Source: Malacoraja senta
Lineage: Eukaryota
DNA: 64,000 nt
Reading direction: 5' to 3'
Assembly: GCA_038087875.1 (NCBI GenBank)
Contig: CM075993.1
Location: 1,986,001 to 2,050,000, forward strand
Shown here piece after piece: positions 1 to 64,000 of the stretch. Each line of letters opens with the position of its first letter. Positions within the stretch are counted from its first letter, which is position 1. The notes under the pieces were generated by a model. The model saw only the letters and a list, made by a program, of their open reading frames with translations. It did no database searches and was not told where the DNA came from. A program made the position numbers and the translations under genes.

Positions 1-48
1 AGCGGGTCAGGCAGCATCTCTGGAGAACATGGATAGGTGATGTTTCAG

Positions 49-359
49 GTTTAGTTTAGAGATACAGCGCGGAAACAGTCCGTTCAGCCCATCGAGTCTG
101 TGCCAACCAGCGACCCCCGCACACCAACACTATCCTACACACACTAGGGACAATTTTACATTTGCACCAGGCCAATTAACCCACAAACTTGTAGATCTTT
201 GGAGTGCGGGAGGAAACCGAAGATCTCGGAGAAAACCCACGCGGTCACGGGGAGAACGTGCAAACTCCGTAGCGCCCGTATTCGGGATCGAGCTCGTGTC
301 TCTGGCGCTGCAAGCGCTGTAAGGCAGCAACTCTACTGCTGCGCCACCATGACCGCCCC
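49..359 (-). mobile_element. tRNA-derived V-SINE (HE1-like), near full length
   Basis: Reverse complement has a tRNA-like A/B-box head, V-domain (gtttgcacgttctccccgtg...ggtttcctcc) and CR1-like tail ending in (ctaaa)n. Confidence 0.85.
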
Positions 360-658
360 ACTTCAGAATCTACTTCAGACTGAAGAAGAAGAAAGGTCCT
401 GACCTTAGACATCACCAATCCATGTTCTCCAGAGATGCTGCTTGAGTTACTCCAGCATTTTGTACCTTGCGTTGATTAGTCCTTGTTCCTTCACAGAGCT
501 TTGGGCACCTCTACTGAAGTGACGTGGCACGTTTGTTTTTATTGATAACAACTAACAGAAGACTTGCGTTGGACAATGAGACGTGATGTGTCATGTTTGC
601 TCATGCTTGCTTGTTCTATCTTCATCAGCTCTCTGCTGTAGTCCAAACCTAGGTCTTT

Positions 659-976
659 GGGCAGCGCAGTGGTGCAGCGGGTAGAGCTGCTGCCTGGCAG
701 CACCAGGGACCTGTGTTCGATCCTGATCTCGGGTGCCCTCTGTGTGGAGTTTGCACGTGATCAGAAGGGTTTCCTCCGGGTGCTCCGGTTTCCTCCCACA
801 TCCCAAAGACGTGCGGGTTTGTAGGTTGATTGGCCCTCTGTAAATTGCCCCTAGTGTGTAGGGAGTGGATGGGAAAGTGGGATAGCATAGAACTAGTGTG
901 AACTAGTTGGCATGGACTCGGTGGGCCGAATGGCCTGTTTCCATACTGTACCTCTTAACTAAAACTTCTAAACTAA
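659..976 (+). mobile_element. V-SINE (HE1-like)
   Basis: A-box gtggtgcagcgg, B-box gttcgatcc, V-domain, tail gggccgaatggcctgtttcc...aactaaa. Confidence 0.85.
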
Positions 977-1299
977 AGGATCAATGTCTTGACTTCCTCT
1001 TCGGCTGAACACAATCAGTGAACTTTGTTTTCCGAGTGTGACGGAGGATTAGGAAGTTAATAGCTGCACAGGCTTGGTGCATAATGGTTCAGTTAATGGA
1101 TTGCAAGCTGGAGGCTAGTGCGATTGATCCAGTAATATGACTTCAAGTCCCACCACTTGAATTTAAATTGAAGAAAGTAAATAAATTATTGCAGTTAGGT
1201 GCCCATGAAAACACACGATTATCTTGTCCGTTTGTGTCCTTTTCGGGAAGAAATCCACCATTTTACCCGGTTTTGGCCCATATATCAGTCCAGTCCCGC

Positions 1300-1956
1300 T
1301 AATCCGCCAGCGATCACCCCGTACACTCTCCGACACACACCAGGGACAATTCACAATTTTGTACCGAAGCCAATTAACCTGCAAACCCGCACGTCTTTGG
1401 AGTGTGGGAGGAAACTGGGGCACCTGGAGAAAACCCACGCAGGTCACTGGGAGAAGGTACAAACTCCGTACAGACAGGACCCGAGGTCGGGATCGAACCC
1501 TGGTGTTTGGCGCTGCACCTCCGTGCCACTCCTAAGGGAATAGACAGGCGACATTTCAGTTCGGAACCCTTCTTCCCACTCCAACGTACATTGTTTTGAC
1601 AAGGCAGTGTTAATTGCAAGAGAGGTATGAATTAGATGCACAAATATTGGGGCCTGGCACTGGGGAGTGGTTCATATGTACCTGGGTTAGCAGAAGTGTG
1701 ATGAGGGGCGGCATGGTGGCGCAGCGGTAGAGTTGCTGCCTCACAGCGCCAGAGACACGGGTTCGATCCTGACCAGGGGTGCTGTCTGTACACCCCTCCC
1801 CGTATTTTCTCCCCGTGACCACGTGGGTTTCTTCCGGGTGCTCCGGTTTCCCCCCTAGTGTGTAGGATAGAACTGGTGTATGGGTGATCGCTGGTTGGTG
1901 CGGACTCTGAGGATGTAAGGACCTGTTTCCATGCTGTATCTCTAAACTACACTAAA
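1300..1956. mobile_element. Two V-SINE copies: partial on minus (~1300-1528) and on plus (~1705-1956)
   Basis: Same head, V-domain and tail motifs as the other copies. Confidence 0.75.
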
Positions 1957-2046
1957 TGAGGGGATTGGGGTTTTCGGAAGGTAGAATTCATTTTGGGATT
2001 CATGTACAAGTGAATAGTGGTTCCAGATTAGTCAGTACCTTATCTG

Positions 2047-2103
2047 GGGGGGGAAAGAGATTGCAACCTTCACGTGGTCCACCCTGTTTCGATGAATGCA
2101 ATC
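2047..2103 (+). ncRNA. HDV/CPEB3-like ribozyme fold (catalytic C position is T in this copy)
   Basis: P1 G7/CCACCCT, P2 GATTGCA/TGCAATC, P3 ACC/GGT, L3 TTCACGT, GT, short P4 TTCGA, J4/2 TGAA. Confidence 0.75.
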
Positions 2104-2180
2104 AACCTGGCATTCACAAACAGAAGATCAAACAGAACAAGATGTCCTACAACTTTAGGCTGTGCATGCCACACACAAGA
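2047..2180 (+). mobile_element. ~134-bp non-autonomous retroposon with HDV-like ribozyme head and (AAG) tail
   Basis: Flanked by a degenerate 13-bp TSD: agtaccttatctg (2034-2046) / agcaccttttctg (2181-2193). Tail gccacacacaagaag. Confidence 0.7.
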
Positions 2181-2789
2181 AGCACCTTTTCTGAATCTTT
2201 ATGGATGGGGAAAGATTAGACCCAGTGAGAAGAACCAGAAGTGTGCTTCAGTGATAATTTTACATGGATATCCGTTGACAAATTTTGGGCAGTTTATTTA
2301 TTCACAATTTTGAATGAAATGACACGTTGTAACACGCATATTGCAAGAGAGATATAACTGTAAAGAGACATCATGTTGAAAGCAATCATTCTGAGCATTC
2401 GATATTCGATGCTAATTGGAAATGGGATGCATTCACTGGTCAGATCTGCGGTCCCAGCATTGATAACAGCAAACAACTGTACACCTAATGAAGCATAAAA
2501 AGTATCAAACTGTGCCTGTGCATTCAGCGTACTGAACAAAGAGGAAGCCCAAATTGCCCTTCAATTAGTCCCCTGTGCTTTATTTCCCACAAGTAACCTG
2601 TCGCACCCTCCGCTCTCATTATCCAAAGGTAGTATTGGTGCAAAGAGCAGTAGAAATAGTTAGTGGAAAATGCTTCACGAGCGCTCTGCCAACCACCCCA
2701 CGCGCTGCTGTGTCACTGTGATTGCCTTCGGAGAGTGTCGAACGCTGCAGTTTAATCCTGTACCCCAGGAAACCTCCGTTTACTTTCGT

Positions 2790-3222
2790 TCAGAGATATG
2801 GCGCGGAAACAGGCCCTTCGGCCCACCGTGTCCGCACCGACCAGCGATCCCCGCACACTAACACTATCCTACACACACCAGGGACAATTTATATTTATAC
2901 CAAGCCAATTAACCTGTTTAATTTTGTTTAGTTTAGAGATACAGAGTGGAAACAGGCCCTTTGGCCCTTCGGACCAGGGATCCCCGCACATTAACACTAT
3001 CCTATACACACTAGGGACAATTTAACATTTATACCAAGCCAATTAAACTACAAACCTGTACGTCTTTGGAGTGCGGGAGGAAACGGAAGATCTCTGAGAA
3101 AACTCACGCAGGTCACGGGGAGAACGTACAAACTCCGTACAGACAGCACCCGTAGTCAGGATCGAACCCGGGTCTCTGGAGCAATGAGGCAGCAACTCTA
3201 CCGCTGCACCACCGTGCCGCCC
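2790..3222 (-). mobile_element. V-SINE with tandemly duplicated 3' half
   Basis: Tail segment occurs twice (~2790-2915 and ~2925-3050), followed by V-domain and tRNA head. Confidence 0.8.
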
Positions 3223-3867
3223 TTCGGAACTCTTTGAAAGGGTCGTCTCTTACATCCAGTTCAGATGGCCGTTCACCGTGGCCGAGATTTGAATGGAGGT
3301 TATGTTCGAAAAACATGAACAATGCATGCAAGATCAGTACCAGAGAGTGAAGAGAGAGCAGCCAATCTCTAATAGATAGACACAGAATGCTGGAGTAACT
3401 CAGCGGGTCAGGCAGCATCTCTGGAGAAGAGGAATAGGTGACGTTTCGGGTCGAGACCTTCAGACCCAAACAAAATAGGCATCGTGCTCAGCACAGACAG
3501 TGCGGGCCGAATGGCCTGTTCCTGTGCTATACTGTTCCATATTCTATGTACTATGTTTGGCAAAAATAAGCCAATGCAATGTTTTTCTTGCGCAGTGCTT
3601 AAGATCTGCAGGTCACTTCCCGGGAGGATAACAGGGACAATCTTAACGGGACCTTTCTAAGAAAAATATACCAACTACTTTGGGGACAACACAATGGCTC
3701 AGCGGTAGAGTTGCTGCCTTACAGCGCCAGGGACCCGGGTTCGACCCAAACTCTCGGGTGCTGTCGGGTTCTGGAGTACCTCGGTGGGTCAGGCAGCATC
3801 TCCGGAGAACACGGATAGGTGGCGTTTTGAGTCAGAATACTTCTTCAAACTGAAGCATCACCTAAGT

Positions 3868-4071
3868 TAGACACCAAATGCTGGAGTAACTCAGCAGGAC
3901 AGGCAGCATCTCTGGAGAGAAGGAATGGGTGACGTTTCAGGTTGAGACCCTTCTTCAGACCCAAAACGTCACCCATTCCTTCCCTCCAGAGATCCTGCCT
4001 GTCCCGCTGAGTTACTCCAGCTTTTTGTGTCTACCTTCGATTTAAACCAGCATCTGCAGTTCTTTCCTACA
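3868..4071. mobile_element. Fold-back (inverted) pair of Penelope 3'-end fragments
   Basis: Arms gctggagtaactcagc...gtgacgttt and aaacgtcac...gctgagttactccagc meet at the hammerhead hairpin. Confidence 0.8.
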
Positions 4072-4147
4072 CATTTTGTCTGCTCCACTGCGAAATCTCC
4101 TCAAGGTATGTGCCTACTTTGAAGAAACTCAGCGGGTCCTTTGAGGA

Positions 4148-4318
4148 ACATAGAAACATAGAAAATAGGTGAAGGAGGAGGCCATTTGGCCCTTCGAGCC
4201 AGCACTGCCATTCATTGTGATCATGGCTGATCATCCCCAATCAGTAACCCGTGCCTGCCTTCTCTCCATATATCCCTTGATTCCACTAGCCCCGAGAGCT
4301 CTATCTAACTCTATCTAT
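4148..4318 (-). mobile_element. CR1/HER1-type LINE 3' end
   Basis: (catagaaa)n tail and gccatttggcccttcgagcc stem-loop region. Confidence 0.8.
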
Positions 4319-4951
4319 CTAAGGAGGAAGTTCTCCTCCTCGCTTCGACGAGAGTTCAGGATCGGTCTGAAGAAGGGTCTCGACCCGAAACGTCAACCAT
4401 TCCTTCTCTCCAGTGATGCTGCCTGTCCCGCTGAGTTACTCCAGCATTTTAAAACTATTCTTACAATCTATAGTTTGGAAAGATCTAATAGCAAGGCTTC
4501 ACCTGAGTGATTTGGTAATGATCTCAAAATTATCTGGCCCACCGTTAATTAAGTTATTTGTTGAGGCTTCTCGATCAAAGATATTGGCACCACCCATTAT
4601 AGACTAGCACCTTACTCAGTCTTGCTTAAGATTGGATTCTGCTTAATTATAGACTAAGCTCTGCTCTTCCCCTTTATCTCACTAACATTGCAGCAATCTG
4701 ACCCAGAGGAATATCTTGCTGAATGGTTTGTAATCTGAATAGCTCAATAAACCTGACTTCATTGGCACAATGATAACTGTTTTATGTTAATTTATTATTG
4801 AGGTTATGTGTAAGGAAGAGCTGCAGATGTTGGTTTAAATCGAATGTGGACATAAAATGCTGGGTCTCGACCCGAAACGTCACCCATTCCTTCTCTCCAG
4901 AGATGCTGCCTGTCCCACTGACTTACTCCAGCTTTTTGTGTCGTTTTATTT

Positions 4952-5705
4952 TGGAAACTGCTGGAGTAACTCAGCGGGACAGGCAGCGTCTCTGGAGAGA
5001 AGGAATGGGTGACGTTTCGGGTCGAGACCCTTCTTCAGACTGATGTCGGGGGAGAGGGGCGGGACAAGGAGAGAATGTAGGCGGAGACAGTGAGACTGGT
5101 GAGGACTGGGAAGGAGGAGGGGACGGAGGGAGAGGGAAAGCAAGGACTATTTGAAGTTAGAGCAGTCAATGTTCATACCGCTGGGGTGTAAGCTGCCCAA
5201 GCGAAATATGACATGCTGTTCCTCCAATTTGCGCTGGGCCTCACTCTGACAATGGAGGAGGCCCAGGACAGAAAAGTCAGATTGGGAATGGGAGGGGGAG
5301 TTGAAGAGCTGAGCCACCGGGAGATCAGGTAGGTTAAGGCGGACTGAGCGGAGGTGTTCAGGGAAACGATCGCCGAGCCTGCGCTTGGTCTCGCCGATGT
5401 AGAGAAGTTGACACCTGGAACAGCGGATACAGTAGATGAGGTTGGAGGAGGTGCAAGTGAACCTCTGCCTCACCTGGAAAGACTGTTTGGGTCCTTGGAT
5501 GGAGTCGAGGGGGGAGGTAAAGGAACAGGTATTGCATCTCCTGCGGTTGCAGGGGAAAGTAACTGGGGAGGGGGTGGTTTGGGTGGGAAGGGACGAGTTG
5601 ACCAGGGAGTTGCGGAGGGAACAGTCGCTGCGGAAAGCAGAAAGGGGTGGAGATGGGAAGATGTGGCCAGTAGTGGGATCCCGTTGGTGGTGAAAATATT
5701 GGAGG
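4952..5705 (-). mobile_element. Penelope-like element (Neptune-type), 5'-truncated: Cys-rich linker + GIY-YIG endonuclease + 3' repeat with hammerhead
   Basis: ORF 5147-5737 contains CNRRRCNTC, NLIYCIRC..C.LLYIGET.RRL..RF.EH and G.N C-terminal motifs. Hammerhead core at 5011-5038 is in the same orientation. Confidence 0.9.
5011..5038 (-). ncRNA. Minimal type-I hammerhead ribozyme core (representative of at least 15 intact copies)
   Basis: CUGAAGA-A-GGGUC UC GACCC-GAAA-CG-UC; self-complementary ACGU replaces stem III. Confidence 0.75.
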
Positions 5706-6189
5706 ATTATATGCTGTATGCTGTACCCATCCTTCAAACCTGCTCACAATGCAAAGAGCAGCTGAAGACTAACACATGGAGTCTTTCTGAGTCCTAATTT
5801 AGACTGAATGGGATCACCATTTTAACATGACCCAGCAACTGAATGGAGAGCTGCTTGCCCTCCAGATCTCTTGCCAATTGTACATCATATATCATTCAGT
5901 GGGATGAAAGGCTGAAGTTTCAATCCTAAGAGCCCTTGTGAACCCTGGTAGGATTTGTCATGATGAGAAACTGCGCAAAGCTGGTTATTTGGGAAAAAAA
6001 CCACTTCCATCTTATCTACCTCTCAAGGAGAAGATTTTGCCCCAAGGGGTTGGATTGACAAAATCAAGTAAAAGAGATACAGCAAAGTGCAGTTTAGAGT
6101 ATACGGAGTGCAGAGTATATTCTCACCATTGTAGCGCATCAGTTCCATAGACTGGCATGTACTTACATATAAGCCACAGATGCACCATT

Positions 6190-6905
6190 ATTTCCTTATC
6201 ACCATCTGCTTTGATCTATAGTTTTCACACCCTACCCTTCCATATCTCCAGAGTCCCTCTCCCCTGACTCTCAGTCTGAAGAAGGGCCTCGACCCGAAAC
6301 GTCACCCATTCCTTCTCTCCAGAGATGCTGCCTGCCCCGCTGAGTTACTCCAGCATTTTGTGTCTATCTCTGGTGTAAACCAGCACCTGCAGTTCCTTCC
6401 TACACATTCCCCTTTTAGTTTATTTTACTTTAGTTTGGAGATACAGCATGGAAAGAGGCCCTTCCACCCACCGAGACCGTGCCGACCAGCGATCATCGTA
6501 CACCAGAAGGGTCTTGAGCCGAAACGTCACCCATTCCTTCTCTCCAGAGATGCTGCCTGTCCCGCTGAGTTACTCCAGCATTTTGTGTCTAGCCTACAGC
6601 ATTGCGAATGGGTTCCACTCCAGCCTCCCGTCAGATGTATAATCACCTTCAGGGTCGGGAATAAATATATCGGAACCATCTCATTACTCGTGTGTGAATC
6701 TGCACATTTCCGCAGGGGTCCAAAGGGGCATGATTGTGTTTTGTATTAACAGGTTCATCAGCATTTCTGCTCAGCTGAGAACGTGATTGATAAGCTCTGT
6801 GCAGTCCCACTGTTTCTGAAGAAGGGTCTCGACCCAGAACGTCACCCATTCCTTCTCTCCAGAGATGCTGCCTGTCCCGCTGAGTTACTCCAGCATTTTG
6901 AGTCC
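6190..6905 (+). mobile_element. Cluster of three Penelope 3'-end fragments
   Basis: Repeated gaagggtctcgacccgaaacgtcacccattccttctctccagagatgctgcc near 6276, 6505 and 6816. Confidence 0.8.
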
Positions 6906-7007
6906 ACCCTCTGTTTCTCAAGTTTGTTTCTGGGTTAGGATGTCTGGCCATTTTTTTTCATTGCTGGGAATTAAATAAGTTCTGACGACATCTCTTGCTT
7001 CCTCGTA

Positions 7008-7172
7008 AGGGGCTGTCCCACTTGGGCGACCTAATTGGTGAGTTTAGAAGAGTTTGAAAAAAATGACATGTTGAAGACCTCCTTCAACCTCGTGTCGACC
7101 ATGCTGCGAGTATGAGTCGAGGGCAACTTCGCCAGAACTCGCGGATTAGGTTGCCCAAGTGGGACAGGCCCT
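7008..7172. mobile_element. PIF/Harbinger-like MITE
   Basis: TIRs gggctgtcccacttgggcgacctaat / attaggttgcccaagtgggacaggccc. Confidence 0.75.
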
Positions 7173-7615
7173 GTAATACCTACTTCTCTGACCAATTGGA
7201 TATCTCCTTATGTGTAGGAAGGAACTGCAGATGCTGGTTTAAACTGAAGATAGACACAAAAAGTTGGAGTAACTCAGCGGGACAGGCGGCATCTCTGGAG
7301 AGAAGGAATAGGTGACGGTTTTGGTTGAGACCCTTCTTCAGTCTATCTTCTTATATGTGTTTAGTTTAGTTTAGCTTAGAGGTACAGCGTGGAAACAGGC
7401 CCTTCGACCCCCCGAGTCCACACCGACCAGCGATCCCCGCACACTAACACTATCCGACACACACACAGATACATCAAGCCAATTAACCTACAAACCTGTA
7501 CGTCTTGTGGGAGGAAACTGAAGATCTCGGAGAAAACCCACGCAGGTCACGGGGAGAACGTGCAAACTCCGTACAGACAGCACCCGTAGTCGAGATCGCA
7601 CCCGTGCAATATAAT

Positions 7616-7945
7616 TATTGAGACTGCAACTGCAATGAGATGGTGAGTTTTTGAAGAGGAACCTTGGCATTTACACAGATGTTTCCTGACCTATAAATAT
7701 TCCCAGGAATTTGCACATTTATTGGCAAATTAAGGAAAAAATAGCTTAGCTAGCTTTAAGGGGAACATGGTGATTAAAGTTAGAACAATAATAATATCTT
7801 TTATTGTCATTGCACATAGGTGCAAGGAGATTTGGTATGCAGCTTCCATCCGATGTCATAACTTAATCAACTAAACATTTAGATACCCAGAGAAACATGA
7901 TTTTTTTTAAAATCTAAATCTAAATCTAAATCTAGATGACCTGTT
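7616..7945 (+). repeat. Local duplicate of ~200 bp of otherwise unique sequence (second copy 9714-9909)
   Basis: tattgagactgcaactgcaatgagatggtgagt...tagatgacctgtt is present twice; this copy carries an extra insertion at ~7786-7932. Confidence 0.85.
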
Positions 7946-8599
7946 CAGGATTGAACCTGTGTCTCTGGCGCCGTGAGGCAGCAACTCTACTGCTGCACCA
8001 TCGTGCCGCTTGTGTGACTCTTGATTAGTACGGTGTCAGGGGTTATGGGGAGAAGGCAGGAGAATGGGGTTAGGAGAGATAGTTCAGCCATGATTGAATG
8101 GCGGGGGAGACTCAATGGGCCGAATGGCCTAATTCTGCTCCTGTAACATATCTGGAACAGAAGGGACAATTTTCCTCTGTTATTGTATAATTGTAAGTTG
8201 TTGTTGAAATATTGCTATAAAACTGCAGATTAACTCAACCCTTCTGCAAGTTAATGTGTGAAAAATTGATAAAGCACTATGGCACGCAAAAAAACCCCAG
8301 ATTGATGAAGATATGAAAGTACTTTTCCACTCGATCAGGGTAACATACTCATATAGTCCAATGCAAATTGCAGCAATCAGTCTTTGGAGTCACCGCTCAA
8401 AATCTCACCAAGGTAGTTCTGCCAAGGTATATATTGAAAGCTAATTTCAGTATAAACTGTAGAACTCAATAAAATCACCACAGCTCATGTGTGTCCATGC
8501 CTCTGCCAACCTTTTAAGTTGTGATTTAATGGGAACATGTTTCTGTCCTCATCCCATTTGCAAGTAGGGATGCAAATTTGTTTTGAGTATTTTTGTTCG

Positions 8600-9228
8600 T
8601 TTGTTTTTTATTGTCACGTGTACCGAGGTACATTCAAAAGCTTTCTTGTTGCGTGCTATCCAGTCAGCGGAAGGACTATACACGATTCCAATCAAGCTGT
8701 CCGCAGTGTACAGATACAGGGTAAAGGGAATGCAAGATTCAAGATTCAAGAGAGTTTATTGTCATGGTTCCCAGATAGGACAATGGAATTCTTGCACAAC
8801 AGAATATGGTAGGCATGAATGATGTTTAGTGCAAGATATAGGCCAGTAAAGTCCGATTAAAGATAGTCCGAGGGTCTTGAATGAGGTAGGTGTTCGGTTA
8901 GGACTGCTCTCCAGTTGGTGATAGGATGATTCAGTGGTAGAGTTACTGCCTCACAGCACCGGAGACCCGGGTTCGATCCCGACTACGGGTGCTGTCTGTA
9001 TGGAGTTTGTACCTTCTCCCCGTGACCTGCGTGGGTTTTCTCCGAGATCTTCGGCTTCCTCCTACACTCCAAAGACGTACAGGTTTGTACGTTAATTGGC
9101 TTGGTGTATGTGTGTAAAAATTGTCCCTAGTGTGTGTAGGATTGTGTTAATGTGCGGGGAACACTGGTCGGTGCGGACTCAGTGGGCCGAAGGGCCTGTT
9201 TCCATGCTGTATCTCTGAAGTAGTCTAA
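8600..9228. mobile_element. Rex1/Babar LINE 3' tail (minus) followed by a V-SINE (plus, ~8933-9228)
   Basis: tttattgtcacgtgtaccgaggtac tail; V-domain and CR1-like SINE tail. Confidence 0.7.
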
Positions 9229-10498
9229 AGAATGGCTATTGTAATTGGCCCACACTGACTCTCCCAGCGAATTAAGGAAAGGTTTAAGATATCCTGTCCT
9301 TTATGGCAGAGTTAAAGACATATTTGTTTTGTCAACCTGTACTGTGGTAAAGGAATTAAGTAAGTAAGTAAGTAAGTAAGTTTATTGGCCAAGTATTCAC
9401 ATACAAGGAATTTGCCTTGGTGCTCCGCCCACAAGTAACAACATGACACACAGTGACAGTTACATTTTTAGTGTCTGGGCTTTTGTGATCAGAATTTTCC
9501 AGAACATCCACAAGTGTTTGAATATATAAAAGTACCTTCTATCCTACACACCCTTCGACCCACCAGGTCCGCGCCGACCAGCGATTGCCCCGTACAATTG
9601 ACGTACGAACCTGCACGTCTTTGGAGTGCGGGAGGAAACCGGAGCACCCGGAGAAAACCCACGCAGGTCGCGGTGAGAACGTGCAAACTCCGTACAGACA
9701 GCTTCAATGAAAATATTGAGACTGCAACTGCAATGAGATGGTGAGTTTTTGAAGAGAAACCTTGGCATTTACACAGATGTTTCCTGACCTATAAATATCT
9801 CCAGGAATTTGCACATTTATTGGCAAATTAAGGGAAAATAGCTTAGATAGCTTTAAGGGGAACATGGGTAGAAATACATGGTGATTAAAGTTAGAATAGA
9901 TGACCTGTTAGCCGTGCTGTTAATTCTGTGAGACTGCAACGGAGAACCATTTGCAGACTGTTTGCCGAGCTCAGCATTAATGAATTCTTCAGGCATTGCC
10001 TACTTTCATTAATCATTAGCAGCCCTGTAATTTTTCATTGTTATATTAATTGATGCACATAATTCACGGGACATTAAAAATGGAGGCAATTTGGAATCCC
10101 GAAATATGTGATGGGTTTTTGATTGAATATGAGCCGCGACCAGTGTTGAAGGTGGACAGAAATGCTGGAGAAACTCAGCGGGACAGGCAGCATCTATGGA
10201 GCGAAGGAATAGGTGACATTTTGGGTCGAGACCCTTCTTCATCTGCAGTTCTTTCTTAAACATTTCAACCAATGTTGGATCTGTTCCTCCATCTATAATC
10301 CAGAGGATAGGGACAAAATGTAACTCGGCGGGACAGGCAGCATCTACGGAGAGAAGGAATGGGTGACGTTTTGGGTTGAGATCCTTCAGATGCTTTCCCA
10401 TCCTAGTTCTCCGAGCAGCCTGAATAGGATTTACCTTCGTTGTCACCTTCCCCTAGCTAACAATAAATCTATTCTACATAATCCTTGAGCTTCGTCCC

Positions 10499-10908
10499 CT
10501 CCCTACCATCGAGGGGATCTATCGCAGTCGCTGCCTCAAAACAGCTGGCAGCATCATCAAGGACCCACATCATCCTGGCCACACACTCATCTCCCCGCTA
10601 CCTTCAGGTAGAAGGTACAGGAGCCTGAAGACTGCAACGTCCAGGTTCAGGAATAACTACTTCCCCACAGCCATCAGGCTATTAAACTCAACTCAAACAA
10701 AACTCTGAACATTAATAGCCCATTATCTGTTTATTTGCACTTTATCTGTTTATTTATTCATGTGTGTATATATTTATATAATGGTATATGGACACACTGA
10801 TCTGTTCTGTATTCATGTCTTCTATGTTCTGTTGTGCTGAAGCAAAGCAAGAATTTCATTGTCCTATCTGGGACACATGACAATAAACTCTCTTGAATCT
10901 TGAATCTT
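10499..10908 (+). mobile_element. Rex1/Babar-type LINE 3' end, inserted into a Penelope fragment
   Basis: Encodes LPTIEGIYRSRCLKTAGSIIKDPHHPGHTLISPLPSGRRYRSL...RFRNNYFPTAIRLLN; (tcttgaa)n tail; closely similar inverted copy at 41640-42062. Confidence 0.8.
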
Positions 10909-11549
10909 TAATGTCTCGTTTTCACACCTTGCCCTTACTTACCTCTCTTGTATTTAATTAAATCCATCGGATGACATGTTTTAGAAAAAGCGAAGGGCAC
11001 ATTCATCTGAACTGAAAACATAAAATGCTGGAAAAACTCAGCAGGTCAGGCCACAGCGGTGGTCAGAGCAGCATAGTTAACCAAAGATAGACGCAAAAAG
11101 CTGGAGTAACTCAGCGGGACAGGCAGCATCTCTGGAGAGAAGGGTTGGGTGACGTTTCGGGTCGAGACCCTACAGCCTTGACCCAAAACATCACCCTTTC
11201 CTTCGCTCCAGAGATCCCTCTGAGTTACTCCAGCATTTTGTGTCTATCTTCGGAGTAAACAGGCATCTGCAGTTCCTTCCTACACAACATAGTTCACTGA
11301 ACTGCATTCACAACACTTTGTTCTAAGTTTCTCGCACTTTGAAGAGAAAATATTACTGGGAGATTGAAGATTGGGAGATTGATGAGCTAATTTCTAAAGC
11401 AGTGAATGACTAAGAATACTGATGGCTGATGGGATAGCAAAGCTGTTTTTAAATACCTCTGCTGATCTCATTTTTAATAATAATCTAGGGTTGGAAATGC
11501 TGTTTACGAGCTTCTTGCTGGCTGGATCGTGGCTAATGGTAGTATCTGT

Positions 11550-11850
11550 GGGCGGCATGGTGGTGCAGCGGTAGAGTTGCTGCCTCACAGCGCCAGAGAC
11601 CCGGGTTCGATCCCGACTACGGGTGCTGTCTGTACAGAGTTTGTACCTTCTCCCCGTGACCTGCGTGGGTTTTCATCCGAGATTTTCGGTTTCCCCCCAC
11701 ACTCTAAAGATGCACAGGTTTGTAGGTTAATTGACTTGGTATAAGTGTAAATTGTCCCTAGTGTGTGTGGGATAGTGTTAATGTGCGGGGATTGCTGGTT
11801 GGCAAGGACACGGTGTTCCGAAGGTCCTATATCTCTAAACTAAACTAAAC
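11550..11850 (+). mobile_element. V-SINE, full length
   Basis: A/B boxes, V-domain, (ctaaa)n tail. Confidence 0.88.
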
Positions 11851-11863
11851 GAAACTTATCGAG

Positions 11864-12333
11864 GTTAATCCCCGGGATGGTGGGACTGTCATATGAGGAA
11901 AGATTGGAAAGACTGGGCTTGTATTCACTGGAATTTAGAAGGATGAGGGGGGATCGTACAGAAATGTATAAAATTATAAAAGGACTGGACAAGATAGATG
12001 CAGGAAAAATGTTCCCAATGTTGGGGGAGTTCAGAACCAGGGGCCACAGTCTAAGAATAAAGGGGAGGCCATTTAAAACTGAGATGAGAAAAAATGTTTT
12101 CACCCAGAGACTTATGAATTTGTGGAATTCTCTGCCACAGCGGGCAGTGGAGGCCAAGTCACTGGGAGTTAGATAGAGCTCTAGGGGCTAGCAGAATTAA
12201 GGGGTATGGGGAGAAGGCAGGCATGGGTTACTGATTGTGGACGATCAGCCACGATCACAATGATTGGCGGTGCTGGCTCGAAGGGCTAAATGGCCTCCTC
12301 CTGCACTTGTTTTCTATGTTTCTATGTTTCTAT
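11864..12333 (+). mobile_element. CR1/HER1-type LINE 3' end (ORF2 C-terminus + UTR)
   Basis: LSYEERLERLGLYSLEFRRMRGD...RTRGHSLRI...NLWNSLP; (ttctatgt)n tail. Confidence 0.9.
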
Positions 12334-12784
12334 TAAACTGTGAGCAGCTTGGAAGAGCACGACGTGGAGATTGGGTAGGAAGCTGCCTGAACATTGATGA
12401 CCATCTACTAATCGAGTGAGTAATTGGTGTGGGCGAGTTGGCGTTTGGGATATTGTTTGGCCGGTCTGTTGTGGACGTGTGGGTGAGAAGTAGTTCACAC
12501 TGATGAGTCAATGAGAACAACTCTGGCAGGAATAGAAAATGCCGTCATGCATCCACACCCCTGCACCGCACTTTTTAAAAGAGATTATGCCTCGTCTTAT
12601 ACCACTCAAAACTTATACCACTTAAACTTTCTTCCCAGTAAACCTACGCTGCACTCACCTAAATGCTGCATGTTTTCCAATTCATCGTGCACTAAAGTCA
12701 GAAAGCTAAAGAGATTGTGTTGATTCTTTACCCACACCAACTGTTAACTCAAGAAATAGAACATCTTATACCACTCTACCCAGA

Positions 12785-13135
12785 CCCAGTGGAAATTGGA
12801 GGAACAGCTCCGCATATTTTGCTTGGGCATCTTACACCCCAGCGGTATGAACATTGACTTCTCTAACTTCAAGTAACCCTTGCTTTCCCTCTCTCTCCAA
12901 CCCCTCCCCATCCCAGTTCTCCGACCAGTCTGACTGTCCTGATTAAAGTTTATCTCTGTATGCCTCGTTGTCATCTTCCCCTCAACTAACAATGATCCAT
13001 TCTAGTTTCCTTGATCCTCATCCCCTTTGATGTCTCATTTTCACACCTTACCATTCTTTACCTCTGTATCTCCCTCTACCCTGACTCTCAGTCTGAAGAA
13101 GGGTCTCGACCCAAAACATCACCCATTCCTCCTCT
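12785..13135 (+). mobile_element. Penelope fragment (GIY-YIG C-terminus + 3' repeat, decayed hammerhead)
   Basis: KLEEQLRIFCLGILHPSGMNIDFSNFK* followed by ctgaagaagggtctcgaccc. Confidence 0.8.
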
Positions 13136-14127
13136 CTTAATACCTAAACATCCCTTCCCAGCTTTGTTACATTTTTGCTGCTGCTAAGACCCTCGTTGTG
13201 TTTCAAAGCGAGCTGAGCATTTTGTTTTGTAGATTTCAGCTTCCACTGATTTTATTTTTGTTTTGCAATAAGCAACATAATGGATCTGTCCTTCTACCCT
13301 TTTGTAATTCCAAAAACATAACCCGTCAGTGAGAGACAATGACGGATTTCTGATGGCTGTGGAAAAAAGAACATATTTATTTCTAATGCAACATCACCAA
13401 ACAAATCATGGATGACATTAAATCCCTGGTTCCAACCTGCAGGGATGAATCTAACTTAAACACAGTGTATTTACACAACTGTATGAGGTATTACGGACCA
13501 AAGTCTCACAGGAAAAAATTATAGTTACTTGGAACCAACTGCAAAACATAAACTGCATTTTACAAAAATATAGAGGTTGCAATTGCTGAAGTATTAGATT
13601 TGCTAAGAGTGATGAAATTGCAAAAATATTAATAGCTAATTTGGAAAAATTGCAACACCATATATCATCCTTGAATTCGACTAAAATAAAATCAGCTTTC
13701 GTCTCTCTTCACGGATATTGGAACCACAGCGCTTTTTAAGTTTATTATATAGTCTTAGCTTTTATAGACTAGATGCTGTGCGGAAACAAGGCCATTCGGC
13801 CCATATAGTCTGCACCTACCATCAACTATCCAGTTTATATTAATCCCATACTTTTATTGTCCCCACATTCTCGTCATTTCAGTTTTCAGTTTAGTTTATT
13901 GTCACGTGTATCGAGGTACAGTGAAAAGCTTGTGTTGCGGGCTAACCAGTCAGCGGAAAGACAATACATGATTACAATCGAACCATTTACAGTGTACGGA
14001 TACATGAACAGGGGAATAATGTTTAGTGCAAGGTAAAGCCAGTAAAGTCCGATCAATGATAGTCCGAGAGTCATCAGTGAGGTGGATAGTAGTTCAGGAC
14101 CGCTCTCTAGTTGCGCGAGGTTGATTA

Positions 14128-14375
14128 AAGGGCCTGTTCCACTAGGGCGTCGTCTGCGCGTCACGCAAGTGGCGCGCGAAGATTTTGTGAATCCCGAAAT
14201 CTTGGGGCGCTGCGCGCGACCGCGCGTCACTGCCTAGGTCACCACGCACCATGCGCGCGTAATACACGGCATGCGCGCATCACGTGTGCGTCACGATGCG
14301 CGTGTCGTGCGTCGTGACGCGTAAATGATGTTGCGTAAATGACGCGCAAATGACACCCAAGTGGGACAGGCCCTT
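14128..14375. mobile_element. CpG-rich Harbinger-like MITE nested in a Rex1 tail (13880-14400, minus)
   Basis: TIR aagggcctgttccact / agtgggacaggccctt with TA/TWA flanks; the host LINE sequence resumes on both sides. Confidence 0.8.
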
Positions 14376-14612
14376 TAGTTGCCTGTTAACAGCTGGGAAG
14401 AGAATCATCAGCTTAATGCAAGCACTTGGCCTTTATTTGCTTGTCATTTTCGCATGAAATACCCTTTCAAAGTAAAAGCACGTCAGCAGATTGCAACTTC
14501 AATCCCTTTGTATACTCAAACACATGGAGCCTGACATTGTAATTCTCGGTGTAACATTAACTGAAGAAAAACACTTCTGGTGACCTGCACCGACTAACAG
14601 CTTCACTAATAA

Positions 14613-14961
14613 GACAAACACAAAAAGCTGGAGTAACTCAGCGGGACAGGCAGCATCTCCAGAGAGAAGGAATGGGTGACGTTTCGGGTCGAGACCCTTC
14701 TTCAGACTTTTTTTCCCCTTTACTGTTTAAATCGGGCAGCTTTCCTCTGCTCATAGATTTTCAAAGTTACTTTTAATTGGTTCCCTATGGAAAGCATTTT
14801 GCAATCAATTTTGCCTTCATAACACAAAGTATTTAAGAAGGAACTGCAGATGGTGGTTTAAACCGAAGATAGACACAAAAAGCTGGAGTGACTCAGCGGG
14901 ACAGGCAGCGTCTGTGGACAAAAGGAATAGGTGACGTTTCAGGTCGAGACCCTTCTTCAGA
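14613..14961 (-). mobile_element. Tandem Penelope 3' repeats with two hammerhead cores, inside one 12-bp direct repeat
   Basis: cttcactaataa at 14601-14612 and 14962-14973; cores at 14678-14705 and 14933-14960. Confidence 0.75.
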
Positions 14962-15292
14962 CTTCACTAATAACCTGTATTCATGGGCTTAATTGGTATA
15001 TTGTAAGAGTATTATGACTTAGCAAGTGTGGTGCTTTATGTATAACTCAATCCCACACAGCTTGATGGTTTAATGTTCTATACAAAGATTACACATAATA
15101 ATACACTGAGAGATAGACTCCGTCATTGTGTAGAAGATGTTTCTTACTTTAATGTAATAAAAAGGAACTGCAGGCGCTGGTTTATACCGAAGCTAGTCAG
15201 TTTGTAGGATGTAAAACTGGGATAACATAACTATTGCTGGAGTGGACCGTCAGAAGAAGGGTCTCAACCCGAAACGTCACCTATTCCTTATA

Positions 15293-15625
15293 AAAGCCCT
15301 GTCCCGCGACACGAGTTCATTCCAAGAGCTCTCCCGACTTTGCCCTGATTCGAACTCGGACATTTACGGTAATGGCTGCTCGTCGGTACTCGGGGCTCTC
15401 GTGGACATTTTTCAACATGTTGAAAAATCTTCCCGAGTCTTCCCGTGCTTACCTGCCGTTAGCGAGTCTTCCCGAGTACCTGCCGTTAGCGTTACGAGCC
15501 GCTAAGAGACGTCCCCGAGCTCCGACGTACCTGCTACGTTCATTCTCCGTGCTTACCACGAGTTTGATTTTTTTTTAAACTCGGGAGGGCTCTTGGAATG
15601 AACTCGTAGAGTGAGACAGGGCCAT
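15293..15625. mobile_element. Harbinger-like MITE (~330-bp family)
   Basis: TIR gccctgtccc...gagacagggc; inverted relative to the copy at 16668-16999. Confidence 0.8.
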
Positions 15626-16257
15626 TACTCAGCAGGACAGGCAGCATCTCTGGAAAGAAGGAATGGGTGACGTTTCTGGTCGAGACCATTCTTCAGACTC
15701 CAGAGATGCTGCCTGACCCGCTGTGTTACTCCAGCACTCTGTGCCTTGTCTCAGTATATGGACATTGGGAAAGAAGCCTCACTTGTTGCGTCTACCGTCA
15801 CCATTCATAAATATGAAAAACACATAACCTTCAGAATAAATCATCGCACTGTTTGTTTTGAAGCTCTGCAGTCCAATGCATCTGAAAAATCAAATGTGTA
15901 AACATCTTTAAAGATTCATCTATAAATATTAATAGCGACATTCAATATCTGAAAATATTACCGTCAGAATGTGTGGAAAATTAAGATATTCTTCTTCTCC
16001 GGCTTAATAAATTTGAATTATTACCAAGAGCACTGGGCAGAAAAAGAGGAATCTGCATTTGTAGAATAACTTTCATGACATTAGTTTCCTCCAACTCCAA
16101 AGGATATGAGGGAACTGCAGTTGCTGGTTTAAACCAAAGATCGACACAAAAAGCTGGAGTAACTCAGCGGGAAAGGCAGCATCTCTGGAGAGAAGGAATA
16201 GGTGACGTTTTGGGTCTGAAGATGTGTCTTGACCCGAAACATCACAGGTGATTGATG

Positions 16258-16610
16258 TTTAAGAAAGAACTGCAGATGCTGGAAAAATCGAAGGTAGACA
16301 AAAATGCTGGAGAAACTCGGCGGGTGAGGCAGCATCTATGGAGCGAAGGAAATAGGTGACGTTTCGGGTCGAGACTAGGAAACATCTATGGAGCGAAGGA
16401 ATAGGTGATGTTTCGGGTCGAGACCAGGAAGCATCTATGGAGCGAAGGAATAGGTGACGTTTCGGGTCGAGACCAGGAAGCATCTATGGAGCGAAGGAAT
16501 AGGTGACGTTTCGGGTCGAGACCCTTCCGGGTCTCGACCCGAAACGTCACCTATTCCTTCGCTCCATAGATGCTGCCTCACCCGCTGAGTTTCTCCAGCA
16601 TTTTTTGCCT
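16258..16610. mobile_element. Penelope-derived fold-back composite with four tandem ~50-bp units
   Basis: Unit gcatctatggagcgaaggaataggtgacgtttcgggtcgagac x4, then an inverted arm; degenerate TSD 16244-16257 / 16611-16624. Confidence 0.8.
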
Positions 16611-16667
16611 ACAGCTGATCGATGCTCGGTGTGGACTCGGTGGGCCTGAGGGTCTGTTTGCATCCTA

Positions 16668-16999
16668 ATAGCCCTGTCCCGCGGTTCGAGTTCATTCCAA
16701 GAGCTCTCCCGAGTTTAAAAAGAAATCAAACTCGTGGTAAGCGCGGAGAATGAACGTAGCGGGTACGTCGGAGCTCGGGGACGTCTCTGAGCGGCTCGTA
16801 ACGCTAACGGCAGGTACTCGGGAAGACTCGCTAACGGCAGGTAAGCACGGGAAGACTCGTGAAGATTTTTCAACATGTTGAAAAATGTCCACGAGAGCCC
16901 CGAGTACCGACGAGCGGCCATTACCGTAATTCTCCGAGTTCGAATCAGGGCAAACTCGGGAGAGCTCGTGGAATGAACTCGTACCGTGGGACAGGGGTT
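16668..16999. mobile_element. Harbinger-like MITE (~330-bp family)
   Basis: TIRs gccctgtccc / gggacagggg; taa flanks. Confidence 0.8.
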
Positions 17000-17039
17000 T
17001 AACTAAAACAAACTAGGACAACAGTAAAGATTAAATGAG

Positions 17040-17400
17040 AGCAAATATTTAACGAGAAGAATATAAACAGGGTTCTAACCGAAAGCTCTTCAGATGTTAT
17101 TATAATGGAGAGGACAATGTTAATGTTGTAATTAAGGATGAACTATGTGTCAAGTGTCGAACATAACGAGCTTTGTAAATGACGATGAATTAAGGGTCCT
17201 AGTATCTTGGAAAGTGGATAACCGGTGAGTCCCGGATGAAATATATGAAAGGCTAAAGAAGGAAATGAGAGAAAATTACAGAGGGCTAGCCCATCAATTT
17301 ACAATCGTCCCAAACTCCAGGAAGGATGCTGCGAGTTCGAAAGATATTGTGTCTTTAGATGGAACAGGAAGAGATAAATGAAGTAATTACAGGCCAGTTA
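17040..17400 (+). mobile_element. Highly decayed CR1 ORF2 fragment
   Basis: Remnants of KVDK.PGPDEIY (aaagtggataa...cccggatgaaatatat) and SNYRPV (agtaattacaggccagtt). Confidence 0.55.
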
Positions 17401-17899
17401 AGGGCCTGGGCCGTCATTTGCTCCTCATTTACGCGTTATATGTAAAATAGGTCGACGCGTCATCACTTTCTATGTTTCTATGTTTGTGATTGATTGATTG
17501 AACTGATTAATTGAAAGACACAGCATGCAATAAAAAAAATCTTATAATAACAGTTGTGGTTTAATAGCTTCAGGAAGCAGTGAAGAGTCATTTGATTTAG
17601 AAGACTCTTTGATTGGGAAATTATAGGATTGTGCTATACCTTTATTACTGTAGGGATAAACGAATCACATTCTTCTGCTGTCATCTCACCGCCAATATTA
17701 TTTGTAATAATATTTGTCTCCTTTTCTCTCTTTATTCCACTTGAATCAACAGTCGGTGAAATTGCTTTCAGTGTTTTTGTTCTATCAGTGTTTATTCTAT
17801 CTGACGAAGGTCCCAACACAAAACGTCACCTATACATGTTCTCCAGAGATGCTGCTTGACCCGCTGAGTTACTCCAGCCCTTTGTGTCTTTTAACATGT

Positions 17900-19230
<1,331 letters not shown>

Positions 19231-19749
19231 GACGCTGACTGCACTCTGAAAACTTTTAATTTAGTATTTACTAAGAGACGTTGCCAGCGTTTATCTGTTT
19301 TCCAGGTGTTTAATTGCTTATATTTTTAACATGATGAAGTTACTCTTCCATTCCACTTCTCCTCTGGGATTCCAAGCGTGGACAACTGTAGCTTAATCAA
19401 GCTGAAAAGCAAACGGAGGTTCTCTCAGGTCCTAGTGCTCACCACCGCATGAAGCAGAACAAAGTCCCCAGACGTGGTAGCAACCTGCAGATGCTGGAAT
19501 CCAGAGTTAAAACACAAACGTCTAGAGTTGCAATGGGTCTGACAGGAGGGAATCCACAGCCGATTTTTATTTTTTATTTTTTTATTTTAAGCTTTATTTA
19601 ACCAGGAGAAGTCTAGGTCAACGAAAAGGGCTGCACAGTGTTGCTTATTGTCTAAAAATTCAATAAAATCCAATAAATTTTGGTTTTTGTTTTTTTAAAC
19701 CAAAATTCAATATGTTTCTGATCGGACGTTAAACCAACAATCTGGTCGT

Positions 19750-20490
19750 CTGGGCGCAGCGGGTAGAACTGCTGCCCTACAGCGCCAGAGACCCAGGTTC
19801 GATCCTGACCTGTGACCGCGTGGGTTTTCTCCGGGTGCTCTGGTTTCCTCCCACATTCCAAAGGCATGTGGGTTTGTAACATAGAAACATAGACAATAGA
19901 CGCAGGAGTAGGCCATTCGGCCCTTCGAGCCAGCACCGCCATTCAATATGATCATGGCTGATCATCCAAAATCAGTACCCCGTTCCTGCCATCTCCCCAT
20001 ATCCCTTGATTCCGTTAGGCCCTAAGAGCATAGATCCAACTCTCTCTTGAATGCAGCTTGGTTGGTTAATTGCCTTCTGTAAATTGTCCCTGGTGTGTAT
20101 GATGATCGCTGGTCGGCACGGACGGTGGGCCGAAGGGCCTGTTTCCATGCTGTATCTCTAAACTACACTAACCTAAAAGGGGGAAGTGTGGGAAGGAACT
20201 GCAGATGCTGGTTTACACCAGAGATAGACACAAAATGTTGGAGTAACTCAGCGGGACAGGCAGCATCTGTGGAGAGAAGGAATGGGTGATGTTTTGGATC
20301 GAGACCCTTCTTCAGACTGGAATGGACCACACTCCAATGACGCACAGGTTTGTAGAATAATTGGATTTGGTATGAATGTAAAATTGTCCCGAGTGTGTGT
20401 AGGATTGTGTTAGTGTGCGGGGATCGCTGGTCGGCGTGGACTCGGTGGGCCGAAGGGCCTGTTTCTGCGCTGTATCGCTAAACTAAACTC
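19750..20490 (+). mobile_element. V-SINE interrupted by a CR1 tail (minus, ~19878-20050), plus a Penelope fragment and a second SINE tail
   Basis: Recognisable nested motifs of each family. Confidence 0.7.
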
Positions 20491-21035
20491 AACCTAACGA
20501 AACCAAAATTCAATATTTGAATTCAATGTTGAAGGAAGTCTGATCACACGATGACTTCACCATTGCAATATTAATGGCTAGAATATTGAGAATGTGCTCC
20601 TAGTATCAAAAAACTAATTTGCACCCTATCGCTATGAAAGTCTAATGGCCGGTACTTAAAATATTATTGCAATAATTTTCCTGTGTTAATGTTGCGACAG
20701 AGGATTAAAAACTGATTAAAAACGAACGCAACGCCAAGTGTAGTAAATCAAACTTCAGTTCCAGATTCCAGCGTAAATATTTATTGTCGCTGCCCACAGC
20801 AGAGTTAGTTCATTATGGAAATGTTAGGTTTCACCATGTGTTAATAACAGTTATCTCGTTCAGCTGAAACGGGATTTGATTAAGCCCTGCACTAAGTCGC
20901 CCTAATTGCTAAAACAAGCACGGTTCTTTACCAGTGGGAAGAAGAGAAAGCTGTTCAATGCTGGTTGATCAATAAGGTTGTCATGGCTTTATCCCGTTCA
21001 TAGGTTGGCTTGGCCTTGTGCAAGCCCATGTTATA

Positions 21036-21820
21036 CCTCCACGCTGCCTCAGCAAGCATAATCACGGACGAGTCGCACCCTGGCCACTCCCTCTTCTCCC
21101 CTCTCCCATCGGGCAAAAACATAGAAACATAGAAAAACTGGTGCAGGAGTAGGCCATTCAGCCCTTCGAGCCAGCACCGCCATTCAATATGATCATGGCT
21201 GATCATCCAAAATCAGTACCCCATTCCTGCTTTTTCCCCCATATCACTTGATTCCTTTAGCCCTAAGAGCTAAATCTAACTCTCTCATGAAAACATCCAG
21301 TGAATTGGCCTTCACTGCCTTCAGTGGTAAAGAATTCCACAGATTCACAACTCTCTGGGTGAAAACATTTTCCCTCATCTCAGTCCTCAAGAGGTACAGA
21401 AGTGTGAAAACGCACATCTCCAGATTCAGGGACAGTTTCTTCCCAGCTGTTATCAGGCAACTGAACCATCCTACCACAACTAGAGAGCAGTTCTGACCCA
21501 TTATCTACCTCATCGAGGACCCTCGGACTGTCTTTGATCGGACCTCATACACAAAACGCTGGACTAACTCAACGGGAATGGCAGTATCTCGCGATAGAAG
21601 GAATGGGTGACGTTCCGTGTCGAGACCCTTCTTCAGACTTTCTTCAGATCAGACTTTGCTGGCTTTACCTTGCACTAAACGTTATTCCCTTATCATGTAT
21701 CTATACACTGTGAACGGCTCGATTGTAATCATGTATTGTCTTTCTGCCGACTGGTTAGCACGCAACTAAAGCTTTTCACTGTACCTCCGTACACGGGACA
21801 ATAAACTGAACTGAACTGTA
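21036..21820 (+). mobile_element. Rex1/Babar LINE 3' end interrupted by a CR1 3' end (minus, ~21118-21388)
   Basis: SHPGHSLFSPLPSGK | RYRSVKTHISRFRDSFFPAVIRQLN continues across the CR1 insert. Confidence 0.8.
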
Positions 21821-21849
21821 TAGTCAAAGCACAGGCCAGCGTGATAATG

Positions 21850-22150
21850 GGCATGCCACAACGGTAGAGTTGTTGCCTCACAGCGCCAAGACCCAGGTTC
21901 GATCCTGACTACGGGTGCTGTCTGTATGGAGTTTGCATGTTCTCCCCGTGACCTGCGTGGGTTTTCTCCGAGATCTTCCGTTTCCTCCTACACTCCAAAG
22001 ACGTGCAGGTATGTAGGTTAATTGGCTTGGTGTATGTGTAAAAATTGTCCCTAGTGTGTGTAGGATAGTGTTAATGTGCGGGGATCGCTGGTCGGCACGG
22101 ACCTGGTGGGCCGAAGGGCCTGTTTCCGCGCTGGATCGCTAAACTAAACG
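21850..22150 (+). mobile_element. V-SINE
   Basis: B-box, V-domain, tail. Confidence 0.85.
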
Positions 22151-22554
22151 AAATTAAACAAAATAACTTGAAAAAGTCGTGTTCATTTTCAATTAGACCA
22201 AGTGAACTTGAAAAACAAGCAAATGATTTCCTTAATATTCCCTGTGTGATGTTACTCTGTAAGTGAAGTAATCTTTTCAATTAACTGAGTATTATCTTAA
22301 CAAACTCAACTTCAAAAGAAGGATTACGTGAAGAGAATATTTTTAATTCCCTTCAGCAACCCAATCGAAATTAAAGCTCCCGCGCTTTGGACTTCACGTT
22401 TCCAGCTGCCTGGACTCTTAACTCCTGGAATTAGCACCAGTTACGTCTCCCCCCCACCCCATGTAAAACCTACATCTGGCCAAGCCAACTTGTTCAACTT
22501 CTTTATCAACCGATATTCTCCAATATGTCCTAAATATAATTTAAATCTTCACCA

Positions 22555-22870
22555 GGGACGGCACGGTGGCGCAGCGGTAGAGTTGCTGCCTCACAGCGCC
22601 AGAGACCCGGGTTCGATCCCAACTACGGGTGCTGTCTGTACGGAGTTTGTACGTTCTCCCCGTGACCCGCGTGGGTTTTATCCGAGATCTTCGGTTTCCT
22701 CCCACATTCCAAAGACCTGCAGGTTTGTACGTTAATTGGATTGGTATAAGTGTAAATTGTCCCTAGTGTGTGTGGGATGGCGTTAGTGTGTGGGGATCGC
22801 CGGTCGGTGCGGACCCGGTGGGCCGAAGGGCCTGTTTCCGTGCTGTATCTCTAAACTGAACTAAGCTAAA
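22555..22870 (+). mobile_element. V-SINE, full length
   Basis: ggcacggtggcgcagcggtagag...ggttcgatcc...tail. Confidence 0.88.
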
Positions 22871-23807
22871 TCATTATCCGGGTGATCCAGTTTCCTCCCA
22901 CACTCCAGTGGCGTGCAGGTATGTTTGTTAATTGGCTTTGGTAGAAATCTAAAATTGCCCCTGGTAGTTTAGGGACGGAGAATGGAAACAGGCCCTTCGG
23001 CCCTCCGAGCCCGTGCCGACCAGCGATCCCCCCCTACGCTAACACTATCCTACACACTAGGGACAAATTATTACTGAAGCCAATTAACTAGGGGAGGCTG
23101 GGGACTATTTGACATTTTGGGAGCCAATGGCCTTTGGCCTTCTTGATGGAGAAGTTATGAGAAGATGTTGGTGGAGGTGAGCAACTGCAGAGCATATTGA
23201 TGATGGCGCAGACTAGCGGCATGAAGGGATGAAGGCCACTAACACTCATCAAACGTAACGTAACAGGCCGTCCTTAGAGTCACCATTGCCACCATTTCTT
23301 GTTCACACTAGTTCACACAAGTTATAGGGGTAGAATTAGGCCATTTGGCCCATCGAGTCCACTCCTCCATTCAATCATGGCAGATCTCGGCCTCCTAATC
23401 CCATTTTCCTGCCTTCTGCTCACAACCCTTGACACCCGTTCCAATCAAGAATTTGTCTATCCCTGCCTTAAAAATATCCACTGACTTGGCCTCCACAGCC
23501 CTCTGTGGCAATGAGGTCAGGATCGAACCCGGCTCTCTGGCGCTGTGAGGCGGTGGCCCTGTACCACCCTTGTACAATACACTGCGCCGGACTTGTGTAT
23601 AGCTCGACTGTATTCATGTATAGTATTGGAAGGAACTACAGATACTGGTTTACACTGAAGATAGACACAAAATGCTGGAGTAACTCAGCGGGACAGGCAG
23701 CATCTCTGGAGAGAAGGAAAGGGTGGCGTTTGTGTCACCCATTCCCCCATTCCTTCTCTTTGTCCTGTGAGTTACTCCAGCAGTTTGTGTCCATCTCAGG
23801 TATATTG

Positions 23808-24232
23808 TGTTTAAGAAAGAACTGCAGATGCTGGAAAAATCGAAGGTAGACAAAAATGCTGGAGAAACTCAGCGGGTGAGCCAGCATCTATGGAGAGAAG
23901 GAATAGGCGACGTTTCGGGTCGAGACCCTTCTTCAGACTGATGTGGGGGTGGGGGCGGGAAGAAGAAAGGAAGAGGCGGAGACAGTGGGCTGTGGGAGAG
24001 CTGGGAAGGGGAGGGGAAGGAGGGAGAAAGCAGGGACTACCTGAAATTGGAGAAGTCAATGTTCATACCGCTGGGGTGTAAACTACGCAAGCGAAATATG
24101 AGGTGCTGCTCCTCCAATTTGCGGTGGGACTCACTCTGGCTACGGAGGAGGCCCAGGACAGGAAGGTCGGATTCGGAATGGGAGGGGGAGTTGAAGTGAG
24201 GAGCCACTGGGAGATCAGGTTGGTTATTGCAA
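23808..24232 (-). mobile_element. Penelope 3' end (GIY-YIG C-terminus + hammerhead 23909-23936)
   Basis: Encodes the RKLEEQHLIFRL...TPSGMNIDFSNFR* terminus. Confidence 0.85.
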
Positions 24233-24395
24233 ACTAATATGACCTGTTTTCATTAGATAGCACGCAAACGAAAGCTTTTCACCGTACCCTGGTACACATG
24301 GCAGTATTGAACTAAGACCAGATTCCAAATATATGACATGTCCTATAAACATGTCCTTATTTTGTCCTGTAAATGGATGCTAGGCATAATGTGAA

Positions 24396-24838
24396 GAAAG
24401 ACTGGATAGACTCGGCTTGTACTCGCTAGAATTTAGAAGATTGAGGGGGGATCTTATAGAAACGTACAAAATTCTTAAGGGGTTGGACAGGCTAGATGCA
24501 GGAAGATTGTTCCCAATGTTGGGGAAGTCCAGAATAAGGGGTCACAGTTTAAGGATAAGGGGGAAATCTTTTACGACCGAGATGAGAAAAACATTTTTTA
24601 CACAGAGAGTGGTGAATCTGTGGAATTCTCTGCCACAGAAGGTAGTCGAGGCCAGTTCATTGGCTATATTTAAGAGGGAGTTAGATGTGGCCCTTGTGGC
24701 TAAAGGGATCAGGGGGTATGGAGAGAAGGCAGCTACAGGATACTGAGTTGGATGATCAGCCATGATCATATTGAATGGCGGTGCAGGCTCGAAGGGCAAA
24801 AATGGCCTACTCCTGCACCTATTGTCTATGTATCTATG
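24396..24838 (+). mobile_element. CR1/HER1-type LINE 3' end
   Basis: ORF 24417-24746 YSLEFRRLRGDLIETYKILKG...NLWNSLP; forms an inverted pair with 25814-26238. Confidence 0.9.
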
Positions 24839-24960
24839 TGTACTGTGATGGAAGCTGCAATGCCTGGTGGGTTTGGTGTTAGTGTTGTGTAGGAGCAGAC
24901 GAGGGCATTCGATCCAATTTGTGATTCCAGCTACCAAGACAGATGTGTACAGCAATTCAA

Positions 24961-25202
24961 AACACAGACAGACAGACACACATACACACACACACATGCA
25001 CACGTACACACATGCACACGTACACACATGCACACGTACACACATGCACACATACACACATGCACACACACACATGCACACGTACACACATGCACACACA
25101 CACATGCACACGTACACACATACACACACACACATGCACACACACACATGCACACGTACACACATGCACACGTACACACATGCACACACACACACATACA
25201 CA

Positions 25203-25243
<41 letters not shown>

Positions 25244-25350
25244 ATACACACACTTACCATTTGTAATCACAGGAATAGACATACAAATGCATGAACACAC
25301 ATGCACAATATGATAAACATACAACACGCATGCCCATACACACATATTTA
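24961..25350. repeat. (CA)-rich microsatellite with cacatgcacacgta subunits
   Basis: Direct inspection. Confidence 0.95.
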
Positions 25351-25813
25351 CACGGATGTAGATGCATTTAAATATGTTGTTGGGGATGGTGTGTAATTAA
25401 AACCTATTTGCTTCTGCTAAGACGGTACAGCAGAGGGGAGTTCTGTAATCCGTGACTCTGTACTTCCTGTTTTCTGGGCGGGATGGATCCAGGTTTCCCG
25501 GGATACAGCTGGCAGCTTCCCAAACATCCTTCGGCAGATGTGGTCTTGTGATTTGAGCTCTCCTCCAGCCAGCTATTATTCCAATCCTTCGTTTTGCTTT
25601 CCAGAGCATCTGTTGCCTGGAACAAATCCCCTACTTAATGCCGGGGACTTGTCCAGGCAGCTGTCCCAGTCGATGTTGGAAGCCAACGCTGCTCTAGTCG
25701 AACAGATACAATTAAAAATCTTACTTGCACTGTGAGACCAAAATAATTCAGTTTCACTTTTGTTATCGTCGACAGGAAGACCAGAAACACTGAGTGTGGG
25801 TTGCATTTACCTA

Positions 25814-26238
25814 AACATAGAAACATAGACATAGAAAATAGGTGCAGGAGTAGGCCATTCGGCCCTTCGAGCCTGCACCGCCATTCAATATGATCATGGC
25901 TGATCATCCAACTCAGTATCCTGTACCTGCCTTCTCTCCATACCCCCTGATCCCTTTAGCCACAAGGGCCACATCTAACTCCCTCTTAAATATAGCCAAC
26001 GAACTGGCCTCAACTACATTCTGTGGCAGAGAGTTCCACAGATTCACCACTCTCTGTGTGAAAAATGTTTTTCTCATCTCGGTCCTAAAATACTTCCCTC
26101 TTATCCTTAAACTATGACCCCTAGTTCTGGACTTCCCCAACATCGGGAACAAATCTTCCTGCATTTAGCCTGTCCAACCCCTTAAGAATTTTGTAAGTTT
26201 CTATAAGATCCCCCCTCAATCTTCTAAATTCTAGTGAG
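25814..26238 (-). mobile_element. CR1/HER1-type LINE 3' end
   Basis: ORF 25913-26164; (catagaaa)n tail. Confidence 0.9.
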
Positions 26239-26382
26239 CTTCTAAAAACCATACACTTCGGCATCTGTTCCAGAATAATTTGGGAGAGCAGGGTGCAATA
26301 AGCATAATTCTTTCTCGTTAATCCATAAGACCTGGGCTCAGGTCACTTGTGAAGTAGAGTGAAAGGTACTATCACAAAAGTT

Positions 26383-26835
26383 AGCCTCAAGTCACGGCAC
26401 CCCTTTGCCACGCAAGCCCAAGAGCTGCTCTGCACAACACCGGCTGACGCTTCTAAGGCCGCCTGGGTCAAGACGAGATGGAGAGACCAGTGGAAGTCAG
26501 CGGAACCATCTAGGCTACACCATGACATCGATGACCCCATGGACGTCCCTGGCCAGGACCTGCCCCGAAAGCAGTGGACAACCCTCAACCGCTTGAGGAC
26601 AGGTCATCGGACGCTATGGAGTAGCGATGAAGAGGTGGGGGCCTCGTGGACCAGCGCCTCCTGCGAGTGTGGGGACCCAACACAGACAGTGGAGCCCACA
26701 CATCGTCACCAGTTGCCCCAAACACCGGCCACCGAATGGTGAACGAGGTCTGGTTGACCTGGACGATGACACGTTGGCCCGGCTTGCCTCAACCGAGCTG
26801 CAGGTCTAAAAGACACACGACAGAAGAAGCAGAAG
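26383..26835 (+). mobile_element. Ingi/Vingi-like (I-group) LINE 3' end, frameshifted
   Basis: LKSRHPF, PGQDLPRKQWTTLNRLRTG, CECG...HIVTSC zinc knuckle, stop at 26807-26809, short tail cacacgacagaagaag. Confidence 0.65.
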
Positions 26836-26845
26836 ACAAGTGGCC

Positions 26846-27084
26846 ACCTGACCAGGTCGAGACCAGGAAGCATCTATGGAGCGAAGGAATAGGTGACGTT
26901 TTCGGGTCGAGACCAGGAACCATCTATGGAGCGAAGGAATAGGTGACGTTTCGGGTCGAGACCCTTCCGGGTCTCGACCCGAAACGTCACCTATTCCTTC
27001 GCTCCATAGGTGCTGCCTCACCCGCTGAGTTTCTCCAGCATTTTTGTCTACCTTCGATTTTTCCAGCATCTGCAGTTCCTTCTT
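26846..27084. mobile_element. Penelope fold-back composite (same junctions as 16258-16610)
   Basis: gagaccaggaagcatc and gagacccttccgggtctcg junctions; direct repeat agacaagtggcc at 26834-26845 / 27085-27096. Confidence 0.8.
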
Positions 27085-27499
27085 AGACAAGTGGCCGTGG
27101 TCTCTAAGTCTATAACCTGAATCTGAAGCCTAGACCCTACTCAAACATAACACATAATCCACACTATTTTGTTTGTGCTACTGAATATAGTTTGGCTCCA
27201 ACCCCAGGCCATCTGCTCTGATGGGCAAACCCAAAAATTATTCCTAGTTTTCTCAGGATATGGAATTTGATTGCTGCTGCTGCTAATTGCGTAGTATTAT
27301 AACTGAATTCAAAAAACAAATTGCAATTAGACAAAAATACTTCATTAGCAACACAGCAATGTTCAATGTCTTTTCAAAAGAAAGGGCACATATTGATACA
27401 GCTTGACAAGTTCAAGACTACTTGACTGCAACGTGTTATTTTCGCTGTTGGATCATTTCTATTCCTGCCACTTCAGTTCCAATGACAACAACTGCATTT

Positions 27500-27960
27500 C
27501 AGGGCGACACAGTGGCACAGAGTTGCTGCCCCACAGCGCCAGAGACGCTGGTTCGATCCTGACTACGGGTGCTTTCCGTGCGGAGTTTGTACGTTCTCCC
27601 CGTGACCTGTGTGGGTTTTAAATCATAGAAACATAGAAAATAGGTGCAGGAGTAGGCCATTCGGCCCTTCGAGAATGCACCGCCATTCAATATGATCATG
27701 GCTGATCATCCAACTCAGTATCTTGTACCTGCCTTCTCTCCATACCCCCTGATCCCTTTAGCCACAAGGGCCACATCTAACTCCCTCTTAAATATAGCCA
27801 ATGAACTGGCCTCAACTACCTTCTGTGGCAGAGAATTCTACAGATTCACCACTCTCTGTGTGAAAAATGATTTTCTCATCTCGGTCCTAAAAGACTTCCC
27901 CCTTATCCCCCTTTTCTCCGGGTGCTCCGGTTTCCCCCTACACTCCAAAAACGTACAGGT
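27500..27960. mobile_element. V-SINE (plus) interrupted by a CR1 3' end (minus, ~27624-27908)
   Basis: The SINE V-domain resumes after the CR1 fragment. Confidence 0.8.
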
Positions 27961-28154
27961 GTCTCTGAAACAAAAAAACTGAAAAACAGATTTGATGAAC
28001 CGAATAGCCTAATTCTGATTCTATGTCTTATGAAAGTGAACTGATGTTTGTCATTGCAATGTAGAAATTGTGACTTGTTTACCGTTGTGGGTCAGCGCTT
28101 AAAGGGTTTCACTGAAGTTTACTATTTTATTGATTCGGAGAGTTGAACAGAATC

Positions 28155-28635
28155 AGAAGATAGACACGAAAAGCTGGAGTAACTCAGCGGGACGGGCAGC
28201 ATCTATGGAGAGAAGGCATGGGTGACGTTTCGGGTCGAGACCCTTCTTCAGACTGGTTAGGGCTAAGGGAAACAAGAGATATAGACAGTGATGTAGAGAG
28301 ATAAAGAACAATGAATGAAAGATATACAAAAAAGTGACGATGAAAAAGGAAACAGGCCATTGTTTGCTGTTTGTTGGGTGAGAACGAGAAGCTGGTGCGA
28401 CTTGGGTGGGAGAGGGAGGGTCACGGTGGCACAGCGGTAGAGTTGCTGCCTTACAGCAAAATGCAGCGCCAGAGACCCGGGTTCGATCCCGACCACGGGT
28501 GCTGTCTGTATGGAGTTTGTACGTTCTCCCCGTGATCTGCGTGGGATTTCTCCAATGTCTTTGGTTTCCTTCCACACTCCAAAGACGTGCAGGTTTGTAG
28601 GTTAATTGGCTTGATAAAATGTTAAATTGTCCAAG
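28155..28635. mobile_element. Penelope 3' region with extended UTR (minus; hammerhead 28224-28251) abutting a V-SINE (plus)
   Basis: The extended UTR is also seen at ~43980-44130, 58250-58460 and 63175-63255. Confidence 0.75.
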
Positions 28636-29368
28636 TTGGCGATATGCAGAGTACGGCCCTGCCGACTACAAGGTTCAGAAGGTTCAGAAGGAATGCCGGG
28701 GCTACCTGAAGTTAGAGAAACCAATGTTCATACCACTGGGGTTTAAGCTGCCCAAATGAAAGAGAGATACTTTTCCTCCAATTGGTGTTTAGCCTCACTC
28801 TGACAATGGAGGAGACCTGGGACAGAAAGGTCTGTGTACGAACGGGAAGGAGAATCAGCGTCAGGCTAAAGATTTTGCCTCGCAGCGAGGGATGGTTAAA
28901 GGACAAATTGCTCCTGACTCCATTGCGAGGATTTCTTAGTTATGCCAGAATGCGTGAGAAGATAAGTGTACATGTTCTTGGAAAGAATCAGCCTTTGACT
29001 GATTGCAGGCTGGAATAACCAGAGCAAATGTGCTTCATTTGTATTTTCAGAAAATGATCAGAAAAAAGATTATTTCTCTCTCTTGCTGAATAATTTGCCT
29101 GCAGCAACCGTCTCATTAATGGATAATACACGATTAAATTGGACCAGGTAGGAACAGTAAAATTCTTGCCACATTATGCTTGTAACATTCCAATTGCTTG
29201 GATTTCAATTGTCTTTGAGCTTGTGATATTGTACAAACTGTATCGCCATCATTTATTTAAACTACCTGGACTGCTTTCCCAATTACAACACATTAGCAAG
29301 GAATTGTAAGCATCTCACTTACGAAGGACTATAAAGTTCAGGACAATGAACAACAAGAAGGAGGAATG

Positions 29369-29551
29369 TTTAAGAAGGAACTGCAGATGCTGGAAAATGG
29401 AAGGTAGACAATAATGCTGGAGAAACTCAGCAGGTGAGGCTATTTCATATGGAGCGAAGGAAATAGGCAACGTTTCGGGTAGAAACGTTGCCTATTTCCT
29501 TCGCTCCATAGATGCTGCCTCACCCGTTGAGTTTCTCCAGCATTTTTGTCT
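29369..29551. mobile_element. Penelope fold-back insert
   Basis: Inverted arms; TSD aagaaggag(g/a)aatg at 29355-29368 / 29552-29565. Confidence 0.8.
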
Positions 29552-29689
29552 AAGAAGGAGAAATGGGTGTTTTATGGAGATCACAATGATGGTGCGATCA
29601 TTTTTGCACGAATCACGAAACTTGGGCAATTTAATAAACGATTTTATTACTTGGAGTGCATAATATAAAGAGCAACGCACCTGCGACAC

Positions 29690-29772
29690 GGGGTCAAGGA
29701 AGGAGCGTTCACGTCGAACGCGGCCCTGTTTCCACCAATCTTTCCACCGCCACGCACAAGAAGCACAAGAAG
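29690..29772 (+). ncRNA. Second HDV/CPEB3-like ribozyme fold (29690-29745) with a Vingi-like tail
   Basis: P1 GGGGTC/GGCCCT, P2 GGAAGGA/TCTTTCC, P3 GCG/CGC, L3 TTCACGT (+4 extra nt), GT, TTCCA, CCAA; tail gccacgcacaagaagcacaagaag. Confidence 0.65.
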
Positions 29773-29847
29773 TGACAAGACAGACACCATTGCATGCAGA
29801 CGCTGAGAAGTGTGTTCATCTCTGGCTGAACAACTCCTAATCTTGTG

Positions 29848-29944
29848 GTCTGAAGAAGGGTTTCAGCCCGAAACGTTGCCTATCTCCTTCACTCCATAGA
29901 TGCTGCTGCACCCGCTGAGTTTCTCCAGCACTTTTGTGTACCTT
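29848..29944 (+). mobile_element. Minimal Penelope insert: hammerhead (29850-29877) + tail
   Basis: TSD ctaatcttgtg at 29837-29847 / 29945-29955. Confidence 0.8.
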
Positions 29945-30584
29945 CTAATCTTGTGTGTGGACTCGACAAGAACAAGACCTACGGCATATATATTTGACTG
30001 GGAATCCCATTTTGATGTGCATAGGACTCTTATTGTGATTATTGATATTATTACTCTTATTGCAAAGTCACACAACTGATCATTAATAGGAAGAGGTTTA
30101 AATTTAGGGAACAGTTTCTTCCCAGCTGTTATCAGGCAACTGGATCATCCTACCACAACCAGAGAGCAGTCCTGAACTACTATCCACCTCATTGGTGAAC
30201 CTAGGACTATCCTTGATCGGACTTTGCTGCCTTCACCTTGCACTAAACATTATTCCCGCATCATGTATCTATCTATACACTGCAAATGGATCGATTGTAA
30301 TCATGTATTGTCTTTCCGCTGGCTGGATAGCACGCAACAAAGAAGGCAGGAGAATGGGGAGGGAGAGATACATCAGTCATGATTGAATGGCAGAATAGAC
30401 TTGATGGGCCGAATGGCCTATTTCTACTTTTATGATCTTATGACCATAAGGTTCAACATCATTCGATGGCGAAAGATGAGAGTTCCACTGCACACCACTA
30501 TCCTAAGGCTTATTCTATGTCCTTTTGTGCAGTCCTGATTTTCATCCCAAACAAAAGCACCACATGTTGGCACAGGTCACAATA

Positions 30585-31012
30585 ATAGAATCATAGTGTC
30601 TTACAGCATGGAAACAGGCCCTTCGGCCCAACTTGCCCACACCAGCCAACATGTCCCATCGACACTAGTCACACCTGCCTGTGTTTGGCCCATATCCCTC
30701 CAAACCTGTCCTATCCATGCACCTGTCTAACTGTTTCCAGACGTTGCGATAGTCCCAGCCTCAACTACCTCCTCTGGCAGCTCGTCCCATACACCCACCA
30801 CCCTTTGTGTGAAAAAGTTACCCCTCAGATTCCTATTAAATCTTTTCCCCTTCACCTTGAACCTATGTCCCCTGGTCCTCGATTCCCCTACTCTGGGCAA
30901 GAGACTCTGTGCATCTACCCGATCTATTCCTCTCATCTCAAGAAGATCACCCCTCATCGTCCTGCGCTCCAAGGAATAGAATCCCGGCCTACTCAACCTC
31001 TCCCTGTAGCTC
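30585..31012 (-). mobile_element. CR1 LINE 3' end (second subfamily)
   Basis: LSYRERLSRPGFYSLERRTMRGDL...RTRGHRFKVKG...VVGVWDELPEEVVEA. Confidence 0.85.
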
Positions 31013-31361
31013 AGACCCGGGTCTCTGGCGCAGTGAGCGCTGTAGGGCAATGACTCTACCGCTGCGCCACCATGCCGTAGAACTGTCTGTAAGTATCATT
31101 TGTTTGTAATTGATGTATTATTCCACCTAATAATCTGTTTCAGGAGTGTCTAATAATCTGATCATTTTCATAATAATGAGTTCAGAAAAACCATTAACAC
31201 AACCTGGAGAAACTAATGATAGTCTAAATTTGGATATTTTGAGATAGGATCTCATTAGAGGACATTGCAGTTTAAAGATTTTTTATTTTTATTACATAAA
31301 GTTCAATATAATATGTTGCCAAATTGGAAAGTTTGCAGAGAAGATTAACGAGGATGTTGCC

Positions 31362-31704
31362 AGGGAGGGGATGCTGTTCCACAGTCTAGGAGCTGCAACC
31401 GCAAAGGCGCGGTCGCCCCTGAGCTTATGCCTAGACCGCGGGATGTTCAGTAACCCCAAGTCGGCCGATCTGAGGGACCTGGAGGTGGAGTGGTGGGTGA
31501 GAAGACCTTTAATGTAGGTGGGGGCAAGCCCGTTAAGGGCTTTGTAAACATAGAGGAGGATCTTGAAATTTATTCGGAACCGCACAGGGACCCAGTGGAG
31601 AGAGGCCAGAATCGGGGTGATGTGGTCCCTTATTCGGGTGCCCGTCAGGAGTCTCGCTGCGGCGTTTTGGACCAGTTGCAGGCGGGACAGGGAAGATTGG
31701 CTGA
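31362..31704 (-). mobile_element. L2 LINE ORF2 C-terminal fragment
   Basis: LQLVQNAAARLLTG...HITPILASLHW.PVRFRINFKILL...GDRAFAVAAPRLWNS. Confidence 0.85.
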
Positions 31705-34412
31705 TGCCAGGGAGAAGGCAGGAGAATGGGGTTAGGAGGGTGAGATCGATCAGCCATGATTGAATGGCGGAGTAGACTTGATGGGCCGAATGGCCTCATT
31801 CTGCTCCTATCACCTATGACCTTATGACCTTCCACACTGGGGATAAAGTTAATAATCTAAGTTTCATTCTCTACAGCAAACAAATCAAGACTCTGAAGAT
31901 TTTTAGTAAGATCTAAATATTCATGTTATGTTTGAAACTTCCTAAAACTACTTGAACGCGTCCCAAATGTTGCAGATTACACTGCTAAATGAACTGTCAT
32001 GACAAATTGATTTGTGTTATGGCCTCATTAACTGCAAAGTGTACCACAATTAGATAAAACTGTCTGCACAAAATACAGAAATAAATCTCATAATTGGTCT
32101 TTAATATCAATGCTTAATTTCATTTTCTCTCTCCACATTACCAAGAATGTGGGCCCCGTGTTGCTGAGTGGGATGCAATCACGGGATGAGTTTGAGTTAG
32201 GTAGACAAAAGTGCTGGAGAAACTCAGCGGGTGAGGCAGCATCTATGGAGCAAAGGAAATAGGCAACGTTTCGGGCCAATTTTCCCGAAGCTAGTGGAAG
32301 CTAGTCTTCAACATAGTTGAAGGAGGTTGAAGGAGATTGAACGAGGTCGTAGGAGGTGTTCTACATCGGCGATACAACACGACCATGACACTTTTTTAAA
32401 CTCTCCTAAACTCTTCTAAACTCACCAATTAGGTTCCCGCAGTGGGACAAAGGCCCTTAACTCAGCGGGCCAGGCAGCATCTCTGGAGAGGAGGAATGAA
32501 TGGGTGACGTTTCGGGTCGAGACCTCTCTTCAGACTCGACCCGAAACCCATTCCTTCTCTCCAGAGAAGCTGCTTGTCCCACTGAGTTACTCTAGTGTGT
32601 GTGTGAGAATGTGTGTGAGTGTGTGTGTGTGAGTGTGTGTAGGTCAGTGCTTTGTAAACCATTATTCCAGTAACACCCACAATAGCGCACGTCTACAGAA
32701 TGGATTTAGGTTATAACAGACGAAGGCTCCTGTTGCACCTATCCATTTTCTCCAGAGATGCTGCCTGACCCCCTGAGCTACTCCAGCATGTTGTGTCTAT
32801 CTGCACCCTACGAGTAACCCAAGTCACTAAGTATAAAATACCTCCTCCGGTCATTAGATTTTGAGTGAGTGTTCTGCTCAGGGAAATAAGCTAGCATGCC
32901 TGTCAATAAGTCTATAGACTTTATGTTCCTCCTGTCTGCAGACTGACAGCAATGTCTGCTGCTTTGAGTAGCTCTCCCCTGATGCTGTTGATAGACATTA
33001 CACAATGAGCCCGCACTTTGCGATCAATTCCCTAGTAAACAAAAACAAGGCATTGATTGCAAGGTTATCCAATAAAGGTTACCGCTACCTTTGACATGCC
33101 CAACCACTGTGCCTCGAAACAAATCAATTCACACTATCGGAGGCACATATTGATCCAAATCAGATCTGAGCTTACTGCTCATGTGTAAACAAGCCTTTAG
33201 ACTTCCCTTCCGCCTGCATGCAAAGTAGAATTTACCGAATCAGGGCTTAGTTTAGTTTAGTTTAGTTTAGTATGTCATGTTGTTACTTGTGGGCAGAGCA
33301 CCAAGGCAAATTCCTTGTATGTGAATACTTAGCCAATAAACTTACTTACTTAGTTTCGTTTCATTTGGTTTTCGTGCAGTTCAGTTCAGTTTATTGTCAC
33401 GTGTACCGAGGTACAGTGAAAAGCTTTTGTTGCGTGCTAACCAGTCAGCGGGAAGACAATACATGATTATAATTAAGCCGTCCATGGTGTACATAATAAT
33501 ATTAGACAATAGTCAATAGACAATAGGTGCAGGAGGAGGCCATTCGGCCCTTCGAGCCAGCACCGCCATTCAATGTGATCATGGCTGATCATCCCCAATC
33601 AGTACCCCGTTCCTGCCTTCTCCCCTGACTCCGCTATCATTAAGAGCCCTATCTAGCTCTCTCTTGAAAGTATCCAGAGAACCTGCCTCCACCGCCCTCT
33701 GAGGCAGAGAATTCCACAGACACATGATAAAGGAAATAACGTTAAGTCCAGGGTAAAATCCAGTAACGTCCGATTAAAGATAGTCCGAGCCTGAACTGAC
33801 GCCGGCAGTGGCCGAAAAAATCGGCAAGTGGGATAGGCGACTGCGGGGATCGCTGGTGGGTGCGGACTCAGTGGGCCAAATGTGTTGTTCCGCGCTGTAT
33901 CTCTAAGCCAAAATCTAAACTAAAGGACAAAGTCATCATGGATTGTGAATACCATCCACAGCACTGCTTTCATGACTATGCATGAGGTATATCTTCGTTT
34001 ACCCCCTCGTCTGACAAGAGACTTTGTTTCGACAATACTTCATTAGCTGTTCAGCATTCAAGGACAATCCAAGGTCATGAAAGAGGCTATATAAATGCAA
34101 ATGTTCTCCTTTTCCCTTGGAATCTTGAATATTGTTTGCTGAGCAGATCCATGAAAGTCATGCATAACATATTCTCTGCTGCATATAGTTGCTCCAGCTG
34201 CAATATCTGCAGAAGCAAAGTATAAATATCAAGGACAAATTCTCCAATACAATTGTCCAAAAGAGTTATGTAAGAGACAGCTGATACAGAAATGCCAACG
34301 TATTTTTCATTAAAGCACAGGATAGATAATATTAATATCTGCTGCCCAGGGAGGCATGGTGGTGCAGAGTTGCTTCCTCACAGCGCCAGAGACCCAGGTT
34401 CAATCCTGACTA

Positions 34413-34928
34413 ACATTCCTAACGCCTCTACTTCCTTAGAAGGCTTAGGATGTTCGGCATGTCGCCTACAACTCTCATCAACTTCTACAGATGCACCACA
34501 GAAAGCATTTTATCAGGATGCATCGCAGCTTTGGTTTGCGAACAGCTCCATCCAAGACCGCAAGAAATTGCAGCGAATTGTGTTCGCAGCCCAGACCGTC
34601 GCGCAAACCAACCTCCCTTCCATTAACTCCATCTACACCTCACGCTGCCTCGGCAAGGCCAGCAGCACAATCAAGGACCAGTCGCACCCCGGCCACTCCC
34701 TCTTCTCCCCTCTCCCATCAGGCAACAAGGTACAGAAGTGTGAAAACACACACACCTCCAGATTCAGGAATAGTTTCTTCCCAGCTGTTACCAGGCAACT
34801 GAATCATCCCACCACAACCAGAGAGCAGTGCTGAACTACTATCTACCTCATTGGTGACCCTCAGACTATACTTAATCGGACTTTGCTGGCTTTACCTTAC
34901 ACTGAATGGTATTCTCTTATCATGTATC
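34413..34928 (+). mobile_element. Rex1/Babar LINE 3' fragment
   Basis: WFANSSIQDRKKLQRIV...SRCLGKASSTIKDQSHPGHSLFSPLPSG...RFRNSFFPA. Confidence 0.85.
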
Positions 34929-35108
34929 ACGGTTTCCTCCCACACCCCAGAGACCTACAGGTTTGCAGGTTAATTGGCTTGGTAAATGTAAAAATTGTCC
35001 CGTGTGTGTGTAGGATAGTGTTAATGTGCGGGGATCGCTGGTCGGCGCGGACCCGGTGGGCCAAAGGGCCTGTTTCCGCGCTGTATCTCTAAAATTAAAA
35101 CTAAAAAA

Positions 35109-35440
35109 ACGTACCCCTTTTTCTCTTCTCTCTTCTCTTGCCTACGATGCCTCCTGGCATGTAGGGCAGCAACGAAGGTCCTCCTCCACTCAGTAGTGTT
35201 GATTCCTTCCGTTGCTGTTTACGTCACATATGTGTTTGACGAGACAGGGTTGTGAGCCCTGTGCTCAAACTCCAACCTGGAGGACCAGTGGATCGCTCTT
35301 CGTCTCGCCTCTACCCTTCCACCTGTCCAGCATGGGAGACCCTAACAGGAGACGAATCCCCCACTTGGGGTCACTGAGACACACAAGCTCCCCGACCAAG
35401 ACAAGGTTGCAATCCAACTTAATTCCCCGACTCTGGGGAA
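35109..35440 (-). mobile_element. RTE-derived bipartite SINE (RTE 5'UTR-like head + RTE 3' tail)
   Basis: Head ggattgcaaccttgtcttggtcggggagc...gcgatccactgg; tail ggaccttcgttgctgccctacatgcc + (gaaga)n. Confidence 0.55.
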
Positions 35441-35599
35441 AAGATTCTGTGGGTACAATGATCATCCTAGACTGTGGAACAGCATCCCTTTTCCCATCAG
35501 AACTTCCCCCTCCATCGACTCTTAAGTCAACACTTATCTATACTCCCAAGCCTTCCTGACGTCCTCTGAGTGAGGGCTACATGTGTATATGTATGTAGT

Positions 35600-35703
35600 T
35601 TGTTTTGTTGTGCTATTCTTATAACAAATGTAAAGCACTTTGGCCAACGAGAGTTGTTTTTTAAATGTGCCATATAAATAAATATGACTTGACTTGACTT
35701 GAC
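35600..35703 (+). mobile_element. L2 LINE 3' tail
   Basis: tgtaaagcactttgg...aaatgtgccatataaataaa + (gactt)n. Confidence 0.65.
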
Positions 35704-36085
35704 CCTCTCCATGTCCACTCCATTTTGTTATGTAAATGCTTTAGAAGCTTCGATGTGAGTGATTCCCATTGTTGTCCAAACTCCAGGGAAGGTGGGCTTC
35801 TCAATGGAGGAGACTTTCAGATTTCAGTCAGTGCAACTGTGGCATTGTAACAGTATTGAGGAAGTGGAACGCACACAGAACCGTTGGAAGTCTTAACCAA
35901 ACAGGTCCATGACAGCGAGAGAGCCAACAAGAGGGCAACAGCTCCTGAAATTTTGATATTTGAGCGCTCGATTTTTTTAATGGGACAACAGGCTCAGGAC
36001 GTAAAAGCAACAGGAGGCGTTTAATTAAGTTTAAAGAAAGCTCCGCACATCTGCAGTGTGCTGATCAAAGCATTGGCAGATGTGC

Positions 36086-36099
36086 GTTGCCATGGCAAC
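36086..36099. promoter_or_regulatory. Perfect palindromic RFX X-box
   Basis: GTTGCCATGGCAAC in non-repetitive sequence. Confidence 0.5.
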
Positions 36100-37069
36100 T
36101 ATCTCCGGCGCACAACTCTGCCCTGCATCCACACGCACGAACAAGGCAGGCACGCAAGCCAACAAAATCTTGCAGATCCTCGAGAGCAGCTGGGGGGTGG
36201 GAAACACAAGCCTTCGCTGTGCCGATAGTCTCCTCATGAGGTGGTAAATAGATCTCCTGTGTAGGGAGGAACTGCAGACGCTGGTTTAAACCGAAGATAG
36301 ACACAAAATGCTGGAGTAACTCAGTGGGACAGGCAGCATCTCTGGAGAGAAGGAAGGGGTGACGTTTCGGGTCGAGACCCTTCTTCAGGCTGATTGTGGT
36401 GGGGGAGAAAGCAGGAAGAAAAGAAACAGGCCTTACAATCCGCTGAAGACAGACACAAAATGCTGGAGTAACCTAGCGGGACAGGCAGCATCTCTGGAGA
36501 GCAGGATTTGGTTTCGGGACGAGACCCTTCTTCGGACTGAGGGACTTCCTTCTCTACGGGGATGCTGCCTGTCCCGCTGAATTACTCCAGCTTTTGTGTG
36601 TCTATATTCGGTTTAATCCAGTATCTGGAGTTCTTTCCTACACTGGGTGTGTTGACCAGAACACACCAACTCCATAATCCTACTCTAATGTGCTATGTTT
36701 ACATATTATGTTGTGCTGCAGCAAGTAAGAATTTCATTGTCCTATCTGGGACACATGACAATAAACTCTCTTGACTTGTCTCGACTCTAAAAAAAAAAGT
36801 TATTTCGAGATACAGCGTGGAAACAAACCCTTCTGACCACCGCATCCGCGCCGACCAGCGATCACCCTTACACTAGTTGTATCCGACCTACCAGGGGAAA
36901 TTTAGCAGAACACATCAACCTACAAACCTGCATGTCTTTGGAGTGTGGGAGGAAACCGGAGCACCTGGAGAAAACCCACACGGTCTCAGAGAAAACGTGC
37001 AAACTTTGTACAGACAGCACCTGTAGTCAGGGTGGAACCGGGGTCTCTGGGGCTGTGAGGTGATGGATT

Positions 37070-37410
37070 AAAGTGAAATTAAATTGACGAGTGGAAAGGA
37101 TTGGGGATGTGCAAAGATTTGGAGGTGGGGTGGGGGGGGGAGTCAGTCTACCCCACGAGAGAAGGGGGAGGAGTTGTATAGTTTGATAGCCACAGGGAAG
37201 AAAGATCTCCTGTGGCGTTCTGGGTGGGACAAGTCTGTTGCTGAAGGTGCTCCTCAGGTTGACCAGTGTGTCATGGAGGGGGTGAGATGTATTGTCCAGG
37301 ATGCTCTGCAGTTTGAGGAGCATCCCCCCCCCTCCTCCAAGACCAACCTCTCGTGAATCCAACTCCAACTCTGCCCCCAGGACGGAGCCAGCCTTCCCGA
37401 TCAGTTTGTT
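37070..37410 (-). mobile_element. Rex1/Babar LINE fragment (different subfamily)
   Basis: LLKLQSILDNTSHPLHDTL...STFSNRL. Confidence 0.65.
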
Positions 37411-37934
37411 TTGCTTATGAAAAGCAGAAATAAAATAAAATGTTGTTATAAGGTGGGTTACAAGGACATGTTAATAAAAGGGAATGTAAATTCATATATG
37501 GAAATAAAAAGCAATGGATGATGAATTAAAATAAAGTGAGAGGGAAAGCTTTGCGGAAGGTTTTGCTTAACAACTTTGAAAGATTAAAGGATTAACTCAA
37601 AATCAGAATTGACAGTTTTGTAGTAAAAGGTTCACGAAGAACACTTCAAAGAGTTACAAGATCTTACATATTAATGAGGTCCTTCAGCCGAGAAAAATGG
37701 AAACTTAAGATAAAAGGTTATCTTTAAGATTTATTATAGATTTAATTGCGATGGTTGACAGCGGTCAAGAAAATGTCTTAATGGTGCCAGGGGTGAGAAT
37801 AGCATTTTTCTTATTAATTTACGAGATGTGGAGATTGTTGACAAGGCCAACATTTTTTGTTCAACACCATTTGTCCTTGAAGTGGAAGAACAGCTATTTT
37901 CATAAATTGCTGCTGTCTTTACTTTAAAATACTT

Positions 37935-38395
37935 TAGTTTAGTTTAGTTTAGTTTAGTTGAGTTTATTGTCACGTGTACCGAGGTACAGTGAAAAGCTTT
38001 TGTGTTGCGTGCTATCCAGTTAGCGTATAGACAATACGTGACTACAATCAAACCGTCCACAGTGTACAGATACCGGATAAAGGGAATAACGTTTAGTGCA
38101 AGGTAAAGTCCAGGAAAGTCCGATCAAAGATAGTCCGAGGGTCCCCAATGAGGTAGATGGGAGGTCAGGACTGCACTCCAGTTGGTGAGAGGATGGTTCA
38201 GTTCCCTGATAACAGCTGAGAAGAAACTGCCCCTGAATCTGGAGGTGTGCCTTTTCACACTTCCGTACCTCTTGCCCGATGGGAGAGGGGAGAAGAGATA
38301 GTGAGACTGATCCTTGATGGTGCTGCTGGCCTTGCCGAGGCAGCGTGAGGTGTAGGTGGAGTCAATGGAAGGGAGGTTGGGTTTGTGTGATGGTT
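37935..38395 (-). mobile_element. Rex1/Babar LINE 3' end with (aacta)n tail
   Basis: ORF 38124-38399 NLPSIDSTYTSRCLGKASSTIKD...RFRGSFF. Confidence 0.85.
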
Positions 38396-39046
38396 TCATT
38401 ATAATTAGACAGGGAGAAAGGACAAAGAGCCAATAAGCATGCAGGTTTTACATGGTGTGATAATCTCCAAACCATTTGCGGATTTAATGAAGGAATGTTC
38501 CTTTCTTGACTGAACAGAATCCAGCTGTTACATTGCAAACTGAATGGAGATGACTTGTCACACAATGTACCTTTGGCAGAAAAGTCTTTCTGATCAGAGA
38601 TATTAAGCATGAAACACTAGTGTCCTCTGAGATGACCACTAATGGATCAGGTTGAAGAAAATTAATTCACTCATAAATTTGTATCTATGAACAGTCTGCT
38701 TGAGAAATCGATCCCAAGATCATATGAAATCACTCATTGTCCTTCAAAGAAACATTAACTTGATTTACTTTTAGTTTTAGCTTAGAGATACAGCATGGAA
38801 ACAGGCCCTTCTGCCCACCGAGTCCGTGCTGGCCAACGATCACCGCCAGACATGATGTTATCCCAGTTTCGCATCCTACATTAGGGGCAATTTTACTGAC
38901 GCTAATTAACCTACAAACCCGCACGTCTTTGGGATGTGGGAAAAAAACTGGAGCTTGACACATTCAACGGAATTTAAATAGTCTTTTCAGCAAATACTGT
39001 AGATTCTATACATTTTTTGGAATAAAATTAGACATAAAATCCTGTT

Positions 39047-39728
39047 CTAGCTCCATCTCCAGCTCCATCTCCAGCTCCATCTCCAGCTCCATCTCCAGCT
39101 CCATCTCCAGCTCCATCTCCTCCTCTAGACATAACTCCATCTCCAGCTCCATCTCCAGCTCCATCTCCAGCTCCATCTCCTCCTCTAGACATAACTCCAT
39201 CCCCAGCTCCATCTCCAGCTCCATCTCCAGCTCCATCTCCATCTCCAGCTCCATCTCCAGCTCCATCTCCTCCTCTAGACATAACTCCATCCCCAGCTCC
39301 ATCTCCAGCTCCATCTCCAGCTCCATCTCCTACTCTAGCTCCATCTCCATCTCCAGCTCCATCTCCAGCTCCATCTCCAGCTCCATCTCCATCTCCAGCT
39401 CCATCTCCTACTCTAGCTCCATCTCCATCTCCAGCTCCATCTCCAGCTCCATCTCCATCTCCAGCTCCATCTCCAGCTCCATCTCCTACTCTAGCTCCAT
39501 CTCCATCTCCAGCTCCATCTCCAGCTCCATCTCCAGCTCCATCTCCAGCTCTGTCTCCATCTCCAGCTCCATCTCTAGCTCCATCTCTAGCTCCATCTCC
39601 AGCTCTGTCTCTATCTCCATCTCCAGCTCCATCTCTAGCTCCATCTCCAGCTCTGTCTCTATCTCCATCTCCAGCTCCATCTCCAGCTCCATCTCCTACT
39701 CTAGCTCTAGCTCCATCTCCATCTCCAG
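39047..39728. repeat. 6/12-bp minisatellite (ctccatctccag)n with higher-order variants
   Basis: Recurrent variant blocks tcctctagacataa (x3), tactctag and ctgtct. Confidence 0.95.
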
Positions 39729-39916
39729 TAAAATACCTTTTTACTAATGGAAATGTTGTTAACAAATGTTTTGTTCTTTCAGTTACCCTAACGTTCACTT
39801 TAAATTTCAAACTGTCTAACAGAGTTCCTTGTTTCTTCCAACCAGCTCCAGCTCCAGTAATATTCCTCAACATGAGGCGAGAGGGGAAGATGTCTTCAGA
39901 TGTATGAGGATATCCA

Positions 39917-40430
39917 TATCTGTGGAAGGATGTGCTGGCTCTGGAGAGGGTCCAGAGGTGTTTACAAGAATGATTCCAGGAATGAGTGGGTTAACATACG
40001 ATGAGCGTTTGCCGGCACTGGGCCTGTACTCCCTGGAGTTTAGTAGAATGAGGGGGACCTCATTAAAACTTACCGAGAAGTGAAAGTCTTGGATAGAGTG
40101 GATGTGGAGAGGATGTTTCCACTAGTGGGAGAGTCTAGAACCAGAGGTCACAGCCTCAGAATTAAAGGACGTTCCTTTAGAAAGGAGGTGAGGAGGAATT
40201 TCTTTAGTCAGAGGGTGGTGAATCTGTGGAATTCATTGCCACAGACGGCTGTGGAGGCCAATGGATATTTTTTAAGGCAGAGATTGATAGATTCTTGATT
40301 AGTACGGGCGTCAGAGGTTATGGGGAGAAGGCAGGAGAATGGGGTTAGGAGGGAACGATAGATCAGCCATGATTGAATGGCAGAGTAGACGATGGGCCAA
40401 ATGGCCTAATTCTGCTCCTATCACCGATGA
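39917..40430 (+). mobile_element. CR1 LINE 3' end
   Basis: FTRMIPGMSGLTYDERL..LGLYSLEF / RTRGHSLRIKG...NLWNSLP. Confidence 0.88.
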
Positions 40431-40641
40431 ACTTACGATACTAAATTAAATCCGATTATATCTTTCTCTGTTTGTCTTTTTATGCGTGTAGCCTAGAGGG
40501 TGCAGGGATCTCAAAAGTTGCTGGCATTTTTAAAAGGAGACCAACTTTCCCACCAAGCTGACTGCTGAGCACCACTCTGGGATAATCTCGAAGCCGTAAC
40601 AATGGGCATGGGTGAAGTAAAATGGCGCATCGTTATACACA

Positions 40642-40904
40642 AGGTAGACAAAAGTACTGGAGAAACTCAGCAGGTGAGGCAGCATCTATGGAGCGAAGGA
40701 AATAGGCGACGTTTCGGGTCGAGACCCTTCCGGGTCTCGACCCGAAACGTCACCTATTCCTTCACTCCATAGATGCTTCCTGGTCTCGTCCCGAAACCGA
40801 AGGGTTTTGTCGCCTATTAGACAAAAGTACTGGACAAACTCAACGGGTGAGGCAGCATCTATGGAGCGAAGGAATGGGTGACGTTTCGGGTCGAGACCCC
40901 TTTT
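40642..40904. mobile_element. Penelope fold-back composite
   Basis: gagacccttccgggtctcg junction; TSD catcgtt(a/g)tacaca at 40628-40641 / 40905-40918. Confidence 0.8.
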
Positions 40905-41639
40905 CATCGTTGTACACACACCTTTTTTATGACCAGGCTATTAATCAAATCTGTCGAGGTAACTTCTGCTTTCTGACTGTGTTGTGTTAATGACTGATTC
41001 ATAAGGCTGAGCGGAGGAGGAAGGACTACAAGGTCAACTTTCCAATCTTCTGAGCTCAATGCTGTCTGAATCTCTCCAGAGCCACGAAGAGTCGAGCTTC
41101 TGATTAATGTAGAAACAAGGAACTTCAGAAGCTGGTCTATATCAGAGATAGACACAAAGTGCTGGAGTAACTCAGCGGGTCAGGCATCATCTCTGGAGCA
41201 AAATGAAGGGGTGACGCTTCAGGTCGGGACCTTCCTTCAGACTCTGAGGAGAAGTTGTTTGGTTTTAGCTTAGTTTAGAGATACAGCGCGGGAACAGGCC
41301 CGTCGGCATGACTTTAAGGTGAGAGCGGCAAATATTAAAGGGGGATGTGTGGGAGGATTTTTTTTGCTCAGAGGGTGGTGAGTACAGAGAATGTTACACC
41401 AGGGTTGACGCGGACAGGTTGGTGGCATTTATGTTTACATATGCTGTTGTGCAAGTAAGAATTTCATCGCTCTATCTGGGACATATGACAATAAAACACT
41501 TGAGAAAAAACTGCAGATGCTGGTAAAGTCGAAGGTAGACACAAAATGCTGGAGTAACTCAGCGGGCGAGGCAGCATCTCTGGAGAGAAGGAATGGGCCA
41601 CGTTTCGGGTCTCGACCCGCTGAGTTACTCCAGCAGTTT

Positions 41640-42062
41640 CAAGTTTCAAGATTCAAGAGAGTTTATTGTCATGTGTCCCAGATAGGACAATGAAATTCTT
41701 GCTTTGCTTCAGCACAACAGAACATAGACGGCATGAATACAGAACAGATCAGCGTGTCCATATACCATTATATAAATATATACACACATGGATAAATAAA
41801 CTGATAAAGTGCAAATAACAGATAATAGGCTATTAAAGTTCAGAGTTTTGTTTGAGTTGAGTTTAATAGCCTGATGGCTGTGGGGAAGTAGCTATTCCTG
41901 AACCTGGTCGTTGCAGTCTTCAGGCTCCTGTACCTTCTACCTGAAGGTAGCAGGGAGATGAGTGTGTGGCCAGGATGGTGTGGGTCCTTGATGATGCTGC
42001 CGGCCTTTTTGAGGCAGCGACTGCGATAGATCCCCTCGATGGAAGGGAGGTCAGAGCCGATG
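41640..42062 (-). mobile_element. Rex1/Babar LINE 3' end
   Basis: Closely similar to the reverse complement of 10499-10908. Confidence 0.85.
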
Positions 42063-42325
42063 TGTCTACCTTTGACAATAAAACCACTCTTGACTCTCTC
42101 TTGGCTTTTGAATAGTATGTAGTTATGCAGGTAATGGAGGGGTATGTGTTACGTGCATGGAGATAACTGATGGTCTTGGCACCATGTTCGGCACAGACCT
42201 TGTGGGCCATAGGGCTGTTATTGTTCTACGTTCTATGTGACCACCAGTTTCAAGAATACACTGTCGCTTCCATCAGGAAGCGAGCACAACCATCAGGCTC
42301 TTGAACAGGGCACTATAGTTTTTTA

Positions 42326-42638
42326 AAGGTACACAAAAATGCTGGAGAAACTCAGCGGGTGCAGCAGCATCTATGGAGCGAAGGAAATAGGCAACGTTTC
42401 CTTCGCTCCATGCAAAGTGTTGAACAATCTCCACTGTAGGAAATAGGCAACGTTTCGGGCCGAAACCCTTCCGGGTTTCGTCCAGAAACGTTGCCTATTT
42501 CCTTCGCTCCATAGAAGAAGGGTTTCGGGCCGAAACGTTGCCTATTTCCTTCGCTCCATAGATGCTGCTGCACCCGCTGAGTTTCTCCAGCATTTTTGTG
42601 TACCTTCAATTTTCCAGCATCTGCAGTTCCTTCTTTAA
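42326..42638. mobile_element. Penelope-derived composite with a captured 27-bp segment
   Basis: Perfect 15-bp TSD cactatagtttttta at 42311-42325 / 42639-42653; sister copy at 55382-55775. Confidence 0.85.
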
Positions 42639-43530
42639 CACTATAGTTTTTTAGTTTAGTTGAGTTTAGAGATACAGCGCGGAAACAGGCCCCCTCCGCC
42701 CACCGTAGACGCTACATGCTGGAGTAACTCAGCTTGCTGCTTCACCCGCTGAGTTACTCCAGCATTTTATGTCCACCTTCGATTTAAACCAGCATCTGCA
42801 GTTCTTTCCTACGCTCCTTCGGCCCACCGAGTCCACACCGACCAGCGATCCCCGCACATTAACACTACCCTACGCGCACTAGGGACAAATTACATTTATA
42901 CCAAGCCAATTAACCTACAAACCTGCACGTCTTTGGAGTGCGGGAGGAGACCGAACATCTCAGGGAAAACCCGCGGGGAGAACATGCAAACTCCGTACAG
43001 ACAGCAACTGTGGTCGGGGTCGAAGCCGGGTCCCTGGCGCTGTGCCAACTACTCACTAAAACTATAAACTATGGACTGCGGACAGATCCGTTCTCATAGC
43101 CATCTTCCGAGGCCGTCTTTGCGGGCTGGTATCTCGGCCCCTCGGTGGCCCAGGCGGAAGGTTCCAGTACTGTTGGACTCCTGTCGGTCCGGCAAAACGG
43201 ATAATCCGGCAAGCCCCTGGAACCAAGGGGGCCGGAAAATGGGTGGTGGACCTAATACAATAGGAAGGGGATACAAGTAAAGCATTTAAGAAAAGAAGGC
43301 TATTTTGATCCACTTTCTAAACATTGGCATGAATCCTGCATTGTATTCATTTTGTTCTCTTGCATTTTCATACAGTTTGAATGGATTTTCTAATTTTAAT
43401 CCTCACAGTTTGAATGCTTTGTCAGCATTGAATGAGATCCCTTCCTTCCGCTGACGAAAGATATACTTTACACAGCTCCGTGGCTTGTCTTCAGTGTGGC
43501 AGCTTTTGTTTTCCCGTTAATCAAAAATAT

Positions 43531-43852
43531 TTATTCAGATATTAAAATAGTATATACACTGCAGTAAAATGCAAAACAGACCCCACCACCATAATACACG
43601 ATAAACGATGATACAAGTATCTTACACTCCTTGTCAAGGATGCATTCAACTCCCCGCGGTTCCCAGCGGTTCCGGAAATCCACCAGGGCGCCCGTGGACA
43701 GCGCGTAGTCCCTCTCTAACCCCACCCGGGCACGGACGTAACCCCGGAAAAGGGGCAGGCAGCCGGCTCGTGGATGGGCAGCTTGGCCAGGCCCAGGAGC
43801 AACCCAACCAGGACATCCTCGGCCCTGCCCTCACCCCTACACACAGGGTTCC
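43531..43852 (-). mobile_element. Tx1-type (L1 clade) LINE ORF2 C-terminus
   Basis: EDVLVGLLLGLAKL...LERDYALSTGALVDFRNRWEPRGVECILD. Confidence 0.7.
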
Positions 43853-44432
43853 TTGTGGAACTTGGTGGGGATGTCTTTAATGGGAGACAGACACAAAATG
43901 CTGGAGTAACTCAGCGGGACAGGCAGCATCTCTGGAGAGAAGGAATGGGTGACGTTTCGGGTCGAGACCCTCCTTCAGACTGGTTGGGGAAAAGGGAAAC
44001 GAGAGATATAGACGATGATGTGGAGAGATAAAGAACAATGAATGAAAGATATGCAAAAAAGTAATGATGATAAAGGAAATAGGCCATTGTCAGCTGTTTG
44101 TTGGTGAAAACGAGAAGCTGGTGCGACTACTTACGATGTGCCCATTACTTTTATTCCAAGTTCACGGCTATTAGAGATGGCTAATAAATATTGGCGTTGC
44201 AAGTGATGTCCAAACTAATCCAACAATTACAAAATGCAGACTTTAAATAAATGTACCGCAAGTGGAGCCTCAAGTCTTGCAAAGGATGAGATGAGAAAAG
44301 ATTTGGCATGCTTTTATTTGACAAATACGCTTTTTTTCTTTCCCCTGGTAGGTTTATTTTAAGCTGCATAAACCAATATTAACCTACATTTAATCTAATA
44401 TTGTGGATAACTGAAATTGTGTTTGTTTTTCA

Positions 44433-44720
44433 AGGCGGCACGGTGGCGCAGCGGTAGAGTTGCTGCCTCACAGCGCCAGAGACCCCGGTTCGATCCTGAC
44501 TGCAGGTGCTGTCTGTACGGAGTTTGTACGTTCTCCCCGTGACCGCGTGGGTTTACTCCGGGTGCTCCGGTTTCCTCCCACACTCCAAAGACGTGCGGGT
44601 TTGCAGGTTAATTGGCTTCTGTTGATTGCCTCTCCTGTGTAGGATGCAGAAGTGGGATATCATAGAACTAGTGGGCCGAAGGGACTGTTTCCACCCTGCA
44701 TCTGTAAACTCTAAACTAAC
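44433..44720 (+). mobile_element. V-SINE
   Basis: A/B boxes, V-domain, tail. Confidence 0.85.
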
Positions 44721-45067
44721 ATAGAATGGCAGAGCCAAAGATGATTGAATAATTGCTGACTATTACTGGGCGATATATCTGGTGAAATGTCACTAAATAA
44801 TAATTCAATTTAAAGATCAAAGCTACATCTCATCGATTAAGCACGTTATTTGAGTTATGCTAATTTATTCAAGGTCTTTTCTCTCTAAACCTTGTTCATT
44901 CAATGCAATACATTGATGTTCAAATGTCAATCTGGAATATCATTCTCAGCACACGTCGGGATGTTATTAATTGGTTCAAATGGGAAGAATCAAAGGCGTG
45001 TGAGTGGCTGTTTCAGTAGCTCCTTCATAGCCCAACTATTAGCGCCATCTGGCTCCTCATTCATTTA

Positions 45068-45168
45068 AGGAGAGAGAGAGAGGGAGAGAGAGAGGGAGGG
45101 GGAGAGGGGGAGAGAGAGGGGGGGAGAGAGAGGGGGAGAGGGGAGAGGAGGAGAGAGGGGGGGAGAGG

Positions 45169-45202
<34 letters not shown>

Positions 45203-45421
45203 GGGGGAGAGAGGAAGGGGAGAGAGAGAGATAGATAAATAGATAGAGGAGAGAGAGAGAGAGAGAGAGGGAGGGGGAGAGGAGGGGGAGAGGGGGGAGA
45301 GAGGGAAGGGAGAGAGAGAGATAGATAAATAGATAGAGAGAGAGAGAGAGAGAGAGAGGGAGGGGGAGAGGGAGGGGGAGAGGGGGAGAGAGGGAAGGGA
45401 TAGAGAGAGAGTTAGATAAAT

Positions 45422-45453
<32 letters not shown>

Positions 45454-45536
45454 GGGGAGGGAGAGAGAGAGGGAGGGAGAGAGAGAGAGAGGGAGAGAGA
45501 GAGGGGGAGAGAGGGAAGGGAGAGAGAGATAGATAA

Positions 45537-45598
<62 letters not shown>

Positions 45599-45700
45599 AG
45601 AGAGAGGGGGAGAGAGGGAAGGGAGAGAGAGAGAGAGATAAATAGATAGATATAGAGAGAGAGAGGGAGAGGGAGGGGGGCGAGGGGAGAGAGAGTGGGA
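45068..45700. repeat. Purine-rich (GA/GGGA/GATA) low-complexity tract
   Basis: Direct inspection; runs into the assembly gap. Confidence 0.95.
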
Positions 45701-45705
45701 GATTG

Positions 45706-45905
45706 NNNNNNNNNNNNNNNNNNNNNNNNNNNNNNNNNNNNNNNNNNNNNNNNNNNNNNNNNNNNNNNNNNNNNNNNNNNNNNNNNNNNNNNNNNNNNNN
45801 NNNNNNNNNNNNNNNNNNNNNNNNNNNNNNNNNNNNNNNNNNNNNNNNNNNNNNNNNNNNNNNNNNNNNNNNNNNNNNNNNNNNNNNNNNNNNNNNNNNN
45901 NNNNN
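45706..45905. other. Assembly gap (200 N)
   Basis: Run of n. Confidence 0.99.
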
Positions 45906-46580
45906 TAAGTGCTCCAAAGACAGATGTCCGCGCTGCCTGTAATGCCAGCTTGCTTGTGATGAAGATTTGCTAAATTGAAAGGCCCTGTCAAAACTGATTG
46001 GTTTTCCCTAATGTTAATATCAATGGACATCGAGACATTATGAGAATATGGACAATCACTGGATATTTGTATCTGCTTATCGTTGCTGCAACAAGTTAGC
46101 CCTAAACCATTGGTGTTCCAGTCAGACATCCTCTCCACATCCACTCTCTCTTGGCCTTCCATTATTCAGTAGGTTTTCAATGTGGTCCCTAGAGATTTTG
46201 TACAGTGATCATGGTTTGGAAGAGACCAAACTAGTGGATATATTTCAGGCAGAGACAGATAGATTCTTGATTAGTACGGGCGTCAGAGACTAAAGGGAGA
46301 AGGCAGGAGAAGGGGGTTAGGATGGAGAGATAGATCCGCCATGATTGAATGGTGGAGTAGACTTGAAGGGCCAAACGGCCTAATTCTACTCCTATCCCTC
46401 ATGTCCTTTTGACCCATCCAGCTTGCTTGTTTAGAGCAGAGACGCGGAACCCATGTATGTACGTGGAATCATTCCACCCCAGGCCACAAGACTGTAAGGG
46501 TTGGGATAAGGGACAGGGACCTTGCCTCTCAGCTTTTCTTTTCAAGGCTGAGATTGGTAGGAGGTAGAAGATATGGTAAA

Positions 46581-47263
46581 GGAGGTAAAGCGACAAGTGT
46601 AGCATCTCTTGCGGTCCAACCTTATCTGCACTTTCCCTTGCAACCGCAAGAGATGCTACACTTGTCGCTTCACCTCCCCCCTCGACTCCATTCAAGGACC
46701 CAAGCAGTCGTTTCAGGTGCGACAGAGGTTCACCAGCACCTCCTCCAACCTCATCTATTGCATCTGGTGCTCTAGATTCTTAGCTGATCTACATCGGTGA
46801 GACCAAGCGCAGGCTTGGCGATCGTTTCGCCGAACACCTCCGCTCGGTCCGCATTAATCAACCTGATCTTCCGGTGGCTCAGCACTTCAAATCCCCCTCC
46901 CATTCCGAATCCGACCTTTCTGTCCTGGGCCTCCTCCATGGCCAGAGTGAGGACCACTGGAAATTGGAGGAGCAGCACCTCATATTCCGCTTGGGCAGTT
47001 TGCACCCCAGCGGCTTAAACATTGACTTCTCCAATTTCCGGTAGCCCTTTCTGTCTCCTCCCCTTCTCAGCTCTCCCTCAGCCCTCAAGCTCCTCCTCTT
47101 CCTTTTTCTTTTCTTCTCCCCACCCTACATCAGTCTGAAGAAGGGTTTCGGCCCGAAACGTTGCCTATTTCCTTCGCTCCATAGATGCTGCTGAACCCGC
47201 TGAGTTTCTCCAGCATTTCTGTCTACCTTCGATTTTCCAGCATCTGCAGTTCCTTCTTAAACA
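46581..47263 (+). mobile_element. Penelope-like element with inverted 5' segment, frameshifted GIY-YIG ORF and hammerhead (47135-47162)
   Basis: CNRKRCYTC...NLIYCI...YIGET; 46581-46615 is the reverse complement of 46643-46677 (1 mismatch). Confidence 0.9.
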
Positions 47264-48790
47264 TTTAGTTCAGAGATACAGCGCGGAAACAGGCCCTTCG
47301 GCCCACCGGGTCCGCGCTGACCAGCGATCCCCGCACACTCACACTATCCTACACACACCAGGGACAATTTACATTTTATACCAAGCCGATCAGCCTACAA
47401 ACCTGTACGTCTTTGGAGTTTGGGAGGAAACCGAAGATCTCGGATAAAAACCCACGCGGTCACGGGGAGACCGTGCAAACTCCGTACAGAAAGCACCCGT
47501 AGTCGGAATCGAACACGGGACTCTGGCGCTTCAAGGCAGCAACTGGACGGCTGTGCGGATTGATCAGATCAGGAATTTTTTATCACCTCCAGAGCTTTGT
47601 GGTTTTCACCCTCCCCTAAGGCGTCGTACAGACAACTAAAAGAGTCTTAAAAGTGCTGTCACTGTTGCAAAGTAGGAACAGTGACAGGCAATTTGTAAGC
47701 AGCGAGCTCCTGGAAAGAAGTGATAAGGAATATAATGACTGGGTAGTTTGTTTTAGTTTAGTTTAGAGATACAGCATGGAAACTGGCCCTTCTGCCCACT
47801 GAGTCCATGCCGACCATCGATCACCCCTACACACTGCATCTATGTTATCCCACTTTCTCATCCACTCCCTACACACTAGGGGCAGTTTTACAGAGGGTCA
47901 ATTAACCCACCAACCCGCACGTCGTTGGGATGCGGTAGGAAACCGGAGCACCCGGAGGAAACCCACGTGGTCACAGGGAGAACGTCAAAACCATCCAAAG
48001 AGGGCACTCGTGGTCAGAATTGAACCTGGGTCCCACCGGTGTCACAGCGGTAGAGTTTGCTGCCTTACAGCGCCAGAGACCCAGGTTCCATCCTGACTAC
48101 GGGTGCTGTCTGCGCGGAGTTTGCACGCTCTCCCCGTGACCTGGTGGGTTTTCTCCAGGACCTCCGGTTTCCTCCCACACTCCAAAGACGTACAGGCTCG
48201 TAGGTTCATTGGCTCGGTAGAATCGTAAATTGTCCCGCGTGTGTGTAGGAGAGTGTTCGTGTGCGGGATCGCTGGTCGGCGTGGACCCGGTGGGGCGAAG
48301 TGCCCGTTTCCCGCGCTGTATCTCTAAACTGAACCATACGGTGGTGCTGTGAGGCAGCAGCTCTACCTGCTGCACCACTGTGCCGTCCTGAGTGCTGCTG
48401 AGATAAACCAATGTTTGCACGCACGCACGCACGCACGCAGACAAGCATTTGCACACTAACTCTTGCATTAGTTTAAAGAACCATCGAAACGTCACCTATT
48501 CCTTCTCTCCATAGATGCTGCCTCACCCGCTGAGTTTCTCCAGCATTATTCGTCTACATGCATTAGTTCAGTTTAGTTTAGTTTAGAGATGCAGCGCGGA
48601 AACAGGCCTGTTTTTTGGATTCTTTGGAGTGCGGGAGGAAACCGAAGATCTCGGAGAAAACCCACGCGGGTCACGGGGAGAACGGACAAACTCCGTACAG
48701 GCAGCACCCGTAGTCGGGATGGAACCCGGGTCTCTGGCGCTGTAAGCGCTTCAAGGCAGCAACTCTACCGCTGCGCCACCATGCCGCCCC
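47264..48790. mobile_element. Cluster of four V-SINEs in mixed orientation
   Basis: Copies at ~47264-47555 (-), 47745-48040 (-), 48040-48335 (+) and 48570-48790 (-). Confidence 0.8.
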
Positions 48791-48914
48791 AGACTTTATT
48801 GAGCCCTCAATTCCTACTTGTAGAATTAACTCATGATGAGACTATTTTTAATATTTTATCACCATATTTAATACACACCAGACATCCAAAAAGTAGGACT
48901 ACATCAAAGCTACT

Positions 48915-49538
48915 ACAGATAGTCCTGAACTAAATGTGTTTCAAAAGAAATTAATAGACTACGGGTTAATAACGGGAAAAAAGTTAATCCTAAAATTCTG
49001 GAAAACGCTCCAATACCAACTATAAACATGTGGATTTCAAATATGTTTGAAACATTACACCTAGAAGAGATAAGACTCCTCCTGGCAGGTAAACCAGATC
49101 ACTTCCACCTGACGTGATCTGCATTTATAGAATTATTACAAGTATAGGGTGCAAAAGTACTTTAAATAAACCTGAGGTCAGGTAAAGGGGGATGAAAGCT
49201 GAAGAGTTGGTATATCCCATTTGCATGATGCTTATAACAAAGTATTTGTTTTTCTCTTTTTTCCTCTTTCTCTTTTCTTTCTTCTTTAGGGTCTATCTCT
49301 TAATCCTTTCTTTTTAATTTCTTTTCTACAGGGTCTCTGTTCTTTCTTGTTGTCACGTTTTTACACCTTCACTATTTTCCTTCACTTTCTCTTTTTTCTT
49401 AATCTCAACCTTTCCTTTTTATCAGTGTAAAAAAGGACGGAGTACATTAAATTGTAATAAGATATACGCGATGAGTAAATGTAATTGGTTGTAATGTAAT
49501 GTACTTCTAATAAATAAAAATTTAAAAAAAATTAAAAG
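48915..49538 (+). mobile_element. Fish-type L1 LINE 3' end
   Basis: YGLITGKKLILKFWK..PIPTINMWISNMFETLHLEEIR, T/C-rich UTR, aataaa and A-rich tail. Confidence 0.7.
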
Positions 49539-50426
49539 ATTAATGTGGAACATTGAGGCTCTTATCATATTTTAAAAATAGATTGGATGGGTATATGGAC
49601 GGGAAAGGAATGGAGGGTTATGGTCTGAGTGCAGGTAGATGGGACTAGGGGGAAGTATTTTATTTTTAATTAAAAAAAAATAAAAATAAAAAAAAATAAA
49701 AAAATTTATGTTCGGCACGGACTTGAAGGGCCGAGATGGCCTGTTTCCGTGCTGTTATGGTTATATGGTTATATTACCATCTTTTATTTTTCTCCCAAAA
49801 CTTTATTATCCTGACAACCTTCGTCCTATTTTCAATTAAAATGGTTGTATTGCTCAGCAAATATTTTCAAAGATCATGTTACATCTCTTAGAGTGATATA
49901 GCGTGGAAAAAGGCCCTTCGGCCCAACTTGCCCGTGCTGCGCCCACCAAGATGCCCCATCTCTGCTGTATCGTTCAATCATTCACTGCATATCAAACGCA
50001 AATGTTACCGACTAATCCAGTCATCAGAAACAGTCCACACTAGAGGCGTGAAGTCTGGCTATGAATGTCACACTGCTGAATTCGCAGCAAGAGACAGATA
50101 ATTATCTCCAAGTTAATGCAATATGAAATGAGCAACATTTCAGTCATTTGTCAGTGCTGGAAGGGCCTGTCACAATTCCAAGTCAAACAGATTTGGATCA
50201 GAGACGGAGAAGGAAATATAAGCACATTTCCCATGTTTATGACTGAGCAAAAGATATTGAGAGCAAAGACCTCTTTTTGGAAAATCATCTATTAGATGGC
50301 ATCACCCATTAGTAGTTCAGGAACAGATTCTTCCCCACAGCCATCAGGCCATTAAACACAACGAAGAAGCTATGAGCTCTAACTGCAAAAGGCTATATTA
50401 TTATTTGTAATTTGTGCTATATTTGT

Positions 50427-50677
50427 TAAGCACGTAGAATGTACGTAGCGGGGACGTCGGAGCTCGGGGACGTCTCTTAGCGGCTCGTAACGCTAACAGC
50501 AGGTACTTGGGAAACGCGGTAAGCTCGTGAAGACTCGTGAAGATTTTTCAACATGTTGAAAAATGTCCACGAGAGCCCCGAGTAACCCACGAGCGGCCAT
50601 TACCGTAATTCTCCGAGTTCGAATCAGGGGAAACTCGGGAGAACTCTTGAATTACTCGTACAGTGGGACAGCCCCTT
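50427..50677. mobile_element. Partial Harbinger-like MITE (~330-bp family)
   Basis: Internal sequence shared with 16668-16999; right TIR agtgggacagcccct. Confidence 0.75.
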
Positions 50678-52013
50678 AAAGCAGCAACTCTACCGCTGCG
50701 CCACCGTGACTCCCTACTGCTCCACCAGGCCAATACCAATGTTTGACCGGGTGCCTCGTGCCTGCTCGCCTTGGTGTAACGGACAGATGGCAAAGAAAGG
50801 ACAAAATGGCTCCCTGTGAGTTCCTTGGGTCAAATAAACCACTTTAACTGAACAGCCACCCTGCAGTATTGAAGGAACTGATGCTGATATGCGCTGACAA
50901 ATGAAACATTAAACCTTGCACCTGAAAATTCTGCTAACACACTCCGGGATCACAAGTGAGATGCCTTGATGTAGAACTAATAAAAAGTTCCAAGCTGCCA
51001 AAATTCCCAACAAGTACCTTTTAATATCAAACAGGTTTAGAAGACCTACAGAATCTTTTACCTCGAATAGGACAACCAAGAACCAGAGGGCATAAAGGGT
51101 GAGGGGGAAAAGAGACCCTTCTTCAGTCACCCAGAGATGCTGCCTGTCCCGCTGAGTTACTCCAGCGTTTTGTGTCTCTCTTCATTTTGTTGTAAATATT
51201 GATCTTAGATCTTTACAGAGTGCCATAAATCACGCCCAGGCCATTTAATTGTCCATGTAAGATGCAGAACAGCATGTTTCTAAAGCCAAGAAAATGTTTA
51301 TGAGGTGGTGAAGCTGTTCAGGAGATGGTAGATAAAGGATTAGCTTTAATAGAGTGCTTGGTTGAAAGTAAACTCTGGGGCAAGACATGTTTCTAAACAG
51401 AATCCTGGACCTTTAGTGAATCGAGTTATCATTTATTCTTGAGTGGGTGAGCATGATTCAGGACGTTACCGAGTCATAGAGTCATACCGTGTAGAAAGGG
51501 GTGTGTGTACGAAAGAAATGCAGATGCTGGTTTAAATTGTAGGTAGACACAAAAAGCTGGAGTAACTCAGTGGGACAGGCAGCATCTCTGGAGAGAAGGA
51601 ATGGGTGACGTTTCGAGTTGAGACCCTTCTTCAGACTGACCAAGGGGGAAATTATCATCACCAAGACTCATCAACATGGCTGCAAGGAAATGGGAACAAT
51701 ATCTTCCAATTTCTGATCTCTTCAACTCGCCCCCAAAATAGATATCGGTCAATTTTTTTTAATTTTTAGTTTAATTTAATTTAGAGATACAGCACGGAAA
51801 CAGGCCCTTCTGCCCACCGAGTCCACGCCAGCCAGCTATCCCCGCACATTAACACCGTCCTACACACTAGGGACAATTTTTACCAAGCCAATTAGCCTAC
51901 AAATCTGCACGTCTTTGGAGTGTGGGAGGAAACCGGAGCTCCCAGAGAAACCCACGCAGGTCACGGGGAGAACGTACAAATTCCCTACAGAACCCTGGTC
52001 TCTGGCGCTGTAA

Positions 52014-52324
52014 TAGCCCTGTCCCACGGTGCGAGTTCATTTAAAAAAATCAAACTGGTGGTAAGCACGGAGAATGAACGTAGCGGGTACGTCGGAGCTC
52101 GGGGACGTCTCTTAGCGGCTCGTAACGCTAATGGCAGGTACTCGGGAAGACTCGCTAACGGCAGGTAAGCACGGGAAGACTCGTGAAGAATTTTCAACAT
52201 GATCGAAAAATGTCCACGAGAGCCCCGAGTACCGACGAGCGGCCATTACCGTAAATCTCCGAGTTTGAATCAGGGCAAACTCGGGAGAGCTCTTGGAATG
52301 AACTCGTACCGTGAGACAGTGTTT
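52014..52324. mobile_element. Harbinger-like MITE inserted in a V-SINE
   Basis: Removing it restores the SINE sequence ggcgctg-TAA-ggcagc, giving a clean TAA TSD. Confidence 0.85.
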
Positions 52325-54010
52325 TAAGGCAGCTAATCTACCGCAGCTGCCCTCTGCATCTATCCTTTATACACAGCTCAGGTTATGTCAAAGATAAAGC
52401 AAAATATATGTGCATTTCATCGCCCCAATTTGCCCTCACCGACCAACATGCCCCACATCTACACTAGTTCCACATGCCTCTGTTTTGGCCCAGATCCCTC
52501 ACAGCTGACCATAATGTCACCTTGAGCCTCCTGCAGGGGGCGAGCATGAGTCACTGTCCAAAGCCATTCGATTCAGCTGTCATCCTTTGCATATCCCTAT
52601 GTTGCGTTAAGTTTACTTTAGAGATGCAGGGTGGATAAAAACGCTGGAGAAACTCAGCGGGTGCGGCAGCATCTATGGAGCGAAGGAAATAGGCAACGTT
52701 TCGGCCCGAAACCCTGAAGGAAATAGCAACGTTTCGGGGCGAAACCCGGAAGGGTTTCGGGCCGAAACGTTGCCTATTTCCTTCGCTCCATAGATGCTGC
52801 TGCACCCGCTGAGTTTCTCCAGCATGAATAAGGTGTTATTTCCCCCCCCCCCCCCCCCGATGTTCGATGCCCTCCCCCCCCCCAGGAAAACCCTTCTTCA
52901 GCGTGGAACCCTTCTTCAGCGTGGAAACAGGCCCTTCGGCCCACCGAGTCCGTGCTGACCAGCGATCCCCGCACACGAACACTATCCTACACACACAGGG
53001 GACAATTTTTTTAAATCATACCAAGCCAATTAACCCACAAACCCTGGACGTCTTTGGAATGTGGGAGGAAACCAGAGAACCCACGGGGAGAACGTACAGA
53101 CTCCGTACAGACAGCACCCGTAGTCAGGATCGAACCTGGGTCTCTGACACCAGTAAGGCAGCAACTCTACCGCTGCACCACCGTGCCGGCCTAGCTAAAT
53201 CTGGTGTTGACTTGCATCATCTCTTCAACTGCTTGATCTCTCAAGCCCTCGACAGGCTAGCTGATAATTCTAGGCACATCGGGCTTTGCTTCTCCGTTCC
53301 TGACCTCCAGTACCTCCAGAAAAAACCGTTTGTCTTCACACTTCTCAAAGGCCACTTCATTTCAAAGACAATTATTTACAGAGCTGCTATAATTTGATAG
53401 ATTTCCTGTCATTCATTACGCCTGGCCTTGCCCATGTTGTCTTTTTCATCAGAGTTCACCGCGTTACTAAAAGGTTGTGTTTACTCCCATTGGAACAGAA
53501 CCTAAGATGTATTGAATTGAATTGAATTGAATTGAACACATTGTTGTCATGTGTGGCAAGTCCCAGTGAAATCTTTGCTTGCTCACCCAAGGTATGCTAA
53601 TGGTCGCCACCTAAAGGGCGCTGAAAAACCCACGCAGTATCCGCTGCCAGGTCCTCCTTTCTTCTTCTTCCCCCCTCCTCATGGCGGTTTCCCCCATGCC
53701 GGGTCCTCCCTTGTTCTTCTACCCCCCCCCCCTCCCCTCCATCCCCCTCCAGATCCGCTATCACCGTGACAACAGCCTTACATTGGTTTCCGTCTTCAGG
53801 TACATCGACCTCCCGGTTTTCCGCTCATTTCCTTGTAAAGTTTTGCAAGATAACGTCCATAAAGATGAACGTACTTTTTTAACAATTGTTCATTTTAGTT
53901 TAGTTCAGTTTAGTTTAGAGCTATAGCGTTGGAACAGGCTCTTCGTCCCGCAGGCCGATGGTCACCCATACACACTAGGGGTGAAGGGCCTGTTTCCACG
54001 CTGGCACTTA

Positions 54011-54226
54011 AGGGCCTGTCCCACTTTCATGACCTAATTCACGACCTTTTTTACTCGTGGACATTTTTCATCAGGCTAGAAAAACGGCCCGACCTACTTG
54101 ATGCCACGAGTACCTACGACTAGCATCACGACCTCCTACGACCTCGTGATGACCATGCTGCGAGTATGAGTCAAGGGCAAACTCGGCAGAGGTCGTGAAT
54201 TAGGTCGTGAAAGTGGGACAGGGCCT
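54011..54226. mobile_element. Harbinger-like MITE
   Basis: TIR of ~35 bp agggcctgtcccactttcatgacctaattcacgacc; TTA on both sides. Confidence 0.85.
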
Positions 54227-55204
54227 TTACAGCGCCAGAGAGCCGGGTTCGATCCTGACTACCGGTGCTGTCTGTACGGAGTTTGCACGCTCTCCCCGTG
54301 ACCTGCGTGGGTTTTCTCCGAGATCTACGGTTCCCTCCCACACTCCAAAGTCCCAGCAGGGCCAGGCAGCATCTGTGGATAGAAGGAATGGGTGACGTTT
54401 TGGGTCGAGACCCCTCTTCAGACTTAAAGTCACCCCCCATTCCTTCTCTCCGGAGATGCTGCCTGTCCCGCTGAGTTACTCCAGCATTTTGTGTCCATCT
54501 TCGGTGTAAGCCAGCACCTGCAGTTCCTTCTTGTACGTTCTCCCTGTGACCTCATGGATTTCCTCCGAGTGTCTTCCTACATCCCAATGATGTGCAGGTT
54601 GGAGCTATAGTGACTGCCGTATAATGCCCCTGATGTGTAGGGAGTGGACGAGAAAGTGGGATAGCACAGAACTAGCGTGAATGGGAGATTGACTGTTCAA
54701 ATGGACGATGGGCCGAATGGCCTGGTTTCCATTCTGTATCCCCAAATCAAACAAAATTATATTTAACTGTGGAGCTAAAACTAAGCGTTTCCTTGGTCGC
54801 ACTAACTGGTTACATTTATAATGTACGTCTGATTGTAAGATTTAATTGAATTCCTTAACATGTTTAAATTCTTGTCAACTCAGTATCATATTTTATGAGT
54901 TTCAATGTCACACACAAGAAGCCAATTTCCTCATCCAACTTTTACTGCTCATTCTGTATGTGCGTGGGTCCAATGGACAATTTTAATGTTGGCTGATAAT
55001 GGTGATGCTCTAGAGATCTTTATGTGGGGGTGTTAAAACATAAAGGGACCCCACACAAAAGGCAGCAGTGTATTCTTAGAAGCAAAAAGCCCGTTATAGT
55101 TAAGGAACGACTCTGAATTAGCAACTTGTTGAGGCATTTGTGTGCTGTAATTGGAAAGTGGGAACAACCCTATTAATGATGAGATATCCTCTGTGTTCAG
55201 CAGC

Positions 55205-55930
55205 GTGGGAGAGTCTAGGACCAGAGCGCGCAGCCTCAGAATAGAAGGATGTACCTTAAGAACGGAGATGAGGAGGAATTTCTTCATCCAGGGGGTGGTG
55301 AATCTGTGGAATTCATTGCCACAGACGGCTGTGGAGGCCAAGTCAATGGATATTTTGAAAATGGAGATTGATAAATTCTTGTTTAAGAAGGAACTGCAGA
55401 TGCTGGAAAATCGAAGGTAGACAGAAATGCTGGAGAAACTTAGCGGGTGCAGCAGCATCTATGGAGCGAAGGAAATAGGCAACGTTTCGGGCCGAAACCC
55501 TTCTTCTATGGAGCGAAGGAAATAGGCAACGTTTCTGGACGAAACCCGGAAGGGTTTCGGCCCGAAACGTTGCCTATTTCCTACAGTGGAGATTGTTCAA
55601 CACTTTGCATGGAGCGAAGGAAACGTTGCCTATTTCCTACAGTGGAGATTGTTCAACACTTTGCATGGAGCGAAGGAAACGTTGCCTATTTCGGGCCGAA
55701 ACGTTGCCTATTTCCTTCGCTCCATAGATGCTGCCTCACCCGCGGAGTTTCGGGTCGAAACCCTTCTTTAGACTCTTGATAGATTCTTGATTAGTACGGG
55801 TGTCAGGGGTTATGGGGAGAGGGCAGGAGAATGGGGTTAAAAGGGAAGGATAGATCAGCCTTGATTGAATGGTGGATCGGACCCGATGGGCCGAATGGCC
55901 TGATTCTGCTCCTCGGTGTTATGGTCTTGT
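55205..55930 (+). mobile_element. CR1 3' end interrupted by a Penelope composite (55382-55775)
   Basis: TSD ttgata(a/g)attcttg at 55368-55381 / 55776-55789. Confidence 0.85.
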
Positions 55931-56847
55931 GGTCTAACTCTGAAACAGTGCGGTGCGATCGTGATCATTCCCACCACCTCATCTGCCTTTACATCTTGAG
56001 AAGAGTTATGAGGAGAAGGCAGCAAAAATGGGATTAGTAGGCAGAGATCAGCCATGATTGAATGGCGGAATAGACTCGATGGGCCGAATGGCCTAGTTCT
56101 ACTCCTACAACTTGTGACCTTGTGATCTGAATATAGACACAAAAAGCTGGAGTAACTCAGTGGGTCAGGCAGCATCTCTGGAGAAAAAAGAATGGGTGAT
56201 ATTTCGGGGGTGGGTCGGGTCAATGTACAGGACCTGATCTGGTTTGGATAGCATTTAATACAAAGCTTTTCACCGTACTTCAATACACGTGACAATAATA
56301 AGCTTAAACCTAAACTATCCTGCCTGGCCCATGAGGATTTAGACCAAGTCGTATCCTTATCAATGTAGATGCTAATTAATTTTCTTTGTATCTAACCCCT
56401 TTCAATTAAGTTGATAGCAGAGAGTTCTCATTGCTAATACTTTCCTACACAAACACAAGGATGGAAACAAGCATATTAAGGTCATCATTTCCAACAGTGG
56501 CCACAATTAGGACCGTTGTCCTGATGCCAAGCTGGCCTTTTAGACACTTTAGACATTATAGACATTTTCAGATTTTCAATGTAAAACCCCCCTCATTAAT
56601 TTTCATCTTCTGAAGTAACTACTAAATAGTCCCCGCCTTTTATCACCCCCAACCTCAAGAAATCGGAGAGAAACAAGGAACTGCAGATGCTGGCTTGCAA
56701 AAAAGAAAAAGACACGATGTGCTGGAGTAAACTAGCGGGTCAGGCAACATCTCTGGAGAGTGTTTAGAGATAGAGATAGAGATACAGCACGGAAACAGGC
56801 CCTTCGGCCCACCGGGTCCGCGTCGACCAGCGATCCCCACACACTAA

Positions 56848-57418
56848 AGGCTCTGTCTTACGTGTTTGCGGTCATCGGCGGTGAAGCGCGGCTTCGTCTG
56901 TAGAGTGGACCGCACGGCAACGGCGATAGCGGTGAGCCTATGCCACGGGAGCGCCGCACGGATGCTGCGCGGGGGCCGAGTGATTCAAATACGGCTGGTC
57001 CCACGTGCTTGCGGTAAGTTAAAAAAAGGGCGGGCCGACTGCGATGACGTCGGCCCGCCGCACGTGACTCACTAGCGGCGGCTGTGGCGGCGGCCATCCT
57101 GATCGCGGCGCTGTAGCGGTGGCTGTGCCAGCGGCCGTGCCGCACACGTGCCTCACTGGCGGAGGCTGTGACGGTGAAAGTTCGACGCACGGCGCTCGAG
57201 CCACACTGGCGGCGGCCATGCCGCACTCGTGCATCACTGGTGGAGGCTGTGCGGTAGGAAAATATTTTTCAACAGTGTAGGTTTTATTTTAGCACCGTGC
57301 GGTGTTGGGAACAACGCCGCACGGCCCCGGAATTGTGCGTTCTCACGAGTGCGCGGTCTATGGCGGCAGATTCTTCCCGTTTCACCGCCAATGACCGCAG
57401 ACTCGTGAGATAGGCCTT
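56848..57418. mobile_element. GC/CpG-rich ~570-bp Harbinger-like MITE inserted in a V-SINE
   Basis: ~40-bp imperfect TIR; TAA TSD restores the SINE sequence cacac-TAA-cactatcc. Confidence 0.8.
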
Positions 57419-59212
57419 TAACACTATCCTGCAAACACTAGGGACAATTTACAAATATACTACCAATTTACATGACAATTTTTACATTTACAACCAAGCC
57501 AATTAACCTACAAACCCGTACGTCTTTGGAATGTGGGAGGAAACCGGGGCACCTGGAGAAAACCCACGCAGTTCACGGGGAGAACGTACAAACTCCGTAC
57601 AAACTCCGTACAGACAGCACCCGTAGTCGCTGTGAGGCAGCAACTCTACCGCTGAACCAACGAACACTGAGCAACTTATAGCATGACAATCCCCCATAGA
57701 TACCAACAGCAAGGAATGATCTGTGCTTGGAGCCCTTCTTGTTGAAGAATAACCCACTACTTACAGTAAGCCAAAGCCAGAATGTGCTATTCGGGCCTGC
57801 ACTGGCATTAATTAACATATTAAAGGAATATATTTATTTGACTAAAGCGGAAACATGTACAGTGTTTCTCAAAGCTAAGACATCAATGTTTTACAGAACA
57901 ATTAAAATCAATAGGCCTTGAAATGGTGCAGGGGTCTGATAGTTTGTGATAATAATGATCGATGGCAATGCTCCTGTCCTCCAGGTATATTTACAACAAT
58001 TCCAGTTCAGCGGGAAGCGTGTGAGTTTTGCGCGAGATTGTCTCCTCATGTCGCTCAAAGATGAAGGGTAAAGCAAGAAAGAATTATTTGTGTGAAGAAG
58101 GGACCTGAGGCCGAACGCAGATTGGAGGAACAGCACCTCATAGTTCACTTGGGCAGCGGCATGAACATTGAAGATAGACACAAAGTGCTGGAGTAACTCA
58201 GCAGAACAGGCAGCATCTCTGGATAGAAGGAATGGGCGACGTTTCAGGTCCCTTGCATTCCCTCTCTCTCTCCATCCCTCCCCACCCAAGTCGTACCAGC
58301 TTCAAAGTCGCCTTGTTGAGTCTCATTGTCTATATCCGTTCTCCCCTAACAATGGCCTGTTTCCTGTATCACCGTAACTTTTTTGCATATCTTTCATTCA
58401 CTTGTTCTATATCTCTCTAAATCACCGTCTATATCTCTTGTTTCACTTTCCCCTGACTCTCACTCTGAGGAAGGGTCTCGACCCGAAACGTCACCCATTC
58501 CTTCTCTCCAGAGATGCTGCCTGTCCCGCTGAGTTACTCTGGCATTTTGCGTCCATCTTTGGTTTTAAACCAGGTTCTGCAGTTCCTTCCCACGCATCCC
58601 GGCCTGAAACATCACTATCCATTAGATCAGTCTGAAGAAGGGTCCAAACTCAAAACCTTGACTCCACAAGTGCTGCCTGATCCACTGAGTTACTCCAGCA
58701 CTTTGTGTTTTGCTGAAGATTCCAGCATCTGCAGTTTCTTGTGTCTCCATCAAACTTTTATTCATGCTGCCTCGATTGTCAAAAGGTGGGCAGCAAAACA
58801 CCAAGACAGTCCATGGTTCATTGGTGACGTTAGTGTTGTATAGTGTTGAAGAGCATGGTGGTTGATGGGAAGACACTATTGTTGAACCTGGTGGCCAGGC
58901 TCCTGTACCAGGCTTCTTCCCCAATGGTAGGAGTGAAATGAGAGCATGGCCAGGGTGGTGTGTGTCTTCCATTATTACCTGCTGCCTTTTTAAAGCTGCA
59001 ACTCATTCAGAAAAAGGTTAGCTGGTCTAAAGAAGACTCGACCTGAAAGGTCACCCATTCCTTCTCTCCAGAGAAGCTGCCTGTCCCGCTGAGTTACTCC
59101 AGCATTTTGTGTCTGACTTTGCTGTGAGCATTGAAACCGACCGACCATCGATCACCCGTTCCCACTCGTTCCACGTTATCCCACTTTCCCATCCACTCCC
59201 TACACACTAGGA

Positions 59213-59528
59213 CAGGGGTTCCCAACCTTTCTCATCCCGTTTACCCCTGGCAACTTTAATGGCACATAGCAATGTTATTTCACTTATTCATGAACATAGA
59301 AACATAGAAACCTAGAAATTAGGTGCAGGAGTAGGCCATTCGGCCCTTCGAGCCTGCACCGCCATTCAATATGATCATGGCTGATCGTCCAACTCAGTAT
59401 CAACAATTAATGATGAACAGATACCAGAACCAAACACAGTCAGTCAATGAGAAAACATATGTACCAATCCAGAATCAACACATTTACCCCCTGGGTGGGC
59501 GACATTTACCCCAGGTTGGGAACCTTTG
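59213..59528. mobile_element. hAT-like non-autonomous DNA transposon carrying a CR1 tail
   Basis: TIR caggggttcccaacct / aggttgggaacctttg; 8-bp TSD cactagga / cattaggg (6/8). Confidence 0.7.
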
Positions 59529-60954
59529 CATTAGGGGGTATTAACAGGGTAATTAACCAACAAACACATGTCTCTAATCCAACCTGAAATGTCAACTAGC
59601 CACATCCTCCAAAGATGCTGCCTGGACTGCTGAGTTACTCCAGCACATTATGGCTTTTTGTTTGGTTAACGGTACAACGAGGAACTAGGCCCTTTTGGCC
59701 CACTGGGTCCATGCTGACAATCGATCACCCATTCACACTAGTTCTATGTTATCCCACTTTCTCATCCACTCCCTACACACTTTGGGCAATTTACAGACAA
59801 GCCCACACATCTTTGGGATATGGTCATGTCTAGTCTTTGACTGGATAGCTTGCAAACAACAGCTGCTCAATGCACCTTGGTACCCGTGACAATAACAGGC
59901 TAAAGCAAACTGGACAGGTACGTGGATAGGACAGGTTTGGAGGGATATGGACCGGGCGCAGGCAGGTGGGACGAGTGTAGCTGGGACATGTTGGCCGGTG
60001 TGGGCAAGTTGGGCCGAAGGGCCTGTTTCCACGCTGTATCACTCTATGACTCTATGAAGCATCTGGGGGAAACCCACGCGGTCACAGGGAGAACGTGAAA
60101 ACTCTACACTCACTCAGAGCCCGCGGTTGGGATCGAACCCGGGACTCTGGCAACAGATCTACCAGCCCTAGTCAGATTTAATTCAGTGCTTGCTCAGGCA
60201 TTAAAGGCACGATCTATCTTTGCAACCCCATCTCGCATTGTATCTTGCGTAGAGCGGTGGAAATCTGAATGGTCTCAGATTACTCAGTTAATCAACTTCA
60301 GGGCTGCAGGCAACGATTGTTTTCTTCTTATTGACATGCAGTAAAGATTAAAGACAGCCGCACTCTACATTGAGAATCTTCTCTGCTCTACACATTGGAA
60401 AACAACAACAAGGTTGTCTTCTTCTCGCTGTTCAAATATAAACAGGAGAGCAGGGCTGGGGGCAAATTGCAAAAGAGCTGGCCAATTATTCAACAAAAAG
60501 GCATCGTAAAGCAAGAGAGAATGTGTGCCCTGTTTACAAGCATCTGATGTGGCCCATAATTGATTTCTTAGCCTTTGCATCGTTGCCAGGTACAAATCCT
60601 ATGGAATGCGGATACGAGTTTGCTTTGAACTAGCGGCAGAGGGAAATCTAATTATTCTGGCTGAGTTGACATCTTTTATTCCACGCACGTTGCTTAAAAC
60701 TGCGGCATCTGTACCTGCTTCTATGATAGGATGGCGTTACTCCACTATGTATTGGTTACAGCAGGGTGCAATTACTGAATGTCTGAGTGCTTCAGGAAAG
60801 CTTGTCTCTTGTTGATCCATCACTGTTTTTACAGGCCTCCGACATCAGTCTGGGGAAGGGTCTCGACCCGAAACGTCACCCATTCCTTCTCTCCAGAGAT
60901 GCTGCCTGTCCCGCTGGGTTACTCCAGCATTTTGTGTCTATCTACTGATTAACA

Positions 60955-61345
60955 GAGTTTGGAAGGATGAGGGGGAACCTCATTGAAACTAACCGAATAG
61001 CCAAAGGCCTGCATAGAGTGGATGTAGAGAAGATCTTTCCACTAGTGGGAGAGTCTAGGACCAGAGATCGCAGCCCCAGAATAAAAGGACGTTCCTTTAG
61101 AAAGGAGATGAGGAGAAGGTTTTTTAGTCAGAGGGTGGTGAATCTGTGGAATTAATTTGGTGGTGGAGGCCAAGGCAGTGGATATTTTTAACATGGAGAT
61201 TGATATATTCTTGATTAGTACGGGTGTCAGGGGTTATGGGGAGAAGGCAGGAGAATGGGGTTAGGAGGGAGAGATAGATCAGCAATGCTGGATGGCGGAG
61301 TAGACTTGATGGGCTGAATGGCCTAATAATTCTCCGATAGCTTAC
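60955..61345 (+). mobile_element. CR1 LINE 3' end
   Basis: MRGNLIET...FPLVGESRTR...RVVNLWN + UTR. Confidence 0.85.
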
Positions 61346-61881
61346 AAGATTCATAGAGTGATACAGCGTGGAAACAGGCCCTTCAGCCCAACTTGCCCAC
61401 ACCGACCAACATGTCCCAGCTGCACTAGTCCCACCTGCCTGCGTTTGGCCCATTTCCCTCCAAATCTGTCCTATCCATGTACCTGTCTAACTGTTTCTTA
61501 AAGAGGTTACCTATGGCTCAGTTGCCTCAGCTGTCTCTGGATCTGGTCTTTAGCTAGTGGTTAGGGCTCTTAGGGGTAACGGAATCAAGGGATATGAGGA
61601 GAAAGCAGGAACGGGGTACTGATTTAGGATGATAAGCCATGATCATATTGAATGGCGGTGCTGGCTCGAAGGGCCGAATGGCCTACTCCTGCACCTATTT
61701 CCTATGTTTCCATGGTTCTAGTGTTGTCAACCTAGTACACCAGCACACTCTCACGAGAAACTTCATACATTCATCCACAGAATTAATTATCCTCAATATT
61801 AATCCCAGCATATATATATATTAATATCCTCAGAAACCATCTGAACTCTTGGGTGCATGCTGCTGGATATTAAAAGTGTTA

Positions 61882-62187
61882 TGGGCCTGTCCCACTGTAC
61901 GAGTTAATTCAAGAGCTCTCCCGAGTAAAAAAAAAAATCAAACTCGTGGTAACATGTAGAATGTACGTCGGAGCTCGGGGACGTCTCTTAGCGGCTCGTA
62001 ACGCTAACGGCAGGTACTCGGGAAACGCGGTAAGCTCGGGAAGACTCGTGAAGATTTTTCAACATGTCGAAAAATGTCCACGAGAGCCCCGAGTACCTAC
62101 GAGCGGCCATTACCGTAAATCTCCGAGTTCGAATCAGGGCAAACTCGGGAGAACTCTTGCATTAGCTCGTACAGTGGGACAGCCCCT
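61882..62187. mobile_element. Harbinger-like MITE (~330-bp family)
   Basis: TIR gggcctgtcccactgtacgag; TTA TSD. Confidence 0.85.
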
Positions 62188-62994
62188 TTAGAAAAATTTG
62201 CCTGTAACGGCAGAGTTACAGCCTCACAGGTCCAGATACATGTGTTTGATTCTGTTTAGTTTGGAAATACAGCACAGAAACAGGCCCTTCGGCCCAACAA
62301 GCCCGCAACCGACCAGCGATCCCCGCACACTAACACACTAAGGACAATTTACACTTATACCGAGCCAATTAACCTACAAACCTGCACGTCTTTGGAGAGT
62401 GGGAGGAAACCGGAGCACCCGGAGAAAATCCACGTGGTCACAGAGGGAACATGCAAACTCCACACAGACAGCACCTGAGGTCAGGATCGACCCGGGTCTC
62501 TGGCGCTGTGAGGCAGCAGCTCTACCGTTGCACCACTATATTTTTTTAAACTAAACTAAAGTCCTAGTCAAAATGTATCACGCAACTAAAAATTATTAAA
62601 ATAGACAATCATGTTATTATCACAATATTGTTTGTAAGAGCTTTAGTGTAATATGCCGTCACGATTCACATAAGGCTACAACAACAAGATTGCTAAATCC
62701 AATTCATTGGCTGTGCAGCATTTTTGGGATGTCCTGTCATCAATGATGCTATATAAATGCAAATGTAATGTGCATGCAAACGCCAGGGGTTGTAACTCTG
62801 CCAGAGTCAATTATATCTCTCAATGAGGCTGCCAGTAATCAAAGAGCTCTCTAGACATGCACTGTGGTAATAGCCTAGTGTCACAAGGTTCAGCATCTGA
62901 GGAGCCTGAACATCAAATACTTTACACTCAACATTTTAATTCTCCGTCCCATTCCCACGCTGACTCGTTACCACAGCCACGTATGTTTTGTCGG

Positions 62995-63388
62995 TGTAGG
63001 AAGGAACTGCAGATGCTGGTTTAAATCGAAGGGAGACACAGAATGCTGGAGTAACTCAGCGGGACAGGCAGCATCTCTGGAGAGTGACGATTCGGGTCGA
63101 GACCCTTCTTCAGACTTCCCGGCGCCTCCCTTCTATCCCGGGATTCCAGCTCCGGTTCCAGACATCCCAGTTACTCATTTGCATATCTTTCATTCATTGT
63201 TCTTTTATCTCTCCCCATCACCGTCTATATCTCTCGTTTCCCTCATCCCTAACCAGCCTGAAGAAGGGTCTCGACCCGAAACGTCACCCATGCCTTCTCT
63301 CCAGAGATGCTGCCTGTCCCGCTGAGTTACTCCAGCTTTTTGTGTCTATCTTAGGTTTAAACCAGCATCTGCAGTTCCTTCCGACACA
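62995..63388. mobile_element. Penelope inverted pair (hammerhead core 63258-63285, plus)
   Basis: Long inverted arms around an extended-UTR fragment. Confidence 0.8.
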
Positions 63389-63589
63389 TTCAACCTATTA
63401 CCTGTTTCCCGACATCCACAGTTCCTCTGAGCTCTCGATGGTAAAATCCACAGGCTTTTACCATCATGGTTGGAATAAAGCCCAGAGATAAGAAGGAAAA
63501 GTGCGAGACAAGTATAAAAAGCCAGAGGGAGGAAAGAAGCAGGGAGGTGGGGGTGTGGAGAATGGAAATAGGTGGGAATATCGGCAGAG

Positions 63590-63804
63590 TAGGAATAGTA
63601 GTAATAGGCCCCCCTCGGTCATGACTGACCATGGGTGATGTATCCTGGTCAGATGCAAGCCCGGGCGATGTCATATGGAGGACAGGCTGTTGCCCCATGC
63701 AGCACGTCCCCCCTCTCCACGTCGCTGATCGATCCAAAGGAACAGCAGGGCCGTTACAGTTTGGCACCAGCGCCGTCGCTGCCAGGAGCTGCCAGAGCGA
63801 GGTT
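63590..63804 (-). mobile_element. RTE-derived SINE-like element, cut off by a LINE tail at 63805-64000
   Basis: Tail catggtcagtcatgaccgagggg..cct + (tac)n; head gctggtgccaaactgta resembles RTE 5'UTRs. Confidence 0.5.
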
Positions 63805-64000
63805 AGAGATTAGAGATTAGAGATTCCTTTATTTGTCATTCAGACCTTTCGGTCTGAACGAAATTTCGTTGCCTGCAGTCATACATATAATAATAAATGA
63901 CAAAACACACAATAAACACAAATTAACATCCACCACAGTGAGTTCACCAGGCACCTCCTCACTGTGATGGAGGCAAAAGTCTTAAAGTCTCTGTCTCTTC

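What the first reader, a model, noticed from the sequence alone, without database searches (positions are those of the whole stretch)
14601..14973. Retrozyme-like tandem hammerhead cassette with a 255-nt monomer
Seen: two same-strand intact cores (14933-14960 and 14678-14705, minus) separated by the PLE tail plus ~125 bp of non-PLE spacer. One 12-bp direct repeat (cttcactaataa) encloses both, suggesting insertion as a single unit. Known: metazoan non-LTR retrozymes are short tandem units with type-I hammerheads that are processed to circular RNAs. Inference: the two cores could dimerise in cis and excise a 255-nt RNA (14932-14678); the spacer may be transduced flank from the donor locus.
Basis: partly seen in the sequence, partly recalled or inferred. 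Interest (0 to 1): 0.7.

Follow-up and report, generated by a model that had tools for sequence, protein, structure and literature searches.

The report
Penelope fragments flanking captured spacer DNA
Two short end-pieces of a very common jumping gene (a Penelope-like element) and a unique 125-base stretch between them appear to have been pasted in together once, long ago, which is a known kind of accident and not a self-copying circular-RNA element.

Summary
The anatomy is real. On the minus strand lie two minimal hammerhead cores (14960-14933, 14705-14678), 255 nt apart, inside an exact 12-bp direct repeat that chance rarely gives (0 of 1662 control pairs). The retrozyme reading is not supported. 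Both cores belong to a Penelope-like (PLE) terminal repeat with 82 hits in this window, so a close pair is expected (P about 0.5). Only about 98 of the 255 nt are repeated. The spacer sits at flank-like depth in four public runs, so it looks unamplified (depth is only a rough guide). Helix I has 2 bp, one core has lost G10.1-C11.1, and the monomer folds no better than shuffles. The copies are 88.5% alike and share no rare change, though a common source was not rejected statistically. Best reading (0.65): one old composite PLE insertion that carried unrelated DNA between two solo terminal-repeat pieces and left a 12-bp target duplication. This architecture is published for rotifer PLEs. Neither an empty site nor a donor of the spacer was found, so single-event origin is inferred, not shown.

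The parts
14601..14612 (.). Left copy of the 12-bp direct repeat (inferred target-site duplication; last 2 bases shared with the end of copy B)
14611..14708 (-). Copy B: PLE terminal-repeat piece; starts at the AGT just before the hammerhead core, ends at the short-tail position (column about 96-98)
14678..14705 (-). Minimal hammerhead core B; G10.1-C11.1 kept, palindromic ACGU helix III, helix I 2 bp; predicted cut between 14678 and 14677
14709..14833 (.). 125-bp spacer, 33.6% GC, no second copy in the window, flank-like depth in four runs; boundary with copy A uncertain by a few bases
14834..14963 (-). Copy A: PLE terminal-repeat piece with the long tail (column about 130); starts at the same AGT
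14933..14960 (-). Minimal hammerhead core A; G10.1-U11.1 (a C-to-T change at a CpG), helix I 2 bp; predicted cut between 14933 and 14932
14962..14973 (.). Right copy of the 12-bp direct repeat (first 2 bases shared with the start of copy A)
   Evidence: intactness in organism B unresolved
14678..14932 (-).
5147..5743 (-). Context only: GIY-YIG-type ORF end followed by a pyrimidine-rich UTR and the same core at 5038; ties the repeat to PLEs
   Evidence: (E 6e-4, below Pfam's cut-off)

Best explanation
A one-off, old, composite insertion made by the machinery of a very abundant Penelope-like element (PLE). Shown: two terminal-repeat pieces in the same orientation, unique DNA between them, and one 12-bp repeat around the whole. 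Inferred mechanism: the PLE endonuclease nicked an AT-rich target. Reverse transcription began inside the tail of copy B at the family's short start site. It ran through B, the 125-nt spacer and copy A, and stopped at the family's usual 5' limit (AGT before the core). Repair duplicated the target. The template was most likely an uncleaved read-through RNA from a locus where the spacer lay between two existing copies; alternatively the enzyme jumped from one RNA to a second RNA made of copy A plus flank. The hammerheads are passengers, and the cassette has not multiplied.
For: The 12-bp outer repeat is far above chance. Repeats of 7-15 bp flank other insertions of this family in the window, including multi-piece ones at 42331-42635 and 40633-40906. 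Family 3' ends are bimodal: 24 of 79 hits end at columns 91-99 and 27 of 79 at 125-130, with matching piles of contig ends at 14618 and 14837. B and A sit in these two classes, like the two internal start sites and the 30-40-bp tail of PLEs (PMC11167929; PMC8557442). By a crude rule, 30 of 40 hits reaching the core start lack the family UTR upstream, so both copies starting at AGT is ordinary. A and B are 88.5% alike; each one's partner ranks 15th and 27th of 56. They share no rare change and differ at columns 35 and 43, which are linked family variants (3/1/1/18, Fisher p 0.009). In vitro, unprocessed RNA is the main PLE template and hammerhead mutants still insert (PMC11167929). The same architecture is published for rotifer PLEs (PMC3846280). 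Age: copy A joins the right flank in organism B, and the left flank runs ungapped into copy B in organism C, whose flank differs at 20 of 260 letters plus indels.
Against: No donor copy of the spacer was seen. Its depth is at or below flank depth in all four runs, whereas a surviving donor at 85% identity or more should about double it; depth in that tool is not a copy number and 74-100% of each run was read. No empty site was listed (only 15 of 1951 joints were shown). In organism B's bridging contig, 10 left-out and 3 put-in letters fall somewhere in 14892-14977 (my arithmetic on tables 2-4 and 8), and the unique part of the right repeat is also 10 letters long, so that repeat is not shown to be ancestral. 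The organism C junction has only 27 letters in copy B, under the tool's 31-letter rule. A single source for A and B is not rejected (AU p 0.275), and A carries the main-type base at column 63, so it is not a clean member of the second variant group.
Confidence: 0.65

Rival explanations
1. Two independent PLE insertions landed 125 bp apart in native DNA; the spacer has always been here and the 12-bp repeat is chance or a later event.
For: The spacer is at single-locus depth in three organisms with no donor seen. Its GC (33.6%) matches the right flank (33.2%). Close same-strand neighbours are common: 13 pairs within 450 nt. The copies look independent. There are unlocated gaps near the right repeat in organism B.
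Against: An exact 12-bp repeat abuts both outer junctions: 0 of 1662 control pairs, and 1 of 13 neighbour pairs has one of 8 bp or more. Neither copy has a repeat of its own, though most single hits lack one in that test.
Confidence: 0.15
2. A single short PLE copy with its target duplication came first. A piece [tail + spacer + core] from another locus then entered it by homologous recombination, either by pop-in of an excised DNA circle or by break repair off a two-copy donor. With a circle the spacer was moved rather than copied.
For: Explains the outer repeat, the unlike copies and, in the circle version, a single-copy spacer all together. Homologous targets are dense: 82 hits in 64 kb.
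Against: It needs recombination within about 100 bp of 85-90% identical DNA, which is inefficient (general knowledge). No mosaic pattern was tested or seen.
Confidence: 0.12
3. One reading: a proto-retrozyme. The two cores dimerise, excise a 255-nt RNA that is ligated, and the cassette is either a 1.4-round reverse transcript of such a circle or a present source of it.
For: The geometry allows a nested dimer with a 4-bp palindromic helix III. The unit size (255 nt), GC (41.6%) and long target duplication fit non-LTR retrozymes (PMC7229834). One source for A and B is not rejected. Retrozymes are proposed to derive from PLE terminal repeats (bioRxiv 10.64898/2026.07.22.740005).
Against: No tandem array and no amplified spacer. 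Helix I has 2 bp; core A has G10.1-U11.1; stem II probability is at most 0.015 and helix III about 0 in the ensemble; the dimer fold costs about 21 kcal/mol in a model without tertiary energy and without a positive control. The monomer folds worse than 81 of 100 shuffles. A circle would give identical copies, yet they differ at two linked family variants. Published minimal-hammerhead dimers cleave poorly (PMC4209133), and 1 of 9 Xenopus dimers cleaved.
Confidence: 0.06

Closest known systems
PLE-mediated capture between solo pLTRs in Adineta vaga (Arkhipova et al. 2013, PMC3846280; passages and the section on host gene expansion read)
   Same: Unrelated non-coding DNA between direct terminal repeats, whole unit inside a short target duplication (8-10 bp there), optional 31-bp tail on one repeat.
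   Different: Here the repeats are minimal (96-130 bp), the cargo is 125 bp, there is no inverted repeat, the tail is internal rather than at the end of the insertion, and no empty site was found.
[quoted passage not shown]
   Same: Core boxes, extra base between positions 9 and 10.1, palindromic positions 15.2-16.2 with no loop 3, location in the terminal repeat; dual motifs 100-700 bp apart are reported.
   Different: Helix I is 2 bp (as in the D. virilis variant, against 4-5 bp in S. mansoni) and helix II is 4 bp. The close pairs reported there are on opposite strands. Core A has lost the G10.1-C11.1 pair.
Poseidon PLE of Anolis carolinensis (Frangieh et al. 2024, PMC11167929; parts 1-2 of 4 read)
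   Same: Two internal reverse-transcription start sites downstream of the hammerhead that give short and long tails; AT-rich targets; cleavage not needed for insertion.
   Different: That work describes the autonomous element; the clade of the family here was not determined.
Metazoan non-LTR retrozymes (Cervera and de la Pena 2020, PMC7229834, part 2 of 6 and passages; Li, Clavereau and Pollet 2026, bioRxiv 10.64898/2026.07.22.740005, parts 1-3 of 5)
   Same: Core-to-core distance in the 150-450-bp range, GC under 50%, long target duplication, link to PLE terminal repeats.
   Different: The unit is not repeated in tandem or elsewhere, the hammerheads are minimal and degenerate, and the monomer is not highly self-paired.

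Membership tests
Non-LTR retrozyme | Whole unit repeated in tandem (at least two consecutive units, each with a hammerhead) | tested here: not met
   TRF finds no array of such a period, including with the 2026 preprint's main parameters; about 98 of 255 nt repeated
Non-LTR retrozyme | Unit present in many genomic copies | tested here: not met
   Spacer depth 2-62, at or below flank depth, against 1e5-1e7 for the PLE parts in four runs (depth is a rough guide only); one hit in the window
Non-LTR retrozyme | Canonical type I hammerhead with about 6-bp helix I and loop contacts | tested here: not met
   2-bp helix I in monomer and dimer pairings; third and fourth pairs unpaired in 17 of 20 aligned cores; no Rfam hammerhead match
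Non-LTR retrozyme | Highly self-paired monomer | tested here: not met
   z +0.93 linear; z +0.87 circular, 81 of 100 shuffles fold as well or better
Non-LTR retrozyme | Size 150-450 bp, GC under 50%, target duplication longer than 4 bp | tested here: met
   255 nt, 41.6% GC, 12-bp repeat
Non-LTR retrozyme | Self-cleavage and circular RNA in tissue | not testable with these tools
   No RNA holder listed; only contigs were laid
PLE minimal hammerhead | Core boxes, extra base after A9, palindromic 15.2-16.2 | tested here: met
   (helix II 98.8% of cells paired; covariation not above shuffles, 32 of 500)
PLE minimal hammerhead | G10.1-C11.1 pair | tested here: inconclusive
   Met in core B, G-U in core A
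PLE terminal repeat | Lies downstream of a GIY-YIG ORF end; optional 30-40-bp tail | tested here: met
   ORF 5147-5743 (below cut-off, top hits 0.96-0.97 in clusters with GIY-YIG on 13-56% of members), UTR and core at 5038; bimodal 3' ends
PLE capture between solo pLTRs | Unrelated DNA between direct repeats, enclosed by one target duplication | tested here: met
PLE capture between solo pLTRs | Empty site with one copy of the duplication; donor of the cargo | tested here: inconclusive
   Neither seen in four runs; 15 of 1951 joints shown; relatives appear to share the insertion

The most novel reading that the evidence does not exclude
The cassette is the footprint of a retrozyme being born: two PLE minimal hammerheads around captured host DNA excised a 255-nt RNA, which was circularised and reverse-transcribed for about 1.4 rounds into this site. 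It would be a direct genomic record of a circular template in PLE transposition and could still make a 255-nt circle. Not excluded, because one source for both copies is not rejected and no RNA could be examined.
Probability: 0.06. Interest if true: 0.6.

Novelty: new member of a known kind. Interest (0 to 1): 0.17.

Why it matters
As most likely read, it matters little: it is one more example, here in what looks like a cartilaginous-fish genome (recalled from the repeat content, not tested), that PLE terminal repeats can carry unrelated DNA to a new site. It also warns that in a genome with a PLE tail every 800 bp, two hammerhead cores a few hundred bases apart are expected and should not be called retrozymes. 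If the circle reading were true, it would make the proposed PLE-to-retrozyme transition and the circular-template model of PLE tandems directly testable at one locus.

Tried and rejected
Whole-genome search for the spacer: no genome is held for this window. Rfam: no match at gathering score in the window; at E up to 10, only a chance snoRNA match in 14400-15200. Exact 38-nt spacer pattern in metagenome contigs: 0 matches, uninformative for an animal locus. No RNA holder listed; this says nothing about expression. 4 of the 24 listed runs were laid; parts without cover (right flank in X1, X2, X4; left flank in X9) prove nothing. Spacer as PLE ORF continuation: rejected; the frame from core A stops a few codons into it and its depth is flank-like. 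Spacer as coding sequence: 2 of 6 frames are open over 41 codons, not pursued. Splicing onto the AG before the core to complete helix I: in 10 UTR-bearing copies no GT within 200 nt gives more than 2 bp, and neither core here has a pyrimidine tract upstream. Polyadenylated end at the spacer's A run: no convincing signal at the usual distance (read). Tree of 44 of the 82 hits (those covering columns 14-80): poorly resolved, 3 of 41 inner branches well supported. Literature: five searches; the search for Penelope + hammerhead + skate gave 2 irrelevant papers. No claim of absence from print is made beyond these. Supplements of the bioRxiv preprint (its family tables, including one cartilaginous fish) were not seen and could list related units. 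Earlier-finding look-ups by sequence, place and two word sets returned nothing.

Full report
Observation. On the minus strand the region reads: 12-bp repeat, copy A (14963-14834), 125-bp spacer (14833-14709), copy B (14708-14611), 12-bp repeat. Each copy begins with AGT, then a minimal hammerhead core (CUGAAGA, extra A, 4-bp stem II, GAA, ACGU, C), then the same downstream tail. The cores are 255 nt apart. The repeat at 14601-14612 and 14962-14973 is exact and unique in the window.

What the repeat family is. The 130-bp copy A hits the window 82 times, and 17 strict cores are present. At 5038 the core follows a pyrimidine-rich UTR and the end of an ORF (5147-5743) with a weak GIY-YIG match (E 6e-4, below Pfam's cut-off; language-model neighbours at 0.96-0.97 in clusters with GIY-YIG on 13-56% of members; context). 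Family 3' ends are bimodal: 24 of 79 at columns 91-99 and 27 of 79 at 125-130, where 130 is the end of my query. Contig ends pile up at the same two places in public runs (table 7). This matches the optional 30-40-bp tail of Penelope-like elements (PLEs) (PMC8557442, passages), which reflects two internal reverse-transcription start sites (PMC11167929, parts 1-2 of 4). The core has the marks of PLE minimal hammerheads (PMC4209133, parts 1-2 of 4). Across 20 aligned cores helix II is paired in 98.8% of cells, helix I beyond 2 bp is not, and covariation does not beat shuffles. By a crude rule whose reference set was the 10 UTR-bearing copies themselves, 30 of 40 hits that reach the core start lack the family UTR upstream. 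Both copies starting at AGT is therefore ordinary. That the genome is a cartilaginous fish is my recall from the repeat content, not a call.

What is and is not above chance. Two cores close together are not: 13 same-strand pairs of core-bearing hits lie within 450 nt, and uniform placement of the 17 strict cores gives at least one same-strand pair 100-450 nt apart with P = 0.53. The outer repeat is: 0 of 1662 mismatched boundary pairs and 1 of 4311 random pairs reach 12 bp, and only this one of the 13 pairs has an outer repeat of 8 bp or more. An earlier, unfiltered control gave 7 of 3100 at 12 bp or more; it included boundaries next to other PLE pieces, which one search left out. Other insertions of the family carry repeats of 7-15 bp around multi-piece structures.

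Retrozyme tests. TRF finds no array of such a period here under three settings, including the main parameters of the 2026 preprint. In four public contig sets from three organisms, the PLE parts have summed depths of 1e5-1e7, while mid-spacer bins are at or below flank depth (X1 16.5 and 14.5 against 26.1; X2 2.2 and 2.1 against 2.5; X9 61.6 and 51.4 against 65.9; X4 23.1 and 47.3 against 51). The tool warns that depth is not a copy number, but a gap of five orders of magnitude argues against an amplified unit. Helix I has 2 bp in every pairing and core A has G10.1-U11.1. The stem II pairs have probability at most 0.015 in the folded ensemble, and forcing the dimer costs about 21 kcal/mol; that figure lacks tertiary energy and a positive control. 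The monomer folds worse than most shuffles, linear (z +0.93) or circular (z +0.87). Retrozymes are described as multi-copy tandem units with canonical type I motifs and highly self-paired circles (PMC7229834, part 2 of 6 and passages). Minimal-hammerhead dimers cleave poorly, and 1 of 9 Xenopus dimers cleaved (bioRxiv 10.64898/2026.07.22.740005, parts 1-3 of 5).

Are A and B copies of one RNA? A circular template would give identical copies. They are 88.5% alike over 96 columns; 32% of 1345 family pairs are as alike or more; each one's partner ranks 15th and 27th of 56; the only shared difference from the majority is a common variant (14 of 57). They differ at columns 35 and 43, which are linked among the other main-type copies (3/1/1/18, Fisher p 0.009; 4 further copies with other states left out). 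Against this reading: the AU test does not reject holding them together (p 0.275, 44 of the 82 hits), and A has the main-type base at column 63. Independent sources are favoured, not proven.

Age and orthologues. Organism A matches the left flank and junction with no difference (X1, X2). In organism C one contig runs from the left flank into copy B with all 13 gap letters located in the flank, but only 27 letters lie in B, under the tool's 31-letter rule. In organism B one contig bridges copy A and the right flank. The insertion therefore seems older than splits that left about 5-8% flank divergence. Two results count against my reading. First, no donor of the spacer appears. Second, in the organism B contig 10 left-out and 3 put-in letters are unlocated within 14892-14977 (my arithmetic), a stretch that includes the right repeat, whose unique part is 10 letters. 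No empty site was listed, but only 15 of 1951 joints were shown.

Mechanism. Best reading (0.65): one PLE-driven insertion. Shown: structure, outer repeat, tail classes, unique spacer. Inferred: priming at an AT-rich nick; internal start in B's tail; copying through spacer and A to the family's usual 5' limit, on an uncleaved read-through RNA or with one template jump; duplication of the target. In vitro work supports uncleaved RNA as template. Rivals: independent insertions with a native spacer (0.15), secondary recombination into a single copy (0.12), and a circle-templated proto-retrozyme (0.06).

Comparison. [quoted passage not shown] The cassette works like that and meets its structural features; empty site and donor are unresolved. 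It is not a member of the non-LTR retrozymes: four defining features were tested and not met. Two earlier AI notes from other genomes describe similar one-off PLE composites; they are unchecked leads, not support.

Verdict. A real but ordinary feature: a new member of a known kind, interest 0.17. The boldest reading not excluded, a fossil of a retrozyme being born from a circular template, has probability about 0.06.

Noticed in passing
window, family-wide (for example 6273-6279, 5038-5044, 14961-14963): Many copies start at or within a few bases of the AGT before the core. In UTR-bearing copies the context is mostly TCAGT/CCAGT, like an initiator (a TCACT initiator-like site is noted for a rotifer PLE), and also like a 3' splice site after a pyrimidine tract. 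A transcription start there would explain the fixed 5' limit.
   Followed up: partly
window 16260-16611, 26855-27085, 40633-40906, 42331-42635, 52638-52823, 55384-55774: A second tail subfamily forms fold-back insertions with 47-50-bp tandem fragments of the core, several inside 7-15-bp repeats; this points to frequent template switching.
   Followed up: partly
window 42411-42440 and 55564-55692: The same piece of about 30 bases that is not in the usual tail sits inside two separate scrambled PLE insertions, tandemly doubled in the second; this suggests a composite that itself moved. Coordinates of the first are approximate.
   Followed up: no
window 6276 onward, 63258 onward, 14960 onward: The frame that starts at the first C of the core is open through the whole tail in several main-type copies (LKKGLDPKRHPFLLSRD...), as if the tail were the start of the PLE ORF, yet the core has no AUG.
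   Followed up: partly
window 14126-14377 and 15291-15627: Two elements with terminal inverted repeats of 38 and 51 nt, MITE-like; the second interrupts or abuts PLE pieces at 15249-15289 and 15627-15746.
   Followed up: no
window 4811-5743: End of a PLE (GIY-YIG ORF end, UTR, core, tail) followed by inverted tail pieces; the longest autonomous-type remnant seen in the window.
   Followed up: partly
window 6276, 28251, 23936, 47135: At least three unlike UTR sequences lead into nearly the same core and tail; several PLE subfamilies appear to share one terminal module.
   Followed up: no
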